Source: Candidatus Woesebacteria bacterium
GTDB taxonomy: Bacteria > Patescibacteriota > Microgenomatia > UBA1400 > MFAQ01
DNA: 64,000 bases
Reading direction: 5' to 3'
Assembly: GCA_035389185.1 (NCBI GenBank)
Contig: DAOORK010000001.1
Span: 695,419-759,418, forward strand
Shown: positions 1-64,000 of the stretch, in pieces
How positions within the stretch are numbered: position 1 is the stretch's first letter
How the letters are laid out: each line of letters begins with the position of its first letter
Translations under genes and position numbers: made by a program
The notes under the pieces: model-generated
What the model was told of the DNA's origin: nothing
The model's database searches: none
What the model saw: the letters and a program-made list of their open reading frames with translations, nothing else

Positions 1-168
1 GTGGAAATAAAATCCAGCGATATTGGGAAAATGGTGCTGTCACGCCTTTTGAAACTAGATGACTTGGCTTACATGAGATTTGCCAGTGTTTATTTGGACT
101 TTGCAGATGCCAAGGAATTTCAAGAGTTTGTGGCCGGATCAAAACGATTAACAATCAGTCATCAATAA
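1..168 (+). CDS. nrdR: Transcriptional repressor NrdR, 3' (C-terminal) fragment; the gene starts upstream of the window
   Basis: Frame-1 translation ...LAYMRFASVYLDFADAKEFQEFV... matches the conserved NrdR C-terminus (RFASVY..F.D...F). Stop TAA at 166-168 lies immediately upstream of the RNR gene. Confidence 0.6.
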   Translation: MEIKSSDIGKMVLSRLLKLDDLAYMRFASVYLDFADAKEFQEFVAGSKRLTISHQ

Positions 169-170
169 AA

Positions 171-2600
171 ATGTCAGTATCATCAACTATCTATCAAAAC
201 ATGAAGAAAAAAGAGGAAAAAATAATCACGGAGAAGTATGAAGAAGTGATTGCCGAGGTTAAAGAAAAAGTAGGTGAAAGACCGACCATGCCGACAGATC
301 TAAAGGCAGGAGAGTGGTCAGATCAGGCAGTAAAGGTGTTGGGTGAAAGATATTTGGATAAGGATGAAAAAGGAGTGGTACGGGAAACCCCTGACGAGTT
401 AATTTGGAGAGTGGCCTTTACGGTTGCAAGTGCGGAAGTAAGATGGGGGGCCTCGATAGAAGAAGTGATTTCTGTAGCAAAACGTTTTTACCGATTGATG
501 AGCGAGAAAAAATTCTTACCCAACTCACCAACATTGATGAATGCAGGAAAAAATAATGGATTGCAGTATTCTGGTTGTTTTGTGTTGCCTGTACCTGATT
601 CTTTGGAAGGTATTTTTGACGCGATCAAATATCAAGCGCTGATTCATCAGTCCGGGGGAGGAACAGGTTTTTCTTTTAGCCGGTTGAGACAGAGGGGGTC
701 GATGGTAAAAAGAAGCAGGGGTGTGGCTAGTGGACCAATTAGTTTTATGAGGGTATTTAACGAAGCGACTCAGCAGATTAAACAAGGTGGAACAAGAAGA
801 GGCGCAAACATGGGAATTTTGCGAGTTGATCATCCGGATGTTAGGGAATTTATTACCTGTAAATTGGATGGAGGCTTAACTAATTTTAATATTTCGGTTG
901 CGGCAACGGATAAATTCATGAAAGCAGTGGCGGATGGTGAAAAGTATGACTTAATTGAACCTCATTCAGGAAATGTAATAAAACAGGAAGATGCTCGAGA
1001 AATCTTTGACATGATTTGTGATTGTGCGTGGAAATCTGGTGATCCAGGTATGATTTTTATTGATCGGGTAAACGCCGGTCCGTCTAACCCTGTACCCTCT
1101 TTGGGACCGGTAGAGAGCACCAATCCTTGTGGAGAACAACCGCTTTACCCCTTTGATGCATGTAATTTGGGCAGTATCTTTTTGAGTTATTTTGTAAAAG
1201 AAGTCAATGGGAAACAGGAAGTTGATTGGGAAGAGTTAAAAGAAGTAGCCGGAGACGCAGTGAGATTCTTGGATAACGTGGTGGAAATTAACCCTTTTCC
1301 GTTGCCTCAAGTTTGGGAAACGGTAAGATCTCTCCGAAGGGTAGGTTTGGGAATAGGCGGATGGGCGGATATGCTTTTTCTTTTGGGCGTGCCTTATAAC
1401 TCGGACGAGGCTTTGGAGTTGGCAAAAAAGATTATGAAAACGATCAACGATGCAGCTCATGAAGCTAGTCGCAAGTTGGCGGAAAAAAGAGGGGCCTTCC
1501 CACTTTGGAAAGAAAGTATTTATAAGGATGAAGCTCCAATTCGAAATGCGGCAATAACCACGATTGCTCCAACGGGATCTATCGGAATTATCGCTAATAC
1601 AAGCGGAGGGTGTGAACCGGTGTTTGCCCTTGCTTACAAGCATATGGTTAAGGATGAATCTTTAAATAGAGAAATGTTCTTTTCGGATCCAGCATTTGAG
1701 AAGGTAGCAAAAAGAGAAGGTTTTTGGAGTGAGAAGCTGGCTAGCAAAGTGGCCGAGATTGGTAATGTCCATGGGATTGATGAAGTACCCGAGAAATGGC
1801 AGAGAGTCTTGGTAACAGCCCATGAGATAACTCCAGAGTGGCACGTAAAGATGCAGGCGGCTTGGCAGAAGAATTTGGATAATGCGGTTAGTAAAACAAT
1901 TAATTTGCCCAATGACTCGGTGGTTGATGATGTAGCCAAAGCATATTTGTCTGCTTATGAACTTGGTTGTATGGGAATTACCATTTACAGAGACGGTTGT
2001 AAGGAGTGGCAAGTGCTTAATGTTGGAACAAAAAATGAAGAAAAGACAGAAGAAGCAGCCTCGAACAGTAAGGAAGTGGCAACCCTTCGAGTGAGGCCAA
2101 ATAAACTACAAGGAAACACCTACAAAATTGATACTCCTGTGGGGACGGCTTTTGTGGTAATCAATTCCGATGAGGAAGGGAATCCGTTTGAAGTATTTAT
2201 AAATGTTGGTAAGGCCGGCACTCACGTAATGGCAGATGCTGAAGCAATTGGTAGGTTGATTTCTTTGTCTCTTAGAGTTCCGTCTGCCTATCCTGCAAAA
2301 GCAGTGGCTGAAGCGATTGCAAAACAGCTCTCGGGTATAGGTGGGGCTGACAGTGTGGGTTTTGGTAATAATCGAGTTAGAAGTTTGGCTGATGGTATCG
2401 CCAAGGTCCTTAAAGACTACTTGAAGACCGACCAGAGTGAGTCTGTGGGGGAGAGTGATCAACCAGAATTATTGGCGACTCAACAGGAGTTACCTCTAAC
2501 AACGAAAAAAGGAGACCTTTGTCCTGAGTGCGGGCAAGCAACATTAGTGTTGGAGGAAGGCTGTCAGAAATGTTACTCTTGCGGTGCAAGTAAGTGCTGA
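171..2600 (+). CDS. nrdJ: Class II (adenosylcobalamin-dependent) ribonucleotide reductase NrdJ with C-terminal Cys4 zinc ribbon
   Basis: 809 aa with an RNR fold signature (NPCGEQPL active-site region, TIAPTGSI..GGCEP), monomeric class II length and a C-terminal CPECG...CQKCYSCG motif. It follows nrdR. Confidence 0.85.
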   Translation: MSVSSTIYQNMKKKEEKIITEKYEEVIAEVKEKVGERPTMPTDLKAGEWSDQAVKVLGERYLDKDEKGVVRETPDELIWRVAFTVASAEVRWGASIEEVISVAKRFYRLMSEKKFLPNSPTLMNAGKNNGLQYSGCFVLPVPDSLEGIFDAIKYQALIHQSGGGTGFSFSRLRQRGSMVKRSRGVASGPISFMRVFNEATQQIKQGGTRRGANMGILRVDHPDVREFITCKLDGGLTNFNISVAATDKFMKAVADGEKYDLIEPHSGNVIKQEDAREIFDMICDCAWKSGDPGMIFIDRVNAGPSNPVPSLGPVESTNPCGEQPLYPFDACNLGSIFLSYFVKEVNGKQEVDWEELKEVAGDAVRFLDNVVEINPFPLPQVWETVRSLRRVGLGIGGWADMLFLLGVPYNSDEALELAKKIMKTINDAAHEASRKLAEKRGAFPLWKESIYKDEAPIRNAAITTIAPTGSIGIIANTSGGCEPVFALAYKHMVKDESLNREMFFSDPAFEKVAKREGFWSEKLASKVAEIGNVHGIDEVPEKWQRVLVTAHEITPEWHVKMQAAWQKNLDNAVSKTINLPNDSVVDDVAKAYLSAYELGCMGITIYRDGCKEWQVLNVGTKNEEKTEEAASNSKEVATLRVRPNKLQGNTYKIDTPVGTAFVVINSDEEGNPFEVFINVGKAGTHVMADAEAIGRLISLSLRVPSAYPAKAVAEAIAKQLSGIGGADSVGFGNNRVRSLADGIAKVLKDYLKTDQSESVGESDQPELLATQQELPLTTKKGDLCPECGQATLVLEEGCQKCYSCGASKC

Positions 2601-2889
2601 TGTTATTGGACCGATTGTGATATAGTTTGATAATATTAACTCGAGTGTTGACAAGCATATAAAAGTAGTATTTAATGATATTAGGTAATTGTGATTACTA
2701 TCAGTCTTTTGTTGACATTGCTAATAGGTGGTTCTGTGGTTCTTTTTCCTTGATATCAATCTTTTTCGTATTTTTTCTTGGCTACTCTGATGGTTGTTTT
2801 AGCTGTTACGCATTGACAGTGCCTAGACATTATAGTTTTCGCTATATTTAAGAAGTTGAGAAGATGATTTTGATTAAAATAAGATAAAA

Positions 2890-3453
2890 ATGAGAATAAA
2901 AAAGATGAAGCAGGGATTAGTATATATATTTGAAGGAAACGGGAAGGGAAAAACAAGTGCTGCTTTGGGGACGGCAATGCGAATGTTACTTTTGGGAAAA
3001 AATGTGGTTTGGATTTCTTGGTATAAAGAAAAGTCTTGGAAAATGGCAGAGATGAGTCTTTCAAAAAAGTTCAAAAATAATTTAGAGATGTATTGGAAGG
3101 GAAACGGGTTTTTTGGTGGCCCAAATGATCACGATACCCTAGACGGGCATAGAAAGGCGGCTAAATCAGCCCTTTTACTGGCAAAGAATTGTTTGGTTAA
3201 AAAAGAAGGGGGGAGGGGTATCAAGCCTGATTTACTGGTTTTGGATGAAATAATCAAAGCAGAAAATGATGGACTTTTAAAGATAGAAGAAATTTTAGAT
3301 TTAATCAAGATGAGAGGAGGTACTCATTTATTACTTACCGGACACTGTGCTTCTGAAAAGATAATTGAGGCGGCGGACTTGGTTACTTTGATGACCAAAG
3401 TTAAACATCCATACGATAAAGGAGTTTTGGCCGTTCGAGGATTGGATTTTTAA
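2890..3453 (+). CDS. cobA: Cob(I)alamin adenosyltransferase, CobA/BtuR/CobO family (P-loop)
   Basis: N-terminal P-loop VYIFEGNGKGKTSAALG and the following VWISWYKE motif are typical of CobA/BtuR corrinoid adenosyltransferases. A start at 2905 (MKQGL) is possible. Confidence 0.75.
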   Translation: MRIKKMKQGLVYIFEGNGKGKTSAALGTAMRMLLLGKNVVWISWYKEKSWKMAEMSLSKKFKNNLEMYWKGNGFFGGPNDHDTLDGHRKAAKSALLLAKNCLVKKEGGRGIKPDLLVLDEIIKAENDGLLKIEEILDLIKMRGGTHLLLTGHCASEKIIEAADLVTLMTKVKHPYDKGVLAVRGLDF

Positions 3454-3467
3454 GGTATAGTTAAAGT

Positions 3468-3833
3468 ATGCCTGCCGTAGGTAAGGAAATAGAGCGTCCA
3501 ATTTCACAAGAGACAGTTGTTCAACCTGTTGAACAATCTTCTTATGTGGAAAAAGTTGAAAAACAGGTTGAGACTCAACAACAGGCGAATATTCAACCTC
3601 AACAGCCGAAAAAGACGAGTCTGAATACAGATGATATGGGTAAGGTCGTTTCGGCCCAGTTTGCGGTTCAAACAAAGCCACAAATAACACTTCCTTTGAA
3701 TCAGCAACAAATGAACGCTGGATTGCATCAGGGAGTATGGAAGGGCATTCGATGGGCATCTGAATGGTGTTTGATGATGATTAAAAAATATCCAGGGAGA
3801 GTATTTTATCTTTCTCCCGAAACTGAGCAATGA
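3468..3833 (+). CDS. Hypothetical Q-rich protein; 4-bp overlap with the downstream ATPase gene
   Basis: ORF with a low-complexity Gln-rich middle. It appears translationally coupled (overlap atga) to the 3830 ORF. No recognisable domain. Confidence 0.4.
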   Translation: MPAVGKEIERPISQETVVQPVEQSSYVEKVEKQVETQQQANIQPQQPKKTSLNTDDMGKVVSAQFAVQTKPQITLPLNQQQMNAGLHQGVWKGIRWASEWCLMMIKKYPGRVFYLSPETEQ

Positions 3834-6151
3834 CTAACGTAAATAACATTGTCGGATACATGGTAGTTTTGATTTTGGGGTTGGCGATAGTGATTGCTTT
3901 ATTGATTGTTTGTTGGATGGGTTTTGTGATTTGGCTTCGAAACAGAAATCGAGAAGACGTTAGTATGAATTTTGTGTTGTTGGAGATAGCTGTTCCAAAA
4001 GACAACGAAGTAAAAATTGATGCCGTGGAACAGATGTTTTCGTCGTTGTTTTCGGTGAAAAAAGGAGGTTGGGGTCAAAGATTCAAGTCCCAACAACACC
4101 TATCTTTGGAAATTGTCGCCAAGAAAGAAGACATCAGATTTTATATTTCCTGTCACAAAAATACGGCTGAGCTGGTGGAAAAACTGATTGCAGGAACATA
4201 TTCTGGAGTACAGGTTAAGCAGGTTGATGAATATAATGTTTTTTATAAAGAAGCGGCGGTTGATTTTGCCGAACTATCTTTGAAAAATCCCAGTTTTAAG
4301 CCAATAAAAACATACAAAGAATTGCCAATGGATCCTTTATCGGAGATCACAGCTTCGATGGCTAAGTTTGGAGACAACGAATCAGCGATTGTCCAGATTA
4401 TTATTTCCCCGGCTGAGTCTTCGTGGAGCAAAATGGGGCATGGTTTTGTGTCAAAACTGAAAAAAGATGAGTCGAATCCCGAAAAAGCGAAGTTTTCGAT
4501 GAATCCACAAGAGATGGAAGCAATTACTAATAAATGTAACAAGCCTGGTTTCCTAACGAGTGTGAGAATCGTCTGCGTAGCACCAAATGAAGTGGCGGCA
4601 AAATCAAACCTATCAAATTTGAAAAGTACGTTTTCACAGTTTACCGGCAGTCAAAATGGTTTCTCAGGGAAAAAACTGCATTGGAAACAGATGTTTATGA
4701 CAGACTTTATTTACCGATACCAAAATTTGTGGGGAAATAATTCGGTGTTATCGACAGAGGAAATAGCGACAATCTGGCATTTACCAAACAAAACGATAGA
4801 TACACCTCATATATACTGGTTAACGGCAAAATCGGCACCGGCAACAGGAGGTTTCCCTGATAACGGCCTGTGGCTTGGCCGATCAATTTACCGAGGGCAG
4901 GAACGAAATATCTATATGAGTGATCGTGATAGGATGCGCCACATGTACATCATCGGAAGAACCGGTACCGGAAAAACAGAACTTTTGAAATCAATGATTA
5001 TTCAGGATATGAGAGCGGGCAGAGGACTATGCTTCTTGGAACCTCACGGTGAAGGTATCGAAGAGTTAATGGAGCTGGTTCCTCCGGAGAGAGCGGAAGA
5101 TGTAATCTTTTTTGATCCATCCGACCAAGAAAGACCGATTGGTTTTAATTTGTTGGAAGTAAATAACTACGATGAGATGTATCAGGTGGCTTCTTCGATC
5201 ATTAACTTAATGTATAAACTGTTTGATCCACACCGTACGGGTATGGTTGGGGCTCGATTTGAACACGCTGTGAGGAACGCAATGCTGACTGTAGCGGTAG
5301 TTCCAGGAGCAACATTTATTGAGGTAAACCGTGTTTTGACCGATCAAAAATACGTTCAAGAGATTTTGCCTTTAGTAAAAGATCCAATTGTAAGACGTTA
5401 CTGGACTGATCAGATTGCCCAAACATCGGACTTCCATAAGAGTGAGACTCTCGACTATATCTCATCAAAATTTGGCCGATTTGTGACTAATAAAATGATT
5501 CGTAATATTATTGGACAGTCGAAGAGTACTCTAAATTTCCGACAAGCAATGGACACCGGGAAGATTGTATTTTTGAAACTGGCAAAGGGACTTTTGGGAG
5601 AAGAGGATGCAAGCTTCTTGGGACTTATTTTGATTCCAAAGATACTAGCTGCTGCACTATCTCGACAAGATATTCCCAAAGAACAAAGACGCCCCTTTAA
5701 CCTGTATGTGGATGAGTTTCAAAACTTTGCTACTCCTGACTTTGCTCAGATGCTATCCGAGGTACGTAAATACGGCGTATCGCTCACTCTTGCTAACCAA
5801 TTTGTGAGCCAGCTGGACGAGCAAGTGCGTGACGCAATTTTTGGCAATGTGGGTACCTTGATGTCTTACCGTGTGGGTATGCAGGACGCGGCTATTCTAG
5901 CCAAAGAGTTTGAGCCTGCTTTTAATGAAGCAGACTTGTCTAATGTTCCTGCCCGTGTGGTTTACACGAAAACAATTGTCAATGAAACGCCGGTTCCACC
6001 ATTCTCTATGAATGTGGAACGTGATCTGAAGTCGGAAAAGGCCCAAGGAAGTCCTGAGGTATCGAGAATGATCAAAGAATTGTCAAGATTGAAGTATGGT
6101 AGAGATGTTGTTGAGGTAGATGAAGAAATTGAGAATCGAAGTAAACTTTAG
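3830..6151 (+). CDS. Membrane-anchored FtsK/HerA-superfamily P-loop ATPase, VirD4/TraG/TraD-like (T4SS coupling-protein-like)
   Basis: N-terminal TM helix (VVLILGLAIVIALLIVCWMGFVIWL), Walker A IIGRTGTGKTELLK, Walker B LYVDEFQNF. Overall 773-aa architecture matches TraG/VirD4-type DNA-binding ATPases. Confidence 0.6.
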   Translation: MTNVNNIVGYMVVLILGLAIVIALLIVCWMGFVIWLRNRNREDVSMNFVLLEIAVPKDNEVKIDAVEQMFSSLFSVKKGGWGQRFKSQQHLSLEIVAKKEDIRFYISCHKNTAELVEKLIAGTYSGVQVKQVDEYNVFYKEAAVDFAELSLKNPSFKPIKTYKELPMDPLSEITASMAKFGDNESAIVQIIISPAESSWSKMGHGFVSKLKKDESNPEKAKFSMNPQEMEAITNKCNKPGFLTSVRIVCVAPNEVAAKSNLSNLKSTFSQFTGSQNGFSGKKLHWKQMFMTDFIYRYQNLWGNNSVLSTEEIATIWHLPNKTIDTPHIYWLTAKSAPATGGFPDNGLWLGRSIYRGQERNIYMSDRDRMRHMYIIGRTGTGKTELLKSMIIQDMRAGRGLCFLEPHGEGIEELMELVPPERAEDVIFFDPSDQERPIGFNLLEVNNYDEMYQVASSIINLMYKLFDPHRTGMVGARFEHAVRNAMLTVAVVPGATFIEVNRVLTDQKYVQEILPLVKDPIVRRYWTDQIAQTSDFHKSETLDYISSKFGRFVTNKMIRNIIGQSKSTLNFRQAMDTGKIVFLKLAKGLLGEEDASFLGLILIPKILAAALSRQDIPKEQRRPFNLYVDEFQNFATPDFAQMLSEVRKYGVSLTLANQFVSQLDEQVRDAIFGNVGTLMSYRVGMQDAAILAKEFEPAFNEADLSNVPARVVYTKTIVNETPVPPFSMNVERDLKSEKAQGSPEVSRMIKELSRLKYGRDVVEVDEEIENRSKL

Positions 6152-6177
6152 CCTTGAGTGGTAAAATATTGCAGATT

Positions 6178-6251
6178 GGGCCGATAGCTCAGCTGGTTAG
6201 AGCGCGAAGCTTATACCTTCGATGTCCCAGGTCCGAATCCTGGTCGGCCCA
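6178..6251 (+). tRNA. tRNA-Ile (anticodon UAU), no encoded CCA; T-loop reads TCCGAAT (C at position 55)
   Basis: Cloverleaf: acceptor GGGCCGA/TCGGCCC, D-arm GCTC-AGCTGGTTA-GAGC, anticodon stem CGAAG/CTTCG with loop CTTATAC (anticodon TAT), T-arm CCAGG-TCCGAAT-CCTGG, discriminator A. Confidence 0.7.
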
Positions 6252-6255
6252 CATA

Positions 6256-6618
6256 ATGAAGAAAAAACTAAAAGAAAAAAATAAGTGCGATAAAATCCTG
6301 AGGTTGGCACAGCCTGACGAGGAACTGGAAGATAAAACTGTGGCCGGTGCTTGGTCTTCAGAAATGGCGATTACGGGGAATATGAATCTCGGTAAAAACG
6401 GAAACCCAGTGACAATCTTGGTTGAGGATGAAGTAACTGGTGAACAACTGGAGCTTTCCGGAGTTAAAAATGCGTTTTTAATTATTGAAGATACAAGAAG
6501 GACAACTTCGGGTTGGTTAGCGGCGGCGATTGGGTCAGTGGAAAAAATGGGAGAGGTGTTGGGATTTTTGTCCCAGACAACACTAGAAACATTAAAAAAG
6601 CTAGTCAATAGAGACTAG
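6256..6618 (+). CDS. Hypothetical small protein (120 aa) between tRNA-Ile and the recombinase
   Basis: ATG at 6256 is in frame with the 6154 ORF, whose 5' part overlaps the tRNA and is rejected. No recognisable domain. Confidence 0.45.
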   Translation: MKKKLKEKNKCDKILRLAQPDEELEDKTVAGAWSSEMAITGNMNLGKNGNPVTILVEDEVTGEQLELSGVKNAFLIIEDTRRTTSGWLAAAIGSVEKMGEVLGFLSQTTLETLKKLVNRD

Positions 6619-6643
6619 CTTCTTTAATTAATTAAAGTGACTT

Positions 6644-7519
6644 TTAAAGGTCGATAAGTTTTGGCTTATCCTTAGCAGGTTTTTCAGAAATGAACTCTAA
6701 ATATTTTTCAGTGGTAGACAATCTTTTGTGTCCAACTAACTTACTGATGTAGACTAGGGGACTACCGGAAGTGAGCTGTTGAGCGATGAAAGTGTGTCTT
6801 AAGTCATTTACTTTAGCGTTTTCGATTCCGGCGATGTGGAAGTATCTGTCAAGGTTGGAACGGATGTTTCTGATCAAGAAAGGATTACCTGTCTTGGTGA
6901 TAAAAACAGAAGTGTTACCGCTCTTGGGACGAATATCGAGATATTTAACCAAAGATTCTTTGGTAGGTTGATTGAGAGGAACCATACGTTCTGGGTGAGA
7001 TTCGTAAGCACGGATAGTGATTTGGTTAGTGTTTAGATCGACATCGCCGATTTTGAGGTTGGCCAGTTCTGAGATACGCATACCGGTTTGGAGAAGAAGT
7101 TCAACGATAGCGGCCATACGTAGATCATCACGACAGGCGTCGCGAAGAGCACGGTACTCGATTTTGTTGAGGATGCGAGGAGGTTTGATGTCGTATTTTG
7201 GGTGAGTAACGTTGGTAGCTGGGTTTTCAGAAATAGCACCATTGGCCATGACATAAGCGAAGAAAGATTTGATGGAATTGATCTTTCTGGAAATGGATTT
7301 GGTGGTGTAGTTAGTGGTGGAAAGATCTTCTTTGAAAGCATCAATATCGGCTGTGGTAACGTCAGACAGGTTGTTTTTGTCAGATTTTGCGACAAAGTTA
7401 GCTAATTGCTCAATATCCTTGGAGTAGGCAAGAATGGTAGCAGAAGCTCTGCCTTGTGAGGCTAAATGGCTTTTGAAGGCAGAAATTGCCTGTTTGATGT
7501 TTTGGTCTATTTGTTCCAT
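6644..7519 (-). CDS. xerC: Tyrosine site-specific recombinase, XerC/XerD-like (phage integrase family)
   Basis: 291 aa with an N-terminal SAM-like core-binding domain. The C-terminal catalytic region carries the conserved R..HxxR..Y signature (LRHTFIAQQL...GHKRLSTTEKYLEF). Confidence 0.8.
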   Translation of the reverse strand: MEQIDQNIKQAISAFKSHLASQGRASATILAYSKDIEQLANFVAKSDKNNLSDVTTADIDAFKEDLSTTNYTTKSISRKINSIKSFFAYVMANGAISENPATNVTHPKYDIKPPRILNKIEYRALRDACRDDLRMAAIVELLLQTGMRISELANLKIGDVDLNTNQITIRAYESHPERMVPLNQPTKESLVKYLDIRPKSGNTSVFITKTGNPFLIRNIRSNLDRYFHIAGIENAKVNDLRHTFIAQQLTSGSPLVYISKLVGHKRLSTTEKYLEFISEKPAKDKPKLIDL

Positions 7520-7571
7520 AATTAGTTAGGAATTATTTATGGCACTTATTATAACACTCTAGGTTTATAAA

Positions 7572-7952
7572 ATGCAAGCCCCTATTATAAAGGAAAATTA
7601 TAAAGATAAAAAAGGTTGGGTTAGGGCGATTTTTTTGATGATTGCATGGGTTGTCATTATCTCGCTTGTTAAGGACTTGTGGCAGATAAAAAAAGGCTTT
7701 GTTCGAGTTGAAGAATCAAAACAAAGATTAGCCGAAGTCGAAGGTGAGAACCGGGAGTTAAAAAATAAACTAGAGATGGTAACGACCGAGGAGTATCAGG
7801 AGTATTTGATCAGAGAACAGCTAAATATGCATAAAACAGGAGAAGTAATTGCGGTGTTACCAAAAGGGAAAATGGCCGGAGATACCGTGGCTACAGAGTC
7901 TGGAGAGCCAAAAACAAAGAATTGGGAGAAGTGGTGGTCACTTCTCAAATAG
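7572..7952 (+). CDS. Septum formation initiator family protein (FtsB/DivIC-like)
   Basis: N-terminal TM helix followed by a coiled coil (LAEVEGENRELKNKLEMVTTEEYQEYLIREQLNM), typical of FtsB/DivIC. Confidence 0.6.
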   Translation: MQAPIIKENYKDKKGWVRAIFLMIAWVVIISLVKDLWQIKKGFVRVEESKQRLAEVEGENRELKNKLEMVTTEEYQEYLIREQLNMHKTGEVIAVLPKGKMAGDTVATESGEPKTKNWEKWWSLLK

Positions 7953-8025
7953 TTGCGGGGCCGGGGTTTCGATCCCCGGTTAAGCGAGATTATGAGCCTC
8001 GCAAGATACCTACCTTCCCCCCGCA
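7953..8025 (-). tRNA. tRNA-Met-like (anticodon CAU), atypical: short D-loop and T-loop ATCGAAA (A54/A60)
   Basis: Minus-strand sequence TGCGGGG-GG-AAGG-TAGGTA-TCTT-G-CGAGG-CTCATAA-TCTCG-CTTAA-CCGGGG-ATCGAAA-CCCCGG-CCCCGCA-A. The acceptor pairs 7/7 and the anticodon loop is CTCATAA. The fold needs a 6-bp T-stem or an irregular junction. It abuts the stop of the convergent ftsB-like CDS. Confidence 0.5.
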
Positions 8026-8094
8026 TGGGGCGAACAGACGTATTCTAGCATGATCGTGCGTATTTGGCAATTATTTGGTAAAATACTTCAGCTT

Positions 8095-8168
8095 GGCAAG
8101 GTAGCTCAAATGGTTAGAGCGGCGGATTCATAAACCGCAGGTAGTGGGTTCGATCCCCACCCTTGCTA
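8095..8168 (+). tRNA. tRNA-Met (anticodon CAU)
   Basis: GGCAAGG-TA-GCTC-AAATGGTTA-GAGC-G-GCGGA-TTCATAA-ACCGC-AGGTA-GTGGG-TTCGATC-CCCAC-CCTTGCT-A. Canonical T-loop. G1-U72 wobble and an A31/A39 mismatch in the anticodon stem. Confidence 0.7.
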
Positions 8169-8202
8169 CTTTTTTGTATCAGAACTGAGGTAAAATCGAA
8201 GA

Positions 8203-9201
8203 ATGAAGAAAAGAATATTAACCGGAGATCGACCAAGCGGCAGATTGCATTTGGGGCATTATGTTGGATCTTTGGAAAATAGGGTTAAGTTGCAAGATGA
8301 ATACGAGCAATTTATTTTGATTGCCGATGTACAAGCACTGACCGACAATTTTACTAATCCCCAAATCGTGGCTGATTCCGTAAAAGAACTGGTACTTGAT
8401 TATGTAGCGGCTGGTATTGACCCGGCAAAAAATACTATTGTGGTGCAGTCGAAGATGCCTGCTATTGCCGAACTGACAGTTTTCTATATGAATTTGGTGA
8501 GTTTGAATAGAGTTTTGAGAAATCCAACTGTGAAATCGGAGATTGAACAAAAAGGAATGGGTGAGTCTGTGCCTGCCGGTTTTGCCATGTACCCCGTTTC
8601 TCAGGCTGCCGATATTACGGCATTTGCGGCTGATTTGGTGCCTGTAGGCGATGATCAGTTACCGATGATTGAGCAAACCAGAGAAATTGTCAGAAAATTT
8701 AATTCCTTGTATGGTGAGATCCTAAAGGAACCGGAAGCATTATTGGGTGAGTATCCTCGTCTTGTAGGGCTGGACGGAAAAGCAAAAATGAGTAAAAGCC
8801 TTGGCAACTGCATATTTTTGTCCGACTCTGCAGAAGAAGTACAGAAAAAAGTAATGAGTATGTATACCGATCCGACGAGACTGAAACCAACCGACCCCGG
8901 AACAGTAGAAGGAAATCCGGTTTTTGTCTATCATGAGGCTTTTAATCCAAACAAAGAAGAAGTCGAAGATTTAAAAGCTCGATATCGAGCCGGAACGGTA
9001 GGTGACGTTGAAGTAAAACAAAAATTAATTGTGGCCATTAATAACTTATTGGAACCAATGAGAAAGAGAAGAGCCGAACTGGAAAGTAATCCAGAGAAAA
9101 TTGAGGCTATTTTGAGGGAGGGGGCGGAAAAGGGAAGAATGGTTTCCGGTGAAGTCTTATCGAGTGTTAAAAAGGCCATGAAGATTAACTATAATTTTTG
9201 A
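8203..9201 (+). CDS. trpS: Tryptophanyl-tRNA synthetase
   Basis: Class I motifs [15 protein letters not shown] (HIGH-type) and KMSKS. 332 aa, TrpRS-like length and sequence. Confidence 0.9.
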
Positions 9202-9202
9202 A

Positions 9203-9538
9203 ATGAAAGATTTAATCAATTACGCAGATTTTGAAAAACTAGATATTAGAGCTGGGAAGGTAATGGCCGCTTCGGCTCCTGAATGGAGCGAGAAGCTAAT
9301 TCGTTATGAGATTGATCTTGGGGACGAGATAGGGAAGAAAGTCCTTTTTAGCGGTATCAGAAAGTGGTACAACCCTGATGATTTGATAGGGAAGACACTT
9401 CCGGTAATAATAAACATGGAGCCAAAGAAAATGGGTGATGAAGAGAGTAGTGGAATGGTAATTATGGCGGATGCGGAAGAGGGGCCAAAACTTTTATTTT
9501 TGGATGAAACAATAATGCCTGGAACGGTGATAAGATAG
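9203..9538 (+). CDS. tRNA-binding domain protein (CsaA/Trbp111/EMAP-like OB fold)
   Basis: DIRAGKV...KLxxxxIDxG motif pattern typical of the MetRS C-terminal-like tRNA-binding domain. 111 aa. Confidence 0.65.
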   Translation: MKDLINYADFEKLDIRAGKVMAASAPEWSEKLIRYEIDLGDEIGKKVLFSGIRKWYNPDDLIGKTLPVIINMEPKKMGDEESSGMVIMADAEEGPKLLFLDETIMPGTVIR

Positions 9539-9550
9539 TTCGATAAATAT

Positions 9551-11419
9551 ATGGAAACAAAAAAAGTAGAGTTCAAGTTTAATCTTAATTTACGTCGATT
9601 ATTGGTTTGGTTTCTTATTTTGTTTTTATTTGTACCTTACGTTATTAATTTTCTACTCGGATCAACCGGGGCGGTAACTGAGCTTCCACTATCATCTGCA
9701 ATTTCCGAGATAAAAGCCGGAAAAGTAGAGTCGGTGGAAATTAGAGGAGATGAGTTGGTATTGGTTTACCCTAAAAATGATGAAGGTAAACAGGTAGTTG
9801 GGACTTCCAGAAAAGAAGAAGGAGCAAGTTTTATGGAAGAGTTGCAAAAGGCTGGTGTTGATGAAAGTAAAGTAAAAGTATCGGTTTTATCTCAGGATTT
9901 TAGTAAGGCGTTTTGGAATATTGCCTCTTTGGTTTTACCGATTGCCGGTTTTGGTTTATTGATGTTTTTTATTATGCGTCGTCAAGGAGGAGGGGGAGAC
10001 GTCTTTGGAATAGGCAAGAGCAAAGCTAAGTTATTTTCGAAAGGTAAACAAAACATAAAATTCAAAGATGTAGCTGGTGTTGATGAGGCCAAAAAGGAGT
10101 TAGAGGAAGTGGTTGATTTTCTTAAGAATCCGAAAAAATACGACGATTTGGGAGCACGTACTCCGAAGGGAGTATTGCTGACAGGTCCTTCAGGAGTCGG
10201 AAAAACATTAATGGCCAGAGCGGTAGCCGGGGAGGCTGGAGTACCATTTTTCTCGATGGCCGGTTCAGAGTTTATGGAGATGTTGGTGGGTGTAGGTGCC
10301 AGCCGTGTACGTGACTTGTTTGATACGGCAAAAAAAGCGGCTCCAGCAATTATTTTTATTGATGAAGTTGATGCAATTGGCAGAACGAGAGGGGTTAGCG
10401 GAGGAATGGGTGGACATGATGAGAGGGAACAGACTTTGAATCAGATTTTGGTGGAGATGGACGGTTTTACTCAAACAGATAATGTAGTGGTGATTGCCGC
10501 GACAAACAGGCCAGACGTGTTGGACCCAGCTTTGGTACGTCCAGGGCGTTTTGATAGGAGAGTTAACTTAGATTTACCAGATATTGCGGGAAGAAAAGCA
10601 ATTATCGAGATTCATCGTAAAGGAAAGCCATATGTGAAGAGACTGAATTGGAATAAAGTGGCTGAGAGTACGGTGGGTTTTTCCGGAGCCGAGCTGGAGA
10701 ATATGTTAAATGAATCAGCGATATTGGCGGCAAGAGACAATCGCAAAGAAATTCAAATGAAAGATATCGAAGAAGCAGCAATGAAGGTGAAAATGGGACC
10801 GGAAAAAAAGAGACTGCAGTCTGAACTGGAGAGAAAAATGACAGCATATCACGAGGCTGGACACGCTTTGGTAGGTCACTTATTGCCGGGAACAGATCCG
10901 ATTCACAGATTGTCGATTGTATCTCGAGGAATGGCTTTAGGTTTTACGATGAGCAGACCAAAAACAGATAAGTACCAACAGACAATGACTGAACTTTTGG
11001 ACGAGATTGCAATGTCTTTGGGAGGTAGAGCGGCAGAAAAGATCATTTTTAATGAGCTGACGGCTGGAGCTGCAAGTGATATTGAGAGAGCTACGATGCT
11101 TGCCCGCCGAATGGTAGTGGACTTTGGTATGAGTGAGTTGGGACCTGTAGCCATGGGACAGATGATGGAGGTGAATGACTGGGGATTTTCATATGGTGAT
11201 TCCGTAAGATTGTCAGAATTGACTCAAGCAAAAGTAGACAATGAAATCAAGAAGTTGGTGGATGGAGGATACCGAAGGGCGGAAACGATTTTGAGGGCTA
11301 ACAGAAAAGCCTTGGATAAGGTGGTGAATAGCCTGATGAAGGTGGAGACTCTCGAACAGGAACAATTTGAGAAATTGGTGGGGAAACCAAAGGCTTCTTT
11401 TGAAAAAAAGACAAAATGA
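9551..11419 (+). CDS. ftsH: ATP-dependent zinc metalloprotease FtsH
   Basis: N-terminal TM, AAA+ Walker A GPSGVGKT, second region of homology, and the HEAGHAL zinc-binding motif. Confidence 0.9.
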
Positions 11420-12336
11420 GGAAACTGATTCTTATTGACGGAAACTCACTATTACATAGGGCATACCACGCTTTCCCTCCAACACTTACTACAGCAAAAG
11501 GAGAATTAATTAATGCGGTCTATGGATTTTCGGCGATGTTATTAACAATACTGGAGAAACTTGGACCAACGCATGTAGCCGTTGCTTGGGACGTTAAGGG
11601 GCCGACATTTAGGAAGGTAGAGTATGTTGAGTACAAAGCGCAACGTGCTCCCATGGATGATGAACTGGCTACTCAGATAGATAGAACAAAAGAAGTGGTA
11701 TCTGTGTTGAATATTCCCCAGTTTGGAATCGAAGGATATGAAGGAGATGATGTTATCGGAACGTTGGCCAGGCAAGCAACCGATGAAAAAAAAGAGAAAG
11801 ATACACAAGTAGTGATAGTGACGGCAGATAGAGATGCACTTCAATTAATTAAAGAGAAACAAATTGTGGTCTATTTACCGATTCAAAACAAAGCGTCGAT
11901 GGCTGTAGTCTTTGATGAAGATAAAGTAATGGAGACTTATGGATTTAGACCAAAACGAATCGTGGACTTGAAAAGTTTGATGGGAGATTCTTCCGACAAT
12001 ATTCCCGGGGTTAAGGGAATCGGAAAAGTGACGGCAACTAAACTGATTCTGAACTTTGAAAGTTTGGATGGAGTGTATAAAAATATTGACAGTAAAAAAA
12101 TAAGTAAGAGAGTTCGTGAAATGTTAATAGCAGACAAGGAAATGGCTTATCAAAGTTACAAACTGGCGGAGATTAACAAAGAAGCACCATTGAAAATTAA
12201 TTGGGAAGATTGTCTGCTGACTAACTATAATAAAAATAAAGCCATGGAGCTTTTTAAGGAATTAAGCTTTAATAGCTTAATTGCTCGTTTACCAAAAGAT
12301 TCTTGGGAAAAAGAAACAGAAGAGATATTTTTATGA
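11416..12336 (+). CDS. Standalone 5'-3' exonuclease (Pol I N-terminal domain-like, FEN family)
   Basis: [20 protein letters not shown] start plus H3TH region GIPGVKGIGKVTA. Only 306 aa, so it lacks polymerase domains. Confidence 0.8.
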   Translation: MRKLILIDGNSLLHRAYHAFPPTLTTAKGELINAVYGFSAMLLTILEKLGPTHVAVAWDVKGPTFRKVEYVEYKAQRAPMDDELATQIDRTKEVVSVLNIPQFGIEGYEGDDVIGTLARQATDEKKEKDTQVVIVTADRDALQLIKEKQIVVYLPIQNKASMAVVFDEDKVMETYGFRPKRIVDLKSLMGDSSDNIPGVKGIGKVTATKLILNFESLDGVYKNIDSKKISKRVREMLIADKEMAYQSYKLAEINKEAPLKINWEDCLLTNYNKNKAMELFKELSFNSLIARLPKDSWEKETEEIFL

Positions 12337-13436
12337 AAATTGCATTAGTACACGACTTTATAAAAGAGTTTGGGGGAGCAGAGAGAGTACTCCGTGTATT
12401 GGCAGATATGTTTCCGGATGCACCGATTTACACTGCCTTTCGGGTTAAGGGATCAAGCTGTGATAAAAAGTTTGCCGATAGAAAAATTGTGGAGAGCAAA
12501 TATGGTTGGCTCTTGAAAAGAGGGAACTTGTATAGTCCTTTGAGATTTTTGGCCCCTTGGGTTTGGAAGTCTTTGGACTTGTCGGGGTACGATATGGTGA
12601 TTACTTCATGCTCCTCGTATTTTGCTAGAGGTTTTAAGGTGAGACCGGAAACAAAAGTAGTGGCTTATTGCCACACACCTCCACGGTTTTTGTATGGATT
12701 TGAAATGAGCATTAATTTGATGAAGTACTGGCCAGTACGTGTTTACGCAGTGGTGGTAAACCATTTCTTGAGAATATTTGATTTGAGTTCTTCGGAAAGA
12801 GTGAATAAGTGGCTAGTGAATTCAAAGAATGTTCAACAGAGAGTGTGGAAGTATTACCGGAAAGATTCAGTAGTTGTGTACCCTCCGGTAGAAGTGGAAA
12901 AATTGATCGAAGTAAGTAAGGGAGTGGAAAAAGAGGATTATTTTTTAATTGTATCCAGGTTAGTGGGGGCAAAAGGATTAGTAGAAGCTGCCAAAGCAGC
13001 GAGACACTTGAAATTTCCATTAAAAATTGTGGGGGAGGCGGTTGGCTTTTCTCAGGTTGAAAATCAATTGAAGTCGATTGAAGGTGTCGAGTTACTGGGT
13101 GCAGTCGACGATGATAGATTAAAACAGTTGTATGCAAGAGCAAAAGGTTTCATCGCTCTTGCTAAGGAAGAAGATTTTGGAATTACTCCAGTTGAAGCAA
13201 TGGCTTCGGGAACACCGGTAATTGCATTTAAAGGAGGAGGGTTCAAGGAGACGGTTGTTGATGGGGAAACTGGTGTTTTTGTTGAAGGGACAGATGTAAA
13301 AACGCTTGAAGAGGCAATACGTCGCTTTAATAAAGTAAAGTGGGAGAAAAATAGATTGGTTGACAGAGCAAGACTGTTCTCAAAAGAAAAATTTATTAAG
13401 AGGATCAAGGAAGAAATCAAGAAAGTAAATGCCTGA
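12333..13436 (+). CDS. Glycosyltransferase family 4 (GT-B, group 1)
   Basis: C-terminal EEDFGITPVEAMASGTPVIA motif. Start taken at ATG 12333 (MKIAL) rather than 12303, which overlaps the upstream gene. Confidence 0.8.
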   Translation: MKIALVHDFIKEFGGAERVLRVLADMFPDAPIYTAFRVKGSSCDKKFADRKIVESKYGWLLKRGNLYSPLRFLAPWVWKSLDLSGYDMVITSCSSYFARGFKVRPETKVVAYCHTPPRFLYGFEMSINLMKYWPVRVYAVVVNHFLRIFDLSSSERVNKWLVNSKNVQQRVWKYYRKDSVVVYPPVEVEKLIEVSKGVEKEDYFLIVSRLVGAKGLVEAAKAARHLKFPLKIVGEAVGFSQVENQLKSIEGVELLGAVDDDRLKQLYARAKGFIALAKEEDFGITPVEAMASGTPVIAFKGGGFKETVVDGETGVFVEGTDVKTLEEAIRRFNKVKWEKNRLVDRARLFSKEKFIKRIKEEIKKVNA

Positions 13437-14277
13437 ATTGCCGGAAGTGGAGACAGTTCGTCGTCAGTTGAGTGAGACTTTGATTGGAAAAAAAATTAAA
13501 AAAATTGAGGTATCTAGGACGAAAAGTTTTAATGGAGACCCCGACAAACTAATTGATTGGCAAGTGGAAAAAGTGGGGAGAAAAGCAAAAATTATCGAGA
13601 TTTATTTTAAAAATAAAAAAGATATGCTGATTGTTCATCTGAAGATGACTGGTCAGTTGGTTTTTGTGGATGGGGACAAGAGAGTTGTGGGAGGCCATCC
13701 GACAGCGGACTGGGTAAAGGATTTGCCAAGCAAACATACAAGAGTGACGATTGGTTTTGTTGATGGAAGCAGCCTATTTTTTAATGACATGAGAGTGTTT
13801 GGCTGGATTAAGTTAACAAACAAAGAAAAGTATGAAAAGGGAATAAAGAGTATGGCTCCTGATGTTACAGAAAATGAATTTTCTTTGGATTATTTAAGTA
13901 AAATCTTAAAAAATTCAAGAAGGGCGATAAAGCTGATATTGATGGACCAGACGAAAATTGGAGGTGTTGGAAACATATATGCAAATGATGCACTTTATTT
14001 AGCTAAAGTGAGGCCGGATAGGAAAGCAAACAGCCTAACCAGTAAGGAAACAAAGAAGATTTATGAAGGTGTAAAAGAAGTAATTGCTAAGGGGATAAAA
14101 TACGGTGGTGCAAGCGCGGCAAATTATGTGGATACGAAAGGTATGGGAGGAACTTATCAAGATCATTTTCTGGTTTATAAAAAAGAGGGACAAAGATGTA
14201 AAAAGTGTGGCGAAAAAATCCAAAAAATTAAAATTGGTGGACGGGGGACTTTTTATTGTCCGGTTTGTCAAAAGTAA
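13429..14277 (+). CDS. mutM: Formamidopyrimidine-DNA glycosylase (Fpg/MutM)
   Basis: N-terminal MPELPEVE catalytic Pro2 motif, H2TH region and C-terminal zinc finger CKKCG...YCPVCQK. Confidence 0.85.
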   Translation: MPELPEVETVRRQLSETLIGKKIKKIEVSRTKSFNGDPDKLIDWQVEKVGRKAKIIEIYFKNKKDMLIVHLKMTGQLVFVDGDKRVVGGHPTADWVKDLPSKHTRVTIGFVDGSSLFFNDMRVFGWIKLTNKEKYEKGIKSMAPDVTENEFSLDYLSKILKNSRRAIKLILMDQTKIGGVGNIYANDALYLAKVRPDRKANSLTSKETKKIYEGVKEVIAKGIKYGGASAANYVDTKGMGGTYQDHFLVYKKEGQRCKKCGEKIQKIKIGGRGTFYCPVCQK

Positions 14278-14301
14278 ACAGGGTTACGGTACAATATACG
14301 C

Positions 14302-15351
14302 GTGGGATTGACAAACATTACATTATCCGATTTTAGGAATTACGAGAACAAAACTTTGGAATTTTCTAATGGAGTGACTGTAATAGCCGGGGAAAACGCC
14401 AAGGGGAAAACAAATGCATTGGAAGCGATTTATTTATTGGGAGTGGGTGAAAGTTTTAGAGCAAAGCGGACTGAAGAGATGGTGCGTTTTGGTCAGGAGT
14501 TAGGAAGGGTGTCTGGAGAGGTGGAGACGGCAAAGAACGAGACGATAGATCTGGAGGTAATTGTTAACGGGGGGATAGTGATGGGGAGAATTGTTAATAA
14601 AAGGAAGTATTTAGTTGATGGTGTGTCGAAAAGAAGAAAAGATATTCTGGGACTATTACCCTTGGTATTGTTTCGGCCTGAGGATGTGGATCTTATTAGC
14701 GGATCACCGGACATAAGAAGGAAATTTTTGGATCGACTTTTGATTCAGGTCGATAGAAGTTATGAACATAGTCTGACGACATACGATCAAGCCTTACGAA
14801 GAAGAAATAAAATTTTAGATGCCATAAGAGAGGGTAGCGCCAGTCGTTATTCCTTGGCATTTTGGGATGGACTTTTAATTAAACATGGACAAGTGATTCA
14901 GGATAAGCGACGTGAATTAATCGATTATGTTAATGGTTTGTTTGAAAAAAGTGAGTTATTTAGGAAACTAAAGATAAATTACGATATGAGTGCCGTAAGT
15001 GAGACCAGATTGGCACAGTATGCGGATGCTGAAGTGGCAATTGGATATACCCTGGTTGGTCCTCATAAGGATGATTTTGCCGTGAAAGAAGGGACGAGAG
15101 ATTTATCTGTTTATGGTTCAAGAGGGGAACAAAGAATGGCTGTTTTGGCTTTAAAAATGGGTGAGATTTATTTTCTTGAAGAAAAGTCGGGAAAGAAAGC
15201 CACTTTGTTGCTGGATGATATTTTTTCCGAACTGGATGAAAATCATAAGCAGGAAGTGCTACGGGTTATGGAAGGAAGACAGGTGATAGTGACAACGGCA
15301 GATGAGGAAGATCTAAAGTTGTTTTCCGGAGCAAATAAAATTGAGCTTTAG
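14302..15351 (+). CDS. recF: DNA replication and repair protein RecF
   Basis: N-terminal LSDFRNYE...GENAKGKTNALEAIYLL Walker A, SMC-like signature and Walker B LLLDDIFSELD. Confidence 0.85.
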   Translation: MGLTNITLSDFRNYENKTLEFSNGVTVIAGENAKGKTNALEAIYLLGVGESFRAKRTEEMVRFGQELGRVSGEVETAKNETIDLEVIVNGGIVMGRIVNKRKYLVDGVSKRRKDILGLLPLVLFRPEDVDLISGSPDIRRKFLDRLLIQVDRSYEHSLTTYDQALRRRNKILDAIREGSASRYSLAFWDGLLIKHGQVIQDKRRELIDYVNGLFEKSELFRKLKINYDMSAVSETRLAQYADAEVAIGYTLVGPHKDDFAVKEGTRDLSVYGSRGEQRMAVLALKMGEIYFLEEKSGKKATLLLDDIFSELDENHKQEVLRVMEGRQVIVTTADEEDLKLFSGANKIEL

Positions 15352-15614
15352 CGTGAACCGAGTCCTTTTTTGATTCTAGCCATTTGCAAGGCAACAACGA
15401 CAGTGATGGCGGTGATAAAAATGGCGTAAATAAAGAGTGAGATTACTCCTGATCCTTTGGCAAAGTAGGGTTTGATATAAACATCGACGTATTCGGTGAT
15501 GGCTTGGTTCCAAGCAAGGGCGGCGACCAGACCGAGCGCTGATGAGACAAGAGTGAGGGTTTGGATAGCGATTTCTTGGGAAAGTTTGTTAACCTTCTTT
15601 TTTGCAGGTTTCAT
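15348..15614 (-). CDS. Small membrane protein (2 TM), hypothetical
   Basis: 88 aa with two hydrophobic helices and a basic N-terminus. No domain recognised. Confidence 0.4.
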   Translation of the reverse strand: MKPAKKKVNKLSQEIAIQTLTLVSSALGLVAALAWNQAITEYVDVYIKPYFAKGSGVISLFIYAIFITAITVVVALQMARIKKGLGSR

Positions 15615-15650
15615 GAGGACAGTTTAGCATATTGACGATATACTGTTGGT

Positions 15651-16505
15651 ATGAAGATGAAGATATTTACAGAGAAGGACATGGCGGAATCTAAAACATT
15701 TAAGGAGATTGGAGATAAATACTCTGCCGGTCAAGTGACAATAATCGGCGGAAGTAGATTGTTCCATGGTGCTCCGGTGCTTGCATTGAAAGCGGCTTCC
15801 CGATTGGTGAGTATGACGTATTTTTCTACGCCTGACGAAAATAAAGGGGTAGCAGAAAAGATTAAAGCCTCCCTGTCGAGTTTTGTTTGGGTGGATAGAG
15901 ATGATGTGGAAAACTACATTGCAAAATCGGATGCTGTGTTGATTGGTCCTGGATTGATGAGGAGCCATGTCAAGGAGCAAGGTTTTGTATGCGACAGAGA
16001 AGGTGAAGAAACGAGGAATTTGAGCATGGCTTTATTTCGGAAGTTTGCCAACAAAAAATGGGTTGTTGATGGTGGTACTTTGCAAGTTGTGTCGGTAGAA
16101 GACATCCCAAAAGGGGCAATTATTACTCCAAACAGGAAGGAGTTTCAGATGTTGTTTGGAGAGATTCAGAGTGATAATGAAAAAGAAAGGGCGGAACAGG
16201 TCTTTCGTTTGGCTAAAAAGTGGGGCTTAGTCCTTTTGACAAAAGATGACGTATCGATTGCTAGTGATGGTAAAGATGTGTGGATGATTGGTGAAGGAAG
16301 TGAAGGGCTGGTAAAAGGAGGAATGGGGGATGTGATATCCGGATTGACAGTAGGACTCTTGGCAAAAAACGAACCATTGTATGCCGTGTGCGCGGCGTCA
16401 TTTTTGGCGAAGAAAGCGGCAAGAGAGTTGGCAGAGATACGCGGATTAATGTTTAATGCTGACGATTTGGCAGAAAAGATACCTGAGGTGTATAAGACAA
16501 AGTGA
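15651..16505 (+). CDS. ADP-dependent NAD(P)H-hydrate dehydratase (YjeF C-terminal / carbohydrate-kinase-like domain)
   Basis: GGSRLFHGAPVLALKAA plus GMGDVISGL motifs characteristic of the YjeF_C / Nnr dehydratase domain. Confidence 0.7.
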   Translation: MKMKIFTEKDMAESKTFKEIGDKYSAGQVTIIGGSRLFHGAPVLALKAASRLVSMTYFSTPDENKGVAEKIKASLSSFVWVDRDDVENYIAKSDAVLIGPGLMRSHVKEQGFVCDREGEETRNLSMALFRKFANKKWVVDGGTLQVVSVEDIPKGAIITPNRKEFQMLFGEIQSDNEKERAEQVFRLAKKWGLVLLTKDDVSIASDGKDVWMIGEGSEGLVKGGMGDVISGLTVGLLAKNEPLYAVCAASFLAKKAARELAEIRGLMFNADDLAEKIPEVYKTK

Positions 16506-16542
16506 AGTTGTTATTTTCCGCAGATGATGCGAAAATAATAGT

Positions 16543-17643
16543 GTGTTCAGCCCCAGATACATAGTTACAAATAAGACTCTAAGAAGTATTATTGAGTTTG
16601 AAAAAGCGTGCCTTGTGGTGAGTATGGCACCAATTCAGAACGAGTGGGAGTTGAAGCTAAAGCAGGAAGCTTTGGTGAGAAGAATAAACTCGGTTTTAAG
16701 ATTCACCGATAATCGTTTGGATGTAGATGATGTGGCAAAGATAGTAAAGGATGATCCGGGGAGAGATGACAAACCGACTCAGGTGGCTTTGCGATCTGGA
16801 GTGGTAGCTAAGGAAAAAGATTTACAAGCGGCTATTAACTGGCTTAACGCTAATAAGTTAATGGAACAGACGGCATATCTCTCGAAGAAATTTAAGCAAG
16901 GTGCTTTTGAGACAAAGGACCTGGAATCACTGAACTCTCTTTTGGGAGAAAGAATTGTTTTGTCGACTACGTTAGGAAAATACAGAGAGGAGTCGTGTGA
17001 CGATTTGAAAGAGTTGGCGTTTCCTCCTTCTGTGGAGGTGTCATACCAAATGGAAGATCTTTTTATTTGGTTTAAAGGAGCAGGAAAATTGGATACACAT
17101 CCTTTTATCAAAGCGGGGACAATGTTGTTTGAAATTTTAAGAATAAGACCATTTGTGGCAAACAATGTTTTGACAGGATTGCTTTTTTTCGACTTAATAT
17201 TGTTAAGTGAGGGGTTGGAAACGAAAGGTATGTTAGCAGTTGAAGAGGAAATCCTGAAGAATAAACAAAAGTTTGTCGAGATTGTTGGGACTACGATAGA
17301 GAGCGGTGATTTAACCGGTTGGTTTGAGTATTTGTCAGCAGCAATTTTTGCTTCAGCTGAAAAAACCAGAACGAAGGTACTTAACCTGGTTGGAGATGGA
17401 CCAATTTTCAAAACAGAGGCGGGGAAGGCAATATCTTTGTCGGAAAGACAGATTGCCATTATGGAAGAAATGACGATTCGCAACGAAATGACAATTAAAG
17501 AAATTAGAGCTGTTTTGCCAATGATTTCCGATGATACAATTTTGCGTGATTTGAAAGACTTGATGATAAAGAAATTGATTAGGAAAAAAGGAAAGACAAA
17601 AGGGGCGGTATATGTATTGGGGAAGGTGAAGGGGTTTAAATAA
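16543..17643 (+). CDS. Fic/Fido-like protein with degenerate core motif and C-terminal winged-helix DNA-binding domain
   Basis: HPF at the expected core position, but the GNGR portion is not conserved (HPFIKAGTMLFEIL). The C-terminal region resembles the Fic-associated wHTH. The true start may be the internal ATG at 16624. Confidence 0.4.
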   Translation: MFSPRYIVTNKTLRSIIEFEKACLVVSMAPIQNEWELKLKQEALVRRINSVLRFTDNRLDVDDVAKIVKDDPGRDDKPTQVALRSGVVAKEKDLQAAINWLNANKLMEQTAYLSKKFKQGAFETKDLESLNSLLGERIVLSTTLGKYREESCDDLKELAFPPSVEVSYQMEDLFIWFKGAGKLDTHPFIKAGTMLFEILRIRPFVANNVLTGLLFFDLILLSEGLETKGMLAVEEEILKNKQKFVEIVGTTIESGDLTGWFEYLSAAIFASAEKTRTKVLNLVGDGPIFKTEAGKAISLSERQIAIMEEMTIRNEMTIKEIRAVLPMISDDTILRDLKDLMIKKLIRKKGKTKGAVYVLGKVKGFK

Positions 17644-17674
17644 TTTCTATTGATTATGCTCACAGGAGGAAGCT

Positions 17675-19402
17675 GTGGGTTACAATGTGATTATGATATT
17701 TAAGGAATTTGCAGAGTACTTGGAAAAACTGGAGAAGATTTCATCGAGGTTGGCAATTACCGAGGTGTTGGCGGAGTTGATCGTAAAGATGAGTGTAAAG
17801 GAAACTGATAAAGGCATCTACTTGGTACTGGGACGTCTTGGGCCGGATTTTGATAATCAAGAGTTTGGAATGGCGACAAAAATGGTGTTGAGATCTGTAG
17901 CTATTGGTGTCGGGAAACCGGTTGAAGAAGTAACGAGAATGTATAAACAGAAAGGTGACTTGGGGGTGTTGGTTGAAGGAATGACTTTTGTTGAAGAAAG
18001 AAACACTAAGCCAACCATAGATATGGTTTATGATTTTTTGTTGGAAATGGCTAAGGATAATGGTCAGGGAAGTCAAGAAAGAAAAGTTAACGATTTGGTG
18101 GAGATATGGCAGAGAGTGAGTCCGTTAGAAAGGAAGTTTGTAGCAAGGATGGTTGTTGGGAAATTACGTCTCGGATTTTCGGCCAAAACAATTTTTGATG
18201 CACTATCTCAAATGGAAAGCGGAAGTAAAACCTTACGTAAAGAGTTGGATTCTGTATTTCAGATATACCCAGATCCTGGTCATATTACAGCGGTTGTTAA
18301 AGAGAAAGGAATGGATGGCTTGAAAGATATAAAAGTTGAGGTGGGAGTGCCAGTAGTGCCAGCACTATGTCAGAGACTTAACGAATATGATGAGATTGTA
18401 AGAAAGATGAAGGATCTAGTGGTTGAGAGAAAATATGATGGAACGAGGTTACAAATTCACTTTAATAGACTAAAGAATGAGATAAAAACATATACCAGGA
18501 ATCTGGAAGAGAATAGCTGGATGTTCCCTGAACTTGAGGAAATGGGGAAGTGGATTAAGGGCGATCAGGTGATCATGGATTGTGAGGCGGTTGGGTATGA
18601 CAAAAAAACACAAAAGGTAGTACCTTTCCAGTTGACGATGACCCGTAAACGAAAACACAATATTGGGAATGCTGCCGAAGCGGTGCCAATTAGATTTTTT
18701 ACTTTTGATATTTTGAACAAAGATGGCGAAAGCCTTATTAACAAGTCGTATTTTGAGAGAAGGAAAATATTGGCGGAAACGGTCAAAATTAACGACGTAA
18801 TTGTGGTGGACGAGTATGTAAGGGTGGATGAACCGAGTGAAGTGATGAAATATCATCGACAATATTTACTAGAGGGTTATGAGGGCGCAGTGATGAAGAT
18901 GTGGAATGGAAAATATCTTCCAGGTAGACAGGGATGGAATTGGGTGAAAATCAAGGAAGTAGAAGGGACTTCCGGAAAACTGTCAGATACCTTGGACTTG
19001 GTTGTTTTGGGATATTACTACGGAAGAGGAAAGAGAACCGGTTTTGGTATTGGAGCATTTTTGGTTGGTTTGATGAGAAATAATAAGTGGATATCTTTGG
19101 CAAAAATCGGCACAGGATTGACCGATGAAGAGTTCAAAACGTTGAGGACAAAATTGGATGGGATTGAGTTAAAAGAAAAACCTGAAGACTACGATGTTTC
19201 GGGAACACTTTTGGCTGATGTTTGGGTGGAACCAAAAATTGTGGTTGAAGTGGCGGCTGATGAGGTTACTCAAAGTTCGGTACATGCGGCGGGAATTGCT
19301 TTGAGATTTCCACGGCTTGTTAGATTTCGCGAAGATAAGGGGATTAATCAGACAACCACATGGAAAGAGGTTGAACAGATTGCCAAAATATCTAAAGGAT
19401 AA
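17675..19402 (+). CDS. ATP-dependent DNA ligase (DBD + adenylation + OB domains)
   Basis: Adenylation motif I ERKYDGTR. The 575-aa length and domain order resemble archaeal/eukaryal-type ATP-dependent ligases. Confidence 0.85.
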   Translation: MGYNVIMIFKEFAEYLEKLEKISSRLAITEVLAELIVKMSVKETDKGIYLVLGRLGPDFDNQEFGMATKMVLRSVAIGVGKPVEEVTRMYKQKGDLGVLVEGMTFVEERNTKPTIDMVYDFLLEMAKDNGQGSQERKVNDLVEIWQRVSPLERKFVARMVVGKLRLGFSAKTIFDALSQMESGSKTLRKELDSVFQIYPDPGHITAVVKEKGMDGLKDIKVEVGVPVVPALCQRLNEYDEIVRKMKDLVVERKYDGTRLQIHFNRLKNEIKTYTRNLEENSWMFPELEEMGKWIKGDQVIMDCEAVGYDKKTQKVVPFQLTMTRKRKHNIGNAAEAVPIRFFTFDILNKDGESLINKSYFERRKILAETVKINDVIVVDEYVRVDEPSEVMKYHRQYLLEGYEGAVMKMWNGKYLPGRQGWNWVKIKEVEGTSGKLSDTLDLVVLGYYYGRGKRTGFGIGAFLVGLMRNNKWISLAKIGTGLTDEEFKTLRTKLDGIELKEKPEDYDVSGTLLADVWVEPKIVVEVAADEVTQSSVHAAGIALRFPRLVRFREDKGINQTTTWKEVEQIAKISKG

Positions 19403-19413
19403 GGTATTATTGA

Positions 19414-20049
19414 ATGATGGAAATCGTTAAATACATTATAGATTTGTTTTTGCATGTTGATAAAAATTTGGTTGCGATAATTTCACAATACGGAACTTTG
19501 ACTTATGGTTTATTGTTCTTTGTGATCTTTATGGAAACTGGTTTGGTAGTGACTCCTTTTTTACCTGGGGATTCGCTACTATTCGCCGCAGGTGCTTTGG
19601 CGGCGATGGGATCGATGAAAATTGGACTCTTGTTTTTATTGATGGTCGTGGCGGCTATTTTGGGAGATACAGTAAATTATTGGATTGGACATAAAATTGG
19701 GCGAGGGGTGTTTGAAAAAGGAAGTAGATTTTTCAAAAAAGAATATTTGGAAGAGGCGGAAGCTTTTTATGCAAAACACGGAGGTGCAGCAATCTTTTTG
19801 GGTCGTTTTGTACCGATAGTAAGAACTTTTGTTCCGTTTGTGGCTGGAGTAAGTGAGATGAGCTACAAACACTTTATTACCTACAATATCGTTGGTGGAC
19901 TGTCTTGGGTAACACTTTTTTTGATGGGTGGATTTCTGTTTGGCAATATTCCTTTTGTTAAGGAAAATTTCCATTATGTGGTTGTGTTGATTGTTTTGAT
20001 TTCGGTGGTACCAATTCTTTGGGGGGTGATAAAAAAGAGGAAGAAGTGA
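19414..20049 (+). CDS. DedA/SNARE-associated family membrane protein
   Basis: VVTPFLPGDSLLFAAGALAA motif and multi-TM topology typical of DedA. Confidence 0.8.
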   Translation: MMEIVKYIIDLFLHVDKNLVAIISQYGTLTYGLLFFVIFMETGLVVTPFLPGDSLLFAAGALAAMGSMKIGLLFLLMVVAAILGDTVNYWIGHKIGRGVFEKGSRFFKKEYLEEAEAFYAKHGGAAIFLGRFVPIVRTFVPFVAGVSEMSYKHFITYNIVGGLSWVTLFLMGGFLFGNIPFVKENFHYVVVLIVLISVVPILWGVIKKRKK

Positions 20050-20063
20050 TGCTAAAATGAGTT

Positions 20064-20996
20064 ATGGTTTTGAATTTGTTGTCTGCTGTGGTGATGTTTT
20101 TGTTGATGGTGCTGGCCTCGGGAGCGGTTGTAGATGCCGTTGAGAGATATGCGTTTAGACTTCCGGTAAAAAAACAAAGAATGGCGGCGATGTTGATAGG
20201 TTTTTCTTTAGCTTTACCCGAGTTGTTTATTGGAGTGGCTTCGGCATTGGAAGGAAAAACTCAGATTGCTTTGGGAAATATTGCCGGAGCTAATATTGCG
20301 AATCTAAGTTTAGTAGTGGGTGGTTTGGCGGTAGTATCTTCCGTGGTGCCGATTGTGGGAGAGTATCTGCAAAAAGATCTGTGGATAACGATTGGTTTGG
20401 CAATGTTGCCTTTTTTGATGTTGACAGACGGGGTGTTGTCGGGAGTTGAGGGAGCGGTATTAGTAGCAATTTATTTTGTTTATGCAATCTTTATTCCTTC
20501 AAAGAAGAGTAGTTACAAAGAGGTGAGGAAAAAAATCGAAAAACATGAAAAATGGGCCTTACTGATTGTTGCTATTTTGGGATTAATTATTATGTCGGCA
20601 AGTGCTTGGTTGTTGGTTCAAATTGTGGAAAAGGTGGCAAGCGCTTGGAAAACAAATTTGTTCTGGGTGGGAATTACTTTAATGGCCTTTGGAACAACAA
20701 TGCCTGAGCTATTACTTTTGTCTGCCCAGAAAAAGCGAAAGGCGGCTCTAATGTTGCCTAATTTATTAAACAGTGTGGTGATCAACTCAACTCTGGTGAT
20801 TGGACTAGTTGCTTTGATGCAACCGATTGTTTTTGGAGAGTCACTGCAACGTGGATTGGCAGGAATGTTTTTGATATTTATTCTTGGTCTTTTTTGGCTG
20901 TTCACAAAATCAAAAAAGAAACTTGAAAGATGGGAAGGACTCGTATTGATTGGCGTCTATTTGATGTTTGTCGGTTTGGAGATGATCTTTGTCTAG
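20064..20996 (+). CDS. Ca2+/Na+ antiporter (CaCA family, YrbG-like)
   Basis: Two alpha-repeat signatures (GNIAGANIANLSLVVG and FGTTMPELL) in a ~10-TM protein. Confidence 0.75.
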   Translation: MVLNLLSAVVMFLLMVLASGAVVDAVERYAFRLPVKKQRMAAMLIGFSLALPELFIGVASALEGKTQIALGNIAGANIANLSLVVGGLAVVSSVVPIVGEYLQKDLWITIGLAMLPFLMLTDGVLSGVEGAVLVAIYFVYAIFIPSKKSSYKEVRKKIEKHEKWALLIVAILGLIIMSASAWLLVQIVEKVASAWKTNLFWVGITLMAFGTTMPELLLLSAQKKRKAALMLPNLLNSVVINSTLVIGLVALMQPIVFGESLQRGLAGMFLIFILGLFWLFTKSKKKLERWEGLVLIGVYLMFVGLEMIFV

Positions 20997-21862
20997 ATAC
21001 CTTCAGCTTCTTCAAGACTTAAAAGGGCGCGGAGCTGGTCAACAATTTTCTTCTTGAGTTCTTTCTTGACAAAGATTGCCTGAAGATTCCTGAAAAACTC
21101 GGGAGCAGATCCCTCTTTTTGATTATGGAATGCTCCACCCATAGGGTATTCTTTTTTTTGGTCAATTTTTTGATTGGTGAGGAGTTTGGTATAAAGAACT
21201 GCGTGTTTTTGAATGAATCGTAGAGTACCCATTTTGCGGAAACGTCTTAGTGAATAAACATAACGAGGTTCTCGGAAGACAGAAAAACTACAGCCGTTGC
21301 GATGGCCTTCGCGAACAAACTCTGCGTCTTCAGCAAAACCGATATTAGGATCGAAACGGGTGTATTTTCCAAATTTAGTTTTAAGACAGCCAATCATTGC
21401 TCCTAAAGCGCCAGGTAAACCAACTAATTGGCCGGTTTCAATTAAAAGATTAAGGTAAGTAGCGATGGTTTTGTCAGCTTGTCTTTTGGAATCGGGAAGA
21501 CACCATGTGGTAAACATGTCTGCGGGTTTGACATCCAAGTGGTATTTAACACCCTCTAGAAAGTGTTTGGGAAGCCGATTGTCAGCATCGTTGAAGACGA
21601 GATACTTGCCCCTTCCTGCTTCTCCACCCATGTTTCTCTGAACCGACACATTGCGGATCTTACTGGTGAGGATAGTTAGAGAGGGTAGTTTTTTGTCGAA
21701 TCCTTTAGCTTTAGTGACGGTTTTGTCTTTTGATTCCCCGTCGACGACAATAACCTCAAAGTCTTGTAATGTTTGCTGAGAAAGATCTTTAAGGAGAACA
21801 GGAAGATCCTTTTCTTCGTTGAGACAAGGAATGATAATTGAGAAGAAGGGCACTTTATTCAT
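20993..21862 (-). CDS. Glycosyltransferase family 2
   Basis: FSIIIPCLNEE...VVDGESKD DXD-type GT-A motifs. Confidence 0.8.
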   Translation of the reverse strand: MNKVPFFSIIIPCLNEEKDLPVLLKDLSQQTLQDFEVIVVDGESKDKTVTKAKGFDKKLPSLTILTSKIRNVSVQRNMGGEAGRGKYLVFNDADNRLPKHFLEGVKYHLDVKPADMFTTWCLPDSKRQADKTIATYLNLLIETGQLVGLPGALGAMIGCLKTKFGKYTRFDPNIGFAEDAEFVREGHRNGCSFSVFREPRYVYSLRRFRKMGTLRFIQKHAVLYTKLLTNQKIDQKKEYPMGGAFHNQKEGSAPEFFRNLQAIFVKKELKKKIVDQLRALLSLEEAEGI

Positions 21863-21880
21863 AGCTGATAGAATTATAGT

Positions 21881-22411
21881 ATGTATTTAATCGTTGGTTT
21901 GGGAAATCCTGGTGTTGAGTATGAAAGATCAAGACATAATGCCGGATTTTTATTTGTAGAACACCTGTTTAAAAAAATGGAGTTTTCTTTGGATAAAAAG
22001 TTTGAGTCAGAGATCTGGAAGATAGATGATTTTATTTTGGCGAAACCACAAACGTTTATGAACGAATCGGGAAGAGCGATTCGAAAAATTATGGATTATT
22101 TCAAACTGGGAATATCCAGTTTGATAGTTGTACACGACGACCTGGATATCGCTTTTGGGGAGTACAAAATTCAAAAAGAAAAAGGGCCAAAGGTACACAA
22201 TGGCTTAAAATCGACGGAACAGTATTTAGGTAGAAGTGATTTTTGGCGGGTGAGAATTGGAGTAGATAATCGACAGCCGGGAGTGAACTATGGAACTGGA
22301 GCTGATTATGTCCTGTCTCGTTTTTCCAACGAGGAGATGAAGGAACTGGATAAGGTGATTGAAGAAGCAAAAAAAGAGTTAATAGAAATATTGGGTTTGA
22401 ATAATAAATAA
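21881..22411 (+). CDS. pth: Peptidyl-tRNA hydrolase
   Basis: YLIVGLGNPGVEYERSRHNAGF N-terminal signature. 176 aa. Confidence 0.9.
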   Translation: MYLIVGLGNPGVEYERSRHNAGFLFVEHLFKKMEFSLDKKFESEIWKIDDFILAKPQTFMNESGRAIRKIMDYFKLGISSLIVVHDDLDIAFGEYKIQKEKGPKVHNGLKSTEQYLGRSDFWRVRIGVDNRQPGVNYGTGADYVLSRFSNEEMKELDKVIEEAKKELIEILGLNNK

Positions 22412-22413
22412 GG

Positions 22414-22710
22414 ATGGGAAACACTGGTTTTAAACCGATTATAAGTATCATGGATAGGTATGATTTGGAGGAAACAAAACAAAGGCGAATTAGCCGAGAG
22501 TTTCAAGATTATGCATATCGACTTGCTGTTGAGCTGGGAGACACAGCACATACAGCGATTTATATGCGGTTGGCTAAGAACACACCAAGGCCTGAAATTG
22601 AACAGGCAAGATTGTTTGTTTTGGGGGCAAACAACCCAACAAGCAAGGCCAGACTTTTTATGTGGAAACTAAAACAAATCAGAGACGAAAAAAAGAACGA
22701 GGAAAAATGA
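22414..22710 (+). CDS. Hypothetical protein (98 aa)
   Basis: ORF immediately after pth with no recognisable domain. Confidence 0.35.
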   Translation: MGNTGFKPIISIMDRYDLEETKQRRISREFQDYAYRLAVELGDTAHTAIYMRLAKNTPRPEIEQARLFVLGANNPTSKARLFMWKLKQIRDEKKNEEK

Positions 22711-22732
22711 GACGATTTGCTAAGATTAAAGA

Positions 22733-23995
22733 ATGAGAGATGGTCGCGGAGTTGTAAGATCTACGAAAATGACTGTATGGGGGAAACTAGCGATGATGCT
22801 GGGCATTGTCTTTTTTTTGTATTTGGGTGACGCTATATTGAGTGACTGGATTCCAACATATATGCAGGGAGCGTTGGGAGGATCCTTGTGGATGGGTTTG
22901 ATGATGTCGTTTTCTTCGTTGATTGGTTTTATGGCTGATTTGGTTTTTCCTCAACTATTTAGAAAGGTATCGGAAAGAAGAATGGTGATGTTGGCGATCT
23001 CTGCTGTTTTTATGACAGCCGGAGTTTTGATATGGACGACACATTTCCCCTACGTATCACTATTTCTTTTGGGTGTGGGTATTTGGGGTTTGTACTATGA
23101 ATTTTTGGGTTTTGGAATGACGTCTTACGTGACGAAAATAGCGACTGTAACAGAGAGATCTGGTGTGTGGTCAATAATTGGGGTGGTGAAAAGTATCGCC
23201 TACTGCATTGGCCCGCTTATTGGAAGTTGGCTGTTTGTTTTGCAAGGCAATGTAGCAATAATTTTTGTTTATGCAGGTATGGCGTTAATCGCTTATACGG
23301 TGTGGCTGGCTTTGGGACATAAAAAGAAGAGAGAGTTTGCGGCTACTGAGACGGGAGATACTGAAGGACTCCATATATTGGAAGAAATTGGGTATTGGAA
23401 GGTATTGTTTGGTCGTGTTTGGCCTATTTTACTGGTTAGCTATCTTTTGGGTTTGGTCGATGCAACTTTTTGGACAACAGGAGTGGTATTGTCCGACAAT
23501 TTAGTGGAAAAAAATTGGATTGGGGGATTGTTTTTATCGGCGTTTATGTTGCCAGAGATATTTGTTGGGCTCATTGTTCCGAGGTTGAAAATTTCGGTAG
23601 GAAAAAAGAAATTGGCGGAAAAGTTTTTGTTTATGTCCGGAATATTAACAGTTTGCTTGGGGTTTTTAACCTCGGCTGCAACTATGGTGTTTTTTGCCTT
23701 TCTTATTGGAATGATGATAGCAATTGCTTGGCCTTTGGTGAACGCAGTTTACTCGGACATATTAGCCAGAATGGGAAAGGAACAGAAACACCTCACGGGA
23801 ATGTCAAGTTCGATGGTTAATTTGTCGTATATTACCGGTCCTGTAGTGGCAGGCTTAATGTCGAATGCCATAGGGGAACAAAAAACAATGATGTATATCG
23901 GAATGTTTATTATGGTTGCGGCTTTGTTATTGCTGTTGGTGACACCAAGAAAGTTGAAGTTACCGCAGGCTGAGATTGCCGAATGGAAGTGCTGA
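22733..23995 (+). CDS. MFS transporter
   Basis: ~12 predicted TM helices and MFS-like loop motifs. 420 aa. Confidence 0.7.
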   Translation: MRDGRGVVRSTKMTVWGKLAMMLGIVFFLYLGDAILSDWIPTYMQGALGGSLWMGLMMSFSSLIGFMADLVFPQLFRKVSERRMVMLAISAVFMTAGVLIWTTHFPYVSLFLLGVGIWGLYYEFLGFGMTSYVTKIATVTERSGVWSIIGVVKSIAYCIGPLIGSWLFVLQGNVAIIFVYAGMALIAYTVWLALGHKKKREFAATETGDTEGLHILEEIGYWKVLFGRVWPILLVSYLLGLVDATFWTTGVVLSDNLVEKNWIGGLFLSAFMLPEIFVGLIVPRLKISVGKKKLAEKFLFMSGILTVCLGFLTSAATMVFFAFLIGMMIAIAWPLVNAVYSDILARMGKEQKHLTGMSSSMVNLSYITGPVVAGLMSNAIGEQKTMMYIGMFIMVAALLLLLVTPRKLKLPQAEIAEWKC

Positions 23996-24022
23996 AGTAG
24001 GTTGCTGTACAATGAAATATAG

Positions 24023-24577
24023 ATGTTCAGGAACAAACTTTGGCTTCATCAAATAGTATTGTTTGGAGTGTTGGGGTTGTTAATATTGTGGAGTATTTTT
24101 GACCGAAGTTTTATTTTTAGTGTGAGTTTACTTTGGTGGTTATTGGGGGCAGTCGTGGGTTTTGTTTTTGTATTTTCGGATAGACTTTTTAATAGTTTGG
24201 TGGCTAAGCCCAATGAGGTTCTCAACGTAAGGATAAAAGATCTTTTTTCGCAGGGAAAGGTTACTGGAGGACTAAAGCTTTTGTTGGAGGAAAGATATGA
24301 TCAGAGAGAGTTGGTGATGAGGAGTTTTTTATTCATAATTGTGTGGGTTATTCTGGCTATTTTTACCATGACGAGTGTGACAAACTTTTTCGCTAGGGGA
24401 TTTGTTTTGGGTATTGGAATTCATCTGATATTTGATTTGATTTATGACTTTATTACCGATAAGGAAAGACTAGATATGTGGTTTTGGCAAATAAAGAGGA
24501 CGTTAGAGCCGGAAGAAAAAAGATGGTTTGTAGTGATTGCCTTGGTGATTTTTATATTTTTGGCGTTCAGTTTATAG
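24023..24577 (+). CDS. Integral membrane protein, hypothetical
   Basis: Four to five hydrophobic helices. No domain recognised. Confidence 0.45.
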   Translation: MFRNKLWLHQIVLFGVLGLLILWSIFDRSFIFSVSLLWWLLGAVVGFVFVFSDRLFNSLVAKPNEVLNVRIKDLFSQGKVTGGLKLLLEERYDQRELVMRSFLFIIVWVILAIFTMTSVTNFFARGFVLGIGIHLIFDLIYDFITDKERLDMWFWQIKRTLEPEEKRWFVVIALVIFIFLAFSL

Positions 24578-24841
24578 TTGACGAGGGAGTGTTTTTGCTA
24601 TACCATGGGGGGTATGTCAATAGAAGAAAAGAAAAAAATGCAGGTGATGCTTAAAAGAATTCAGGGTCAGGTTGGGGGAATCGAGAGAATGGTGGGAGAT
24701 GATAAGAGCTGTGAGGCAGTACTGACACAGGTTGTAGCCTCAATGAGTTCATTAAAGAGTGTGGCAAAAATGCTTTTGGCAGAGTCCGTTAGCAGTTGTA
24801 CAAAAGAAGAATATACTAAATTATTAAAGAGATTTTTATAA
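24578..24841 (+). CDS. CsoR/RcnR/FrmR-family metal/stress-sensing transcriptional repressor (DUF156)
   Basis: LKRIQGQVGGIERMVGDDKSCEAVLTQV...C pattern matches the CsoR-family helix bundle with Cys ligands. Confidence 0.7.
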   Translation: MTRECFCYTMGGMSIEEKKKMQVMLKRIQGQVGGIERMVGDDKSCEAVLTQVVASMSSLKSVAKMLLAESVSSCTKEEYTKLLKRFL

Positions 24842-24853
24842 ATTATTTTTAAA

Positions 24854-25177
24854 ATGGAACTAATTCATTTCACAGACGCAAATTTTGAAGAGATGGTGTT
24901 GAAGGCTGATAAGCCGGTGTTAGTAGATTTTTACGCCGATTGGTGTGGTCCTTGCAGGATGGTGGCTCCAGTGATGGAAGAGATGGCAAAGACATTTGGT
25001 GAAAAAGTGATAATTGGAAAAGTGGACGTGGATGCGAATGCGGCTGTGGCAGGTAAATATGGAGTGATGAGTATCCCGACAGTAATTCTTTTTAACCATG
25101 GAGAGGAAGTGGCCAGACAAGTTGGTTTTGGTGGAAAAGAGATATATGAGGAGATGATCAATAAAGCGGTCAAATAA
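24854..25177 (+). CDS. trxA: Thioredoxin
   Basis: WCGPC active site. 107 aa. Confidence 0.9.
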   Translation: MELIHFTDANFEEMVLKADKPVLVDFYADWCGPCRMVAPVMEEMAKTFGEKVIIGKVDVDANAAVAGKYGVMSIPTVILFNHGEEVARQVGFGGKEIYEEMINKAVK

Positions 25178-26158
25178 ATGAAGCAGTACGATGTAATTAT
25201 CGTAGGGGGCGGACCGAGTGGTTATACGGCGGCAATCTATTTGGCCCGGGCGGCAATGTCGGTTTTAGTTTTAACGGGTAATCAGCCAGGGGGACAGTTA
25301 ATGAACACAACCGAAGTAGAAAATTTTCCCGGTTTTCCTAAGGGGATTATGGGGCCGGACTTGATGATGGGAATGGAGGAACAAGCGAAAAAATTTGGAG
25401 CAGAAGTAGTTTATTCGGCGGTATCTAAAGTGGAACTTAATGGTGAGATAAAAAAGATATGGGCAGGAGAGACAGAGTACCAGGCTAAAACTGTGATTGT
25501 TTCTACCGGAGCAACATCAAAGATGATTGGGGTGGGCGATGAAGCATATATTGGTCGAGGAGTAAGTACTTGTGCAGTGTGTGATGCGGCTTTTTTCAAA
25601 GGAAAAAAGACAGTAGTGGTTGGAGGAGGAGACGCCGCAATGGAAGACTCTTTGGCCTTAGCGAAATTTGCGGATATTGTTTACCTGATTCATCGAAGAA
25701 ATGAATTCCGGGCAAGCAAGGTGATGCAAGAAAGAGTTCTAAAAAATCCCAAAGTAAAAGTTATTTGGGACAGTGAGGTGATCAAAGTTGCCGGAGAGCC
25801 AACAGTGAAGACAATTGATATAAAGAATATTAAAACAGGGAAGATAGAACAGATGAAGATTGATGGTTTGTTTGTGGCCATTGGGCATGTTCCCACAACA
25901 GGGTTATTTGAGGGAATGTTGGAACTTAATGAGAAAGGGTATTTGATGGTCACGATGACGGCATTGATGTCTTCAGCAAAATGGCGAGTGTCGGAAAAAG
26001 ATATGTGGCTAGATGGCTATCCGACAATGACCTCAGTAGAAGGAGTTTTTGGCTGTGGAGATGTGGTGGACTATCGCTATCGACAGGCAATTACCGCTGC
26101 AGGAATGGGGTGCCAAGCGGCTTTGGATGTAGAGAAATATTTAACTAATCAAAAATAA
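25178..26158 (+). CDS. trxB: Thioredoxin-disulfide reductase
   Basis: FAD-binding VIIVGGGPSGYTAA, redox-active CAVCD and NADPH-binding GGGDAAME motifs. Confidence 0.85.
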   Translation: MKQYDVIIVGGGPSGYTAAIYLARAAMSVLVLTGNQPGGQLMNTTEVENFPGFPKGIMGPDLMMGMEEQAKKFGAEVVYSAVSKVELNGEIKKIWAGETEYQAKTVIVSTGATSKMIGVGDEAYIGRGVSTCAVCDAAFFKGKKTVVVGGGDAAMEDSLALAKFADIVYLIHRRNEFRASKVMQERVLKNPKVKVIWDSEVIKVAGEPTVKTIDIKNIKTGKIEQMKIDGLFVAIGHVPTTGLFEGMLELNEKGYLMVTMTALMSSAKWRVSEKDMWLDGYPTMTSVEGVFGCGDVVDYRYRQAITAAGMGCQAALDVEKYLTNQK

Positions 26159-26770
26159 ATGACTGATATTCAACTGACTGACGAAGAACTAAACATTAAG
26201 GTTCGTGAGCTGATGACTGAGTATGGGGGCGGAAATGATGAGAGTACGGATAATGGTGAAATGCAGGATGTGGTCAATAGTATGGATGAGGTAGTTGGAA
26301 GTTTACCCAGGGGAGTGATTTGGGACAATGATTTGCAAGGACAAACAAGAGTAGTGAATATCTTTGTTGTGGATCAGGAAGATAACGTACTTTTACCGAT
26401 ACGTTCAATGGAAAAAAGATACTTACCTGGTGGTTATGACTTTTCTTGCGGAGAAAATTTAAAAGCGGGAGAAGATTATGAAGAGGGAGTGATTAGGGGA
26501 TTAAGAGAGGAGCTGGGTATTGAAGGAGAACAGCCAAAGGAGATGGGTAGTTTTGCACCCGATCATGGAAAAGGGTTTTTTTGTTTTGGAAAAGTATATT
26601 TAATTGAAGTGGGAGATAAAAGTGAGGTGACTAAATTTAATACAGATGAAATTGAAAGGCTTGAGTGGAAAAGTAAAGATGAAATCTTGGAAATGATTGA
26701 AGATGAGCCCGAGAAGTTTAAGAGAGACTATGAAGGGATATTTCGGATGGCCTTTGGGTTGGAGAAATAG
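26159..26770 (+). CDS. NUDIX hydrolase
   Basis: Nudix box GENLKAGEDYEEGVIRGLREELGIE (Gx5Ex7REUxEExGU). Confidence 0.7.
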   Translation: MTDIQLTDEELNIKVRELMTEYGGGNDESTDNGEMQDVVNSMDEVVGSLPRGVIWDNDLQGQTRVVNIFVVDQEDNVLLPIRSMEKRYLPGGYDFSCGENLKAGEDYEEGVIRGLREELGIEGEQPKEMGSFAPDHGKGFFCFGKVYLIEVGDKSEVTKFNTDEIERLEWKSKDEILEMIEDEPEKFKRDYEGIFRMAFGLEK

Positions 26771-26820
26771 ACATGTGTGATAAAATACGAAGCTGTACTC
26801 AAATCTAGTGGAGGTGCACA

Positions 26821-27243
26821 TTGGCAGATAAAGAAGTAACAAAGAGATTTCTTCGGGACATAAATGATTTTATCGATAAAGGTTATTACGACGACGCTAC
26901 CTCGCTATTGAGGGGTAGCAATTTTGTTGAACCCAAACAGGACTGGAATTTGGAAGTCGAAAACCTGCATAGTAATCCGATAGATGGGGAAGAGGAGATC
27001 CTAGCGAAGAAGCTGGATGTTGCCCTTTTGGAAATTGCGGAACATTTAGCTGAGGATATTAAAGTTGGGGATCCAGTGACGTACATGCGGTTAGTTCTCT
27101 GCTTAAATAAGTTAGGTAGAAATTCGCCTAAGAGATTGGTAGAGAAGGTATGGAAAATAGGACATGACTGTCTAGATCGAAATGTTGGTCCAGGTGCGAG
27201 CGGAGAAATTTTTCGTTTAATGTCTTTTCTTCCTATTGTTTGA
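26821..27243 (+). CDS. Hypothetical protein (TTG start per ORF track)
   Basis: ORF followed by an intrinsic terminator. No domain recognised. Confidence 0.35.
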   Translation: MADKEVTKRFLRDINDFIDKGYYDDATSLLRGSNFVEPKQDWNLEVENLHSNPIDGEEEILAKKLDVALLEIAEHLAEDIKVGDPVTYMRLVLCLNKLGRNSPKRLVEKVWKIGHDCLDRNVGPGASGEIFRLMSFLPIV

Positions 27244-27257
27244 TCTGAGGATATTAT

Positions 27258-27281
27258 CCCGTCTAAATTGCGGGATTTTTT
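27258..27281 (+). terminator. Rho-independent terminator (CCCG-TCTAAATT-GCGGG + T6)
   Basis: GC hairpin followed by ATTTTTTG immediately after the 26821 ORF. Confidence 0.6.
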
Positions 27282-27299
27282 GTGCGCTATAATATGGAT

Positions 27300-27458
27300 A
27301 GTGTTGATGAAGAGTCGCGATCTTCGGAGCTTGTGGAGAAATTCACCGGGGTAGCCCGATACAGCACAAAGAGTATGGAAGGGTGGTACCGTTCTATCAA
27401 GAACCCCTGACTTAAGCTAAGATGAATAATCTCGGTTTAAGTGAGGGGTTATTTTTAT
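27300..27458 (+). promoter_or_regulatory. T-box riboswitch leader controlling argS(-lysS)
   Basis: T-box sequence AAGGGTGGTACCG at 27379-27391. Canonical antiterminator: A1 AGGG(27380-83)/CCCT(27405-08), 7-nt bulge TGGTACC, A2 GTTC/GAAC with loop TATCAA. Competing terminator AACCCCTGACTTAA(27402-15)/TTAAGTGAGGGGTT(27437-50) + ATTTTTAT. Possible -10 TATAAT at 27288-27293. Confidence 0.55.
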
Positions 27459-27468
27459 ATTTATAAAA

Positions 27469-29250
27469 ATGAAAATTAAAGAAATAATTAGAGAAGCCGT
27501 GGCCGAGTTTGCCTTGGGTAAGGAGTTTGCCGTGGAACATCCAGCGGATGAAAAGATGGGTGACTATTCTACTAATATTGCGATGGTACTGGCAAAAGAA
27601 CTGGGGAGAAATCCAAGAGAGTTAGCAATAGATTTAGTAAATAAATTGTCGGACAATAAGAATCTATCTAAAATGGTTGAAAAAGACAATATTCAAGTTG
27701 CTGGTCCAGGGTTTATTAATCTTTGGATAAAAGACGAGGTGTTGATTTCGCAATTAAACGAAGCTTTGAAGACGGGTGACAAATTGGGTAATAGTGATTT
27801 TATGAAGGGTAAGAAAGTGATGGTAGAGTATAGCTCCCCCAATATTGCCAAGAGATTTTCTGTTGGCCACCTTCGATCGACAATTATTGGCCAGGCCATA
27901 TTTAATCTATATAAACATAGTGGCGGTGAAGTGACGAATGATAATCACTTGGGTGACTGGGGAACACAGTTTGGAATGATTATTGCAGCGATTGAGGAAG
28001 ATGCAAATTTTAACTGGGACAGTGCAGACATCAATAAATTGGAAGAGATATATGTAGATTTTAATAAGAAAATTGAAGAAAATCCTGAGCTAAGAACTAA
28101 AGCTAAGGATGCATTTCTCCGATTGGAAAAAGGAGATGAATCAGCTCGTAATATTTGGCAAAAGTCAGTAGACATTTCGATGAAAGAGTTTGATGACATT
28201 TATAAAAAGTTGAACGTTGAATTTGAACATGTTTATGGAGAGTCGGCTTTTGAAAGCTTGATGCCTGGTGTAATTGCTGAGGCAAAAGAGAAGAATATTT
28301 CTTCTGTTGGTGAAGAAGGTGCTTTGATTGTCCGATTCGAAGATGAAAATGGGAAAGAAGAAATGCCTCCGGCAATGCTAGTAAAAAGTGACGGATCGAC
28401 AACTTATTTCACAAGAGATTTGGCGACGATAAAAATGAGATTAACCATGCCAGAACTAAAGTGCGATGAATATATATACGAAGTGGGTGGAGAGCAAAGA
28501 CTGCACCTGAAACAAGTATTTGCGACCGCTAGAAAACTGTGGCCTGAAGAAACAAAAAGGGTGGAGTTTGTGCATGTGGCTCATGGGTTATTGAGTTTGC
28601 CTGAAGGGAAAATGAGTACCAGAAAAGGAAACACAATAAAGTTGGAGGATCTATTGGGTTGGGCTGAAAAAAAATCATTTAATATTACTTCCGATAAGGC
28701 AGGATTTGAAATGAAAGATGATTATTGGTTAACAAATAAAAATCAGAACTTATGGCCACACGACGTTGTGAATATGTCCGAAACAATGTCCATTGGAGCT
28801 GTGAAATATAACGAACTTAAGAGATCTCCAATAATGGACTATGTATTTGTAAAAGAAGAGGCAATTTCGATGGACGGGAATAGTGCACCGTATTTGCAGT
28901 ATGTGTATGTAAGAACAAGAGGAGTGTTGAATAAGCTTGGAGAGAACCTTGATAAGGTGATTGCAGGCAAAAAAGAGTTTGAGAACGATGATGAACGAAT
29001 TTTGGCAAGATGGTTGCTATTGAGATTTGTTGAGGGGGAAGTAGTGGAGTCTGCGGCCAGGAACTTTGCACCACAAACTGTATGTGCGTATCTATTTGAG
29101 ACGGCTCAAAAATTCAACGGATTTTATGAAAGAAACAAAGTAGTTGGAGTTGAAAACCAGAGTCTAAGACTAGCCTTGACAGCATTGACCGGCGAAGTAA
29201 TTAAAAAAGGTCTGAAGATTTTGGGAATTGAGACAGTGGAGAAGATGTAA
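27469..29250 (+). CDS. argS: Arginyl-tRNA synthetase
   Basis: 593 aa with class I core, ArgRS-specific N-terminal add-1 domain and a C-terminal ...ETVEKM ending typical of ArgRS. Confidence 0.9.
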   Translation: MKIKEIIREAVAEFALGKEFAVEHPADEKMGDYSTNIAMVLAKELGRNPRELAIDLVNKLSDNKNLSKMVEKDNIQVAGPGFINLWIKDEVLISQLNEALKTGDKLGNSDFMKGKKVMVEYSSPNIAKRFSVGHLRSTIIGQAIFNLYKHSGGEVTNDNHLGDWGTQFGMIIAAIEEDANFNWDSADINKLEEIYVDFNKKIEENPELRTKAKDAFLRLEKGDESARNIWQKSVDISMKEFDDIYKKLNVEFEHVYGESAFESLMPGVIAEAKEKNISSVGEEGALIVRFEDENGKEEMPPAMLVKSDGSTTYFTRDLATIKMRLTMPELKCDEYIYEVGGEQRLHLKQVFATARKLWPEETKRVEFVHVAHGLLSLPEGKMSTRKGNTIKLEDLLGWAEKKSFNITSDKAGFEMKDDYWLTNKNQNLWPHDVVNMSETMSIGAVKYNELKRSPIMDYVFVKEEAISMDGNSAPYLQYVYVRTRGVLNKLGENLDKVIAGKKEFENDDERILARWLLLRFVEGEVVESAARNFAPQTVCAYLFETAQKFNGFYERNKVVGVENQSLRLALTALTGEVIKKGLKILGIETVEKM

Positions 29251-29267
29251 ACTGGTAAAATAAACGC

Positions 29268-30746
29268 ATGGCAAGCAGACTAGAGGAAATACTAAAAGAA
29301 CGGGAAAAGAAGATTGAAGCCCTTAAAAAAATGGGGATTGATTTGTATCCTGCGCGCTCCATAAAAGAAGCTTCCAATATGGAAGTGGTGGAGAATTTTG
29401 AAAAATACGAAGGGAAGACATTAACCTTGGCCGGAAGAATAATGGCCTGGAGGGAGCATGGCAAACTAATTTTTGGGCAGATTCAGGATCAAAGTGGCAG
29501 AATACAACTGTTTATCAGACAAGACATGATGGGTGCTCGTGATCAGGCCAAACAAACCTTGGGATTTGATGATTTGGAGCTCTTGGATATTGGGGACATC
29601 ATTCAAACAACCGGAGAGATTGTAAAAACCAGAACAGGAGAAGTGTCTGTTCAGGTAAAAGAAATTAAAATGCTGACGAAGGCGAGACTACCCTTACCTG
29701 AAAAATGGGTAGGAATTGTGGATCCGGATGACGCTTTCCGAAAGAGATACCTAGACCTTTTAATGGATCAGGGCAAGATTAGAAGGTTTGAGAGAAAGGC
29801 TAAATTTTGGGCTGAGTGTCGAAAGTTTATGGCCTCCAAAGGATTTATGGAGGTGGAAACGCCAGTGTTGGAGTCGGTGACTGGGGGAGCAGACGCCAGA
29901 CCATTTGTGACTCACATGAACTCGATTGATCAGGATTTTTATATGCGAATTTCGACCGAACTTTATCAAAAGAGACTCATTGGCGCCGGTTTCGAAAAGA
30001 TATACACACTAGCTCCGAACTTTCGTAATGAGGGAATGGATGACGAACATTTGCCGGAGTATTACTCTTTGGAGTGGTACTGGGCTTTCGCAGACTACAG
30101 AGACAATATGCAACTAACTCGTGAACTCTACCGACACATTGCCAAAGAAGTATATGGGAAAACTAAGTTTGTAAGTGGAGGAATGGAGTTTGATTTGGCC
30201 GACGATTGGGAAGAAATTGACTATTTGAAAGTAATTAAAGAAAAGGTTGGAATTGATATTGTGAATTCGACGGATGAGGAAATGAAAGAAGCGATCAAAA
30301 AAGCGGGAGTGAGACTGACTGGAGAAATTAATAGGGCTCGTCTTATTGATAACTGTTGGAAGATTGTCCGCAAAACAATTGCCGGACCGGCATTCCTTTT
30401 AAATGAGCCAAAATTTATGTCGCCCTTGGCCAAGAGTAAACCAGAAGATCCGGAAATAACGGAAAGATTCCATATAATTTTGGCAGGATCCGAGCAGGGA
30501 AATGGCTATTCGGAACTTAATGATCCAGTTGATCAAAAAGAGAGATTTGAAGAGCAGCAAAAAGGAAGAGATAAGGGAGACGAGGAAGCTCAAATGATGG
30601 ATACAGACTTTGTGGAAATGCTTTCATATGGAATGCCGCCAACTTCCGGATTTGGAATGTCAGAGCGACTTTTCTGGGCGATGGAAGACATTTCCGCTCG
30701 TGAGGGAACGCTATTTCCTCCACTTCGTGTTAAGAGGGAAGGATAA
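29268..30746 (+). CDS. lysS: Lysyl-tRNA synthetase (class II)
   Basis: N-terminal OB anticodon-binding domain and class II motifs 2/3 (FRNEGMDDEHLPEY, GMGIDR-type ...GFGMSERL). Confidence 0.9.
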   Translation: MASRLEEILKEREKKIEALKKMGIDLYPARSIKEASNMEVVENFEKYEGKTLTLAGRIMAWREHGKLIFGQIQDQSGRIQLFIRQDMMGARDQAKQTLGFDDLELLDIGDIIQTTGEIVKTRTGEVSVQVKEIKMLTKARLPLPEKWVGIVDPDDAFRKRYLDLLMDQGKIRRFERKAKFWAECRKFMASKGFMEVETPVLESVTGGADARPFVTHMNSIDQDFYMRISTELYQKRLIGAGFEKIYTLAPNFRNEGMDDEHLPEYYSLEWYWAFADYRDNMQLTRELYRHIAKEVYGKTKFVSGGMEFDLADDWEEIDYLKVIKEKVGIDIVNSTDEEMKEAIKKAGVRLTGEINRARLIDNCWKIVRKTIAGPAFLLNEPKFMSPLAKSKPEDPEITERFHIILAGSEQGNGYSELNDPVDQKERFEEQQKGRDKGDEEAQMMDTDFVEMLSYGMPPTSGFGMSERLFWAMEDISAREGTLFPPLRVKREG

Positions 30747-30777
30747 TAAAAAACCTCGGAATAATCCGAGGTTTTTA
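30747..30777. terminator. Bidirectional intrinsic terminator between lysS and the convergent small gene
   Basis: AACCTCGGA-ATAA-TCCGAGGTT flanked by A-run and T-run. Confidence 0.6.
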
Positions 30778-30779
30778 AC

Positions 30780-31121
30780 TTACCTAATGATGGTCACTCT
30801 CTCACCGATAGAGTTAGTGAATGAAACTTTGGTGATGACCATTGCTGATGCCGATTGCCATCTTGTTTGCTGGGGTTTGATCTTTGAGATGGAAAACTCA
30901 CTTCCAATATTGAGAATGTGACGGCCATCTTTGAAGGTAAAGACCAAGCCTCCATTGCCAAGGGCGACGCCTTTGATCTTGGTGTCTTTTGAGCTTGAAC
31001 TTTCGTTGCCGAAGACGCTCAGGATCTTTTTGGTTTCGACAGTAACTTTGGGGTTACCGGCGAAGATCTTTTGGATCTCGGTAATTTGAATTAAATCGCC
31101 ATAAAACACTTTTTTAGGCAC
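30780..31121 (-). CDS. Hypothetical protein (113 aa, GTG start) with a consensus promoter and strong RBS
   Basis: Minus-strand TTGACA-N17-TACAAT at plus 31160-31188, then GGAGG, then GTG start at 31121. No domain recognised. Confidence 0.5.
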   Translation of the reverse strand: MPKKVFYGDLIQITEIQKIFAGNPKVTVETKKILSVFGNESSSSKDTKIKGVALGNGGLVFTFKDGRHILNIGSEFSISKIKPQQTRWQSASAMVITKVSFTNSIGERVTIIR

Positions 31122-31159
31122 AATTCCTCCAAAGAGAATTAGATTTTTAAGGTGATGGT

Positions 31160-31188
31160 ATTGTACACCCTATAGTGTGATTTGTCAA
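31160..31188 (-). promoter_or_regulatory. Sigma70-type consensus promoter (TTGACA-17-TACAAT) for the 30780..31121 gene
   Basis: Perfect -35 and near-perfect -10 hexamers with 17-nt spacing, read on the minus strand. Confidence 0.5.
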
Positions 31189-31254
31189 GCCTGTAGGTAT
31201 GGATTTGAGAGTGATATACTTAGGGTATAAGTGAATTGCTTTGGCGATCCGATT

Positions 31255-31365
31255 ACCGACCGGGGAGAAGCAGGGAGAAAGCACCAACGCTTTGAATTAA
31301 GAGGCTACCTAGCAAGCAAGATGGAACCGTCCGAAAGGACTCTTGTGAGAAGGGTAGTTTTTTGT
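31255..31365 (+). promoter_or_regulatory. T-box-like leader upstream of thrS (candidate)
   Basis: Antiterminator-like geometry AAGA(31318-21)-TGGAACC-GTCC-GAAA-GGAC-TCTT(31341-44), then ACTCTT/AAGGGT hairpin + T6 (31358-63). ACC (Thr codon) lies in a GAAAGCACCAACG context at 31283-85. No full GGGTGG T-box consensus. Confidence 0.35.
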
Positions 31366-31389
31366 TATTAACATATTATTCATCGCCTT

Positions 31390-33171
31390 TTGGCTCAAAC
31401 AAAAATGGAAGAAACGAAACTGCATGCACTGAGACACAGTGCCGAACACATATTAACTCAAGCAATGGAGAAGATTTGGCCTGGCCAAATCATTAAGGCC
31501 ATGGGTCCTGCTATCGATACCGGATTTTATTTTGACTTTGACACAACAAATGGTTTTAAAGTAACCGAGAATGATTTCCCCAAGATCGAGAAAGAGATGA
31601 AGAAGATTGTTCAACTTAATTTACCTTTTGAAAAACATATTGTGACGGCGGAGAAAGCAAGAGAAATGTTTGCCGACAATCCATATAAACAGGAATGGAT
31701 AGACAAAGCGGAAAAAGATGGAGAGGAAATTTTTGTTTACTGGACGGGTGACCCCGGAAAGGGAGGCTCGTTTGTGGATGTTTGTGCCGGACCTCATGTG
31801 GCTAAAACTATTGAAGTAAAAGCATTTAAACTCTTGTCGATTGCCGGAGCTTATTGGCACGGAGATGAGAAGAATAAGATGCTGACAAGAATTTACGGCA
31901 CGGCTTTCGAGACACAAAAGGAACTCGATAATTATGTTTCTCTTTTGGAAGAAGCCAAAAAAAGAGATCACAGAAAACTAGGTAAAGAGATGGATCTATT
32001 TTCATTTTCAGACCTAATTGGAAGTGGACTGCCTCTGTATTCACCGAAAGGAGCTTTTATCAGAAGAACATTAAATAATTTTGTGGAAGAGATGCAGATT
32101 GCGGAAGGATATACCCAAGTATGGACACCGCAAATTGCAAAGGCAGAACTATTTAAGACTTCAGGACATTACGACAAATATAAAGACTCGATGTTTCGGG
32201 TAGTTTCCAATTACTCCGACGAAGAGATGTTCTTGAAACCAATGAACTGCCCACAACACACACAGATTTTTGCGGCGCAGGCAAGAAGTTATCGTGATTT
32301 GCCTTTGAGATTGACCGACTTCGCCATGCTTTACCGCGATGAGAAACCAGGTGAGTTGTCTGGACTGGCTCGAGCAAGAGCTTTCTCTCAGGATGACTGC
32401 CATATTTTTTGTCGAGAAGATCAGGTGGATGACGAGATAGATATGGCTCTACAGATGACGAAGAAAATTATGGCAACCTTCGGATTTAAATATAAATACC
32501 GACTGTCGACGAGAGACCCACAACACCCAGAAAAATACTTGGGTGACCCGAAAGTGTGGAACAAAGTAGAAAAATGGGCGGAGATTATTATGGAGAGAAA
32601 CCAGATTGAGTATTTCCAGGGACCAGGTGAAGCAGCCTTTTATGCTCCGAAGATGGATCTGATTGCCACCGATGCTCTGGGAAGGGAGTGGCAACTATCG
32701 ACAGTACAAATTGACTTTGTGATGCCGGAGAGGTTTGGACTAGTTTATACCGACCAAGATGGGACTCAGAAACACCCAGTGATGTTACATCGAGCAATTA
32801 TCGGATCAGCAGAACGGATGATGATGATTTTGATTGAACATTTTGGCGGAGCCTTCCCAACATGGTTGTCTCCGGTTCAAGTGGCCGTACTACCTATTTC
32901 CGAAAAAACGATGGAATATTCGGCAGAAGTAGCTGAGAAACTGCAGAAACAAGGAATCAGGGTAGAACTTAATACCGATGCTGACTCTTTGGGTAAAAAA
33001 ATTCGCAATGCTGAAGCTTCCAAAGTGCCATATATGCTAATCATTGGTGAAAAAGAAGCCGAGGCAAAAGAGGTTTCTGTTCGCCAACGAGGTCAAAAAG
33101 ATTTAGGAACAATGAAAGTCTCTGATTTTGCTGAGAAAGTGATTAAAGAAGTGGAGGAGAAGAGTCTGTAA
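31390..33171 (+). CDS. thrS: Threonyl-tRNA synthetase (lacks N-terminal TGS/N1 domain)
   Basis: Begins in the N2 editing domain (LRHSAEHIL HxxxH motif), then class II catalytic core and C-terminal anticodon-binding domain. A start at ATG 31405 is possible. Confidence 0.9.
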   Translation: MAQTKMEETKLHALRHSAEHILTQAMEKIWPGQIIKAMGPAIDTGFYFDFDTTNGFKVTENDFPKIEKEMKKIVQLNLPFEKHIVTAEKAREMFADNPYKQEWIDKAEKDGEEIFVYWTGDPGKGGSFVDVCAGPHVAKTIEVKAFKLLSIAGAYWHGDEKNKMLTRIYGTAFETQKELDNYVSLLEEAKKRDHRKLGKEMDLFSFSDLIGSGLPLYSPKGAFIRRTLNNFVEEMQIAEGYTQVWTPQIAKAELFKTSGHYDKYKDSMFRVVSNYSDEEMFLKPMNCPQHTQIFAAQARSYRDLPLRLTDFAMLYRDEKPGELSGLARARAFSQDDCHIFCREDQVDDEIDMALQMTKKIMATFGFKYKYRLSTRDPQHPEKYLGDPKVWNKVEKWAEIIMERNQIEYFQGPGEAAFYAPKMDLIATDALGREWQLSTVQIDFVMPERFGLVYTDQDGTQKHPVMLHRAIIGSAERMMMILIEHFGGAFPTWLSPVQVAVLPISEKTMEYSAEVAEKLQKQGIRVELNTDADSLGKKIRNAEASKVPYMLIIGEKEAEAKEVSVRQRGQKDLGTMKVSDFAEKVIKEVEEKSL

Positions 33172-33341
33172 AGGATTTTTCTTCGACGAAACCTGCCGCC
33201 TCATACCATTTTCAAAAACCGGATGCTCTTTCGCCTGCGCGAAAGCCATCCATTGTTTGCAGTGAAATTTTTCATGGGTACATGAAAACCAGGCAATTTC
33301 ACTTTGCGCAATATTTTTGAAAAGGTACAAGGCTTCGGTCT

Positions 33342-34628
33342 TTGTCGTCTCAGAAATTATTTATCACGCCTGAGATGAGATACAATAGCTATATGGAAGA
33401 AGCGAGAAAGAAAGAACTTATTGAGAGCTTCTTGACGCGCGGCGTTGAGAATTACATTCCGAACAAAGCAGAAATCGAAAAAATGCTTAATTCGGGGAGA
33501 GTTCTTAACGTGTATATGGGAATTGACCCCACGGCAACAAAGATTCATTTGGGTCATGCTTTCCCCCTGCGTAAACTGCAAATATTGGCTGAGCTGGGAC
33601 ACCATGTGACCTTCCTTATTGGCGACTTTACGGCAACGGTTGGAGACACCTCGGACAAAGAAACTGAGAGGCCAATGCTCTCACGTGAGCAAATTGAAGA
33701 AAATTTCAAAGACTACAGAAGACAAGCAAAGAAGTTTTTGGACTTTTCGAAAATTGAGGTTCATTTCAATAGCGAGTGGCTGAGTAAACTGGACTTCGCG
33801 GCAGTTCTAAAACTAACAAAACACTTTTCCTTAAACGATTTTATTAGCCGAGAATTAATTAAAAAGAGACTTTTGGAAGGGAAAAGTGTGTCACTACCGG
33901 AAGTACTTTACCCAATCATGCAAGGTTATGACAGTATGGCACTCGACACCGATATTCAGATTGGGGGAACCGACCAGACATTTAATATGCAGGCAGGGAG
34001 AACTTTGATTAAAGACCTAAAGGGAAAAGACTCATGCATTATTACCAATGGCTTTTTGCCAGGGACTGATGGACGCAAGATGAGTAAAACCTGGGGGAAC
34101 GCGATTTGGTTGGAAGACTCACCAGAAGAGGTGTTTGGAAAAGTAATGTCGGTGAAAGACGATATGATTGTCACCTACTATGTTATGGGAACTAACGCTC
34201 CTCAAAATGTAATTGATGAGGCTAAGAAACGTCTTGAGAGCGGGGAGAATCCGATGAATATAAAGAGGGAGTTGGCTAGAGTGATTGTGAAAGAACTTTG
34301 CGGTAAAGAAGAGGTAGATGCGGCAGAAGAATTTTTCCAAAAAACTGTCGTGGAAAAGAAGGTGGACGAAAATGCCTTGGAGATTACTACTAATGTCGAT
34401 GAATTGGGAATTGTTCAACCGATAATTAAAGACGGAACTAGTTTACTGGATTTTATTGTTGACTCAGGGTTAGCACAAAGTAAATCTGAAGCAAAAAGAT
34501 TGTTGGAGGAAGGAGCTCTTTATCTTGATGAAAAAAGAATTGTTAAAGGAGACGAGGTAATTAAGCTCCATATTGGTATAAATGTAATTCGTGTAGGTAA
34601 ACGTAAATATTTAAAAATTATTAAATAA
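33342..34628 (+). CDS. tyrS: Tyrosyl-tRNA synthetase with C-terminal S4 domain
   Basis: HLGHAFP (HIGH) and KMSKT motifs. C-terminal S4-like RNA-binding domain. The true start is probably an internal ATG (33375/33393). Confidence 0.9.
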   Translation: MSSQKLFITPEMRYNSYMEEARKKELIESFLTRGVENYIPNKAEIEKMLNSGRVLNVYMGIDPTATKIHLGHAFPLRKLQILAELGHHVTFLIGDFTATVGDTSDKETERPMLSREQIEENFKDYRRQAKKFLDFSKIEVHFNSEWLSKLDFAAVLKLTKHFSLNDFISRELIKKRLLEGKSVSLPEVLYPIMQGYDSMALDTDIQIGGTDQTFNMQAGRTLIKDLKGKDSCIITNGFLPGTDGRKMSKTWGNAIWLEDSPEEVFGKVMSVKDDMIVTYYVMGTNAPQNVIDEAKKRLESGENPMNIKRELARVIVKELCGKEEVDAAEEFFQKTVVEKKVDENALEITTNVDELGIVQPIIKDGTSLLDFIVDSGLAQSKSEAKRLLEEGALYLDEKRIVKGDEVIKLHIGINVIRVGKRKYLKIIK

Positions 34629-34633
34629 ATAAT

Positions 34634-34957
34634 ATGTCAGTTACTTTTGAAGAACTAAACGAAAAAATAATGGATCAGGCGGCAGAGAAAGGTTTCGGAA
34701 CAAAACCGGAAGAGATTTCTGTTCCAGAGAAAATTGCTCTAATACACGCTCAGGTGTCATCGGCCTATGAAGGATATCGGAGTAAAAAGATGACTGGAGG
34801 TTGGAGCTTGGAAGATGAAATGGCTGGTGCAGTGATGAGAATTATCCATTTGTGTGGTGTATTGGGACTAGATCTGGAAGGCGCAATACTGAAGAAATAT
34901 GAGGAAAACAAAACCAGAGAATGGGATTGGAAAAAGATGAACGAGAAACATTCATAG
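34634..34957 (+). CDS. MazG-like nucleotide pyrophosphohydrolase domain protein
   Basis: EKIALIHAQVSSAYE ... EDEMAGAVMRIIHLCGVLGLDLEGAI pattern resembles the all-alpha MazG/NTP-PPase fold with conserved acidic residues. Confidence 0.5.
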   Translation: MSVTFEELNEKIMDQAAEKGFGTKPEEISVPEKIALIHAQVSSAYEGYRSKKMTGGWSLEDEMAGAVMRIIHLCGVLGLDLEGAILKKYEENKTREWDWKKMNEKHS

Positions 34958-34977
34958 ATGTCGGATAGAATTGATGT

Positions 34978-36297
34978 ATGCAAACTAAAGTAATACCAAG
35001 AATACAAGCAGGATTTATGGAACTCCTGCCAGCAGAACAGATTTTGTTCAATAAGTTTGTGGAAATCATCAAAGAGACTTTTGAGGAGTATGGTTTTGTG
35101 CCGCAAGATACACCTATCGTGGAAAACGCGGATGTGCTTTTTGCCCAGATTGGGGAAGATACCAAAAAAGAAGTCTATCGATTTTCCAAAGGGGACGATG
35201 AACTAGGGCTTAGATTTGATTTGACTGTGCCGTTGGCTCGCTATGTGGCCATGTACAGTAATAGTCTAACGTTCCCCTTTCGCCGTTACCAGATAGGCAA
35301 AACATATCGGGGGGAGAGACCGCAGAAAGGGCGTTTCCGGGAGTTTTATCAGGCTGACATTGATATTATTGGAAATGGAGCCCTGGCTATGGTCAACGAC
35401 GCCGAGATACCGGCAGTAATCAACAAAGTGTTTGAGAAACTGGATTTAGGTGACTTTGTAATTAAGATTAGCAATCGAAAAATTCTTAGCGGACTGTTGG
35501 AAGATCTGGGAGTTGCAGACAAGCGAGATGAAGTATTAAGAATTATCGATAAGCTGGAAAAGGTGGGGCTGGAGACAGATAAACAAATGCTCATTGATTT
35601 GGGAATTACGGCTAGTGATGCCAATAAAATTATGGATTTTGTCCGTTTGGGAGGAAGCAATGTCAAGATTTTGGAGAGTCTTGGAAAAATGGAGATTGAC
35701 AACGAGACGTTTAAACAGGGAGTAACGGAGCTATTCGAAGTAGTGAAAAAAGCCGGAGAGTTTGGGGTGCCGGAGAAAAATATGCAGATTGATTTGGCAA
35801 TTGCCCGAGGCCTTTCATATTACACCGGGACAGTCTACGAAACAAAACTCTTGGATGATCGGGTGAAAGGAAGTGTTTGCGGCGGTGGAAGGTACGATAA
35901 TCTGGCTGAAAGTTATAGCAATCAAAGTTTCCCCGGAGTTGGAGTTTCTATCGGCCTCACCAGATTGTTTTCGCAACTGTTGGATGCCGGGATGATTAAA
36001 GCAGAAACGGCTACACCAGCCAAAGTGCTGGTAGTGCCAATGGAAGCCGATATGCCTTTTGCACTTGAAGTTTCCGGGAAACTACGAGAGGCAGGAGTAC
36101 CAACAGAACTTTATACCGAAGACGATAAATTCAAAAAGAAACTCATTTATGCCAATAAAATTGGAGTACCATATGTGGCAATTATTGGTGAAGATGAAGT
36201 GAACAAAAAGAAAGTGGCTTTGAAAAATATGAAGACGGGAGAACAGAAATTATTGACAATAATGGAGGTATCAGAGGAATTAGAGAATAATATATAG
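34978..36297 (+). CDS. hisS: Histidyl-tRNA synthetase
   Basis: Class II motifs (RYQIGKTYRGERPQKGRFREFYQ, GGGRYD) and a C-terminal anticodon-binding domain. Confidence 0.9.
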   Translation: MQTKVIPRIQAGFMELLPAEQILFNKFVEIIKETFEEYGFVPQDTPIVENADVLFAQIGEDTKKEVYRFSKGDDELGLRFDLTVPLARYVAMYSNSLTFPFRRYQIGKTYRGERPQKGRFREFYQADIDIIGNGALAMVNDAEIPAVINKVFEKLDLGDFVIKISNRKILSGLLEDLGVADKRDEVLRIIDKLEKVGLETDKQMLIDLGITASDANKIMDFVRLGGSNVKILESLGKMEIDNETFKQGVTELFEVVKKAGEFGVPEKNMQIDLAIARGLSYYTGTVYETKLLDDRVKGSVCGGGRYDNLAESYSNQSFPGVGVSIGLTRLFSQLLDAGMIKAETATPAKVLVVPMEADMPFALEVSGKLREAGVPTELYTEDDKFKKKLIYANKIGVPYVAIIGEDEVNKKKVALKNMKTGEQKLLTIMEVSEELENNI

Positions 36298-36780
36298 ATG
36301 GATAACATTGTTATTTCAAGATTAGGAAAAGAAGAAGTTGATAGTTTTTATGAACTTTTCAAATCAGTAGCAAAAACCGACTTTGATGACTGGACGCAAG
36401 AATCAAAGGAAAAATGGCTTTTAGACGACTATTCAATTGAATACTGGAGAACCCTTTTAAAGGAAGATAAGTTGCCAATATTTGTAGCTAAGGATGGAGA
36501 AGAAATGGTTGGATATGTGATGTTGGAAGGAATAAATTTTGGTGTTGCATATTTAGGGTGGATTGGAGTCTTAAAGTCACATCAAAACATGAAAATTGGA
36601 GGAAAATTGATAGAAGAGATGATTGATTGGTGTAAAAATAATCATCTCCATAAAATTGAACTTGAAACACAAGAGACTCATTTGCAGCATTTCTACGAAA
36701 AACACGGATTTGTTTTGGAAGGAATAAGAAAAAATAGTTGGCAAAACCTTGATAATTATATGTACGGGAAAATTCTTTGA
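36298..36780 (+). CDS. GNAT family N-acetyltransferase
   Basis: Acetyl-CoA-binding-like motif region (..GVLKSHQNMKIGGKLIE..) and GNAT length (160 aa). Confidence 0.7.
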   Translation: MDNIVISRLGKEEVDSFYELFKSVAKTDFDDWTQESKEKWLLDDYSIEYWRTLLKEDKLPIFVAKDGEEMVGYVMLEGINFGVAYLGWIGVLKSHQNMKIGGKLIEEMIDWCKNNHLHKIELETQETHLQHFYEKHGFVLEGIRKNSWQNLDNYMYGKIL

Positions 36781-36849
36781 TCTGGGAAGTGGTAAAATCA
36801 TGCTGCAGGGAGATAAATTAGCCATTAGCTAAACTTCAAGCAAAATATT

Positions 36850-37050
36850 ATGATAGGTACGGTTAAAACAAAAACAGACAGAGGATACGGCTTTATTGCT
36901 CGTGATGGAGAATCAAAAGATCTCTTTTTTCATTCCAATGACTTAAGTGGTATCTCTTTTGAAGAACTACAAACAGGAGCTAAAGTTTCGTTTGATATTG
37001 AAGAGGGTACAAAAGGACCCGCTGCAAAAAACGTAAAAATCGCTGAGTAA
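36850..37050 (+). CDS. cspA: Cold-shock protein (CspA family)
   Basis: GTVKTKTDRGYGFIARDGESKDLFFH with RNP1/RNP2 motifs. 66 aa. Confidence 0.85.
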   Translation: MIGTVKTKTDRGYGFIARDGESKDLFFHSNDLSGISFEELQTGAKVSFDIEEGTKGPAAKNVKIAE

Positions 37051-37065
37051 TTTTGATTAGGTAGC

Positions 37066-37096
37066 AAAAAAGCCTCACATTGTGGGGCTTTTTGTT
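37066..37096 (+). terminator. Rho-independent terminator after csp
   Basis: GCCTCACA-TT-TGTGGGGC hairpin followed by TTTTTG. Confidence 0.6.
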
Positions 37097-37175
37097 GCAT
37101 CAAATATTCCTGTCGAGTATAATCTCAGCGATAAAGTTAACTTTTGGTTCTTTAAACTTATATTAAGGAGGAAAT

Positions 37176-37433
37176 ATGGGAGAAGGTGACTTTGGGGCAT
37201 TTTATTTTTCTGAACAACAAAATAATTTGGGGATACAGGATATCGCCGTGTTCAGAGATATTTTTGGGAAATTACATCGCTATTCATATATGAGGAGTAC
37301 ATTCCCTTTTAAAAAGAAAGTCTCATATTGCAAGGATGCAATATTTATCGGTTTTGGATGGTTTTATGGTTCGTATACAGCTTATTCTTTTTACAATAGT
37401 GGTTTAGCTCGCGATGTCAAAATGAAGCCGTAA
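37176..37433 (+). CDS. Hypothetical aromatic-rich small protein (85 aa)
   Basis: Strong SD AAGGAGG 6 nt upstream of ATG. No domain recognised. Confidence 0.3.
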   Translation: MGEGDFGAFYFSEQQNNLGIQDIAVFRDIFGKLHRYSYMRSTFPFKKKVSYCKDAIFIGFGWFYGSYTAYSFYNSGLARDVKMKP

Positions 37434-37479
37434 ATTATTCCCTTCATACACCACTCAGAAATGGGTGGTTTTTTGTGGT

Positions 37480-38847
37480 TTATTTTAGAGCAGAGAGAAG
37501 CTCCTCAATCTTGACACGCTTTTGAGTGGCAGTATCTCTTTCGCGAACCGTGACAGTGTTGTCTTCGAGGGTGTCGTAGTCAACGGTAATACAGTAAGGA
37601 GTGCCGATCTCGTCTTGAGTGAAGTAGCGTTTGCCGATATTACCTCTTTCGTCTAAGACAGCACTCATGTCTTTCTTTAAATCATTAAAGACCTCATTAG
37701 CTTTTTTGCTTAATTCTTCTTTGTTACCAACCAAGGGGAAGACAGCGACTTTGTATGGTGAAAGAACCTCAGGAAGTTTGAGAACGACTCTTTGTTTTTC
37801 CGTGTCTTCAAAATAGGAGTTCATAAGGATAATAGTAAGTAAACGGGAAAGACCAAAGGTTGGTTCAATAACATGAGGAAGGAATTTTTCCTGGGAGTAT
37901 GGATCTGTGTAGCGAAGATCAACACCTGATTTCTCCATGTGATTTTTGAGATCAAAATCGGTGCGGTAGGCAATTCCAAACATTTCCTTGAAACCCCAGG
38001 GGAATTCGTATTCAAGATCCTCGGTGCGTTTGCTGTAGTGAGCGAGTTCCTCTTTGGTATGAGCACGCCATCGAAGTTTTTCGGCAGGAAGACCTAAATC
38101 AATGGCAAAGTCGTACATTTCTTTTTTCCAGTATTCAAAACTGTTTTCCCAGTCTTCTGGTTTGACAAAATACTCAAACTCGGCCAGATCAAACTCAAGT
38201 GTGCGGAAGGTAAACTTGCCCATAGTGATTTCGTTTCTAAAGGCTTTGCCGGACTGAGCCAGACCAAAAGGAAGTTTGGGGTGAAGGGAGTCAAGAACTT
38301 GTTTGAAGTCGACAAACATACCTTGGGCAAGCTCACCGCGCAGATAAGCGGTATTTTTACCTTCGGTGATGATACCAATCTGAGTTTCAAAAAGCTGATT
38401 GAAGTTACGTACTTTAGTCCAGGTTTTGTTGCCGCATTTGGGACACTTGATGCCCTTGTCGGCAATAATCTGATCGAGTTCTTCAGTGGGTTTACCTTCA
38501 ACATTGTCCAGACCGGCGGCATCTTCTATCAACTGATCAGCACGAGTACGGAAGTGACAAGTGAGACAGTCGACCATAACGTTGGTGAAGTTTACGGTAT
38601 GACCCGAAGCTTCCCAGACTTTGGGACTCATGATGACAGAAGTATCCAAACCAAACATATCAGAACGGGAAGTGACAAAAGTTTTCCACCAGAAATTCAT
38701 GAGATTGCGTTTGAATCCGGTGCCTAGAGGACCGAAGTCATAGGTGTTGGCAAGTCCCCCATAGATTTCCGACCCGGGAAAAATAAAGCCGCGGCGCTTG
38801 GAGAGGGAGATTACTTTATCTAGTATGGTTGATTTGTTATCAGACAT
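37480..38847 (-). CDS. glyQS: Glycyl-tRNA synthetase, alpha2 (archaeal/eukaryotic) type
   Basis: N-terminal RRGFIFPGSEIYGGLANTYDFGPLG signature of dimeric GlyRS. Class II core with C-terminal anticodon-binding domain. Confidence 0.85.
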   Translation of the reverse strand: MSDNKSTILDKVISLSKRRGFIFPGSEIYGGLANTYDFGPLGTGFKRNLMNFWWKTFVTSRSDMFGLDTSVIMSPKVWEASGHTVNFTNVMVDCLTCHFRTRADQLIEDAAGLDNVEGKPTEELDQIIADKGIKCPKCGNKTWTKVRNFNQLFETQIGIITEGKNTAYLRGELAQGMFVDFKQVLDSLHPKLPFGLAQSGKAFRNEITMGKFTFRTLEFDLAEFEYFVKPEDWENSFEYWKKEMYDFAIDLGLPAEKLRWRAHTKEELAHYSKRTEDLEYEFPWGFKEMFGIAYRTDFDLKNHMEKSGVDLRYTDPYSQEKFLPHVIEPTFGLSRLLTIILMNSYFEDTEKQRVVLKLPEVLSPYKVAVFPLVGNKEELSKKANEVFNDLKKDMSAVLDERGNIGKRYFTQDEIGTPYCITVDYDTLEDNTVTVRERDTATQKRVKIEELLSALK

Positions 38848-38849
38848 AT

Positions 38850-40187
38850 TTATTTTTTAGCAGATAAACGGACATCGATGCGTTCCATATCGCGGGGGAA
38901 CATAGAAGCTTCACGAATATTTTTGAGTCCGAGAATGTACATAGTGACTCTCTCAGCTCCTAAGGCAAAACCGCCAAGCTGGGGCGAACCGTATTTAAAA
39001 GCTTGAAGATAAAGTACATTATCTTCTTCTTTAAGACCCCATTCCTTAACGTTTTTCAGAATACTTTGGTAGTCGTTGAGTCTCTGGCCACCGGAGGACC
39101 ATTCAACACCTCGGCAAAGTAAATCAACACTAAAAGCATATTCAGGGTCTGCCGGATCCGGGTAAACGTAGAAAGGTTTCTTCTTGGTGGGGAAATGAGA
39201 AACAAAAACGAGGTCTGACTCTTTTTCTTCTTTGGCCCAAGCACAAATTTCTCTTTCATCTTCCGGAGCAAAATCTTTTTCTCCACGGCAGTCGCGACCG
39301 GTTCTTTGGAAGATAATTTCTTGCGCGTCATGCAATTTTATTACGGGGAATTTATCCTTTGCCATCAAAGGAATGGTAGCACCGAAAAGAGATAACTCTT
39401 TCTGACACTTTTCACTGACCTCTTTGAAGATGAAACGGACGACGTATTCTTCCATTTCGAGAACATCTTCCCAGGAGTCTAGAAAATTAAATTCGGCGTC
39501 AAGACTGGTGGCCTCGGTGAGATGACGAGTGGTGCTAGATGGCTCGGCTCTAAAAATCTGATTGACACTAAAGACTCTTTCGAAGGCAGTAGTGAGGAGG
39601 GACTTGTAAAGCTGAGGACTTTGGGAGAGAAAGGCTTCGCTGTCGAAGTATTTGACCTTAAAAACTTCAGCACCGCCTTCGGGAACGGAACTAATAATCG
39701 AAGGAGCTTGGAACTCGAGGAAATCGCGAGCGATCATGGCCTTGCGGAAGGCCTCGATGATGATAGCCTGAACTTTGAAGATTGCTTGTATCTTGGGGTG
39801 ACGGAAGGTGAGAGAACGATAATCGAGGAGAGTAGAAATATCGAGATCGAGATCTTCTTTACTCATGTCGAAGGGCATCTCAGCGGAGGAGGCTAGTATG
39901 GTGAGTTTGGTGGCTTCGATTTCGATCTTGCCCGTATCTAAATCGAGGTTAATATTGTTTTGAGATCTTTCCTTAACTGTGCCTTCGATTTCGATGGTAT
40001 CTTCGGTTCTTAAGCTTTTGGCAGAGGTGGCGATTTCGCCCCAAAAGACTATCTGAACAATTCCGCTACGATCACGAAGATCGATAAAGACAACTTTGCT
40101 GTGGTCACGTTTGGTGTTAACCCAGCCTTTGAGGGTCACTGTTTGTCCAATCTTGGTGACGGTGTCTTTAATGAGTGTTCGTTCCAT
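38850..40187 (-). CDS. aspS: Aspartyl-tRNA synthetase (short archaeal/eukaryal-type class IIb)
   Basis: N-terminal OB fold, AspRS-specific flipping loop QSPQLYK, and motif 2 FRAEPSSTTRHLTE. 445 aa. Confidence 0.8.
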   Translation of the reverse strand: MERTLIKDTVTKIGQTVTLKGWVNTKRDHSKVVFIDLRDRSGIVQIVFWGEIATSAKSLRTEDTIEIEGTVKERSQNNINLDLDTGKIEIEATKLTILASSAEMPFDMSKEDLDLDISTLLDYRSLTFRHPKIQAIFKVQAIIIEAFRKAMIARDFLEFQAPSIISSVPEGGAEVFKVKYFDSEAFLSQSPQLYKSLLTTAFERVFSVNQIFRAEPSSTTRHLTEATSLDAEFNFLDSWEDVLEMEEYVVRFIFKEVSEKCQKELSLFGATIPLMAKDKFPVIKLHDAQEIIFQRTGRDCRGEKDFAPEDEREICAWAKEEKESDLVFVSHFPTKKKPFYVYPDPADPEYAFSVDLLCRGVEWSSGGQRLNDYQSILKNVKEWGLKEEDNVLYLQAFKYGSPQLGGFALGAERVTMYILGLKNIREASMFPRDMERIDVRLSAKK

Positions 40188-40232
40188 GTGAATTATTATA
40201 TAGTTAATATGATCTTGGATACATATTTGTGT

Positions 40233-41564
40233 TTAAGGGTAGGGTAGATGATCATATAATCTTGGAAATAGAAATGCATCGCGAATGTGTGGAAGCTTTA
40301 GTAATGCCCTGAGAAGTCGTTCAACCCCCATACCAAAACCACTCCGAGGAATATTACCAAAATTACATAATTCCACATACCATTGAATTTTTTGTTTTTC
40401 AATTTCTGTAATATATTTTTTTTCATTTATTCTTGTTAGTAGCTGTGAACTGTCTTGAATAAATTCTGCTACACCCAATATTTCTCCGTAACCGCCAGGT
40501 AATAAAAGATCGGCCGTTTTTGTAAATCTATTATCTGATTCCATTATTTTGTAAAGAAATGGTTCGACTTTTGCTGGCATATTGGTTACAAAAACAGGTT
40601 TGTTGTATTTGCTTGTAATGATTGTTTCGGCTTTTTCATTAAGGCTTTGGCCAATTTCGATATCTATACCTTCAGATTTGAGAATTTTTAAGGCTGATAA
40701 ATATGAGATTTTAGGATATGGAGGCTTGAATTCTTGTACGTTGATACTAATATTTAGGTTATTGAGATCTACTTGTGAAACAGTGTTTAAATTATTGACT
40801 AGAAAAAATAACATATTTTCAATAAAATTCATCATATCTTCAAGTGAGCAAAATGCGGCTTGACACTTTAGGTGATAAAACTCAGGATTATGTCTTGGAC
40901 TTTTACTTGATTCTCGTCTGAAAGCGGGTGTGATTGTGTATACCTGTTCAAACGTTGGTACCATTGCTCCAAGATAAAGGCCAGCACACTGTGAGAGGTA
41001 GACTTTTGTCCCAAAATAATCGGTATTAAATGTATTATTGTTGTCGTATATATTTGTTTGTGTAAGTATTGGAGTGTCGACTTCGATAAACTGATATTTC
41101 TTAAACCATTCTCTGAGGATAGACAACATTTGGTATTTTATTACGAATACAGAACGAATTTTTGAGTTTCGAATATATAGATGTCTTTTATTTAAGATTA
41201 GTTTTGAATATCGTTTTTCGAAAGGATTTACCAATGATCTTGGAGAAGGTTCCAGTTTAGGTGAGGCAGTACCAATAATTAACATACTAATAATCTGTAT
41301 TTCTTGTTTGCCCTTTTTGGTTGTATTGTTCTTAGTTACACCATGCACCTTTACAGAAGAATCAATCGTAATTTTTGATATTTGAACATATTCGTTGTTC
41401 GAGACAGAATCTTTTAATACAATACTGTCAATACTGCCTGTGGAATCTTCAAGCTCAAAGAAAATTATTCCACCATGATCTCTCTTGTTTTTTATCCAAC
41501 ACAGAATTTCAACATCAGTATTTGTCTGTAAACCAAAAATATGTTTAATAAAGAATGTTTTCAT
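40233..41564 (-). CDS. asnS: Class IIb aminoacyl-tRNA synthetase paralog, AsnRS-like, compositionally atypical (low GC, N/K-rich)
   Basis: N-terminal OB fold. YLSQCAGLYLG resembles the AsnRS YLTQSSQLYLE loop rather than AspRS QSPQ. Motif 2 is FRRESSKSPRHNPEF and motif 3 is GFGMGVERL. The nucleotide sequence is markedly AT-richer than its neighbours. Confidence 0.6.
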   Translation of the reverse strand: MKTFFIKHIFGLQTNTDVEILCWIKNKRDHGGIIFFELEDSTGSIDSIVLKDSVSNNEYVQISKITIDSSVKVHGVTKNNTTKKGKQEIQIISMLIIGTASPKLEPSPRSLVNPFEKRYSKLILNKRHLYIRNSKIRSVFVIKYQMLSILREWFKKYQFIEVDTPILTQTNIYDNNNTFNTDYFGTKVYLSQCAGLYLGAMVPTFEQVYTITPAFRRESSKSPRHNPEFYHLKCQAAFCSLEDMMNFIENMLFFLVNNLNTVSQVDLNNLNISINVQEFKPPYPKISYLSALKILKSEGIDIEIGQSLNEKAETIITSKYNKPVFVTNMPAKVEPFLYKIMESDNRFTKTADLLLPGGYGEILGVAEFIQDSSQLLTRINEKKYITEIEKQKIQWYVELCNFGNIPRSGFGMGVERLLRALLKLPHIRDAFLFPRLYDHLPYP

Positions 41565-41661
41565 GTCTGTTTTCGCCCTGATTAAGTATAACGCTACTTT
41601 GTTTAAACTTAGGATAGAGTAGTGACAAAATAGACTTATAAGTGTAGAATATGCCGTTAAG

Positions 41662-43506
41662 ATGATTGAAAACGAGTGTTGTTTAAGACCAGGAGTAAGT
41701 TTTGAAGTAAAAAGAGAGGAATTTTCTGTGGGTTTGACAGAAAAAGAACGACTGGCATTGGAAATTGCAGCAGAAATTCATAAGGAAGATATCAGAAGGA
41801 CGACGGGAGAACCTTATGTAAATCATTGCATGGCTGTAGCACAAATTCTAAGGCAATGGGGGGCAGATGAGGAAATGGTGATTGCGGGACTTTTGCATGA
41901 TACTTGGGAGGACCACCCGGAACTGATTTCACTAGAACAGATTAGAGATATGTTTGGAGAAAGAGTGGCGCTTTTGGTAGACGGAGTGAGTAAGTTTAAG
42001 TCTCCGACAGGGAAGGACAATGATTTTGAAACACTTCGAAAAGTAACCAGAGAGACTTTGGTGGAACCTGGTGTGGCGATGATTAAGCTAGCGGACCGTT
42101 TGCACAACATGCATACGATGGAGGATGGTCCAAAAGGAAAAGGATTCTCAGAGGAAAAGAAGATGGCGAAGGCAAAGGAAACTTTGGCCGTTTATGTACC
42201 CATGGCTGAGTCGCTTGGATTATGGCAAGTGAAAAATGCTTTGGCGGACATTTCCTTTTACTACCTAGAGCCAGAGAGATATAAACAAGTAAAAGAAAAA
42301 ATTGATTCTGATCCAAGGCTGGAGAAAAATTTTATTGAGGGAACTGAAAAAGCGATTGCGACTGCTTTGATTGAGGCTGGTATTGCGGCTGAAGTAAAGC
42401 ACGAGGTGGGTGGCTACTGGGAGTTAGCAGAAAAGCAGAAACGATCAGCAATGAGAGCCGATAGCAAGCCAAAGGAATTTGCGGACATTACCGATGTGGT
42501 CAGTTTCCGAGTAATTATTAAAGATGAAGAGAACTTGGCACAGTGTTATTTGGCGATGGGGGTAATTAGAAATAAATATAAGAACTTACTGGTACAAAAT
42601 CGGAGTGACGATTACCTAGTGAAACCGGCAGTAAATGGCTATAGTGCTTTCCATGATACGTATAAAGTCAATGAAGGAAATATTGAAGTCGCTTTTACGA
42701 CAAGAAAAAGAGAAAACTTTAATAACTGGGGGGTGGCGAGTATCGGTCAGGAAGAATTAATGAAAGACCCAGATTCTTATAAACGAAAGATGATTTTTAC
42801 TCCAAAAGAAGAGTTGGTGTTTATGGAGCCTGGAGCAACAGGAATTGATGTGGCCTACAAACTAAATCCTTTACTCGGATTAAGAGCCGTGGCAATTAAA
42901 GTAAATGGAGAAGTGATAAGCCTTGACAAAATAATCCCTAACGCTGGAGTAGTGGAAGTGATCACTGATCAACACCAAACGTACCCTAACGTAGACTGGC
43001 TCGGCTTTTGTAATCCTGAAACAAGGAACACAATTGAACAGCAAATGAGAATTGCCGAACATGATCAGGAAGTGAACAGGGGAAAAGAAATATTAGTTAA
43101 TCAGGTATTGAAGGAGAGGGGAATTTTGGCGATTGAGGATCTGGATCAGGATGTGGTTGATAAGCTATTGGTGGACTTGGGGTGTTGGTTTGGGATTGAC
43201 GATCTATATTACAAGGTAGCATACGGATTGGATCCGGAAGTGGTATCAAAGAAGCTTGATGAGATGAAGATTGGAAGAGGAATGTTTACCACGATATTAG
43301 TTCAGGGGAGAAACAGAATTGGCGTATCTGAAGAAATTGCCGGAATAATTGCCAAGCACAAGGGTGATGAGAGAAGTAAGGTGGAAAAGGTTAATAGAGA
43401 AGAGAACTTTATGATTCGAGTTTTGATAACGGTGGATTACCAAGGAAAGAAAGAAATTGAAAGAGAACTGCGAGAACGAAAGTTTACTAGTTGTATGGTG
43501 GTCTAG
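41662..43506 (+). CDS. rel: Bifunctional (p)ppGpp synthetase/hydrolase, RelA/SpoT homolog (HD + synthetase + TGS)
   Basis: HD hydrolase motif HDTWEDH, synthetase-domain motif DDYLVKPAVNGYSAFHDT and a TGS-like region. 614 aa. Confidence 0.8.
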   Translation: MIENECCLRPGVSFEVKREEFSVGLTEKERLALEIAAEIHKEDIRRTTGEPYVNHCMAVAQILRQWGADEEMVIAGLLHDTWEDHPELISLEQIRDMFGERVALLVDGVSKFKSPTGKDNDFETLRKVTRETLVEPGVAMIKLADRLHNMHTMEDGPKGKGFSEEKKMAKAKETLAVYVPMAESLGLWQVKNALADISFYYLEPERYKQVKEKIDSDPRLEKNFIEGTEKAIATALIEAGIAAEVKHEVGGYWELAEKQKRSAMRADSKPKEFADITDVVSFRVIIKDEENLAQCYLAMGVIRNKYKNLLVQNRSDDYLVKPAVNGYSAFHDTYKVNEGNIEVAFTTRKRENFNNWGVASIGQEELMKDPDSYKRKMIFTPKEELVFMEPGATGIDVAYKLNPLLGLRAVAIKVNGEVISLDKIIPNAGVVEVITDQHQTYPNVDWLGFCNPETRNTIEQQMRIAEHDQEVNRGKEILVNQVLKERGILAIEDLDQDVVDKLLVDLGCWFGIDDLYYKVAYGLDPEVVSKKLDEMKIGRGMFTTILVQGRNRIGVSEEIAGIIAKHKGDERSKVEKVNREENFMIRVLITVDYQGKKEIERELRERKFTSCMVV

Positions 43507-43513
43507 CGGAAAA

Positions 43514-44449
43514 ATGAGTTATATTAGTAATGGTTTGAATAATTTAGAAAGTCTAGTTAAATGTTTGGAACCAGAAAAGACAAAGCTAAATGAGCCGATG
43601 TCGGCGCATACTACTTTGGGTGTGGGTGGAGAAGCAGACATTTTTTATAAAACCGAAAATTCAGGAGACCTGGTTAAGGCGATACGACTGGCAAAATCTT
43701 TTCAAGTACCTGTTACCGTGATAGGAGAAGGAAGCGGAGTGGTGTTTGGTGATTTGGGAATTGAAGGGATTGTGATTAGAAGTAATAGCAAGAGAATTCA
43801 GATTAAACCGATAAGAAGTTTTACGGATATATTTATTAAAAAGGAAGTAAAGAAAATGGAGGTAACAATTGATGGAGGTATGGGGACGCAAATGGCATTG
43901 AAGGAATTGGATGGAAAAGGAATAGTGGGCTTGGAGTGTATGAAGAATTATAGAGGAAGTATCGCGGGGGCTGTCTTGGATGGTTTGGGAAGAGAGTTCC
44001 TGAAAAAAATATCCATCATTGATGTTCATGGAGGAGTGAAAACAAAGACGCCGGGAAAAAATGTCGAAGGCAGTGTGATTGTGGATGCGACGTTTGTTTT
44101 ACGATCAGGTGTCCAAAATCAGAAATTGAAGAAGCGCGGTGAAAAAATAAAAGAGAAAAAGCAAAGTCGATCGGTATCAAAAGTATTTGAGGATTTGCCA
44201 GAAGAAGAAGTGAAGATTTTGGGATATCCGACGGGGAATCCAGCGTATTTGATCGGAGATGTTTTGAATATGAAAGATTTTAGACTGGGAAAGATGAAGA
44301 TTTCGAGGAGCGATGCAAACACAGTGGTTAATCTGGGAAAAGGAACAGCAAAAAATTATGTACAGTTGGTGGAAGAAATAAAAAACAGGGCACGAGATGC
44401 TGTGGGAATCGAACTAGCAGAAAATGTGGTGCGATTGGGAAAGTTTTGA
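43514..44449 (+). CDS. murB: UDP-N-acetylenolpyruvoylglucosamine reductase MurB
   Basis: FAD-binding N-terminal region (MSAHTTLGVGGEAD) and MurB C-terminal domain. Start moved to ATG 43514 to avoid the overlap with rel. Confidence 0.75.
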   Translation: MSYISNGLNNLESLVKCLEPEKTKLNEPMSAHTTLGVGGEADIFYKTENSGDLVKAIRLAKSFQVPVTVIGEGSGVVFGDLGIEGIVIRSNSKRIQIKPIRSFTDIFIKKEVKKMEVTIDGGMGTQMALKELDGKGIVGLECMKNYRGSIAGAVLDGLGREFLKKISIIDVHGGVKTKTPGKNVEGSVIVDATFVLRSGVQNQKLKKRGEKIKEKKQSRSVSKVFEDLPEEEVKILGYPTGNPAYLIGDVLNMKDFRLGKMKISRSDANTVVNLGKGTAKNYVQLVEEIKNRARDAVGIELAENVVRLGKF

Positions 44450-46782
44450 ATTACAATAGCCTCATGGCGTATGACTTTAAAGAGACCGAGAAAAAATGGA
44501 TAGATAGGTATGATGGTTTTGCTGGTTTTCACGGAATTGACTTTGAAAAGAAGGAGAAAAAATATATATTGGTGGAGTTTCCCTACCCTTCGGGATCTGG
44601 ATTGCACGTCGGTCATGCTTTTTCGATGACGGGGGCGGATGTCTATGCTCGATTCCAGAGAATGAAAGGATTTAATGTGATGTTTCCTATGGGTTGGGAT
44701 GCTTTTGGACTGCCAACTGAGAATTATGCAATTAAGATGGGACAAAAACCACAAGCTGTTACAAAGGAAAATACAGATAAGTTTAAGGAACAGATGAGGA
44801 GACTTGGATTTTCTTTTGACTGGGATAGATTGGTGGATACAACTGACCCTGATTATTACAAATGGACTCAGTGGATATTTACTAAATTGTTTGAGAAGGG
44901 GTTGGCACACAAGGAGGAAATGGCGATTAATTGGTGCCCATCTTGTAAGATAGGTTTGGCCAATGAAGAGGTAGTTGATGGAAAATGCGAGCGTTGCGGA
45001 ACGGAAACCGAGAGAAGAATAATCTCACAATGGGTGGTGAAGATTACGGATTATGCAGAGAGGCTTTTGGATGGATTGAAAGACACAAACTTTATAGACA
45101 AAGTTAGAGCGGCTCAGACGAACTGGATTGATAAAAGAGTAGGAGCAAAAATCCGTTTTGATGTCAAAGACTCTGAGGAAAAGCTCGAAGTATTTACCAC
45201 GAGACCAGATACCCTTGAGGGTGTGACCTTTATGGTGATTGCCCCTGAACATAAATTGGTTGGTGGGGTACTTAATAATCCAGGAGTGAAAGAGTATGTT
45301 GCCGAGACGAGAAAAAAGAGTGAGATGGAGAGAACAGAACTTTCAAAAGAAAAGACAGGTGTTTTCTCCGGCCTGTACGCTATAAATCCAGTGACACAAA
45401 AAGAGATTCCGATATGGATTGCTGACTATGTACTTATTTCTTATGGAACAGGTGCCATTATGGCAGTACCAAGCCATGATGAGCGGGACAAGGCTTTTGC
45501 AGAGAAGTTCGGACTGGAAATAAATCTTGAATATACTCCTGATGAGAAAATGATCGAAAAAATTGTAGAAAAAGGGGTTGGAGAGAAGTCGGTAAATTAT
45601 CACTTGAGAGACTGGATTTTTAGTCGTCAGCATTACTGGGGTGAGCCAATACCCATGATTTATTGCGAAAAAGATGGCTGGGTGAGTGTACCTGAGGAGC
45701 AGTTACCAGTTAGATTGCCCGAGATTGAAAAATATCAGCCAACTGATACGGGCGAATCGCCTTTGGCGACAATGACTGACTGGGTGGAAACGCCCTGTCC
45801 AGTGTGTGGTGGAGAAGCCAAGCGGGAGACAGATACGATGCCTAACTGGGCAGGAAGCGATTGGTATTTCTTGCGTTACGTCGATCCAAATAATGATAAG
45901 AAATTGGCTGACATGGAAAAGATGAAGTATTGGATGCCTGTGGACGTATATGTGGGAGGGGATGAACATAACACACTGCACTTACTTTATAGCCGATTTA
46001 TTTATCAGTTCCTTTGGGATTTGGGAGTAGTGCCGAAAGAGATTCCTGAACCGTATGACAAGAGATTGTCTCATGGGGTGATCCTTGGACCTGATGGAAA
46101 CAGAATGAGTAAGAGCCACGGTAATGTGGTGGTTCCGGATAGTGTGGCTGATGTTTATGGGACCGATGTGTTGCGAACATACATGATGTTTATGGGACCG
46201 TTTGACGCAACCATGGCTTGGAACGAGAGATCTTTGGTTGGGGTGAAACGATTTATAGAAAAACTATATAACTTGGTTGTTGACCAGGCAGGTAAAAATG
46301 GAGATGGTGATTTGACGGCTCCAAAAATCGTACAAAAGCTGATTAAAACTGCTAACGAGGATGTTTCCAGATTCAAATTTAATACGGTTGTGGCCAAACT
46401 AATGGAGACTGTCAATGAGCTGACAAAAAGTAAGGCGAAAGTATCAGACAGTGATCTAAAAAGTATTGTAAAGATTCTGGCTTTGTTTGCTCCTTTTGTG
46501 GCAGAAGAATTGTGGTCTATCTTGGGCGGCCAGTTTAGTGTACACACTCAGGAATTTCCTGTGTTTGAAGAAAGATATTTAGAGTCTGAGGGAATAACAT
46601 ATTCAGTCCAGATCAATGGAAAATTAAGAGATCTATTGGAAGGAGTAGACCCTGAGGCAAATGAGGAGGAAGTGCGAACAAAAGCAGAGTCTTCGGAAAA
46701 AGTACAAAAATATCTAAACGGAGGAAGTGTGATTAAGGTGATTTTTGTTCAGGGGAAGACGATTAATTATGTGATAACATAG
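44446..46782 (+). CDS. leuS: Leucyl-tRNA synthetase
   Basis: PYPSGSGLHVGHAF (HIGH) and RMSKSHGN (KMSKS) motifs, CP1 editing domain and zinc motif. 778 aa. Confidence 0.9.
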   Translation: MNYNSLMAYDFKETEKKWIDRYDGFAGFHGIDFEKKEKKYILVEFPYPSGSGLHVGHAFSMTGADVYARFQRMKGFNVMFPMGWDAFGLPTENYAIKMGQKPQAVTKENTDKFKEQMRRLGFSFDWDRLVDTTDPDYYKWTQWIFTKLFEKGLAHKEEMAINWCPSCKIGLANEEVVDGKCERCGTETERRIISQWVVKITDYAERLLDGLKDTNFIDKVRAAQTNWIDKRVGAKIRFDVKDSEEKLEVFTTRPDTLEGVTFMVIAPEHKLVGGVLNNPGVKEYVAETRKKSEMERTELSKEKTGVFSGLYAINPVTQKEIPIWIADYVLISYGTGAIMAVPSHDERDKAFAEKFGLEINLEYTPDEKMIEKIVEKGVGEKSVNYHLRDWIFSRQHYWGEPIPMIYCEKDGWVSVPEEQLPVRLPEIEKYQPTDTGESPLATMTDWVETPCPVCGGEAKRETDTMPNWAGSDWYFLRYVDPNNDKKLADMEKMKYWMPVDVYVGGDEHNTLHLLYSRFIYQFLWDLGVVPKEIPEPYDKRLSHGVILGPDGNRMSKSHGNVVVPDSVADVYGTDVLRTYMMFMGPFDATMAWNERSLVGVKRFIEKLYNLVVDQAGKNGDGDLTAPKIVQKLIKTANEDVSRFKFNTVVAKLMETVNELTKSKAKVSDSDLKSIVKILALFAPFVAEELWSILGGQFSVHTQEFPVFEERYLESEGITYSVQINGKLRDLLEGVDPEANEEEVRTKAESSEKVQKYLNGGSVIKVIFVQGKTINYVIT

Positions 46783-46787
46783 TTTAA

Positions 46788-47519
46788 ATGATTAAAGATA
46801 AAAACTCGATTTACGCTCCCATTTTGGTTTTCCTATTGGTGGTTGCCTCTTTCTTTGTAGGACGTTTATCTTCTCAAGTGTCCCAGATGAAAGATGGAAA
46901 AGGAACTGGTACTGAGACAACAGCGACACCGACAACGACAGAGTCAAAAATATCGGTAAAAGCCTTAAAAGAGATGGCAAAAGGATTCGGTGTGAACGCG
47001 AGTAAGTTTAATAAATGTCTGGACGATGGTACTTATACGGACAAGGTTGCAAAAGAAGAGAAGGAAGGTCAAGATTTGGGAGTAACCGGAACTCCTTCAT
47101 TCTTCATCAACGGCATAATGATTGTGGGATCTTTGCCCCAAGCTGATTTTGAGAAAGTGATTGACGCTGAGCTGAAGAATGGTACTGGAGATAAGGTGAA
47201 ACTTGACTCTACCGGTGAAACACCAAAGAGATTGAAAAACTTGTCATACGGAACTGGATACATCAAGGGAAACAAAGACGCAAAAATTAAGATAATGGAG
47301 TACACAGATTTTGAGTGTCCTTATTGCAATCGATCATTTTCCACCATTGAAGCGGTTTTGGCAAAGTATGGTGATCAGATTAGTTTGGAGTATCGCAGTT
47401 TCCCCTTATCTTTCCACGCTAACGCTAAAAAAGCCGCTGAGGCGGCGTTGTGTGCCGGTGATCAGGGGAAATTTTGGGAAATGCACGACAAGATGTTTAC
47501 AGTGATGGCGGGAGAGTAA
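46788..47519 (+). CDS. DsbA-like thioredoxin-fold thiol-disulfide oxidoreductase, membrane-anchored
   Basis: N-terminal TM helix and CPYC active site (FECPYCNR) in a DsbA-type domain. Confidence 0.65.
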   Translation: MIKDKNSIYAPILVFLLVVASFFVGRLSSQVSQMKDGKGTGTETTATPTTTESKISVKALKEMAKGFGVNASKFNKCLDDGTYTDKVAKEEKEGQDLGVTGTPSFFINGIMIVGSLPQADFEKVIDAELKNGTGDKVKLDSTGETPKRLKNLSYGTGYIKGNKDAKIKIMEYTDFECPYCNRSFSTIEAVLAKYGDQISLEYRSFPLSFHANAKKAAEAALCAGDQGKFWEMHDKMFTVMAGE

Positions 47520-47558
47520 AAATAGCTTTGGTGAGGGAAATGCGGTAAAATATGCCTT

Positions 47559-48446
47559 ATGAAAAAAGTATTGATGGGACTTGCTATTTTGCTGGTTGTT
47601 TGGGGTGTGTTTTTAACACCAAAAACTCTAGCAGTAGCTGAGGAAATTACGCCCCAAATTGAAACTGTTGAGACGGCAACACTGGCTGCCGAAACGGTGC
47701 CAGTTAAAGAAATTGACTTAACTGTACCTACTCAAGAAGGTGACCGATTAACAAAACTCTTAAATGGTCAAAAACTTTCCGGATGGTGGGGTAAAGATGT
47801 GTTGAAGATTGCTATGCGAAAAGCTGTATCTGAAGGAGTGTCTCCAAACACTTTAGTATTACTCTTCTTATTCCCTCTTGTGGCCGCTTTGGTGGCTTTT
47901 TCCCGTCAAGTTGTAGGTGTCTCTGGATTTGGAATAATTACTCCAGCATTACTTTCGGTGGCTTTCTTGTCTACTGGAGGATTGGTAGGTATGGTGTTGA
48001 TGATTTTTATCTTGGGAGTAGCCACTTTTGCCAGATCACTTATTAAAAAAATAAAGATTCCTTATCTATCCAAATTGGCAATTTTAATCTGGATTATTTC
48101 AATGGCAGTACTGGTTTTACTTCTGGTGTCACCAATGATTGGACTTGAAAGACTTATGAGTGTAGGTATTTTTCCGATTATGCTGTTTGTACTTTTGGCC
48201 GAGACTTTTATCGAAGCTCAGATCACCAGAAGCGTATCTACTTCTATGTGGATGACAATCGAAACAGTTATTTTGGCTTTGGTGGCTTACAAGTTATTGA
48301 GTGCTCCCTGGATTCAGTCTCAAGTGATACTTCATCCAGAAATTTCTGTAATTGTAATTTTGATTGTCGACCTTTTGATTGGTAGATATAAAGGTTTGAG
48401 ATTATCTGAGGTTTGGAGATTTAGAAAAATTGTATATAGAAAATGA
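47559..48446 (+). CDS. Signal-peptide-bearing 7-TM membrane protein (7TM_transglut-like, no transglutaminase domain)
   Basis: Cleavable-looking signal peptide, ~90-aa extracytoplasmic segment, then seven hydrophobic helices. Overlaps the ATP-grasp gene by 4 bp (atga). Confidence 0.5.
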   Translation: MKKVLMGLAILLVVWGVFLTPKTLAVAEEITPQIETVETATLAAETVPVKEIDLTVPTQEGDRLTKLLNGQKLSGWWGKDVLKIAMRKAVSEGVSPNTLVLLFLFPLVAALVAFSRQVVGVSGFGIITPALLSVAFLSTGGLVGMVLMIFILGVATFARSLIKKIKIPYLSKLAILIWIISMAVLVLLLVSPMIGLERLMSVGIFPIMLFVLLAETFIEAQITRSVSTSMWMTIETVILALVAYKLLSAPWIQSQVILHPEISVIVILIVDLLIGRYKGLRLSEVWRFRKIVYRK

Positions 48447-49756
48447 TAGGAGACTGGAATTTCAACGATATTTTGGGTCTTAATGATAGGTTTTTTTCGT
48501 ATACCAAACAGAATTACAAGAGAGCAAGAAGAAGAGCCGATGATAAGCTGGTGACGAAAAAAATGTTAATGATGGCAAAAGTGCCTCATCCAAAGTTACT
48601 GGGAAAAATTGGCAGTAGAAAAGGACTGGATAATTTTGAGTGGAACAAATTGAGTGGAGGAATAGTAATCAAACCCGTAAAAGGATTTGGCGGTCAGGGA
48701 ATCTTGATTCTGAGAAAATCGATAAAAGAAGCAGACAAGTTTTTCTTGCCAACGGGGAAATCTATTAGTCTTGATCAAATAAAAGTTCATGCGATGGATA
48801 TTATCGAAGGAAGATTTTCCCATAATAACTTGCCGGACAAAGTGATGATTGAGGAAAGAATATACATTCATCCCAAGTTTAAAAAACTTTCTGCTGGAGG
48901 AACTCCAGATGTTCGTATCATTGTTTATAACAAAGTACCTGTGATGGCGATGTTGCGTTTGCCTACGGAAGAATCTGAAGGTAAGGCTAACTTGCACATG
49001 GGAGCTATTGGTTTGGGAATTGATATTGCAACAGGAATTACTACTTATGGCGTATATAAGAATGAACTGATTAAGCGCTTCCCCGACAGTGGTAAAAAAG
49101 TTAATGGAATATTTATTCCTCACTGGAACAAACTAATGCTGATGGCAGTAAAAGCTCAGATTGTAAGCAAATTGAAATATTTGTCTGTTGACATGCTTAT
49201 TGATAAGGATAAAGGACCTGTGGTTTTGGAACTCAATGATCAGCCTGGGCTTTCTATTCAACTGGCCAACATGGCTGGTCTTAGAAAACGACTGGAGAGA
49301 GTAGAAGGACTAAAAATCGATTCACCAGAAAAGGGAGTAAAAATTGGACGGGCGTTGTTTGCTTCCGAGTTTGCCAGCCGAGTCAAGTTTGACACGATGG
49401 AAAGACCGGTAGTGTCTGTTTTTGATCAAGTAGCTCTTAAGGCTTATCAGGGTAAAAGAACAATGATAAAAGTGAAGTTGGACACAGGAGCATATAGTAC
49501 AAGTATTGATCGGAAATTGGCTGAGAAGATGGATTTGCTTAATCCAAAAAATATAATAATGGAAAAGAGTTTTAGATCAGCACTGGGCGTACAAATGAGA
49601 CAAATTGTTGGGGTGAACTTTCGACTGAAAGGTGTCAGAATAAAGACTGTAGCCTCAATTACCAGTAGAGGACATCTTGATTATCAAATGATAATTGGCC
49701 GAAGAGACCTCAAGGGATTTTTGGTTGATCCAATTTCAGATGAAGCGGATCAATAA
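48443..49756 (+). CDS. RimK-like ATP-grasp ligase (alpha-L-glutamate ligase-related) fused to a C-terminal retropepsin-like aspartic protease domain
   Basis: ATP-grasp motifs (IVIKPVKGFGGQGILIL; ...LHMGAIGLGIDIATG...; VVLELNDQPGL). The C-terminal ~120 aa carry a DTGA motif (KVKLDTGAYSTSID) like the RimK-associated Zn_protease/retropepsin domain. Confidence 0.7.
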   Translation: MIGDWNFNDILGLNDRFFSYTKQNYKRARRRADDKLVTKKMLMMAKVPHPKLLGKIGSRKGLDNFEWNKLSGGIVIKPVKGFGGQGILILRKSIKEADKFFLPTGKSISLDQIKVHAMDIIEGRFSHNNLPDKVMIEERIYIHPKFKKLSAGGTPDVRIIVYNKVPVMAMLRLPTEESEGKANLHMGAIGLGIDIATGITTYGVYKNELIKRFPDSGKKVNGIFIPHWNKLMLMAVKAQIVSKLKYLSVDMLIDKDKGPVVLELNDQPGLSIQLANMAGLRKRLERVEGLKIDSPEKGVKIGRALFASEFASRVKFDTMERPVVSVFDQVALKAYQGKRTMIKVKLDTGAYSTSIDRKLAEKMDLLNPKNIIMEKSFRSALGVQMRQIVGVNFRLKGVRIKTVASITSRGHLDYQMIIGRRDLKGFLVDPISDEADQ

Positions 49757-49767
49757 ATACAAATAAT

Positions 49768-50679
49768 ATGAAAATTGCTGTTTTTTACAGAGTTGATTTT
49801 GAAGAGACCAGAGCTCGTTTGGATGAAGAATCAGTAAGACTGGGACTAGAATTATCATGGATAAAGTACAAAGAGTTGAAAGTTGTTGGAAAGGATATTT
49901 TGTGGGGAGAAACCAATCTTAAAGATTTTGACGGTTGGTATTTTAGAGCCGTGGGAAATGAATTGGAGTGGAGTAAGCTTTTACAATTTTATGCCAAGAA
50001 ACACAACATCTTGGTCGTTGATGACTATTTGCTTTCCGAAGGGCCGCTGCGAAGATTTAAGTCGGTTATGAGTTGGCAGTTGCTTGATGCCGGTATAAAG
50101 TATCCTAAATCAAGTTTTGTGGAGAGCCTATCTGATCTTCAAAATGAACTTGAAACTTGGGAGTTTCCTTTGATAGTAAAAATGTCTAAAGGGGGCAGAC
50201 ACGGAATGGGAACATTTTTTCTTAAGGAACTTGCCGATTTTAGGAATTTGGAAGAAAAACTTACATCAAGAGTGGAGTTGTCGGTAGCTGAGGGTAAGAA
50301 AGGTACTGAACTGAGAGGATTTTTGATTCAAGAATATATAGAAAATGATGGTGATTATCGAGTAATGACGGTGGGTTATAAATGTATCGGCGGTTTTAAA
50401 AGAATGCCCAAGGTGGAAAAATTGATATTGAATCAGAGCGAAGGGAATTCGGTAGGGCTTGCGGAAGTGCCTGCAGAAGTGGCTAAAGTTGCTGAGGATG
50501 CTGCGAAAGTGTTGGGGGTGGAGATTGCGGGAACTGATCTTGTGATCAGCAAAAAAACAGGTGAAGTTTATTTAATTGAAGTGAATGAAGCACCTCAGTT
50601 TAAAGTGTTTGAAAAGAGAACAAAAATTAATGCTCCAAGAAAAATATTGGAATACTGTATTAGCAAGTTTGGTAATTAA
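49768..50679 (+). CDS. RimK-family ATP-grasp ligase (paralog 2)
   Basis: Alignable to RimK throughout: LIVKMSKGGRHGMGTFFLKE, FLIQEYIENDGDYRVMTVGYKCIGGFKRM, AGTDLVIS..GEVYLIEVNEAPQF. Confidence 0.75.
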   Translation: MKIAVFYRVDFEETRARLDEESVRLGLELSWIKYKELKVVGKDILWGETNLKDFDGWYFRAVGNELEWSKLLQFYAKKHNILVVDDYLLSEGPLRRFKSVMSWQLLDAGIKYPKSSFVESLSDLQNELETWEFPLIVKMSKGGRHGMGTFFLKELADFRNLEEKLTSRVELSVAEGKKGTELRGFLIQEYIENDGDYRVMTVGYKCIGGFKRMPKVEKLILNQSEGNSVGLAEVPAEVAKVAEDAAKVLGVEIAGTDLVISKKTGEVYLIEVNEAPQFKVFEKRTKINAPRKILEYCISKFGN

Positions 50680-50708
50680 TTTTATTTATGTCTTCAAACC
50701 AGCATCTT

Positions 50709-50800
50709 TTATTGGCGAGCGACAATTATCTCGATTCTCGACTTGAATTCTCACTGCGTGAGACCAAGCAATTCAAGTCTGCGAAGCGTCGCATAAACGA
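50709..50800. repeat. Structured palindromic repeat element, intergenic copy A
   Basis: Shares 20- and 21-nt identical blocks (CTCGATTCTCGACTTGAATT ... CAAGCAATTCAAGTCTGCGAA) with a copy inside mnmA. The central hairpin differs but stays palindromic (CTCACTGCGTGAG), and the outer arms co-vary (GCGAC/GTCGC). Confidence 0.6.
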
Positions 50801-50827
50801 CACTGGTTCAAGACATATAAAATCAAT

Positions 50828-51757
50828 ATGAAAAAAGTATTAATACTGACTAGATTTAGAGGAGAGTATGAACCAAGAAGGTTGGCTGAAGAGGCTTTGG
50901 CCTTGGGTTATGAAGTGGATAGAGTGAACTACGAGCATGTACGTCTCGGAGTGAGTCTTGAGGGAAAACCAGTAATTGACCTAATGACGGGGAAGAGACT
51001 GGAAGAGTATGACTTGGTCATACCACGTGCTGCTTCAAAACGGGGAGGAGAGTCGATGATTGGGGTGAAGTCAGTAATCATGGAATACATAGAAAAATTA
51101 TCTGATGAAAATAGACCAAAAGTAATCAATGGTGAAAGTTTTCGACTTTATCCTTTGATGGGAAAGTTGGAGCAGGGAATTCTATTAGCTCAAGCCGGAA
51201 TATCGACAATTCCTTTTGTTTCGTTTAATGGACTGCGAGGATGGAAGAGATATTTGGAAACTGTGGTACTTAGGAAAACACCATTTGTACCAGTAATGGT
51301 TAAAGCCCGATTTGGGAGTCATGGAAAAAATGTGAAATTGGCGCAGAATTATGAAAAGTTGGAGAAACTCTCAAAAAAATACAGTGTGGGAGATGTGTTG
51401 ATTCAACCTGTGATAAAAGTTCGTCGATGGTATCGTGTACTGGTTTTGAATGGGGTTGTTTTGGGGATGATGAAACACCGACAAAAAAATAAGTTCCAGA
51501 CTGAAGAACTCCAATCTGAGACGGCTCTATTGAAGCCAAAATTTACCAAAGAACAGATGTTTGAACTGGAAAGATTGGCCCTTAAAGCAACAGAGGTTCT
51601 AAAGGCCGATTTTGCAGGATTGGATATCGCTTGGGACGAAGACCTTGGTGGATGGAGAATCTTTGAGGTGAACAGAACAGCTCAATTTAAATGGTTTGAA
51701 AAAGCACATCCAGAAATTAACGTGGCAAAGACAATGTTAGATTTTGGAAAAGTTTGA
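50828..51757 (+). CDS. RimK-family ATP-grasp ligase (paralog 3)
   Basis: VMVKARFGSHGKNVKLAQN, VLIQPVIKVRRWYRVLVLNG, GLDIAWDEDLGGWRIFEVNRTAQFK align to the ATP-grasp B/C subdomains. Confidence 0.7.
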   Translation: MKKVLILTRFRGEYEPRRLAEEALALGYEVDRVNYEHVRLGVSLEGKPVIDLMTGKRLEEYDLVIPRAASKRGGESMIGVKSVIMEYIEKLSDENRPKVINGESFRLYPLMGKLEQGILLAQAGISTIPFVSFNGLRGWKRYLETVVLRKTPFVPVMVKARFGSHGKNVKLAQNYEKLEKLSKKYSVGDVLIQPVIKVRRWYRVLVLNGVVLGMMKHRQKNKFQTEELQSETALLKPKFTKEQMFELERLALKATEVLKADFAGLDIAWDEDLGGWRIFEVNRTAQFKWFEKAHPEINVAKTMLDFGKV

Positions 51758-52173
51758 TAGGATATCATATGAATCCTTTTACAGAAGAACTTAGTGGAAT
51801 TACTGAACTAGAACAAAGAAAGTCAGACTTACAAAATTATTTGGCTGGTTTGGATCTTGCCTTTGGATTAACAAGAAATATTGATGATCTTGAAACAATA
51901 AAAAAAATTAAGGAAAAGGCAAATGTGGCTGGAGAAAGACAGCTGGGGAGAGAGGCAGGCGTAGACGTATACGTTGATAGAGCGATGGCAGAGATAATTA
52001 CAAGAAAACTTGGAGAAGAAAAGTCTCGTCATTATTTAGGAGTGTACAAAGAAGAAGTTCAAGAAAAAATGTTTGGTACAACAATGCCGGCTTCCCCGTC
52101 GCTTCAGGAGTATAGGAATAAAGCAAAAGAGAGTTTGTTTATGACAAAGGATGTGAGAAGAATCATGTTTTGA
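51754..52173 (+). CDS. Hypothetical protein (139 aa) terminating the ATP-grasp cluster
   Basis: 4-bp overlap with the upstream gene. No recognisable domain. Probable start at ATG 51769. Confidence 0.4.
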   Translation: MIGYHMNPFTEELSGITELEQRKSDLQNYLAGLDLAFGLTRNIDDLETIKKIKEKANVAGERQLGREAGVDVYVDRAMAEIITRKLGEEKSRHYLGVYKEEVQEKMFGTTMPASPSLQEYRNKAKESLFMTKDVRRIMF

Positions 52174-52405
52174 CGTGGAGATGTTATATTGAGGTAGTAT
52201 GCGACAAAAGAATACTATTTATAGCCCTGAATTTCATAACCAGTTTCAGGAGACACCGGATGAAATTAGACACGGGAAAGAGGAAAAGGCAGAACATGCC
52301 AAGAACGATCAAAGACAAGGACAGAGCGACTTTTGGATAAAGAAGAAGACGAGTATAAAAGGACAGCCAAAATAATAAGATTGCAGTGTGTGAGAAAATA
52401 GAAGG

Positions 52406-53671
52406 GTGAAGAAAGTAGCGGTTGGAATTTCTGGAGGTGTAGATAGCGCTGTAGCGGCTTTGCTTTTGAAAAAGGCAGGTTTTGACGTGACGGGAGTACA
52501 TCTTTATTGCTGGCCGCCTAAAAGCGAGATTGAGAAAGATGGTTTGACACGGGAAGAGTGGATCAAAAAAAATGGCTGTCGAGCGGATGAAGATAGAAGT
52601 TTTGCCCTAAAAACTGCACTAGAACTGGAGATTCCTTTTAAAGTTTTGGATTTTTCGGAAGAATACAACCAGAAGGTAATTAAGTATTTTTATGACGAGT
52701 ATGAGGCCGGCAGGACGCCTAATCCGGATGTGATGTGCAACAGTGAAATTAAATTTGGCTTGTTTTTGAAATGGGCTTTGGAGGAAGGCTACGACTATAT
52801 TGCGACAGGGCATTATGCGAAATTGATCGGTGGTGAAGATACTCCTTTTGAACACATTCCTTTGTTGGCCACCGGTAATCCGGCTTCTCCAGCGGAAGCC
52901 GGTCACCTCGATTCTCGACTTGAATTTTTTCCTTCGGAAAATCCAAGCAATTCAAGTCTGCGAAACGTGGCACAAAGGAAAGATGCTCAACGAAGTGAAC
53001 TTCACTTAATGATTCCAGCGGATAAGCATAAGGATCAAACATATTTCCTGTGGAAACTGACACAGAAGGAGTTGGAACACACCTTGTTTCCCTTGGGGGA
53101 CTTGGAGAAGGGAGAAATCCGAAAACTGGCGGAAGAGTACAAACTGAGTGTGGCGAAAAGAAAAGATTCACAGGGAATTTGTTTTGTGGGTAATGTGGAA
53201 GCAAGAGAATTCCTTGCCCGAAGACTGAAAGAAAATCCGGGGAAGGTACTCGATATTCACGGAGAAGAAATCGGCAAACATGATGGAGTCTGGTTTTATA
53301 CCATTGGTCAGCGAGGCGGTTGGGAAATAACACCGTCGGCTCAGAAAAAATTTGCCGACAACGGAGTGACTCCAGTATTTTATGTAATTAAGAAAGATGC
53401 AAAAACAAACACTTTGGTGGTTGGTGAGGCGAGCGAAGCAGAGGAGAATCATTTTGAGATAAGCGAGGTGAATTGGATAAACGAGACGAACGAAAAAAAC
53501 TTGTTGGTTAGAATTCGGCATGGGGGTGAGCTGATATCGGCCAGAGTGGAGAGAGTTGATGACAAGTTGAGAGTTGTGTTGGAAAAAAGTATAAGAGGAG
53601 TTGCCAGTGGACAAAGTGCAGTGTTTTATAGCAAAAAAGGAGAGTGTTTTGGCGGCGGAGTGATTGTCTAA
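52406..53671 (+). CDS. mnmA: tRNA-specific 2-thiouridylase MnmA, with a ~50-aa in-frame insertion
   Basis: PP-loop VAVGISGGVDSAV, catalytic Cys region CNSEIKFG and DQTYFL motif. The segment between ATGHYA and KDQTYFL is ~72 aa where ~20 aa is usual. Confidence 0.85.
   Translation: MKKVAVGISGGVDSAVAALLLKKAGFDVTGVHLYCWPPKSEIEKDGLTREEWIKKNGCRADEDRSFALKTALELEIPFKVLDFSEEYNQKVIKYFYDEYEAGRTPNPDVMCNSEIKFGLFLKWALEEGYDYIATGHYAKLIGGEDTPFEHIPLLATGNPASPAEAGHLDSRLEFFPSENPSNSSLRNVAQRKDAQRSELHLMIPADKHKDQTYFLWKLTQKELEHTLFPLGDLEKGEIRKLAEEYKLSVAKRKDSQGICFVGNVEAREFLARRLKENPGKVLDIHGEEIGKHDGVWFYTIGQRGGWEITPSAQKKFADNGVTPVFYVIKKDAKTNTLVVGEASEAEENHFEISEVNWINETNEKNLLVRIRHGGELISARVERVDDKLRVVLEKSIRGVASGQSAVFYSKKGECFGGGVIV
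52862..52976. repeat. Structured palindromic repeat element, copy B, inserted in-frame inside mnmA
   Basis: Same conserved blocks as copy A, with an extra perfect hairpin CCGGCTTC-TCCAGCG-GAAGCCGG, central palindrome TTTCCTTCGGAAA and outer arms GCCAC/GTGGC. Translated as ...AGHLDSRLEFFPSENPSNSSLRNVAQRK... within MnmA. Confidence 0.6.
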
Positions 53672-53720
53672 AATTTGGGTATTGCTTTGCTTTGAATGGC
53701 TGTTGATATGATGAAAATAT

Positions 53721-54806
53721 ATGAAAGAAAAAGGTGCAAGAATTGTGGTGGGCGGTCAGTGGGGAGATGAGGGGAAGGGTCTAATTTCTGCCTATCTGAC
53801 GGCAAGAGACGAAGCAAGTTTAATTTGTAAGGGAGGAGTAGGTCCAAACGCGGAGCACGGAATTTTTATGACCGAATATGGTCCTTATCTGAAGGTGAAC
53901 CAACTGCCTTTGGGTTGGATGTTTAATGATAGTTGTCAAATCCGCATCGGTTCCGGGGTAGCCGTAAATCCGGAGCTACTATTTGCGGAGATGGAAAAAT
54001 ATGATCTTTGGGACAGAGTGAAGGTTGACTATCGTTGTCCGATTATTACGCCGGAACATATTGAAATGGAGAGGCGGAGTAAGGGAATGAATGCAATCGG
54101 ATCGACTTTTTCCGGGAGCGGGTATTGCAGAGCTGACCATATATTAAGAGTGGCCAAACATGCATCTGACATACCTGATCTCAAAAACTTTATTACTGAC
54201 GTGGGCGTTGAAATAAATAGAACTGCGGGAGACGATGTCGTAACAGTTGAGTCTTCACAGGGAACATATTTGTCATTATCTGTGTCATCGGAGTACCCGA
54301 ACGTAACTTCCGACAACGTGACTTCTATGGCGACGGCGGATGATGTGCTATTGAATTGGCGCAAATTGGAGGAGGTTGTTATGGTAATCAAGACAATGCC
54401 AACGAGAGAAGGAGCGGGATCGCTTGGATCACGTGAGTTATCGATGGAAGAGATCACCTCAAAAGGATTGGTAGAAAACAGCTCGATCGGCGGTGTGATC
54501 CGACGTAAGGGGGAAGGAATAAACTGGAAAATGCTTGCAGAAGCGACTGAGATAAATGGTCCGACGCAGATAGCCCTTACTTTTTGTGAGCATTATGACC
54601 CCAGAGTGGCAGGGGTGACTGAGAAGAGTGGATTAACTAAAGAGATATGGCAATTGATTGAGAAGGTAAAAAAAGTGACGGGAGTACCAGTAACAATGCT
54701 CAATACCGGCAAACCATTTTATTCGATGGTCGACCTTACCGGAAAGGGAGTTGATTGGGGCACAATAAGGGAAAGGTTGGAAAGTCGTTATAAATCGTGG
54801 AAGTAA
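53721..54806 (+). CDS. purA: Adenylosuccinate synthetase-like GTP-dependent ligase (short form)
   Basis: GGQWGDEGKG P-loop, GGVGPNAEHG (cf. GGHNAGHT) and ...ESSQGTYLSLSVSSEYPNVTS (cf. EGAQG..GTYPFVTSS). 361 aa. Confidence 0.6.
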   Translation: MKEKGARIVVGGQWGDEGKGLISAYLTARDEASLICKGGVGPNAEHGIFMTEYGPYLKVNQLPLGWMFNDSCQIRIGSGVAVNPELLFAEMEKYDLWDRVKVDYRCPIITPEHIEMERRSKGMNAIGSTFSGSGYCRADHILRVAKHASDIPDLKNFITDVGVEINRTAGDDVVTVESSQGTYLSLSVSSEYPNVTSDNVTSMATADDVLLNWRKLEEVVMVIKTMPTREGAGSLGSRELSMEEITSKGLVENSSIGGVIRRKGEGINWKMLAEATEINGPTQIALTFCEHYDPRVAGVTEKSGLTKEIWQLIEKVKKVTGVPVTMLNTGKPFYSMVDLTGKGVDWGTIRERLESRYKSWK

Positions 54807-54839
54807 AAAAAGCCTTCCATGTAAATGGAAGGCGAGTTT

Positions 54840-55700
54840 TTAAACTTTTGTGACCTCGAATAAACGATTGATGCAGTAGCTGAAGAGTGTGCTAATCAGA
54901 CGAAGATAATGATCTGTGTCTGAGGATGCCGGGGAAACTTTGAGTGTCCGAATGGATTGTTTTTTTGAGTAACCGAGGTCAATTCTGGCTATCTTGATGG
55001 AAGAAAAGAGTTTGGGGAGAAATATCTCGTAAGCAGAATCCCCCTTGATCTCTTTGTATTTATAGCCGCTTTTCTGAAGAATCTTGAGGAGATACTTATC
55101 TTTGTTAAAAACGAAGTGTCCTTTTTCGCACTGACCTTCAGATATAAGACGTTCCGGTCTCGATTCGAAGTAGTTGTGATCACATAATGGACACTCTAAC
55201 TGAGGAGTATCGGAGAAGAGGATCAGCTTTTGAAAGAAGTGATTAGTCCGTTTTTGGATTTCGGCAAATGCATCACTAACGGCTTTGACGTCAGCAGTGA
55301 CAAGAAAGAGGATTTTATCGAAAGCATAATCATCAAAATCGATGAAGAACTTTCCTTTGATAACTTCCCCGAGATAGTAACCAATGTATTCTTTGAGATC
55401 GACTCGGAAATCACAGTCTCGGTGGTCTACCTGGATATAAACAGGTTTGGCGAAGACAATGGTGGCTACGTATTTCTGACACCTAGGACAGTAAACCCCC
55501 TCGTGATAGGAAAGAAATGAATTTGACACATACCCTCTCTTTCTGAATTTTAAGGTGTGATTATGACAAAGGGGATTGTATCCTATATACACGAAGAAGT
55601 CAAAAAATAGACCCTCGGGCGAGGGTCTTGAATTAAAGATTTTTAAAGAATGGGTATGGTTTGTGGCTTTTGAATTCTGATATATTGAAATGTGAAACAT
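54840..55700 (-). CDS. Hypothetical protein with two CxxC pairs (zinc-ribbon-like); N-terminal extent uncertain
   Basis: CPRCQKY and CPLCDHNYF pairs and no internal Met. A perfect hairpin + T-run lies inside the annotated N-terminus, so the real start is probably downstream of ~55592 (GTG). Confidence 0.4.
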   Translation of the reverse strand: MFHISIYQNSKATNHTHSLKIFNSRPSPEGLFFDFFVYIGYNPLCHNHTLKFRKRGYVSNSFLSYHEGVYCPRCQKYVATIVFAKPVYIQVDHRDCDFRVDLKEYIGYYLGEVIKGKFFIDFDDYAFDKILFLVTADVKAVSDAFAEIQKRTNHFFQKLILFSDTPQLECPLCDHNYFESRPERLISEGQCEKGHFVFNKDKYLLKILQKSGYKYKEIKGDSAYEIFLPKLFSSIKIARIDLGYSKKQSIRTLKVSPASSDTDHYLRLISTLFSYCINRLFEVTKV

Positions 55701-57044
55701 AAAAAGTTTGATTTTCTGATTGTAGGGGCAGGGCCGGCCGGAATGTTTGCTTGTTTGGAGCTGCTGAAGAAAAAAATACCTGGAGAAAAAATTGCCTTGT
55801 TTGATATGGGGTCTCGGCTGGAAGACCGGAAGAAAAGTGAAGTGATGACGGGATTCGGAGGAGCGGGAACGTACTCTGATGGAAAACTACACTACACACC
55901 AAAGTTGTCACACGAGCGAACCTTTCACCTGATAGATCCGGATGACTACCAAAAAGTTTTGAATGCGGTGGAAAAAACATTTAAGGATTTTGGAGTGGAT
56001 ACAGAGTATTTCCCAAAAAATGTGGAGGAAGTGGAAGCAATGGTTTCGGAGGCGGAGAGAAATGATGTGGAGTTGGTGGTGCGCAGGGCTCAGCATGTGG
56101 GGACAGACAAATTAAAAGAAGTGGTAGCAAAGATAGAAAAATATCTGTTGGATAAGGGAGTGAATTTGTTTTGTAAGACGGAGATTACGGGCTTAATTAT
56201 GGAAAAAGGAGAAATAAAGGGGATAGTGGATAAGAAGAAACAGAAATATTTGGGGAAGAAGATTTTGTTGGTACCAGGTAGGGTGAATACCGCCTGGTTA
56301 CAAAAATTGGGCACCAAGTATGGCATAAAGTATCAATACGATATGGTGGAAATTGGAGTGAGGGTGGAGTTTCCGCGGTCGATCATGAAGAAATATGCTG
56401 AAGCTTTGTATGAAGTAGTGCTTAAAGTAAGAACAAAGACTTTTGATGATGTAATGAGAACATTTTGTTCGTGCCCGAATGGTTTGGTAGCTGTGGAAAC
56501 GTATCCAGAGTACGTCTGTGTGAATGGACACTCATTGTCGGATCATAAATCGGTGAACTCGAATTTTGCTTTTTTGTGTGAAGTGCATTTGACGGAACCA
56601 GTAGAGAACTCGATTGAGTATGCCGAGTCGATTGCTAAACTGGCGACGACGATCGGGGGTGGTAAACCGATACTGCAAAGGCTGAAGGACCTGCAAAGAG
56701 GCAGAAGAAGTACTTGGAGCCGACTAAAAAAGTCGATGGTACACCCTTCACTAAAAGACGTAACACCGGGAGATATTTCAATGGCTTTGCCTCACAGAAT
56801 CGTGGTGAATATTTTGGAAGGATTGGAGAAATTGGATGCGGTGATGCCAGGTATAAACTCGGGATCGACACTTCTGTATGCTCCAGAAGTGAAACTCCGA
56901 TCATCAAAAGTGGCTTTGACAAAAAACATGGAGACGACGGTGAAGAATGTGTATGCGGCGGGAGATGCGGCCGGAATTTCGGGCTCGATTACTGGGGCGG
57001 CGGCTACGGGAATAATGGCGGCAAGGGGGATGATGAAGAGGTAA
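55692..57044 (+). CDS. FAD-dependent oxidoreductase (COG2509-like uncharacterised dehydrogenase)
   Basis: N-terminal Rossmann DFLIVGAGPAGMFACLEL. C-terminal GDAAGISGSITGAAATG. Confidence 0.65.
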   Translation: MKHKKFDFLIVGAGPAGMFACLELLKKKIPGEKIALFDMGSRLEDRKKSEVMTGFGGAGTYSDGKLHYTPKLSHERTFHLIDPDDYQKVLNAVEKTFKDFGVDTEYFPKNVEEVEAMVSEAERNDVELVVRRAQHVGTDKLKEVVAKIEKYLLDKGVNLFCKTEITGLIMEKGEIKGIVDKKKQKYLGKKILLVPGRVNTAWLQKLGTKYGIKYQYDMVEIGVRVEFPRSIMKKYAEALYEVVLKVRTKTFDDVMRTFCSCPNGLVAVETYPEYVCVNGHSLSDHKSVNSNFAFLCEVHLTEPVENSIEYAESIAKLATTIGGGKPILQRLKDLQRGRRSTWSRLKKSMVHPSLKDVTPGDISMALPHRIVVNILEGLEKLDAVMPGINSGSTLLYAPEVKLRSSKVALTKNMETTVKNVYAAGDAAGISGSITGAAATGIMAARGMMKR

Positions 57045-57048
57045 TTGT

Positions 57049-57077
57049 CTTGACATTATAGGGTAAATATGGTAGTA
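57049..57077 (+). promoter_or_regulatory. Sigma70-type promoter TTGACA-N17-TAGTAT
   Basis: Consensus -35 and good -10 with 17-nt spacing, directly upstream of the GC-rich ORF-poor locus. Confidence 0.5.
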
Positions 57078-57083
57078 TATGGA

Positions 57084-57404
57084 CGTACTTAACATCATAA
57101 CCGGAGGATGTATTGAATACTTTTGTTGATCCTAATGAGCTGACTGAAGCGGAAGCCAACATTTATTATTGGCTGATCTTAAATCCCGACAAAAGGAAAT
57201 GCACCCGGGCGTTCATTCGCCAAGGTGGAAATCGGCGCCAAGATCATGGTTCCCGCGGTCTGCACCAGGGTCATACTTGGGACGATCGAGAACGAGATTT
57301 TTCTCAATCGGCCAAACGTCGTGACTTTCGGGCGGCCGGAAGACAGATCACCGGAACAATGTAGTTTTATAAAAGCCTCTTGCAATTGCGAGAGGCTTTT
57401 TCTT
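57084..57404 (+). ncRNA. Candidate structured ncRNA (~320 nt); best guess RNase P RNA-like
   Basis: Bounded by a strong promoter and the hairpin terminator AGCCTCT-TGCAATTGCG-AGAGGCT+T5. GC content is clearly above the surrounding DNA. All ORFs are short, R-rich and overlapping. Motifs AGGAAA..CCCGGGC, AAGGTGGAAATCGGCGCCAAGA..GCACCAGGG and GACAGATCACCGG loosely resemble RNase P CR-I, the P10.1-P12 A-rich region and CR-V. The 5' TGTATTG can pair with the 3' CAATGTA (P1-like). Confidence 0.35.
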
Positions 57405-57459
57405 TTGGAATTGACATAAAAAAGGAGGCCGGGTGGCCTCCTTGGATCGTACGAGAGAT

Positions 57460-57870
57460 TTATTCTTCGGGGATTTCGATGAACAGAAGAATTTTTGTAA
57501 GTTCGGAGCTCCAATTTATGGGAGCAACGGCGCTATTACTTGGAAAGAGAAACCTGATGAACTCTTTGAAATCTGCCCTTACCGTTTTTGAAGTGTGTTT
57601 GTGGTCTTGGGTATAGATTGTCGATTTGGTGATCCAGACTCCAAACTCTTTTGTTTGATAAACCACGTTGTAGGTGAAGTCGCCGGTAACGCCATTGGGA
57701 ATAACATTGATGATACCGCAGGTTGTAAAAAAATGGTTCTTAGATTTTTCAATAGATTTGGCGTCGGTTCCTGAAAATTGATGATCAAGTTCAATATCGA
57801 TCGAATCAAATGCGGATGCGGTTCCAATGTGTGATTCTAATACGACATGATACTTATACTTTTTGGGCAC
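57460..57870 (-). CDS. Hypothetical protein (136 aa, GTG start with AAGGAGG SD)
   Basis: Strong SD 7 nt upstream of GTG on the minus strand. No domain recognised. Confidence 0.45.
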   Translation of the reverse strand: MPKKYKYHVVLESHIGTASAFDSIDIELDHQFSGTDAKSIEKSKNHFFTTCGIINVIPNGVTGDFTYNVVYQTKEFGVWITKSTIYTQDHKHTSKTVRADFKEFIRFLFPSNSAVAPINWSSELTKILLFIEIPEE

Positions 57871-58058
57871 AATTTCCTCCTTTGGAAATCGAAGATATTT
57901 GAATTTTTAAGATTGCGAACTAAGACCTATATAGTAGTATAGGAGGGGGGAATTGTCAAGAATAGGTATTGGCCGACTAGTACTTTTTTTACAGTATGTG
58001 GTAAAATATTTGTGTTCGCGAAAGGTACTAATTTCTTCTTTGGGAGTCGTTTTTCTAC

Positions 58059-58088
58059 TTGCCAAATGTAGGTATGGTTGTGTACAAT
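58059..58088 (+). promoter_or_regulatory. Putative rRNA promoter TTGCCA-N18-TACAAT
   Basis: About 100 nt upstream of the 16S 5' end. Confidence 0.35.
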
Positions 58089-58195
58089 AGCGAAGCTCGT
58101 TAACAAGTGAAGCAGCCAAGTATGCACTGGGTGCATATTTGATACTATTTTTTTGTCATTTGAAAAGTGGCAGAGAGTGACGTTTAAAAAGCAAT

Positions 58196-59684
<1,489 letters not shown>

Positions 59685-59798
59685 TAGGAGTTAAGGACTT
59701 CACGAGTCCGATGATAATATCGCCACACTATTGGTAAATGAGTGTCTAAATAAAACTTACCTAGACTCTCTCCACTTTTCAGTTGATAAAACAAAAAA

Positions 59799-59824
59799 TG
59801 CCACCCTTTGGGGTGGATTTTTTG
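59799..59824 (+). terminator. Rho-independent terminator ~115 nt after the 16S 3' end
   Basis: GCCACCC-TTTG-GGGTGG followed by ATTTTTTG. Confidence 0.6.
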
Positions 59825-59848
59825 TGGCGTAAAGCAGATCTTTGAACT

Positions 59849-60120
59849 AAGAGCTTGCTCGTCACCCTTTCAATAATATTCATTATTGAAATGTTGTTCC
59901 TGCGCTTCCTCTTATATTCGCTCATAGCTCACTATGCTTCGCTATGATGCTTAAATATAGACTCTTTGCCGCTTTTGAAATGATAAGAGCTTGCTCGGAA
60001 TTTGAGCATAACTTCGTTATGTAACTCAAATTCTCTGCGCTTGCCTCTTATAATCGCTCATAACTTCGTTATGATGCTTGATTATAAAAGTAGATAGTAT
60101 ATTGCTTCACTCTGAGTACA
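59849..60120. repeat. Imperfect ~135-nt tandem direct repeat (2 units) downstream of 16S
   Basis: Unit starts TAAGAGCTTGCTCG at 59849 and 59984. Shared core CTGCGCTTSCCTCTTATAWTCGCTCATA...ATGATGCTT. Confidence 0.5.
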
Positions 60121-60231
60121 AATAACTCGCTTTAGGGCGGGTTTTTTGTATCTATATAGCTTGACTACATCCTATAATCGTGATAATATCATGCCTGAAA
60201 TTATTCTTTGACATTTATAAGGAGGATAAGT

Positions 60232-60989
60232 TGAGAAAAATAACGATATTTTTTGTAGCAGTAATAATTTGCTTGCTTGGTTGGATGTCAAGACAGGATA
60301 CGGCGGAAGCTGTTGTAGTAAGTAAACCAACCGAGTCAATTGAGATACAAGAAGGACAGAAGGACTTTCCGGTTAATCCATATAAAGGAAGAATTTGGAA
60401 TCAGTACTGTGACAAGATTCGGGGGGATGATGGAGCGGTAATCGAGATTTCCTGTTCGGAAAGTTGGGCAAGTGAACCTCTTCCTGGAGGCTGTTCCGCC
60501 AAAACGCTTAATTACAAAGGCTATTCTGGTTGTTCGGCTGCGGCTATGGCCTATGTAATAAACCAGATGCTCTCTCCTCTGGAGATAGAAACAGCAACCG
60601 GTAAACCGGTTTTGGGAGTGACGCCTAATTTTTTGATTGATGAAGTGTTTCCGAGTAAGGGCTATTATCTGGACTGTAATGGATTTTCCGAAGTTCAGAT
60701 GATTGACATCTTAAGCTATTTTGGCCTGAGTTCCAGGACTGAACCGGTTAGCAAACACACCCTTGAAAAAACGATTCTTCCCGGCGAAATGGCAATTGTG
60801 GGGGTACGTGTTAATTACAAGGGCGAATGGATGGAACACTGGGTTGTACCGATAGATTTTGTAGACAAGAAAATTGTTTTTGCGGACAGCTATTATGGGG
60901 AAGGCGAAGCGATAGTGTTAGACGAAGTATCCGGTATATATTCTTGGGACATAATTTCTATCATGATTATTTCCAAAACCTCACCGTAG
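60232..60989 (+). CDS. Secreted/membrane-anchored papain-fold cysteine peptidase-like protein (Peptidase_C39-like)
   Basis: TTG start 7 nt after AAGGAGG. N-terminal TM/signal. Candidate catalytic Cys in KGYSGCSAAAMAYVINQ and His in MEHWVVPIDFVD. Confidence 0.4.
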
Positions 60990-61003
60990 GGTGAGGTTTT
61001 TTG
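60977..61003 (+). terminator. Rho-independent terminator overlapping the stop codon
   Basis: AACCTCACC-GTAG-GGTGAGGTT + TTTT. Confidence 0.6.
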
Positions 61004-61285
61004 TATTTAGGAGTTCGGTGATAGTTTTGACTTTAGCCTATATGTAGAATAGAATACGCCTAACAAACGATCCTTAAAATTATGGAGGTAGGGATGAATA
61101 TTTTTTGAATATCTTTGCTGGATGTTGGGTGGAACGGTGACCTTTTTTAGCGTTATTGGTTTGGGGGTAGCTCGTGCAATCGGGAATAAGGGTGACTGGT
61201 TGTATCTACTTCCGGGACTAATTTTTGGAATTTTATTATTGGTAATCGCCAGATGGATAAGTAAAAATGACAAAAAGGAGGAAAG

Positions 61286-61513
61286 GTGAAATATTTACGA
61301 CTTGTGGGAAGAATTTTTGTTTGGGGGGTGATTGTGTCTGTAATGTTAGCCACGCTTGGTCTATTCGCGGCATCGATTAAGTCGATGTTTATGTCTGGAT
61401 TTACAATTGGATTTTTGATCTGGGCTGCGGTGGCGGTTCTTCTCTTTTGTTTTGAATTAGCCGGAGCAATAAGATACATGTATTATACGGAAGAAAACGA
61501 GATTTATCGGTAA
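61286..61513 (+). CDS. Small membrane protein (75 aa, GTG start)
   Basis: AAGGAGG SD. Two hydrophobic helices. Overlaps by GTGA an unlisted upstream 55-aa hydrophobic ORF (61122..61289). Confidence 0.4.
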   Translation: MKYLRLVGRIFVWGVIVSVMLATLGLFAASIKSMFMSGFTIGFLIWAAVAVLLFCFELAGAIRYMYYTEENEIYR

Positions 61514-61528
61514 GAAAATTAGGTAACT

Positions 61529-61551
61529 GACCCTCGAAAGAGGGTCTTTTT
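61529..61551. terminator. Intrinsic terminator (GACCCTC-GAAA-GAGGGTC + T5), possibly bidirectional
   Basis: Perfect 7-bp GC-rich stem with tetraloop. T-run on the plus side and A-run on the other. Confidence 0.55.
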
Positions 61552-61588
61552 GTACAAAAGATCCCGCCATAAAGGCGAGATCTTATTG

Positions 61589-61661
61589 TGGGCGCTCATG
61601 GGGTCGAACCATGCACCTCGGTCTTATCAGGACCGCGCTCTAACCAGATGAGCTAAGCGCC
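61589..61661 (-). tRNA. tRNA-Ile (anticodon GAU)
   Basis: Minus strand GGGCGCT-TA-GCTC-ATCTGGTTA-GAGC-G-CGGTC-CTGATAA-GACCG-AGGTG-CATGG-TTCGACC-CCATG-AGCGCCC-A. Confidence 0.85.
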
Positions 61662-61744
61662 CAAACAACTCAGATATTTTATCACATGAGGCTAATTCGT
61701 GGTAGAATCATGGGGCAAATTAAAATCTGTTTTAGGAGGATGAC

Positions 61745-62155
61745 GTGACGGAAAAAAAGAGACTGACAAAAAGAGTATCGGGATTAATACTCATTTTGGT
61801 TGGCGTGGTACTGTTGGTTTTCCTTGCTTTTTCTCTTGAACTTTGGACAACTTTTGCCTTAATAGCAATTGAACTGTTGGTGTTGACTGCTATTGATATT
61901 GGCTTCCAGTATCTTAGGGCAGCCAGGAGTGAAGAGAATAAAGACGATAAAAAACATAATAAAAAGAAATCTTGTTGGCAGTATCTTATGGCCATATTGG
62001 GTTTACTGGTAACGGTGGCAGTTTGGGCATGTGCGGTGGGAATATCTTCAATCTCGATTCATTATTCGATTATGATGTTTTTGCTAGGTCTGATTTCTCT
62101 TTCGGTAGCGGTAAACATGAATATTGATGCGGGAAACCGTATGCCTGTACCATAA
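61745..62155 (+). CDS. Integral membrane protein, hypothetical (3-4 TM)
   Basis: Hydrophobic helices. Followed by the terminator ACCGGGT-TAAAC-ACCCGGT + T7 at ~62164-62190. Confidence 0.5.
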   Translation: MTEKKRLTKRVSGLILILVGVVLLVFLAFSLELWTTFALIAIELLVLTAIDIGFQYLRAARSEENKDDKKHNKKKSCWQYLMAILGLLVTVAVWACAVGISSISIHYSIMMFLLGLISLSVAVNMNIDAGNRMPVP

Positions 62156-62204
62156 AAAATAAAACACCGGGTTAAACACCCGGTTTTTTTGTTATATTTG
62201 AGGA

Positions 62205-62483
62205 ATGAGTGCACTAAGAGAAAGAATTAATATGGTAATACCAACTAGCCCTGATAGTTTTGACAAGTGGGCAACGGTTTATGAAACAGAAGATGGAGGA
62301 GCAATCGTGTGTATGGATTTTGAGAATAACTTGGGAATGATGGTGGATGCAAATGAGAAGCTCAAAGAGTTGGGTATTGAGGCTGTGTTGGATATAAACT
62401 CAAAGGAAACAGCCTTTATCTTGGTGGATCAGAATAACGTGGTAGTGCCCTTTGACGTTGTGATGAAGACACTCTTTGGTTAG
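62205..62483 (+). CDS. Hypothetical protein (92 aa)
   Basis: ORF with no recognisable domain. Confidence 0.4.
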   Translation: MSALRERINMVIPTSPDSFDKWATVYETEDGGAIVCMDFENNLGMMVDANEKLKELGIEAVLDINSKETAFILVDQNNVVVPFDVVMKTLFG

Positions 62484-62497
62484 AAGGAAAAGCGATT

Positions 62498-63538
62498 TTG
62501 TGGGAAAATATCTGTGTAATGAATAAAGGATTTTGGGAAAAATTAGCAAAACCGATCGTAGGCCTGTCACCGATGGACGGAGTGACGGATGCTCCTATGC
62601 GTTTTGTGGCCAAAAAATATGGCCAGCCTAACGTGATCTACACCGAGTTTGTGAGTGTGGATGGTTTGTGGCGAGTTCAAAAAAGAGGAGAAACGACCCA
62701 CAAAATTTGGAATGAATTAAAGTATGACAAAAGTGAGAAACCGGTAGTAGTGCAGCTGTTTGGAAGTGATCCTGACTCTTTTGGTGAAGCGACAAAGATT
62801 GTAGCGACAATGGGATTTGATGGGATTGATATTAACATGGGTTGTCCTTCTCCAGGCCTAGAAAAACGAGGAGGGGGAGCCGGTTTGATGAGAGATATCG
62901 GCAGAGCAAAAGCGGTTGTTGAGGCAGTACGGAGTGTGGCCGGTAATATTCCAGTGTCGGTAAAGACACGAATCGGGAGTGATCGTCCGGACAGAGACTG
63001 GTGGAAAGCGCTGACATCGATGGAGATACCGACCATTGCGATGCATGGCAGAACCTTTAGACAGTTGTACTCAGGAGAAGCTGATTGGGAGGTTTTGAGA
63101 GAAGCTTCAAAAATTATTAAGGAAAGCGGAGCACTGTTTTTGGGGAATGGGGATGTGAGTAAAGTATTAAGTATTAAGTATCAAGTATTAGGTATGGGAA
63201 ATTGGGGAATTGAGACTACTTCTGGGAGAGTGATGGAGTTGGGAAATGATTTTGACGGGGTGTTGGTTGGTCGAAAGGCTGTTGGTAATCCCTGGGCATT
63301 ACGCAAAGATGGATATGAACCTAGCCTGAAGGAAAAATTGATGACGGCTGTAGAACACGCGAGAGTGTTTGAAAGAAACTTACCAGGAAATAAATTTGAG
63401 ATTATGAGGAAACATTTAACCTGGTATGCACATGGGTTTGATGGAGCGGGTAGCCTAAGGCGTCAGTTGGTCCAGACCAACAGTGCCGACGAAGTGGAAA
63501 AATTGGTGACGGAATTTCTGGATACAGCCCAGTTTTGA
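62498..63538 (+). CDS. dus: tRNA-dihydrouridine synthase
   Basis: LSPMDGVTDAPMR N-terminal TIM-barrel motif and NMGCPSP catalytic Cys region. Confidence 0.8.
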   Translation: MWENICVMNKGFWEKLAKPIVGLSPMDGVTDAPMRFVAKKYGQPNVIYTEFVSVDGLWRVQKRGETTHKIWNELKYDKSEKPVVVQLFGSDPDSFGEATKIVATMGFDGIDINMGCPSPGLEKRGGGAGLMRDIGRAKAVVEAVRSVAGNIPVSVKTRIGSDRPDRDWWKALTSMEIPTIAMHGRTFRQLYSGEADWEVLREASKIIKESGALFLGNGDVSKVLSIKYQVLGMGNWGIETTSGRVMELGNDFDGVLVGRKAVGNPWALRKDGYEPSLKEKLMTAVEHARVFERNLPGNKFEIMRKHLTWYAHGFDGAGSLRRQLVQTNSADEVEKLVTEFLDTAQF

Positions 63539-63642
63539 GGCTATTTTTGACCACTTTTTCCGCAAAATTTGCCTGTTGTTTTCTTCTTTTTTTGTCAGTA
63601 CGATGAGGATGTTGGATATTAAATATTTTTTTAAATATATAT

Positions 63643-64000
63643 GGTTGAACAGGGCCCAAGAAGAGAAACAGTAACATCTAATCCGCCAATCCTGTCACAG
63701 GAGGAAAAAGATGCCCTATTTGATCTAATCATCGAACCATCCCAAAAGATTGAAAGAAATAATATTGGTCGAGACGAGGTGAGAATTGATTTGGCCAGTA
63801 ATGATTCAATAATGATAGTTTGTGTTTCTGATTTACATATTGGATCTGTGGCTACCGACTACAAAAAAATCGATGAGATATTTGATTTTGTGATGAAGAC
63901 AGAGAATGCCAAGATGATTCTTTTGGGTGATGAGTTTGAAGGAACAAAAGAGAAATATATGAACACCAATGTGGCCAGAATCTTGGGTGATACTGAGACT
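63643..64000 (+). CDS. Metallophosphoesterase (calcineurin-like), 5' partial to window end
   Basis: MIVCVSDLHIG motif I (D-x-H) and LLGDEF motif II (GD). Confidence 0.5.

Follow-up and report, generated by a model that had tools for sequence, protein, structure and literature searches.

T-boxes are a model system for the sensing of tRNA charging by RNA. Those that act on transcription are generally held to need a long Stem I, the distal platform of which grips the tRNA elbow, and Stem III, the flanks of which are defined as 5'-RRRxG ... AA-3', has been described as indispensable for binding of the tRNA 3' end (PMC7583486). The conserved T-box sequence is 14 nt long, AGGGUGGNACCGCG (PMC11297988). 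Class II consists of translational T-boxes of Actinobacteria with an 'ultrashort' Stem I, such as those of Mycobacterium and Nocardia ileS (Sherwood 2015, as related in PMC7583486 and PMC11297988), and the glyQS T-boxes are natural minimal members of class I without Stem II and the pseudoknot (PMC7583486).

We analysed a 64-kb stretch of DNA from Candidatus Woesebacteria, a bacterium of the candidate phyla radiation (CPR); this stretch is the window below, and features lie on its + strand unless marked otherwise. Judging from comparative sequence analysis, the leader that precedes argS here is very probably a miniaturised T-box-type riboswitch that would sense the charging of tRNA-Arg to control argS and, most likely, lysS. 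In common with class I leaders (Rfam family RF00230), CPR leaders of this type have the T-box sequence AGGGUGGNACC, an A1 / 7-nt bulge / A2 module that competes with a terminator and U-run, a purine string before A1, an F-box-like CCGNNA and a cognate synthetase gene as the regulated gene. They differ in being undetected by RF00230 and in their host, which is a CPR bacterium and not one of the Firmicutes; the argS leader is also shorter, at ~157 nt compared to ~215-265 nt in our class I controls, the argS T-box of Bacillus sp. N5-665 (L100 260-474) and the thrS T-boxes of Listeria, Clostridium and Anoxybacillus (L094-L096).

The antiterminator and terminator upstream of argS

The gene argS (27469-29250; TIGR00456, 423 bits) is followed by lysS (29268-30746; TIGR00499, 458 bits). 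Both identities were confirmed by NCBIfam, and the measured gap between the genes is 17 nt, as an earlier, sequence-only reading of this DNA had it. Their adjacency is kept in all related loci; argS and lysS are probably co-transcribed, which would place lysS under the control of the leader too. On the 5' side, a terminator scan located the intrinsic terminator of the upstream gene at 27256-27283 (stem 27256-76, then a T-run), which marks the boundary of the argS transcription unit. A −10 promoter hexamer, TATAAT, can be read at 27288-27293, and transcription would start ~7 nt past it, at ~27299-27301. Homologous leaders carry TAGAAT, TAAAAT or, in locus L002, the −10-like TGGTAGAAT at an equal distance from the K-turn stem. 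The distance from the hexamer to the U-run is only that ~157 nt, every segment of which could be assigned, and the entire leader folds much better than its shuffled versions (z = −4.9, 0/200 shuffles). No Shine-Dalgarno sequence precedes the ATG of argS at 27469 or that of thrS at 31405.

The 11 nt at 27381-27391, GGGTGGTACCG, match GGGTGGNACCG exactly, as no other place in the window does in either orientation, and the longer AGGGUGGUACCGUU at 27380-93 agrees with the 14-nt consensus at 12/14 positions; both differences fall in A2, which at these places pairs with different bases. The antiterminator (27380-27408) is made of A1 (AGGG/CCCU, 27380-83 with 27405-08), the 7-nt bulge UGGUACC (27384-90), A2 (GUUC/GAAC, 27391-94 with 27401-04) and a loop (27395-400), and folds alone at −7.2 kcal/mol. 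In two homologous loci, L002 and L093, A2 is longer and of different sequence with its pairing retained. The terminator (27402-27456) is a hairpin of 20 pairs with two 1x1 mismatches (27402-27450, −28.5 kcal/mol) followed by A and U5 (27452-56), and 18 nt lie between the end of its stem and the argS ATG. Since 27402-08 are common to both structures, terminator and antiterminator are mutually exclusive. A weak antiterminator and a strong terminator that share a strand are what one expects of a T-box energetically. RNAalifold finds the terminator again across six leaders; one of its pairs is compensatory (U-A to C-G in L086), and several other changes affect one side only. The sequence-only reading had pointed to the T-box sequence AAGGGUGGUACCG within 27300-27458, to A1, bulge and A2 as given here, and to a terminator that reuses an antiterminator strand and ends in a U-run 18 nt from the argS start, and all of these were found.

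Scanning the window for the pattern A1-UGGNACC-A2-A1' returned the argS leader, a sister leader upstream of thrS and one antisense match, with ~0.5 matches expected by chance. The antisense match, at 47702(−), lies inside a coding region and is attributed to chance, as are weak matches to R1, the model with which homologous leaders were scored, within a coding region at 8491-8598.

The 5' part of the leader forms an ultrashort Stem I (27300-27331). A K-turn motif, with a C-helix (27300-02 with 27329-31), a 3-nt loop (27303-05) and tandem G.A pairs (GA 27306-07 with GA 27327-28), is topped by a 5-bp helix (27308-12 with 27322-26) and a 9-nt apical loop, AGUCGCGAU (27313-21). The K-turn strands, UUGAUGAAG...CUUCGGAG, are nearly those of the Bacillus argS T-box, GUGAUGAAG...CUUCGGAG. 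The pattern of C-helix, 3-nt loop and GA ... GA recurs in every argS and thrS leader; its C-helix covaries, and a non-Watson-Crick pair often adjoins the G.A pairs. Exceptions occur on the non-bulged strand of L002 (GG) and L003 (UA). Such a pattern would be expected to adopt the K-turn fold in three dimensions. The stem over the K-turn has 5 bp and a 9-nt loop in every argS copy (4-5 bp and 8-9 nt throughout the argS and thrS copies), and in the argS set two of its pairs show double changes with 100% of cells paired. Stem I, which in class I continues into an upper stem with an AG bulge and a distal loop, stops here at the specifier loop, and a long Stem I with this tRNA-elbow platform is absent from all argS and thrS copies. 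Because Stem I stops where it does, the CPR leader would make no contact with the tRNA elbow.

Within the apical loop, the predicted specifier is the Arg codon CGC (27316-27318), since this triplet is invariant in 6/6 argS leaders and is replaced at the same loop positions by the Thr codon ACC in all of the homologous thrS leaders. The flanking loop bases vary while the triplets stay fixed. Each triplet is followed by purines (CGC-G-A in argS, with G27319 and A27320; ACC-R-A in thrS), and both fit the 'C rule' (PMC7583486). According to Table 1 of TBDB (PMC7778990), 52% of the Arg specifiers known so far are CGC and 60% of the Thr specifiers are ACC, each triplet being the most frequent for its own amino acid. 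The AGA triplets at 27311-13 and 27336-38, which the sequence-only reading had offered as specifier candidates, are located within helices and are not kept in homologous leaders, and were dropped in favour of CGC. We note that the CGCG of the loop also includes GCG, an Arg anticodon.

Stem I is followed by a hairpin, P2 (27333-27346, GUGGA-GAAA-UUCAC), with compensatory changes in 3/5 pairs, for example GUAAG/CUUAC in L086 and GUGAA/UUCAU in L091. P2 occupies the position of Stem II and is probably its equivalent, although compared to class I it is only a 5-bp GAAA hairpin in which no S-turn was recognised. The next 21 nt (27347-27367) are compatible with a Stem IIA/B-like pseudoknot in which helix A would pair 27347-49 with 27356-58 and helix B 27351-52 and 27354-55 with 27364-67. 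GUAGC...GCAC is invariant among all argS copies, and L002 and L093 add five more pairs (GUAGCUCCA/UGGAGCAC). This pseudoknot is only a possible one, since its paired bases never vary and hence show zero covariation. The segment includes the F-box-like CCGAUA (27356-61), which is kept across argS leaders as CCGAUA, CCGAAA, CCGAGA or CCGUAA. Then come (27368-27379) the purine string AAAGAG (27368-73), a 4-nt linker UAUG, at the place taken by Stem III in canonical T-boxes, and GA, elements that are conserved in all argS leaders and of which AAGAG...AA is also kept in thrS leaders. The flanks of Stem III can be recognised in them, AAGAG ... GA/AA, but Stem III itself, found in class I, is absent from the argS leaders: the purine string and A1 are only 4-6 unpaired nt apart, too close to fit such a stem.

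Taken as a T-box, the leader would work as follows. The first 32 nt would form the K-turn capped by its 5-bp stem, the apical loop would offer CGC to the anticodon of tRNA-Arg, and the small hairpin, the pseudoknot-like element and the purine string would come next. The 3'-ACCA of an uncharged tRNA would pair with UGGU of the bulge and stabilise the A1/A2 antiterminator (−7 kcal/mol), allowing RNA polymerase to read through into argS. With the tRNA charged or absent, 27402-08 would go to the terminator (−28.5 kcal/mol) and transcription would stop at the U-run. Both the binding of tRNA and the discrimination of its charge are thus predictions from the layout of the leader.

Homologous argS leaders and a sister leader upstream of thrS

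The leader was found before argS in five further distinct loci (L083, L086, L091, L002 and L093), scored by model R1 at E = 8e-11 to 4e-36. In this argS set of only six sequences from two clades, four of them 83-94% identical, 98% of cells are paired and 6 pairs show double changes, compared to 0-2 when the partners are slid. There are 11 double-change cells against a shuffled mean of 3.6, and 0/500 shuffles reach 11. A1 and pseudoknot helix B give no signal in this set because they never vary. An outer closing helix, GUGUUG/CAGCAC, suggested by the single-sequence MFE fold, is broken in L083 and L002 and was discarded.

Other searches added little. A search of genome contigs for ArgS gave one locus (Collierbacteria, L001), where argS is fused and the leader absent. 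The metagenome search with an ArgS alignment used over-general peptide patterns that drew mostly distant bacteria, and its useful locus was L002 only; a pattern scan of viral contigs gave zero matches. On contig P0003 a 219-nt gap lies 5' of argS. No tRNA-Arg or tRNA-Thr genes were found in the window, ten CPR loci or a 10-kb extension.

The sister leader (31215-31363) precedes thrS and its layout is like that of the argS leader. It has a −10 hexamer (31215-20), a K-turn Stem I (31237-72) with apical loop AUUACCGAC (31252-60) and ACC at 31255-57, a second hairpin (31278-93), AAGAG (31299-303), a mini Stem III (31304-13), A1 (31316-21 with 31341-46), the bulge UGGAACC (31322-28), A2 (31329-40), an outer stem (31305-10 with 31351-57) and U6 (31358-63). 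Nine distinct copies were compared. All have the K-turn pattern and the A1-7 nt-A2 module, the helices of which differ in sequence; one hairpin takes the Stem II/pseudoknot position, and the leaders are able to form a mini Stem III of 3 bp. From a plain MAFFT alignment of the nine, RNAalifold recovers all helices, with 17/38 pairs compensatory. In all, 97.5% of cells are paired and 16/31 pairs show double changes, where shuffling gives a mean of 5.6 (0/500 shuffles reach the observed count) and sliding gives 1-6. An alternative antiterminator for thrS, in which AAGAG would pair with CUCUU as A1', was rejected as L002 and L003 are unable to form it.

Alternative explanations

It is conceivable, if improbable, that the leader descends from a T-box but has lost charge sensing, its terminator now being constitutive or otherwise regulated, for example as a sensor of tRNA abundance or as a decaying relic. 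Such a descendant might well lack the elements reported as essential, namely the elbow platform, Stem III and the G.U pair, and it might be patchy among close relatives, as the argS leader is: in several of them it is missing and argS sits 5-17 nt past trxB. As to the G.U pair, the A2 basal pair is G27391-C27404 in all argS leaders and not the G.U wobble (steric sensor), and in thrS leaders it is A-U, G-C, C-G or G.U. The canonical thrS controls, compared to the G-C of CPR argS, have A-U, so that G.U at the base of A2 is not universal. Moreover, strong purifying selection acts on the specifier, bulge, purine string and K-turn, which stay invariant while the helices covary; the leader is more conserved than coding DNA (94, 89 and 83% identity compared to 77, 74 and 73%); and the thrS version is present in 10/10 related CPR genomes with sequence reaching thrS. 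These points count against such a loss.

In E. coli, ThrRS binds the operator of thrS, an established case of a synthetase that regulates itself through mRNA mimicry. A protein-operated attenuator, in which ArgRS or ThrRS binds a tRNA-like feature of its own leader and the likeness to T-boxes is incidental, would draw on the argS loop GUCGCGA, which holds an Arg anticodon, GCG, and can close to 7 nt. The thrS loop, however, shows the codon ACC and not a Thr anticodon (GGU, UGU or CGU), and the invariant 7-nt UGGNACC bulge between a covarying A1 and A2 would be left without a role. The variable base of this bulge also agrees with that of the canonical T-boxes specific for the amino acid in question: it is U in CPR argS (UGGU) and A in CPR thrS (UGGA), just as the Bacillus argS T-box combines CGC with UGGU and the three Firmicutes thrS T-boxes combine ACC with UGGA. 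In class I the fourth base of UGGN is expected to complement the discriminator base of the cognate tRNA, a match that this agreement would support indirectly. We consider such an attenuator quite unlikely.

Nor do we expect the leader to be an ordinary class I T-box that scores poorly, with a long Stem I and Stem III present but unrecognised, a reading to which we give very little credence. Its textbook T-box sequence, antiterminator and terminator and its K-turn and specifier context, which is like that of the Bacillus argS T-box, would fit. The window, however, has no match to RF00230 (219 positions) at the gathering score (93 bits), the check that the sequence-only reading had suggested, and this model stays silent even at E<=10 on 27200-27500 (301 nt), 31130-31420 and L002 1400-1700. 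The same model recovers the canonical argS and thrS T-boxes of Firmicutes, plasmid-borne genes that served as positive controls, at 98-133 bits; twenty unrelated argS loci gave no T-box. Searches of both leaders and L002 with Rfam at the gathering score and at E<=10 returned noise only (snoRNA, anti-hemB, miRNA). With the leader fully assigned over its length, a 5-bp stem and 9-nt loop in all copies and no space for Stem III, a longer structure would have to begin further upstream, where a transcription start is unlikely given the terminator at 27256-83. The core of the sequence-only reading, a T-box-type leader with an antiterminator/terminator switch, now has comparative evidence, but the leader is no textbook T-box, as it lacks an RF00230 match, a long Stem I, a distal platform and Stem III. 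That reading would have been given up for want of both a covariance-model hit and a plausible Stem I with a specifier loop; RF00230 gives no hit, and the Stem I and specifier loop are found. T-box leaders are not known to have been described from CPR genomes, and we found none reported in the open-access full-text literature, which is absence of evidence and not proof.

Least likely is ribosome-mediated attenuation through an Arg-codon leader peptide that couples Arg-tRNA supply to the terminator, for although the candidate frame MLMKSRDLRSLWRNSPG (GTG start ~27301; in-frame ATG 27307 to TAG 27352-54) contains three codons for Arg (CGC, CGG, AGA) and shares sequence with Stem I and P2, it is rejected because the ORFs are not conserved (MRKSRDLPS from TTG in L086 and MKGVAPLG in L002, with start, frame and length all different), a Shine-Dalgarno sequence is absent, substitutions keep base pairs rather than codons and the UGGNACC bulge stays unexplained.

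Relation to described T-box classes and implications

Read as a miniaturised T-box, the argS leader shares features with each of the known short forms. With class II ileS it has in common a short Stem I that stands on a K-turn and bears the specifier in its apical loop, the lack of an elbow-binding platform, and elements in the positions of Stem II and the IIA/B pseudoknot that come after Stem I. Class II ileS, however, hides a ribosome-binding site, whereas the CPR leader has a terminator hairpin and U-run and no Shine-Dalgarno sequence; and class II ileS retains a full Stem II with S-turn as well as Stem III. A short Stem I combined with termination is not described in PMC7583486. The glyQS T-boxes illustrate that T-boxes are modular and that whole domains can go. 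Their specifier is G/C-rich, GGC compared to CGC in CPR argS, and a G/C-rich specifier could lessen the need for lateral stabilisation (PMC7583486). Here the losses differ: in glyQS Stem I is still long and has a distal platform, and Stem III persists, two features missing from the CPR argS leader, which in turn retains the Stem II- and pseudoknot-position elements lost in glyQS.

It is possible, though we would stop short of calling it probable, that these leaders form a third class of T-box, a terminating switch of ~130-160 nt that would recognise tRNA only through a specifier in the apical loop of a K-turn stem and a bulge binding the 3' end. Contact with the elbow would be missing, as would Stem III in the argS type. 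The thrS type would keep A1, bulge and A2 folded whichever state it is in, and its 3-bp mini Stem III would compete with the outer stem near the U-run for CUACC, unlike in every described T-box.

If the reading of the argS leader as a miniaturised T-box is true, it would lower the minimum with which an RNA can recognise a tRNA and sense its charging, and the leader could serve as a compact scaffold for engineering. Searches based on RF00230, in Rfam and by inference in TBDB, would be overlooking entire lineages. The reading would also bring riboswitches that sense tRNA into the CPR, about whose gene regulation almost nothing is known, and would tie the expression of lysS to the charging of tRNA-Arg in these reduced genomes.

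Elements of the argS leader

The sequence-only reading had placed a T-box riboswitch, with an antiterminator and a mutually exclusive terminator, before argS-lysS, and these elements are indeed all present. The leader (27300–27456) lies in the intergenic gap (27244–27468) between a gene for a 140-aa hypothetical protein and argS (27469–29250; TIGR00456, 423 bits), and lysS (29268–30746; TIGR00499, 458 bits) starts 17 nt after argS. Inside the gap, the terminator of the preceding gene (stem 27256–76 plus T-run) is followed by TATAAT at 27288–93. The T-box sequence GGGTGGTACCG occupies 27381–91, and GGGTGGNACCG has one exact match within the window, that in this leader. Antiterminator helices A1 (AGGG/CCCU) and A2 (GUUC/GAAC) flank the bulge UGGUACC, and the terminator hairpin (27402–27450, then U5) has 27402–08 in common with the antiterminator. 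The fold has z = −4.9 against dinucleotide-preserving shuffles. In the minimum free energy fold of the nascent leader, a local hairpin made of AUGGAA/UUCUAU and GGU/ACC pairs at 27374–27399 buries the T-box bulge; L083 and L002 (related CPR, or candidate phyla radiation, loci) have partial counterparts of this hairpin, which might be an anti-antiterminator.

The Rfam check that had been proposed for the leader came out negative: RF00230 (gathering score 93) has no match at that score anywhere in the window and none at E≤10 on 27200–27500, on the L002 homologue or on the thrS leader described below. The same search recovered canonical T-boxes upstream of thrS in Anoxybacillus, Clostridium butyricum and Listeria (101.7–132.7 bits) and of argS in Brevibacillus and Bacillus (98.4–109.6 bits), and we therefore regard its failure on the CPR leaders as real rather than a fault of the tool.

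Homologues and covariation

The contigs of approximately 35 ArgS proteins with 69–83% identity to that of the window were compared. Relatives carry the labels Microgenomates, WWE3 and Collierbacteria, in line with the CPR origin suspected from the sequence. Gene order trxB-(...)-argS-lysS-(...)-thrS is kept among the related loci. At L082, L085, L088–90 and L092 (ArgS identity 71–82%) argS follows trxB after 5–17 nt with no leader; at L083/84, L086/87, L091, L002 and L093 the upstream space is 170–330 nt and holds the same element in every case. Since close relatives are without it, the argS leader must have been gained or lost repeatedly, the thrS leader persisting. ArgS of L091 (GCA_035477615.1, DATIKJ010000051.1) is labelled 'Spirochaetia bacterium' at source; it agrees with the CPR loci in gene order, in ArgS identity (74%) and in both leaders, so that the bin was probably mislabelled.

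A covariance model built on four argS leaders (R1) recovers the divergent L002 and L093 copies with E ~1e-10, where ArgS, just 58% identical to the window's, carries a fused B3/B4 domain. Such ArgRS proteins of 765–854 aa, with an N-terminal B3/B4 domain (PF03483; in the PheRS beta subunit it is the domain that binds tRNA), are encoded in the Collierbacteria-like L001 (2143–4452), L002 (1631–4195) and L093 (2501–5041), and the fusion genes of L002 and L093 retain the T-box-like leader. In the reciprocal search, R1 matched canonical T-boxes in the antiterminator core only (model positions 80–111, E 0.2–5). It also gave a local antiterminator-like match upstream of argS in Limosilactobacillus fermentum (L097, 452–480), where RF00230 has none at gathering score; this may be a further T-box missed by the standard model.

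The argS leader is 94/89/83% identical between loci compared to 77/74/73% for the neighbouring coding DNA. In a structure-guided alignment of six leaders from two clades, 98% of cells are paired and six pairs show double changes, against 0–2 when partners are slid by 1–3 columns; the 11 double-change cells compare with a shuffled mean of 3.6 and were reached by 0/500 shuffles. RNAalifold finds the terminator in 6/6 leaders; L086 shows a compensatory change from U-A to C-G. A2 is longer in L002 and L093 (GUCCUUC-CGGC...GCCG-...GAAGAC) and still paired, and the bulge UGGUACC is unchanged.

The homologues also define the 5' half, where they rule out the closing helix of the single-sequence fold. 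They support a K-turn stem in the order AGY C-helix (27300–02), 3-nt loop (27303–05), GA (27306–07), 4–5-bp helix (27308–12), 8–9-nt apical loop (27313–21), return strand (27322–26), GA (27327–28) and GCU (27329–31). Comparison of the apical loops (AGUCGCGAU in the window, AGCCGCGAC in L086, AGUCGCGC in L002) shows CGC-G to be invariant. A hairpin at the Stem II position (27333–46) has three compensated pairs. The next 21 nt (27347–67) hold CCGAUA, similar to the F-box CCGNNA, and their sequence can form a compact pseudoknot, a fold we consider possible and on which covariation is silent because the paired bases never vary. The GUAGC/GCAC helix gains five extra pairs in L002. The run-up to A1 consists of AAAGAG, a 4–6-nt linker and GA or AA; both flanks of the canonical motif 5'-RRRxG-Stem III-AA-3' (PMC7583486) are there and the Stem III helix is missing.

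A sister leader upstream of thrS

Between lysS and thrS of L002, R1 gave a weak full-length match (20 bits, E = 0.0085). Searching for UGGNACC located the same thrS-upstream element in the window, L003, L082, L083 and L088–L093, including some genomes without the argS leader; each of the 10 related CPR genomes with sequence extending to thrS has it. In the window this RF00230-negative leader spans 31215–31363 on the + strand, with ACC in the apical loop (31255–57), the bulge UGGAACC (31322–28) and the thrS ATG at 31405. From a plain MAFFT alignment of nine distinct leaders, RNAalifold predicts a K-turn stem, a second hairpin, A1 and A2 around the 7-nt bulge UGGAACC, and an outer stem beside a U-run, with 17/38 predicted pairs compensated. 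Pair counts give 97.5% of cells paired and double changes in 16/31 pairs, against a shuffled mean of 5.6 (reached by 0/500 shuffles) and only 1–6 pairs with partners slid. Both A2 (GUCC/GGAC, ACCC/GGGU, CCCCGCC/GGCGGGG, GCUC/GAGU) and A1 (CAAGA/UCUUG, CAGGA/UCCUG) covary. The covarying second hairpin (31278–31293 in the window; L002, L082–L092) carries a conserved loop ACCAAC (ACUAAC in L088–90), a second Thr triplet beside that of the Stem I loop.

Unlike in the argS leader, the A1/bulge/A2 module is nested within the hairpin preceding the U-run, and the outer stem CUACC/GGUAG is compensated in L003 as CCACC/GGUGG; classical antiterminator-terminator competition is thus absent here. Between AAGAG and AA lies GCU-ACCU-AGC (31304–13), potentially a 3-bp mini Stem III that would share nucleotides with the 5' side of the outer stem (31305–10 with 31351–57). 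L003, the sole divergent lineage supplying compensation, has ACC-ACCA-GGU with two compensated pairs. As a hypothesis only, the outer stem would face competition from this Stem III, docked together with its purine flanks in a tRNA-dependent way.

Proposed mechanism and relation to known T-boxes

Across the two families the loop triplet shifts with the regulated synthetase from Arg to Thr, CGC preceding argS and ACC preceding thrS, with ACC-R-A (thrS loops AUUACCGAC, AUUACCAAC, ACUACCAAC and others) invariant at the same positions as CGC-G-A. A cognate codon at a fixed loop position in both families has a chance probability of 0.006. These are the commonest T-box specifiers for their amino acids (CGC 0.52 of Arg, ACC 0.60 of Thr; TBDB Table 1, PMC7778990), and both fit the 'C rule'. 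The combination of ACC and UGGAACC in the CPR thrS leaders is that of the Firmicutes thrS controls (3/3), and CGC with UGGUACC is that of the Bacillus argS T-box, whose K-turn strands GUGAUGAAG...CUUCGGAG are nearly the same as UUGAUGAAG...CUUCGGAG in the CPR argS leader. The shared triplet-bulge combinations indirectly indicate a fit between the CPR bulge base and the cognate tRNA's discriminator base.

A search of the window, ten CPR loci and a 10-kb extension found no gene for tRNA-Arg or tRNA-Thr. The window does encode tRNA-Ile(UAU) (6178–6252, +; ARAGORN, Rfam tRNA 67.3 bits), neighboured by two tRNA-Met(CAU) genes (7952–8025 and 8095–8169). The UAU anticodon is unusual, AUA being normally read in bacteria by lysidine-modified CAU. 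A 16S rRNA gene (58197–59683, +) lies near tRNA-Ile(GAU) on the opposite strand (61588–61662, −); no 23S is detectable over the 4.3 kb from the 16S gene to the end of the window, suggesting that the rRNA genes are unlinked.

Classically for a T-box, antiterminator and terminator compete in the argS leader. Given that the antiterminator is weak (−7.2 kcal/mol) and the terminator with which it has a strand in common is strong (−28.5 kcal/mol), T-box attenuation is the most likely mode of action as judged from sequence. Beyond the observed elements, conservation, covariation, competing folds and codon-gene match, CGC would recognise tRNA-Arg, whose free 3'-ACCA would pair with UGGU and stabilise A1/A2, allowing RNA polymerase to read through into argS-lysS; the leader would in this way sense tRNA charging. 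Binding of the synthetase to a tRNA mimic in the leader is disfavoured, since the thrS loop displays a codon, not an anticodon, and the bulge would have no role. That the leader is a relic T-box which has lost charge sensing seems very improbable, every tRNA-reading element being strongly constrained. Leader-peptide attenuation is rejected as the small ORF is not conserved, and a canonical T-box gone unrecognised is excluded by length and alignments.

Of the T-box hallmarks, the argS leader has the T-box sequence, the K-turn pattern, a specifier that is cognate and precedes a purine, and an A1/bulge/A2 module in competition with a terminator. It does not reach the RF00230 threshold and lacks a Stem III helix, a long Stem I bearing a distal platform and the G·U at the base of A2; this last is not universal, as some controls are without such a pair. 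It resembles a canonical argS T-box stripped of Stem III, of most of Stem II and of Stem I beyond the specifier loop. An apical-loop specifier is shared with the actinobacterial translational class, which however sequesters the ribosome-binding site, as the CPR leader does not. Full-text literature searches that paired T-box with CPR, Patescibacteria or Microgenomates found no papers. Transcriptional T-boxes generally need a long Stem I, and Stem III is held to be indispensable (PMC7583486); the feature combination of the CPR leader is accordingly not described in that review. TBDB is based on RF00230 and a class II model applied to Actinobacteria only, and would therefore be expected to miss these CPR leaders.
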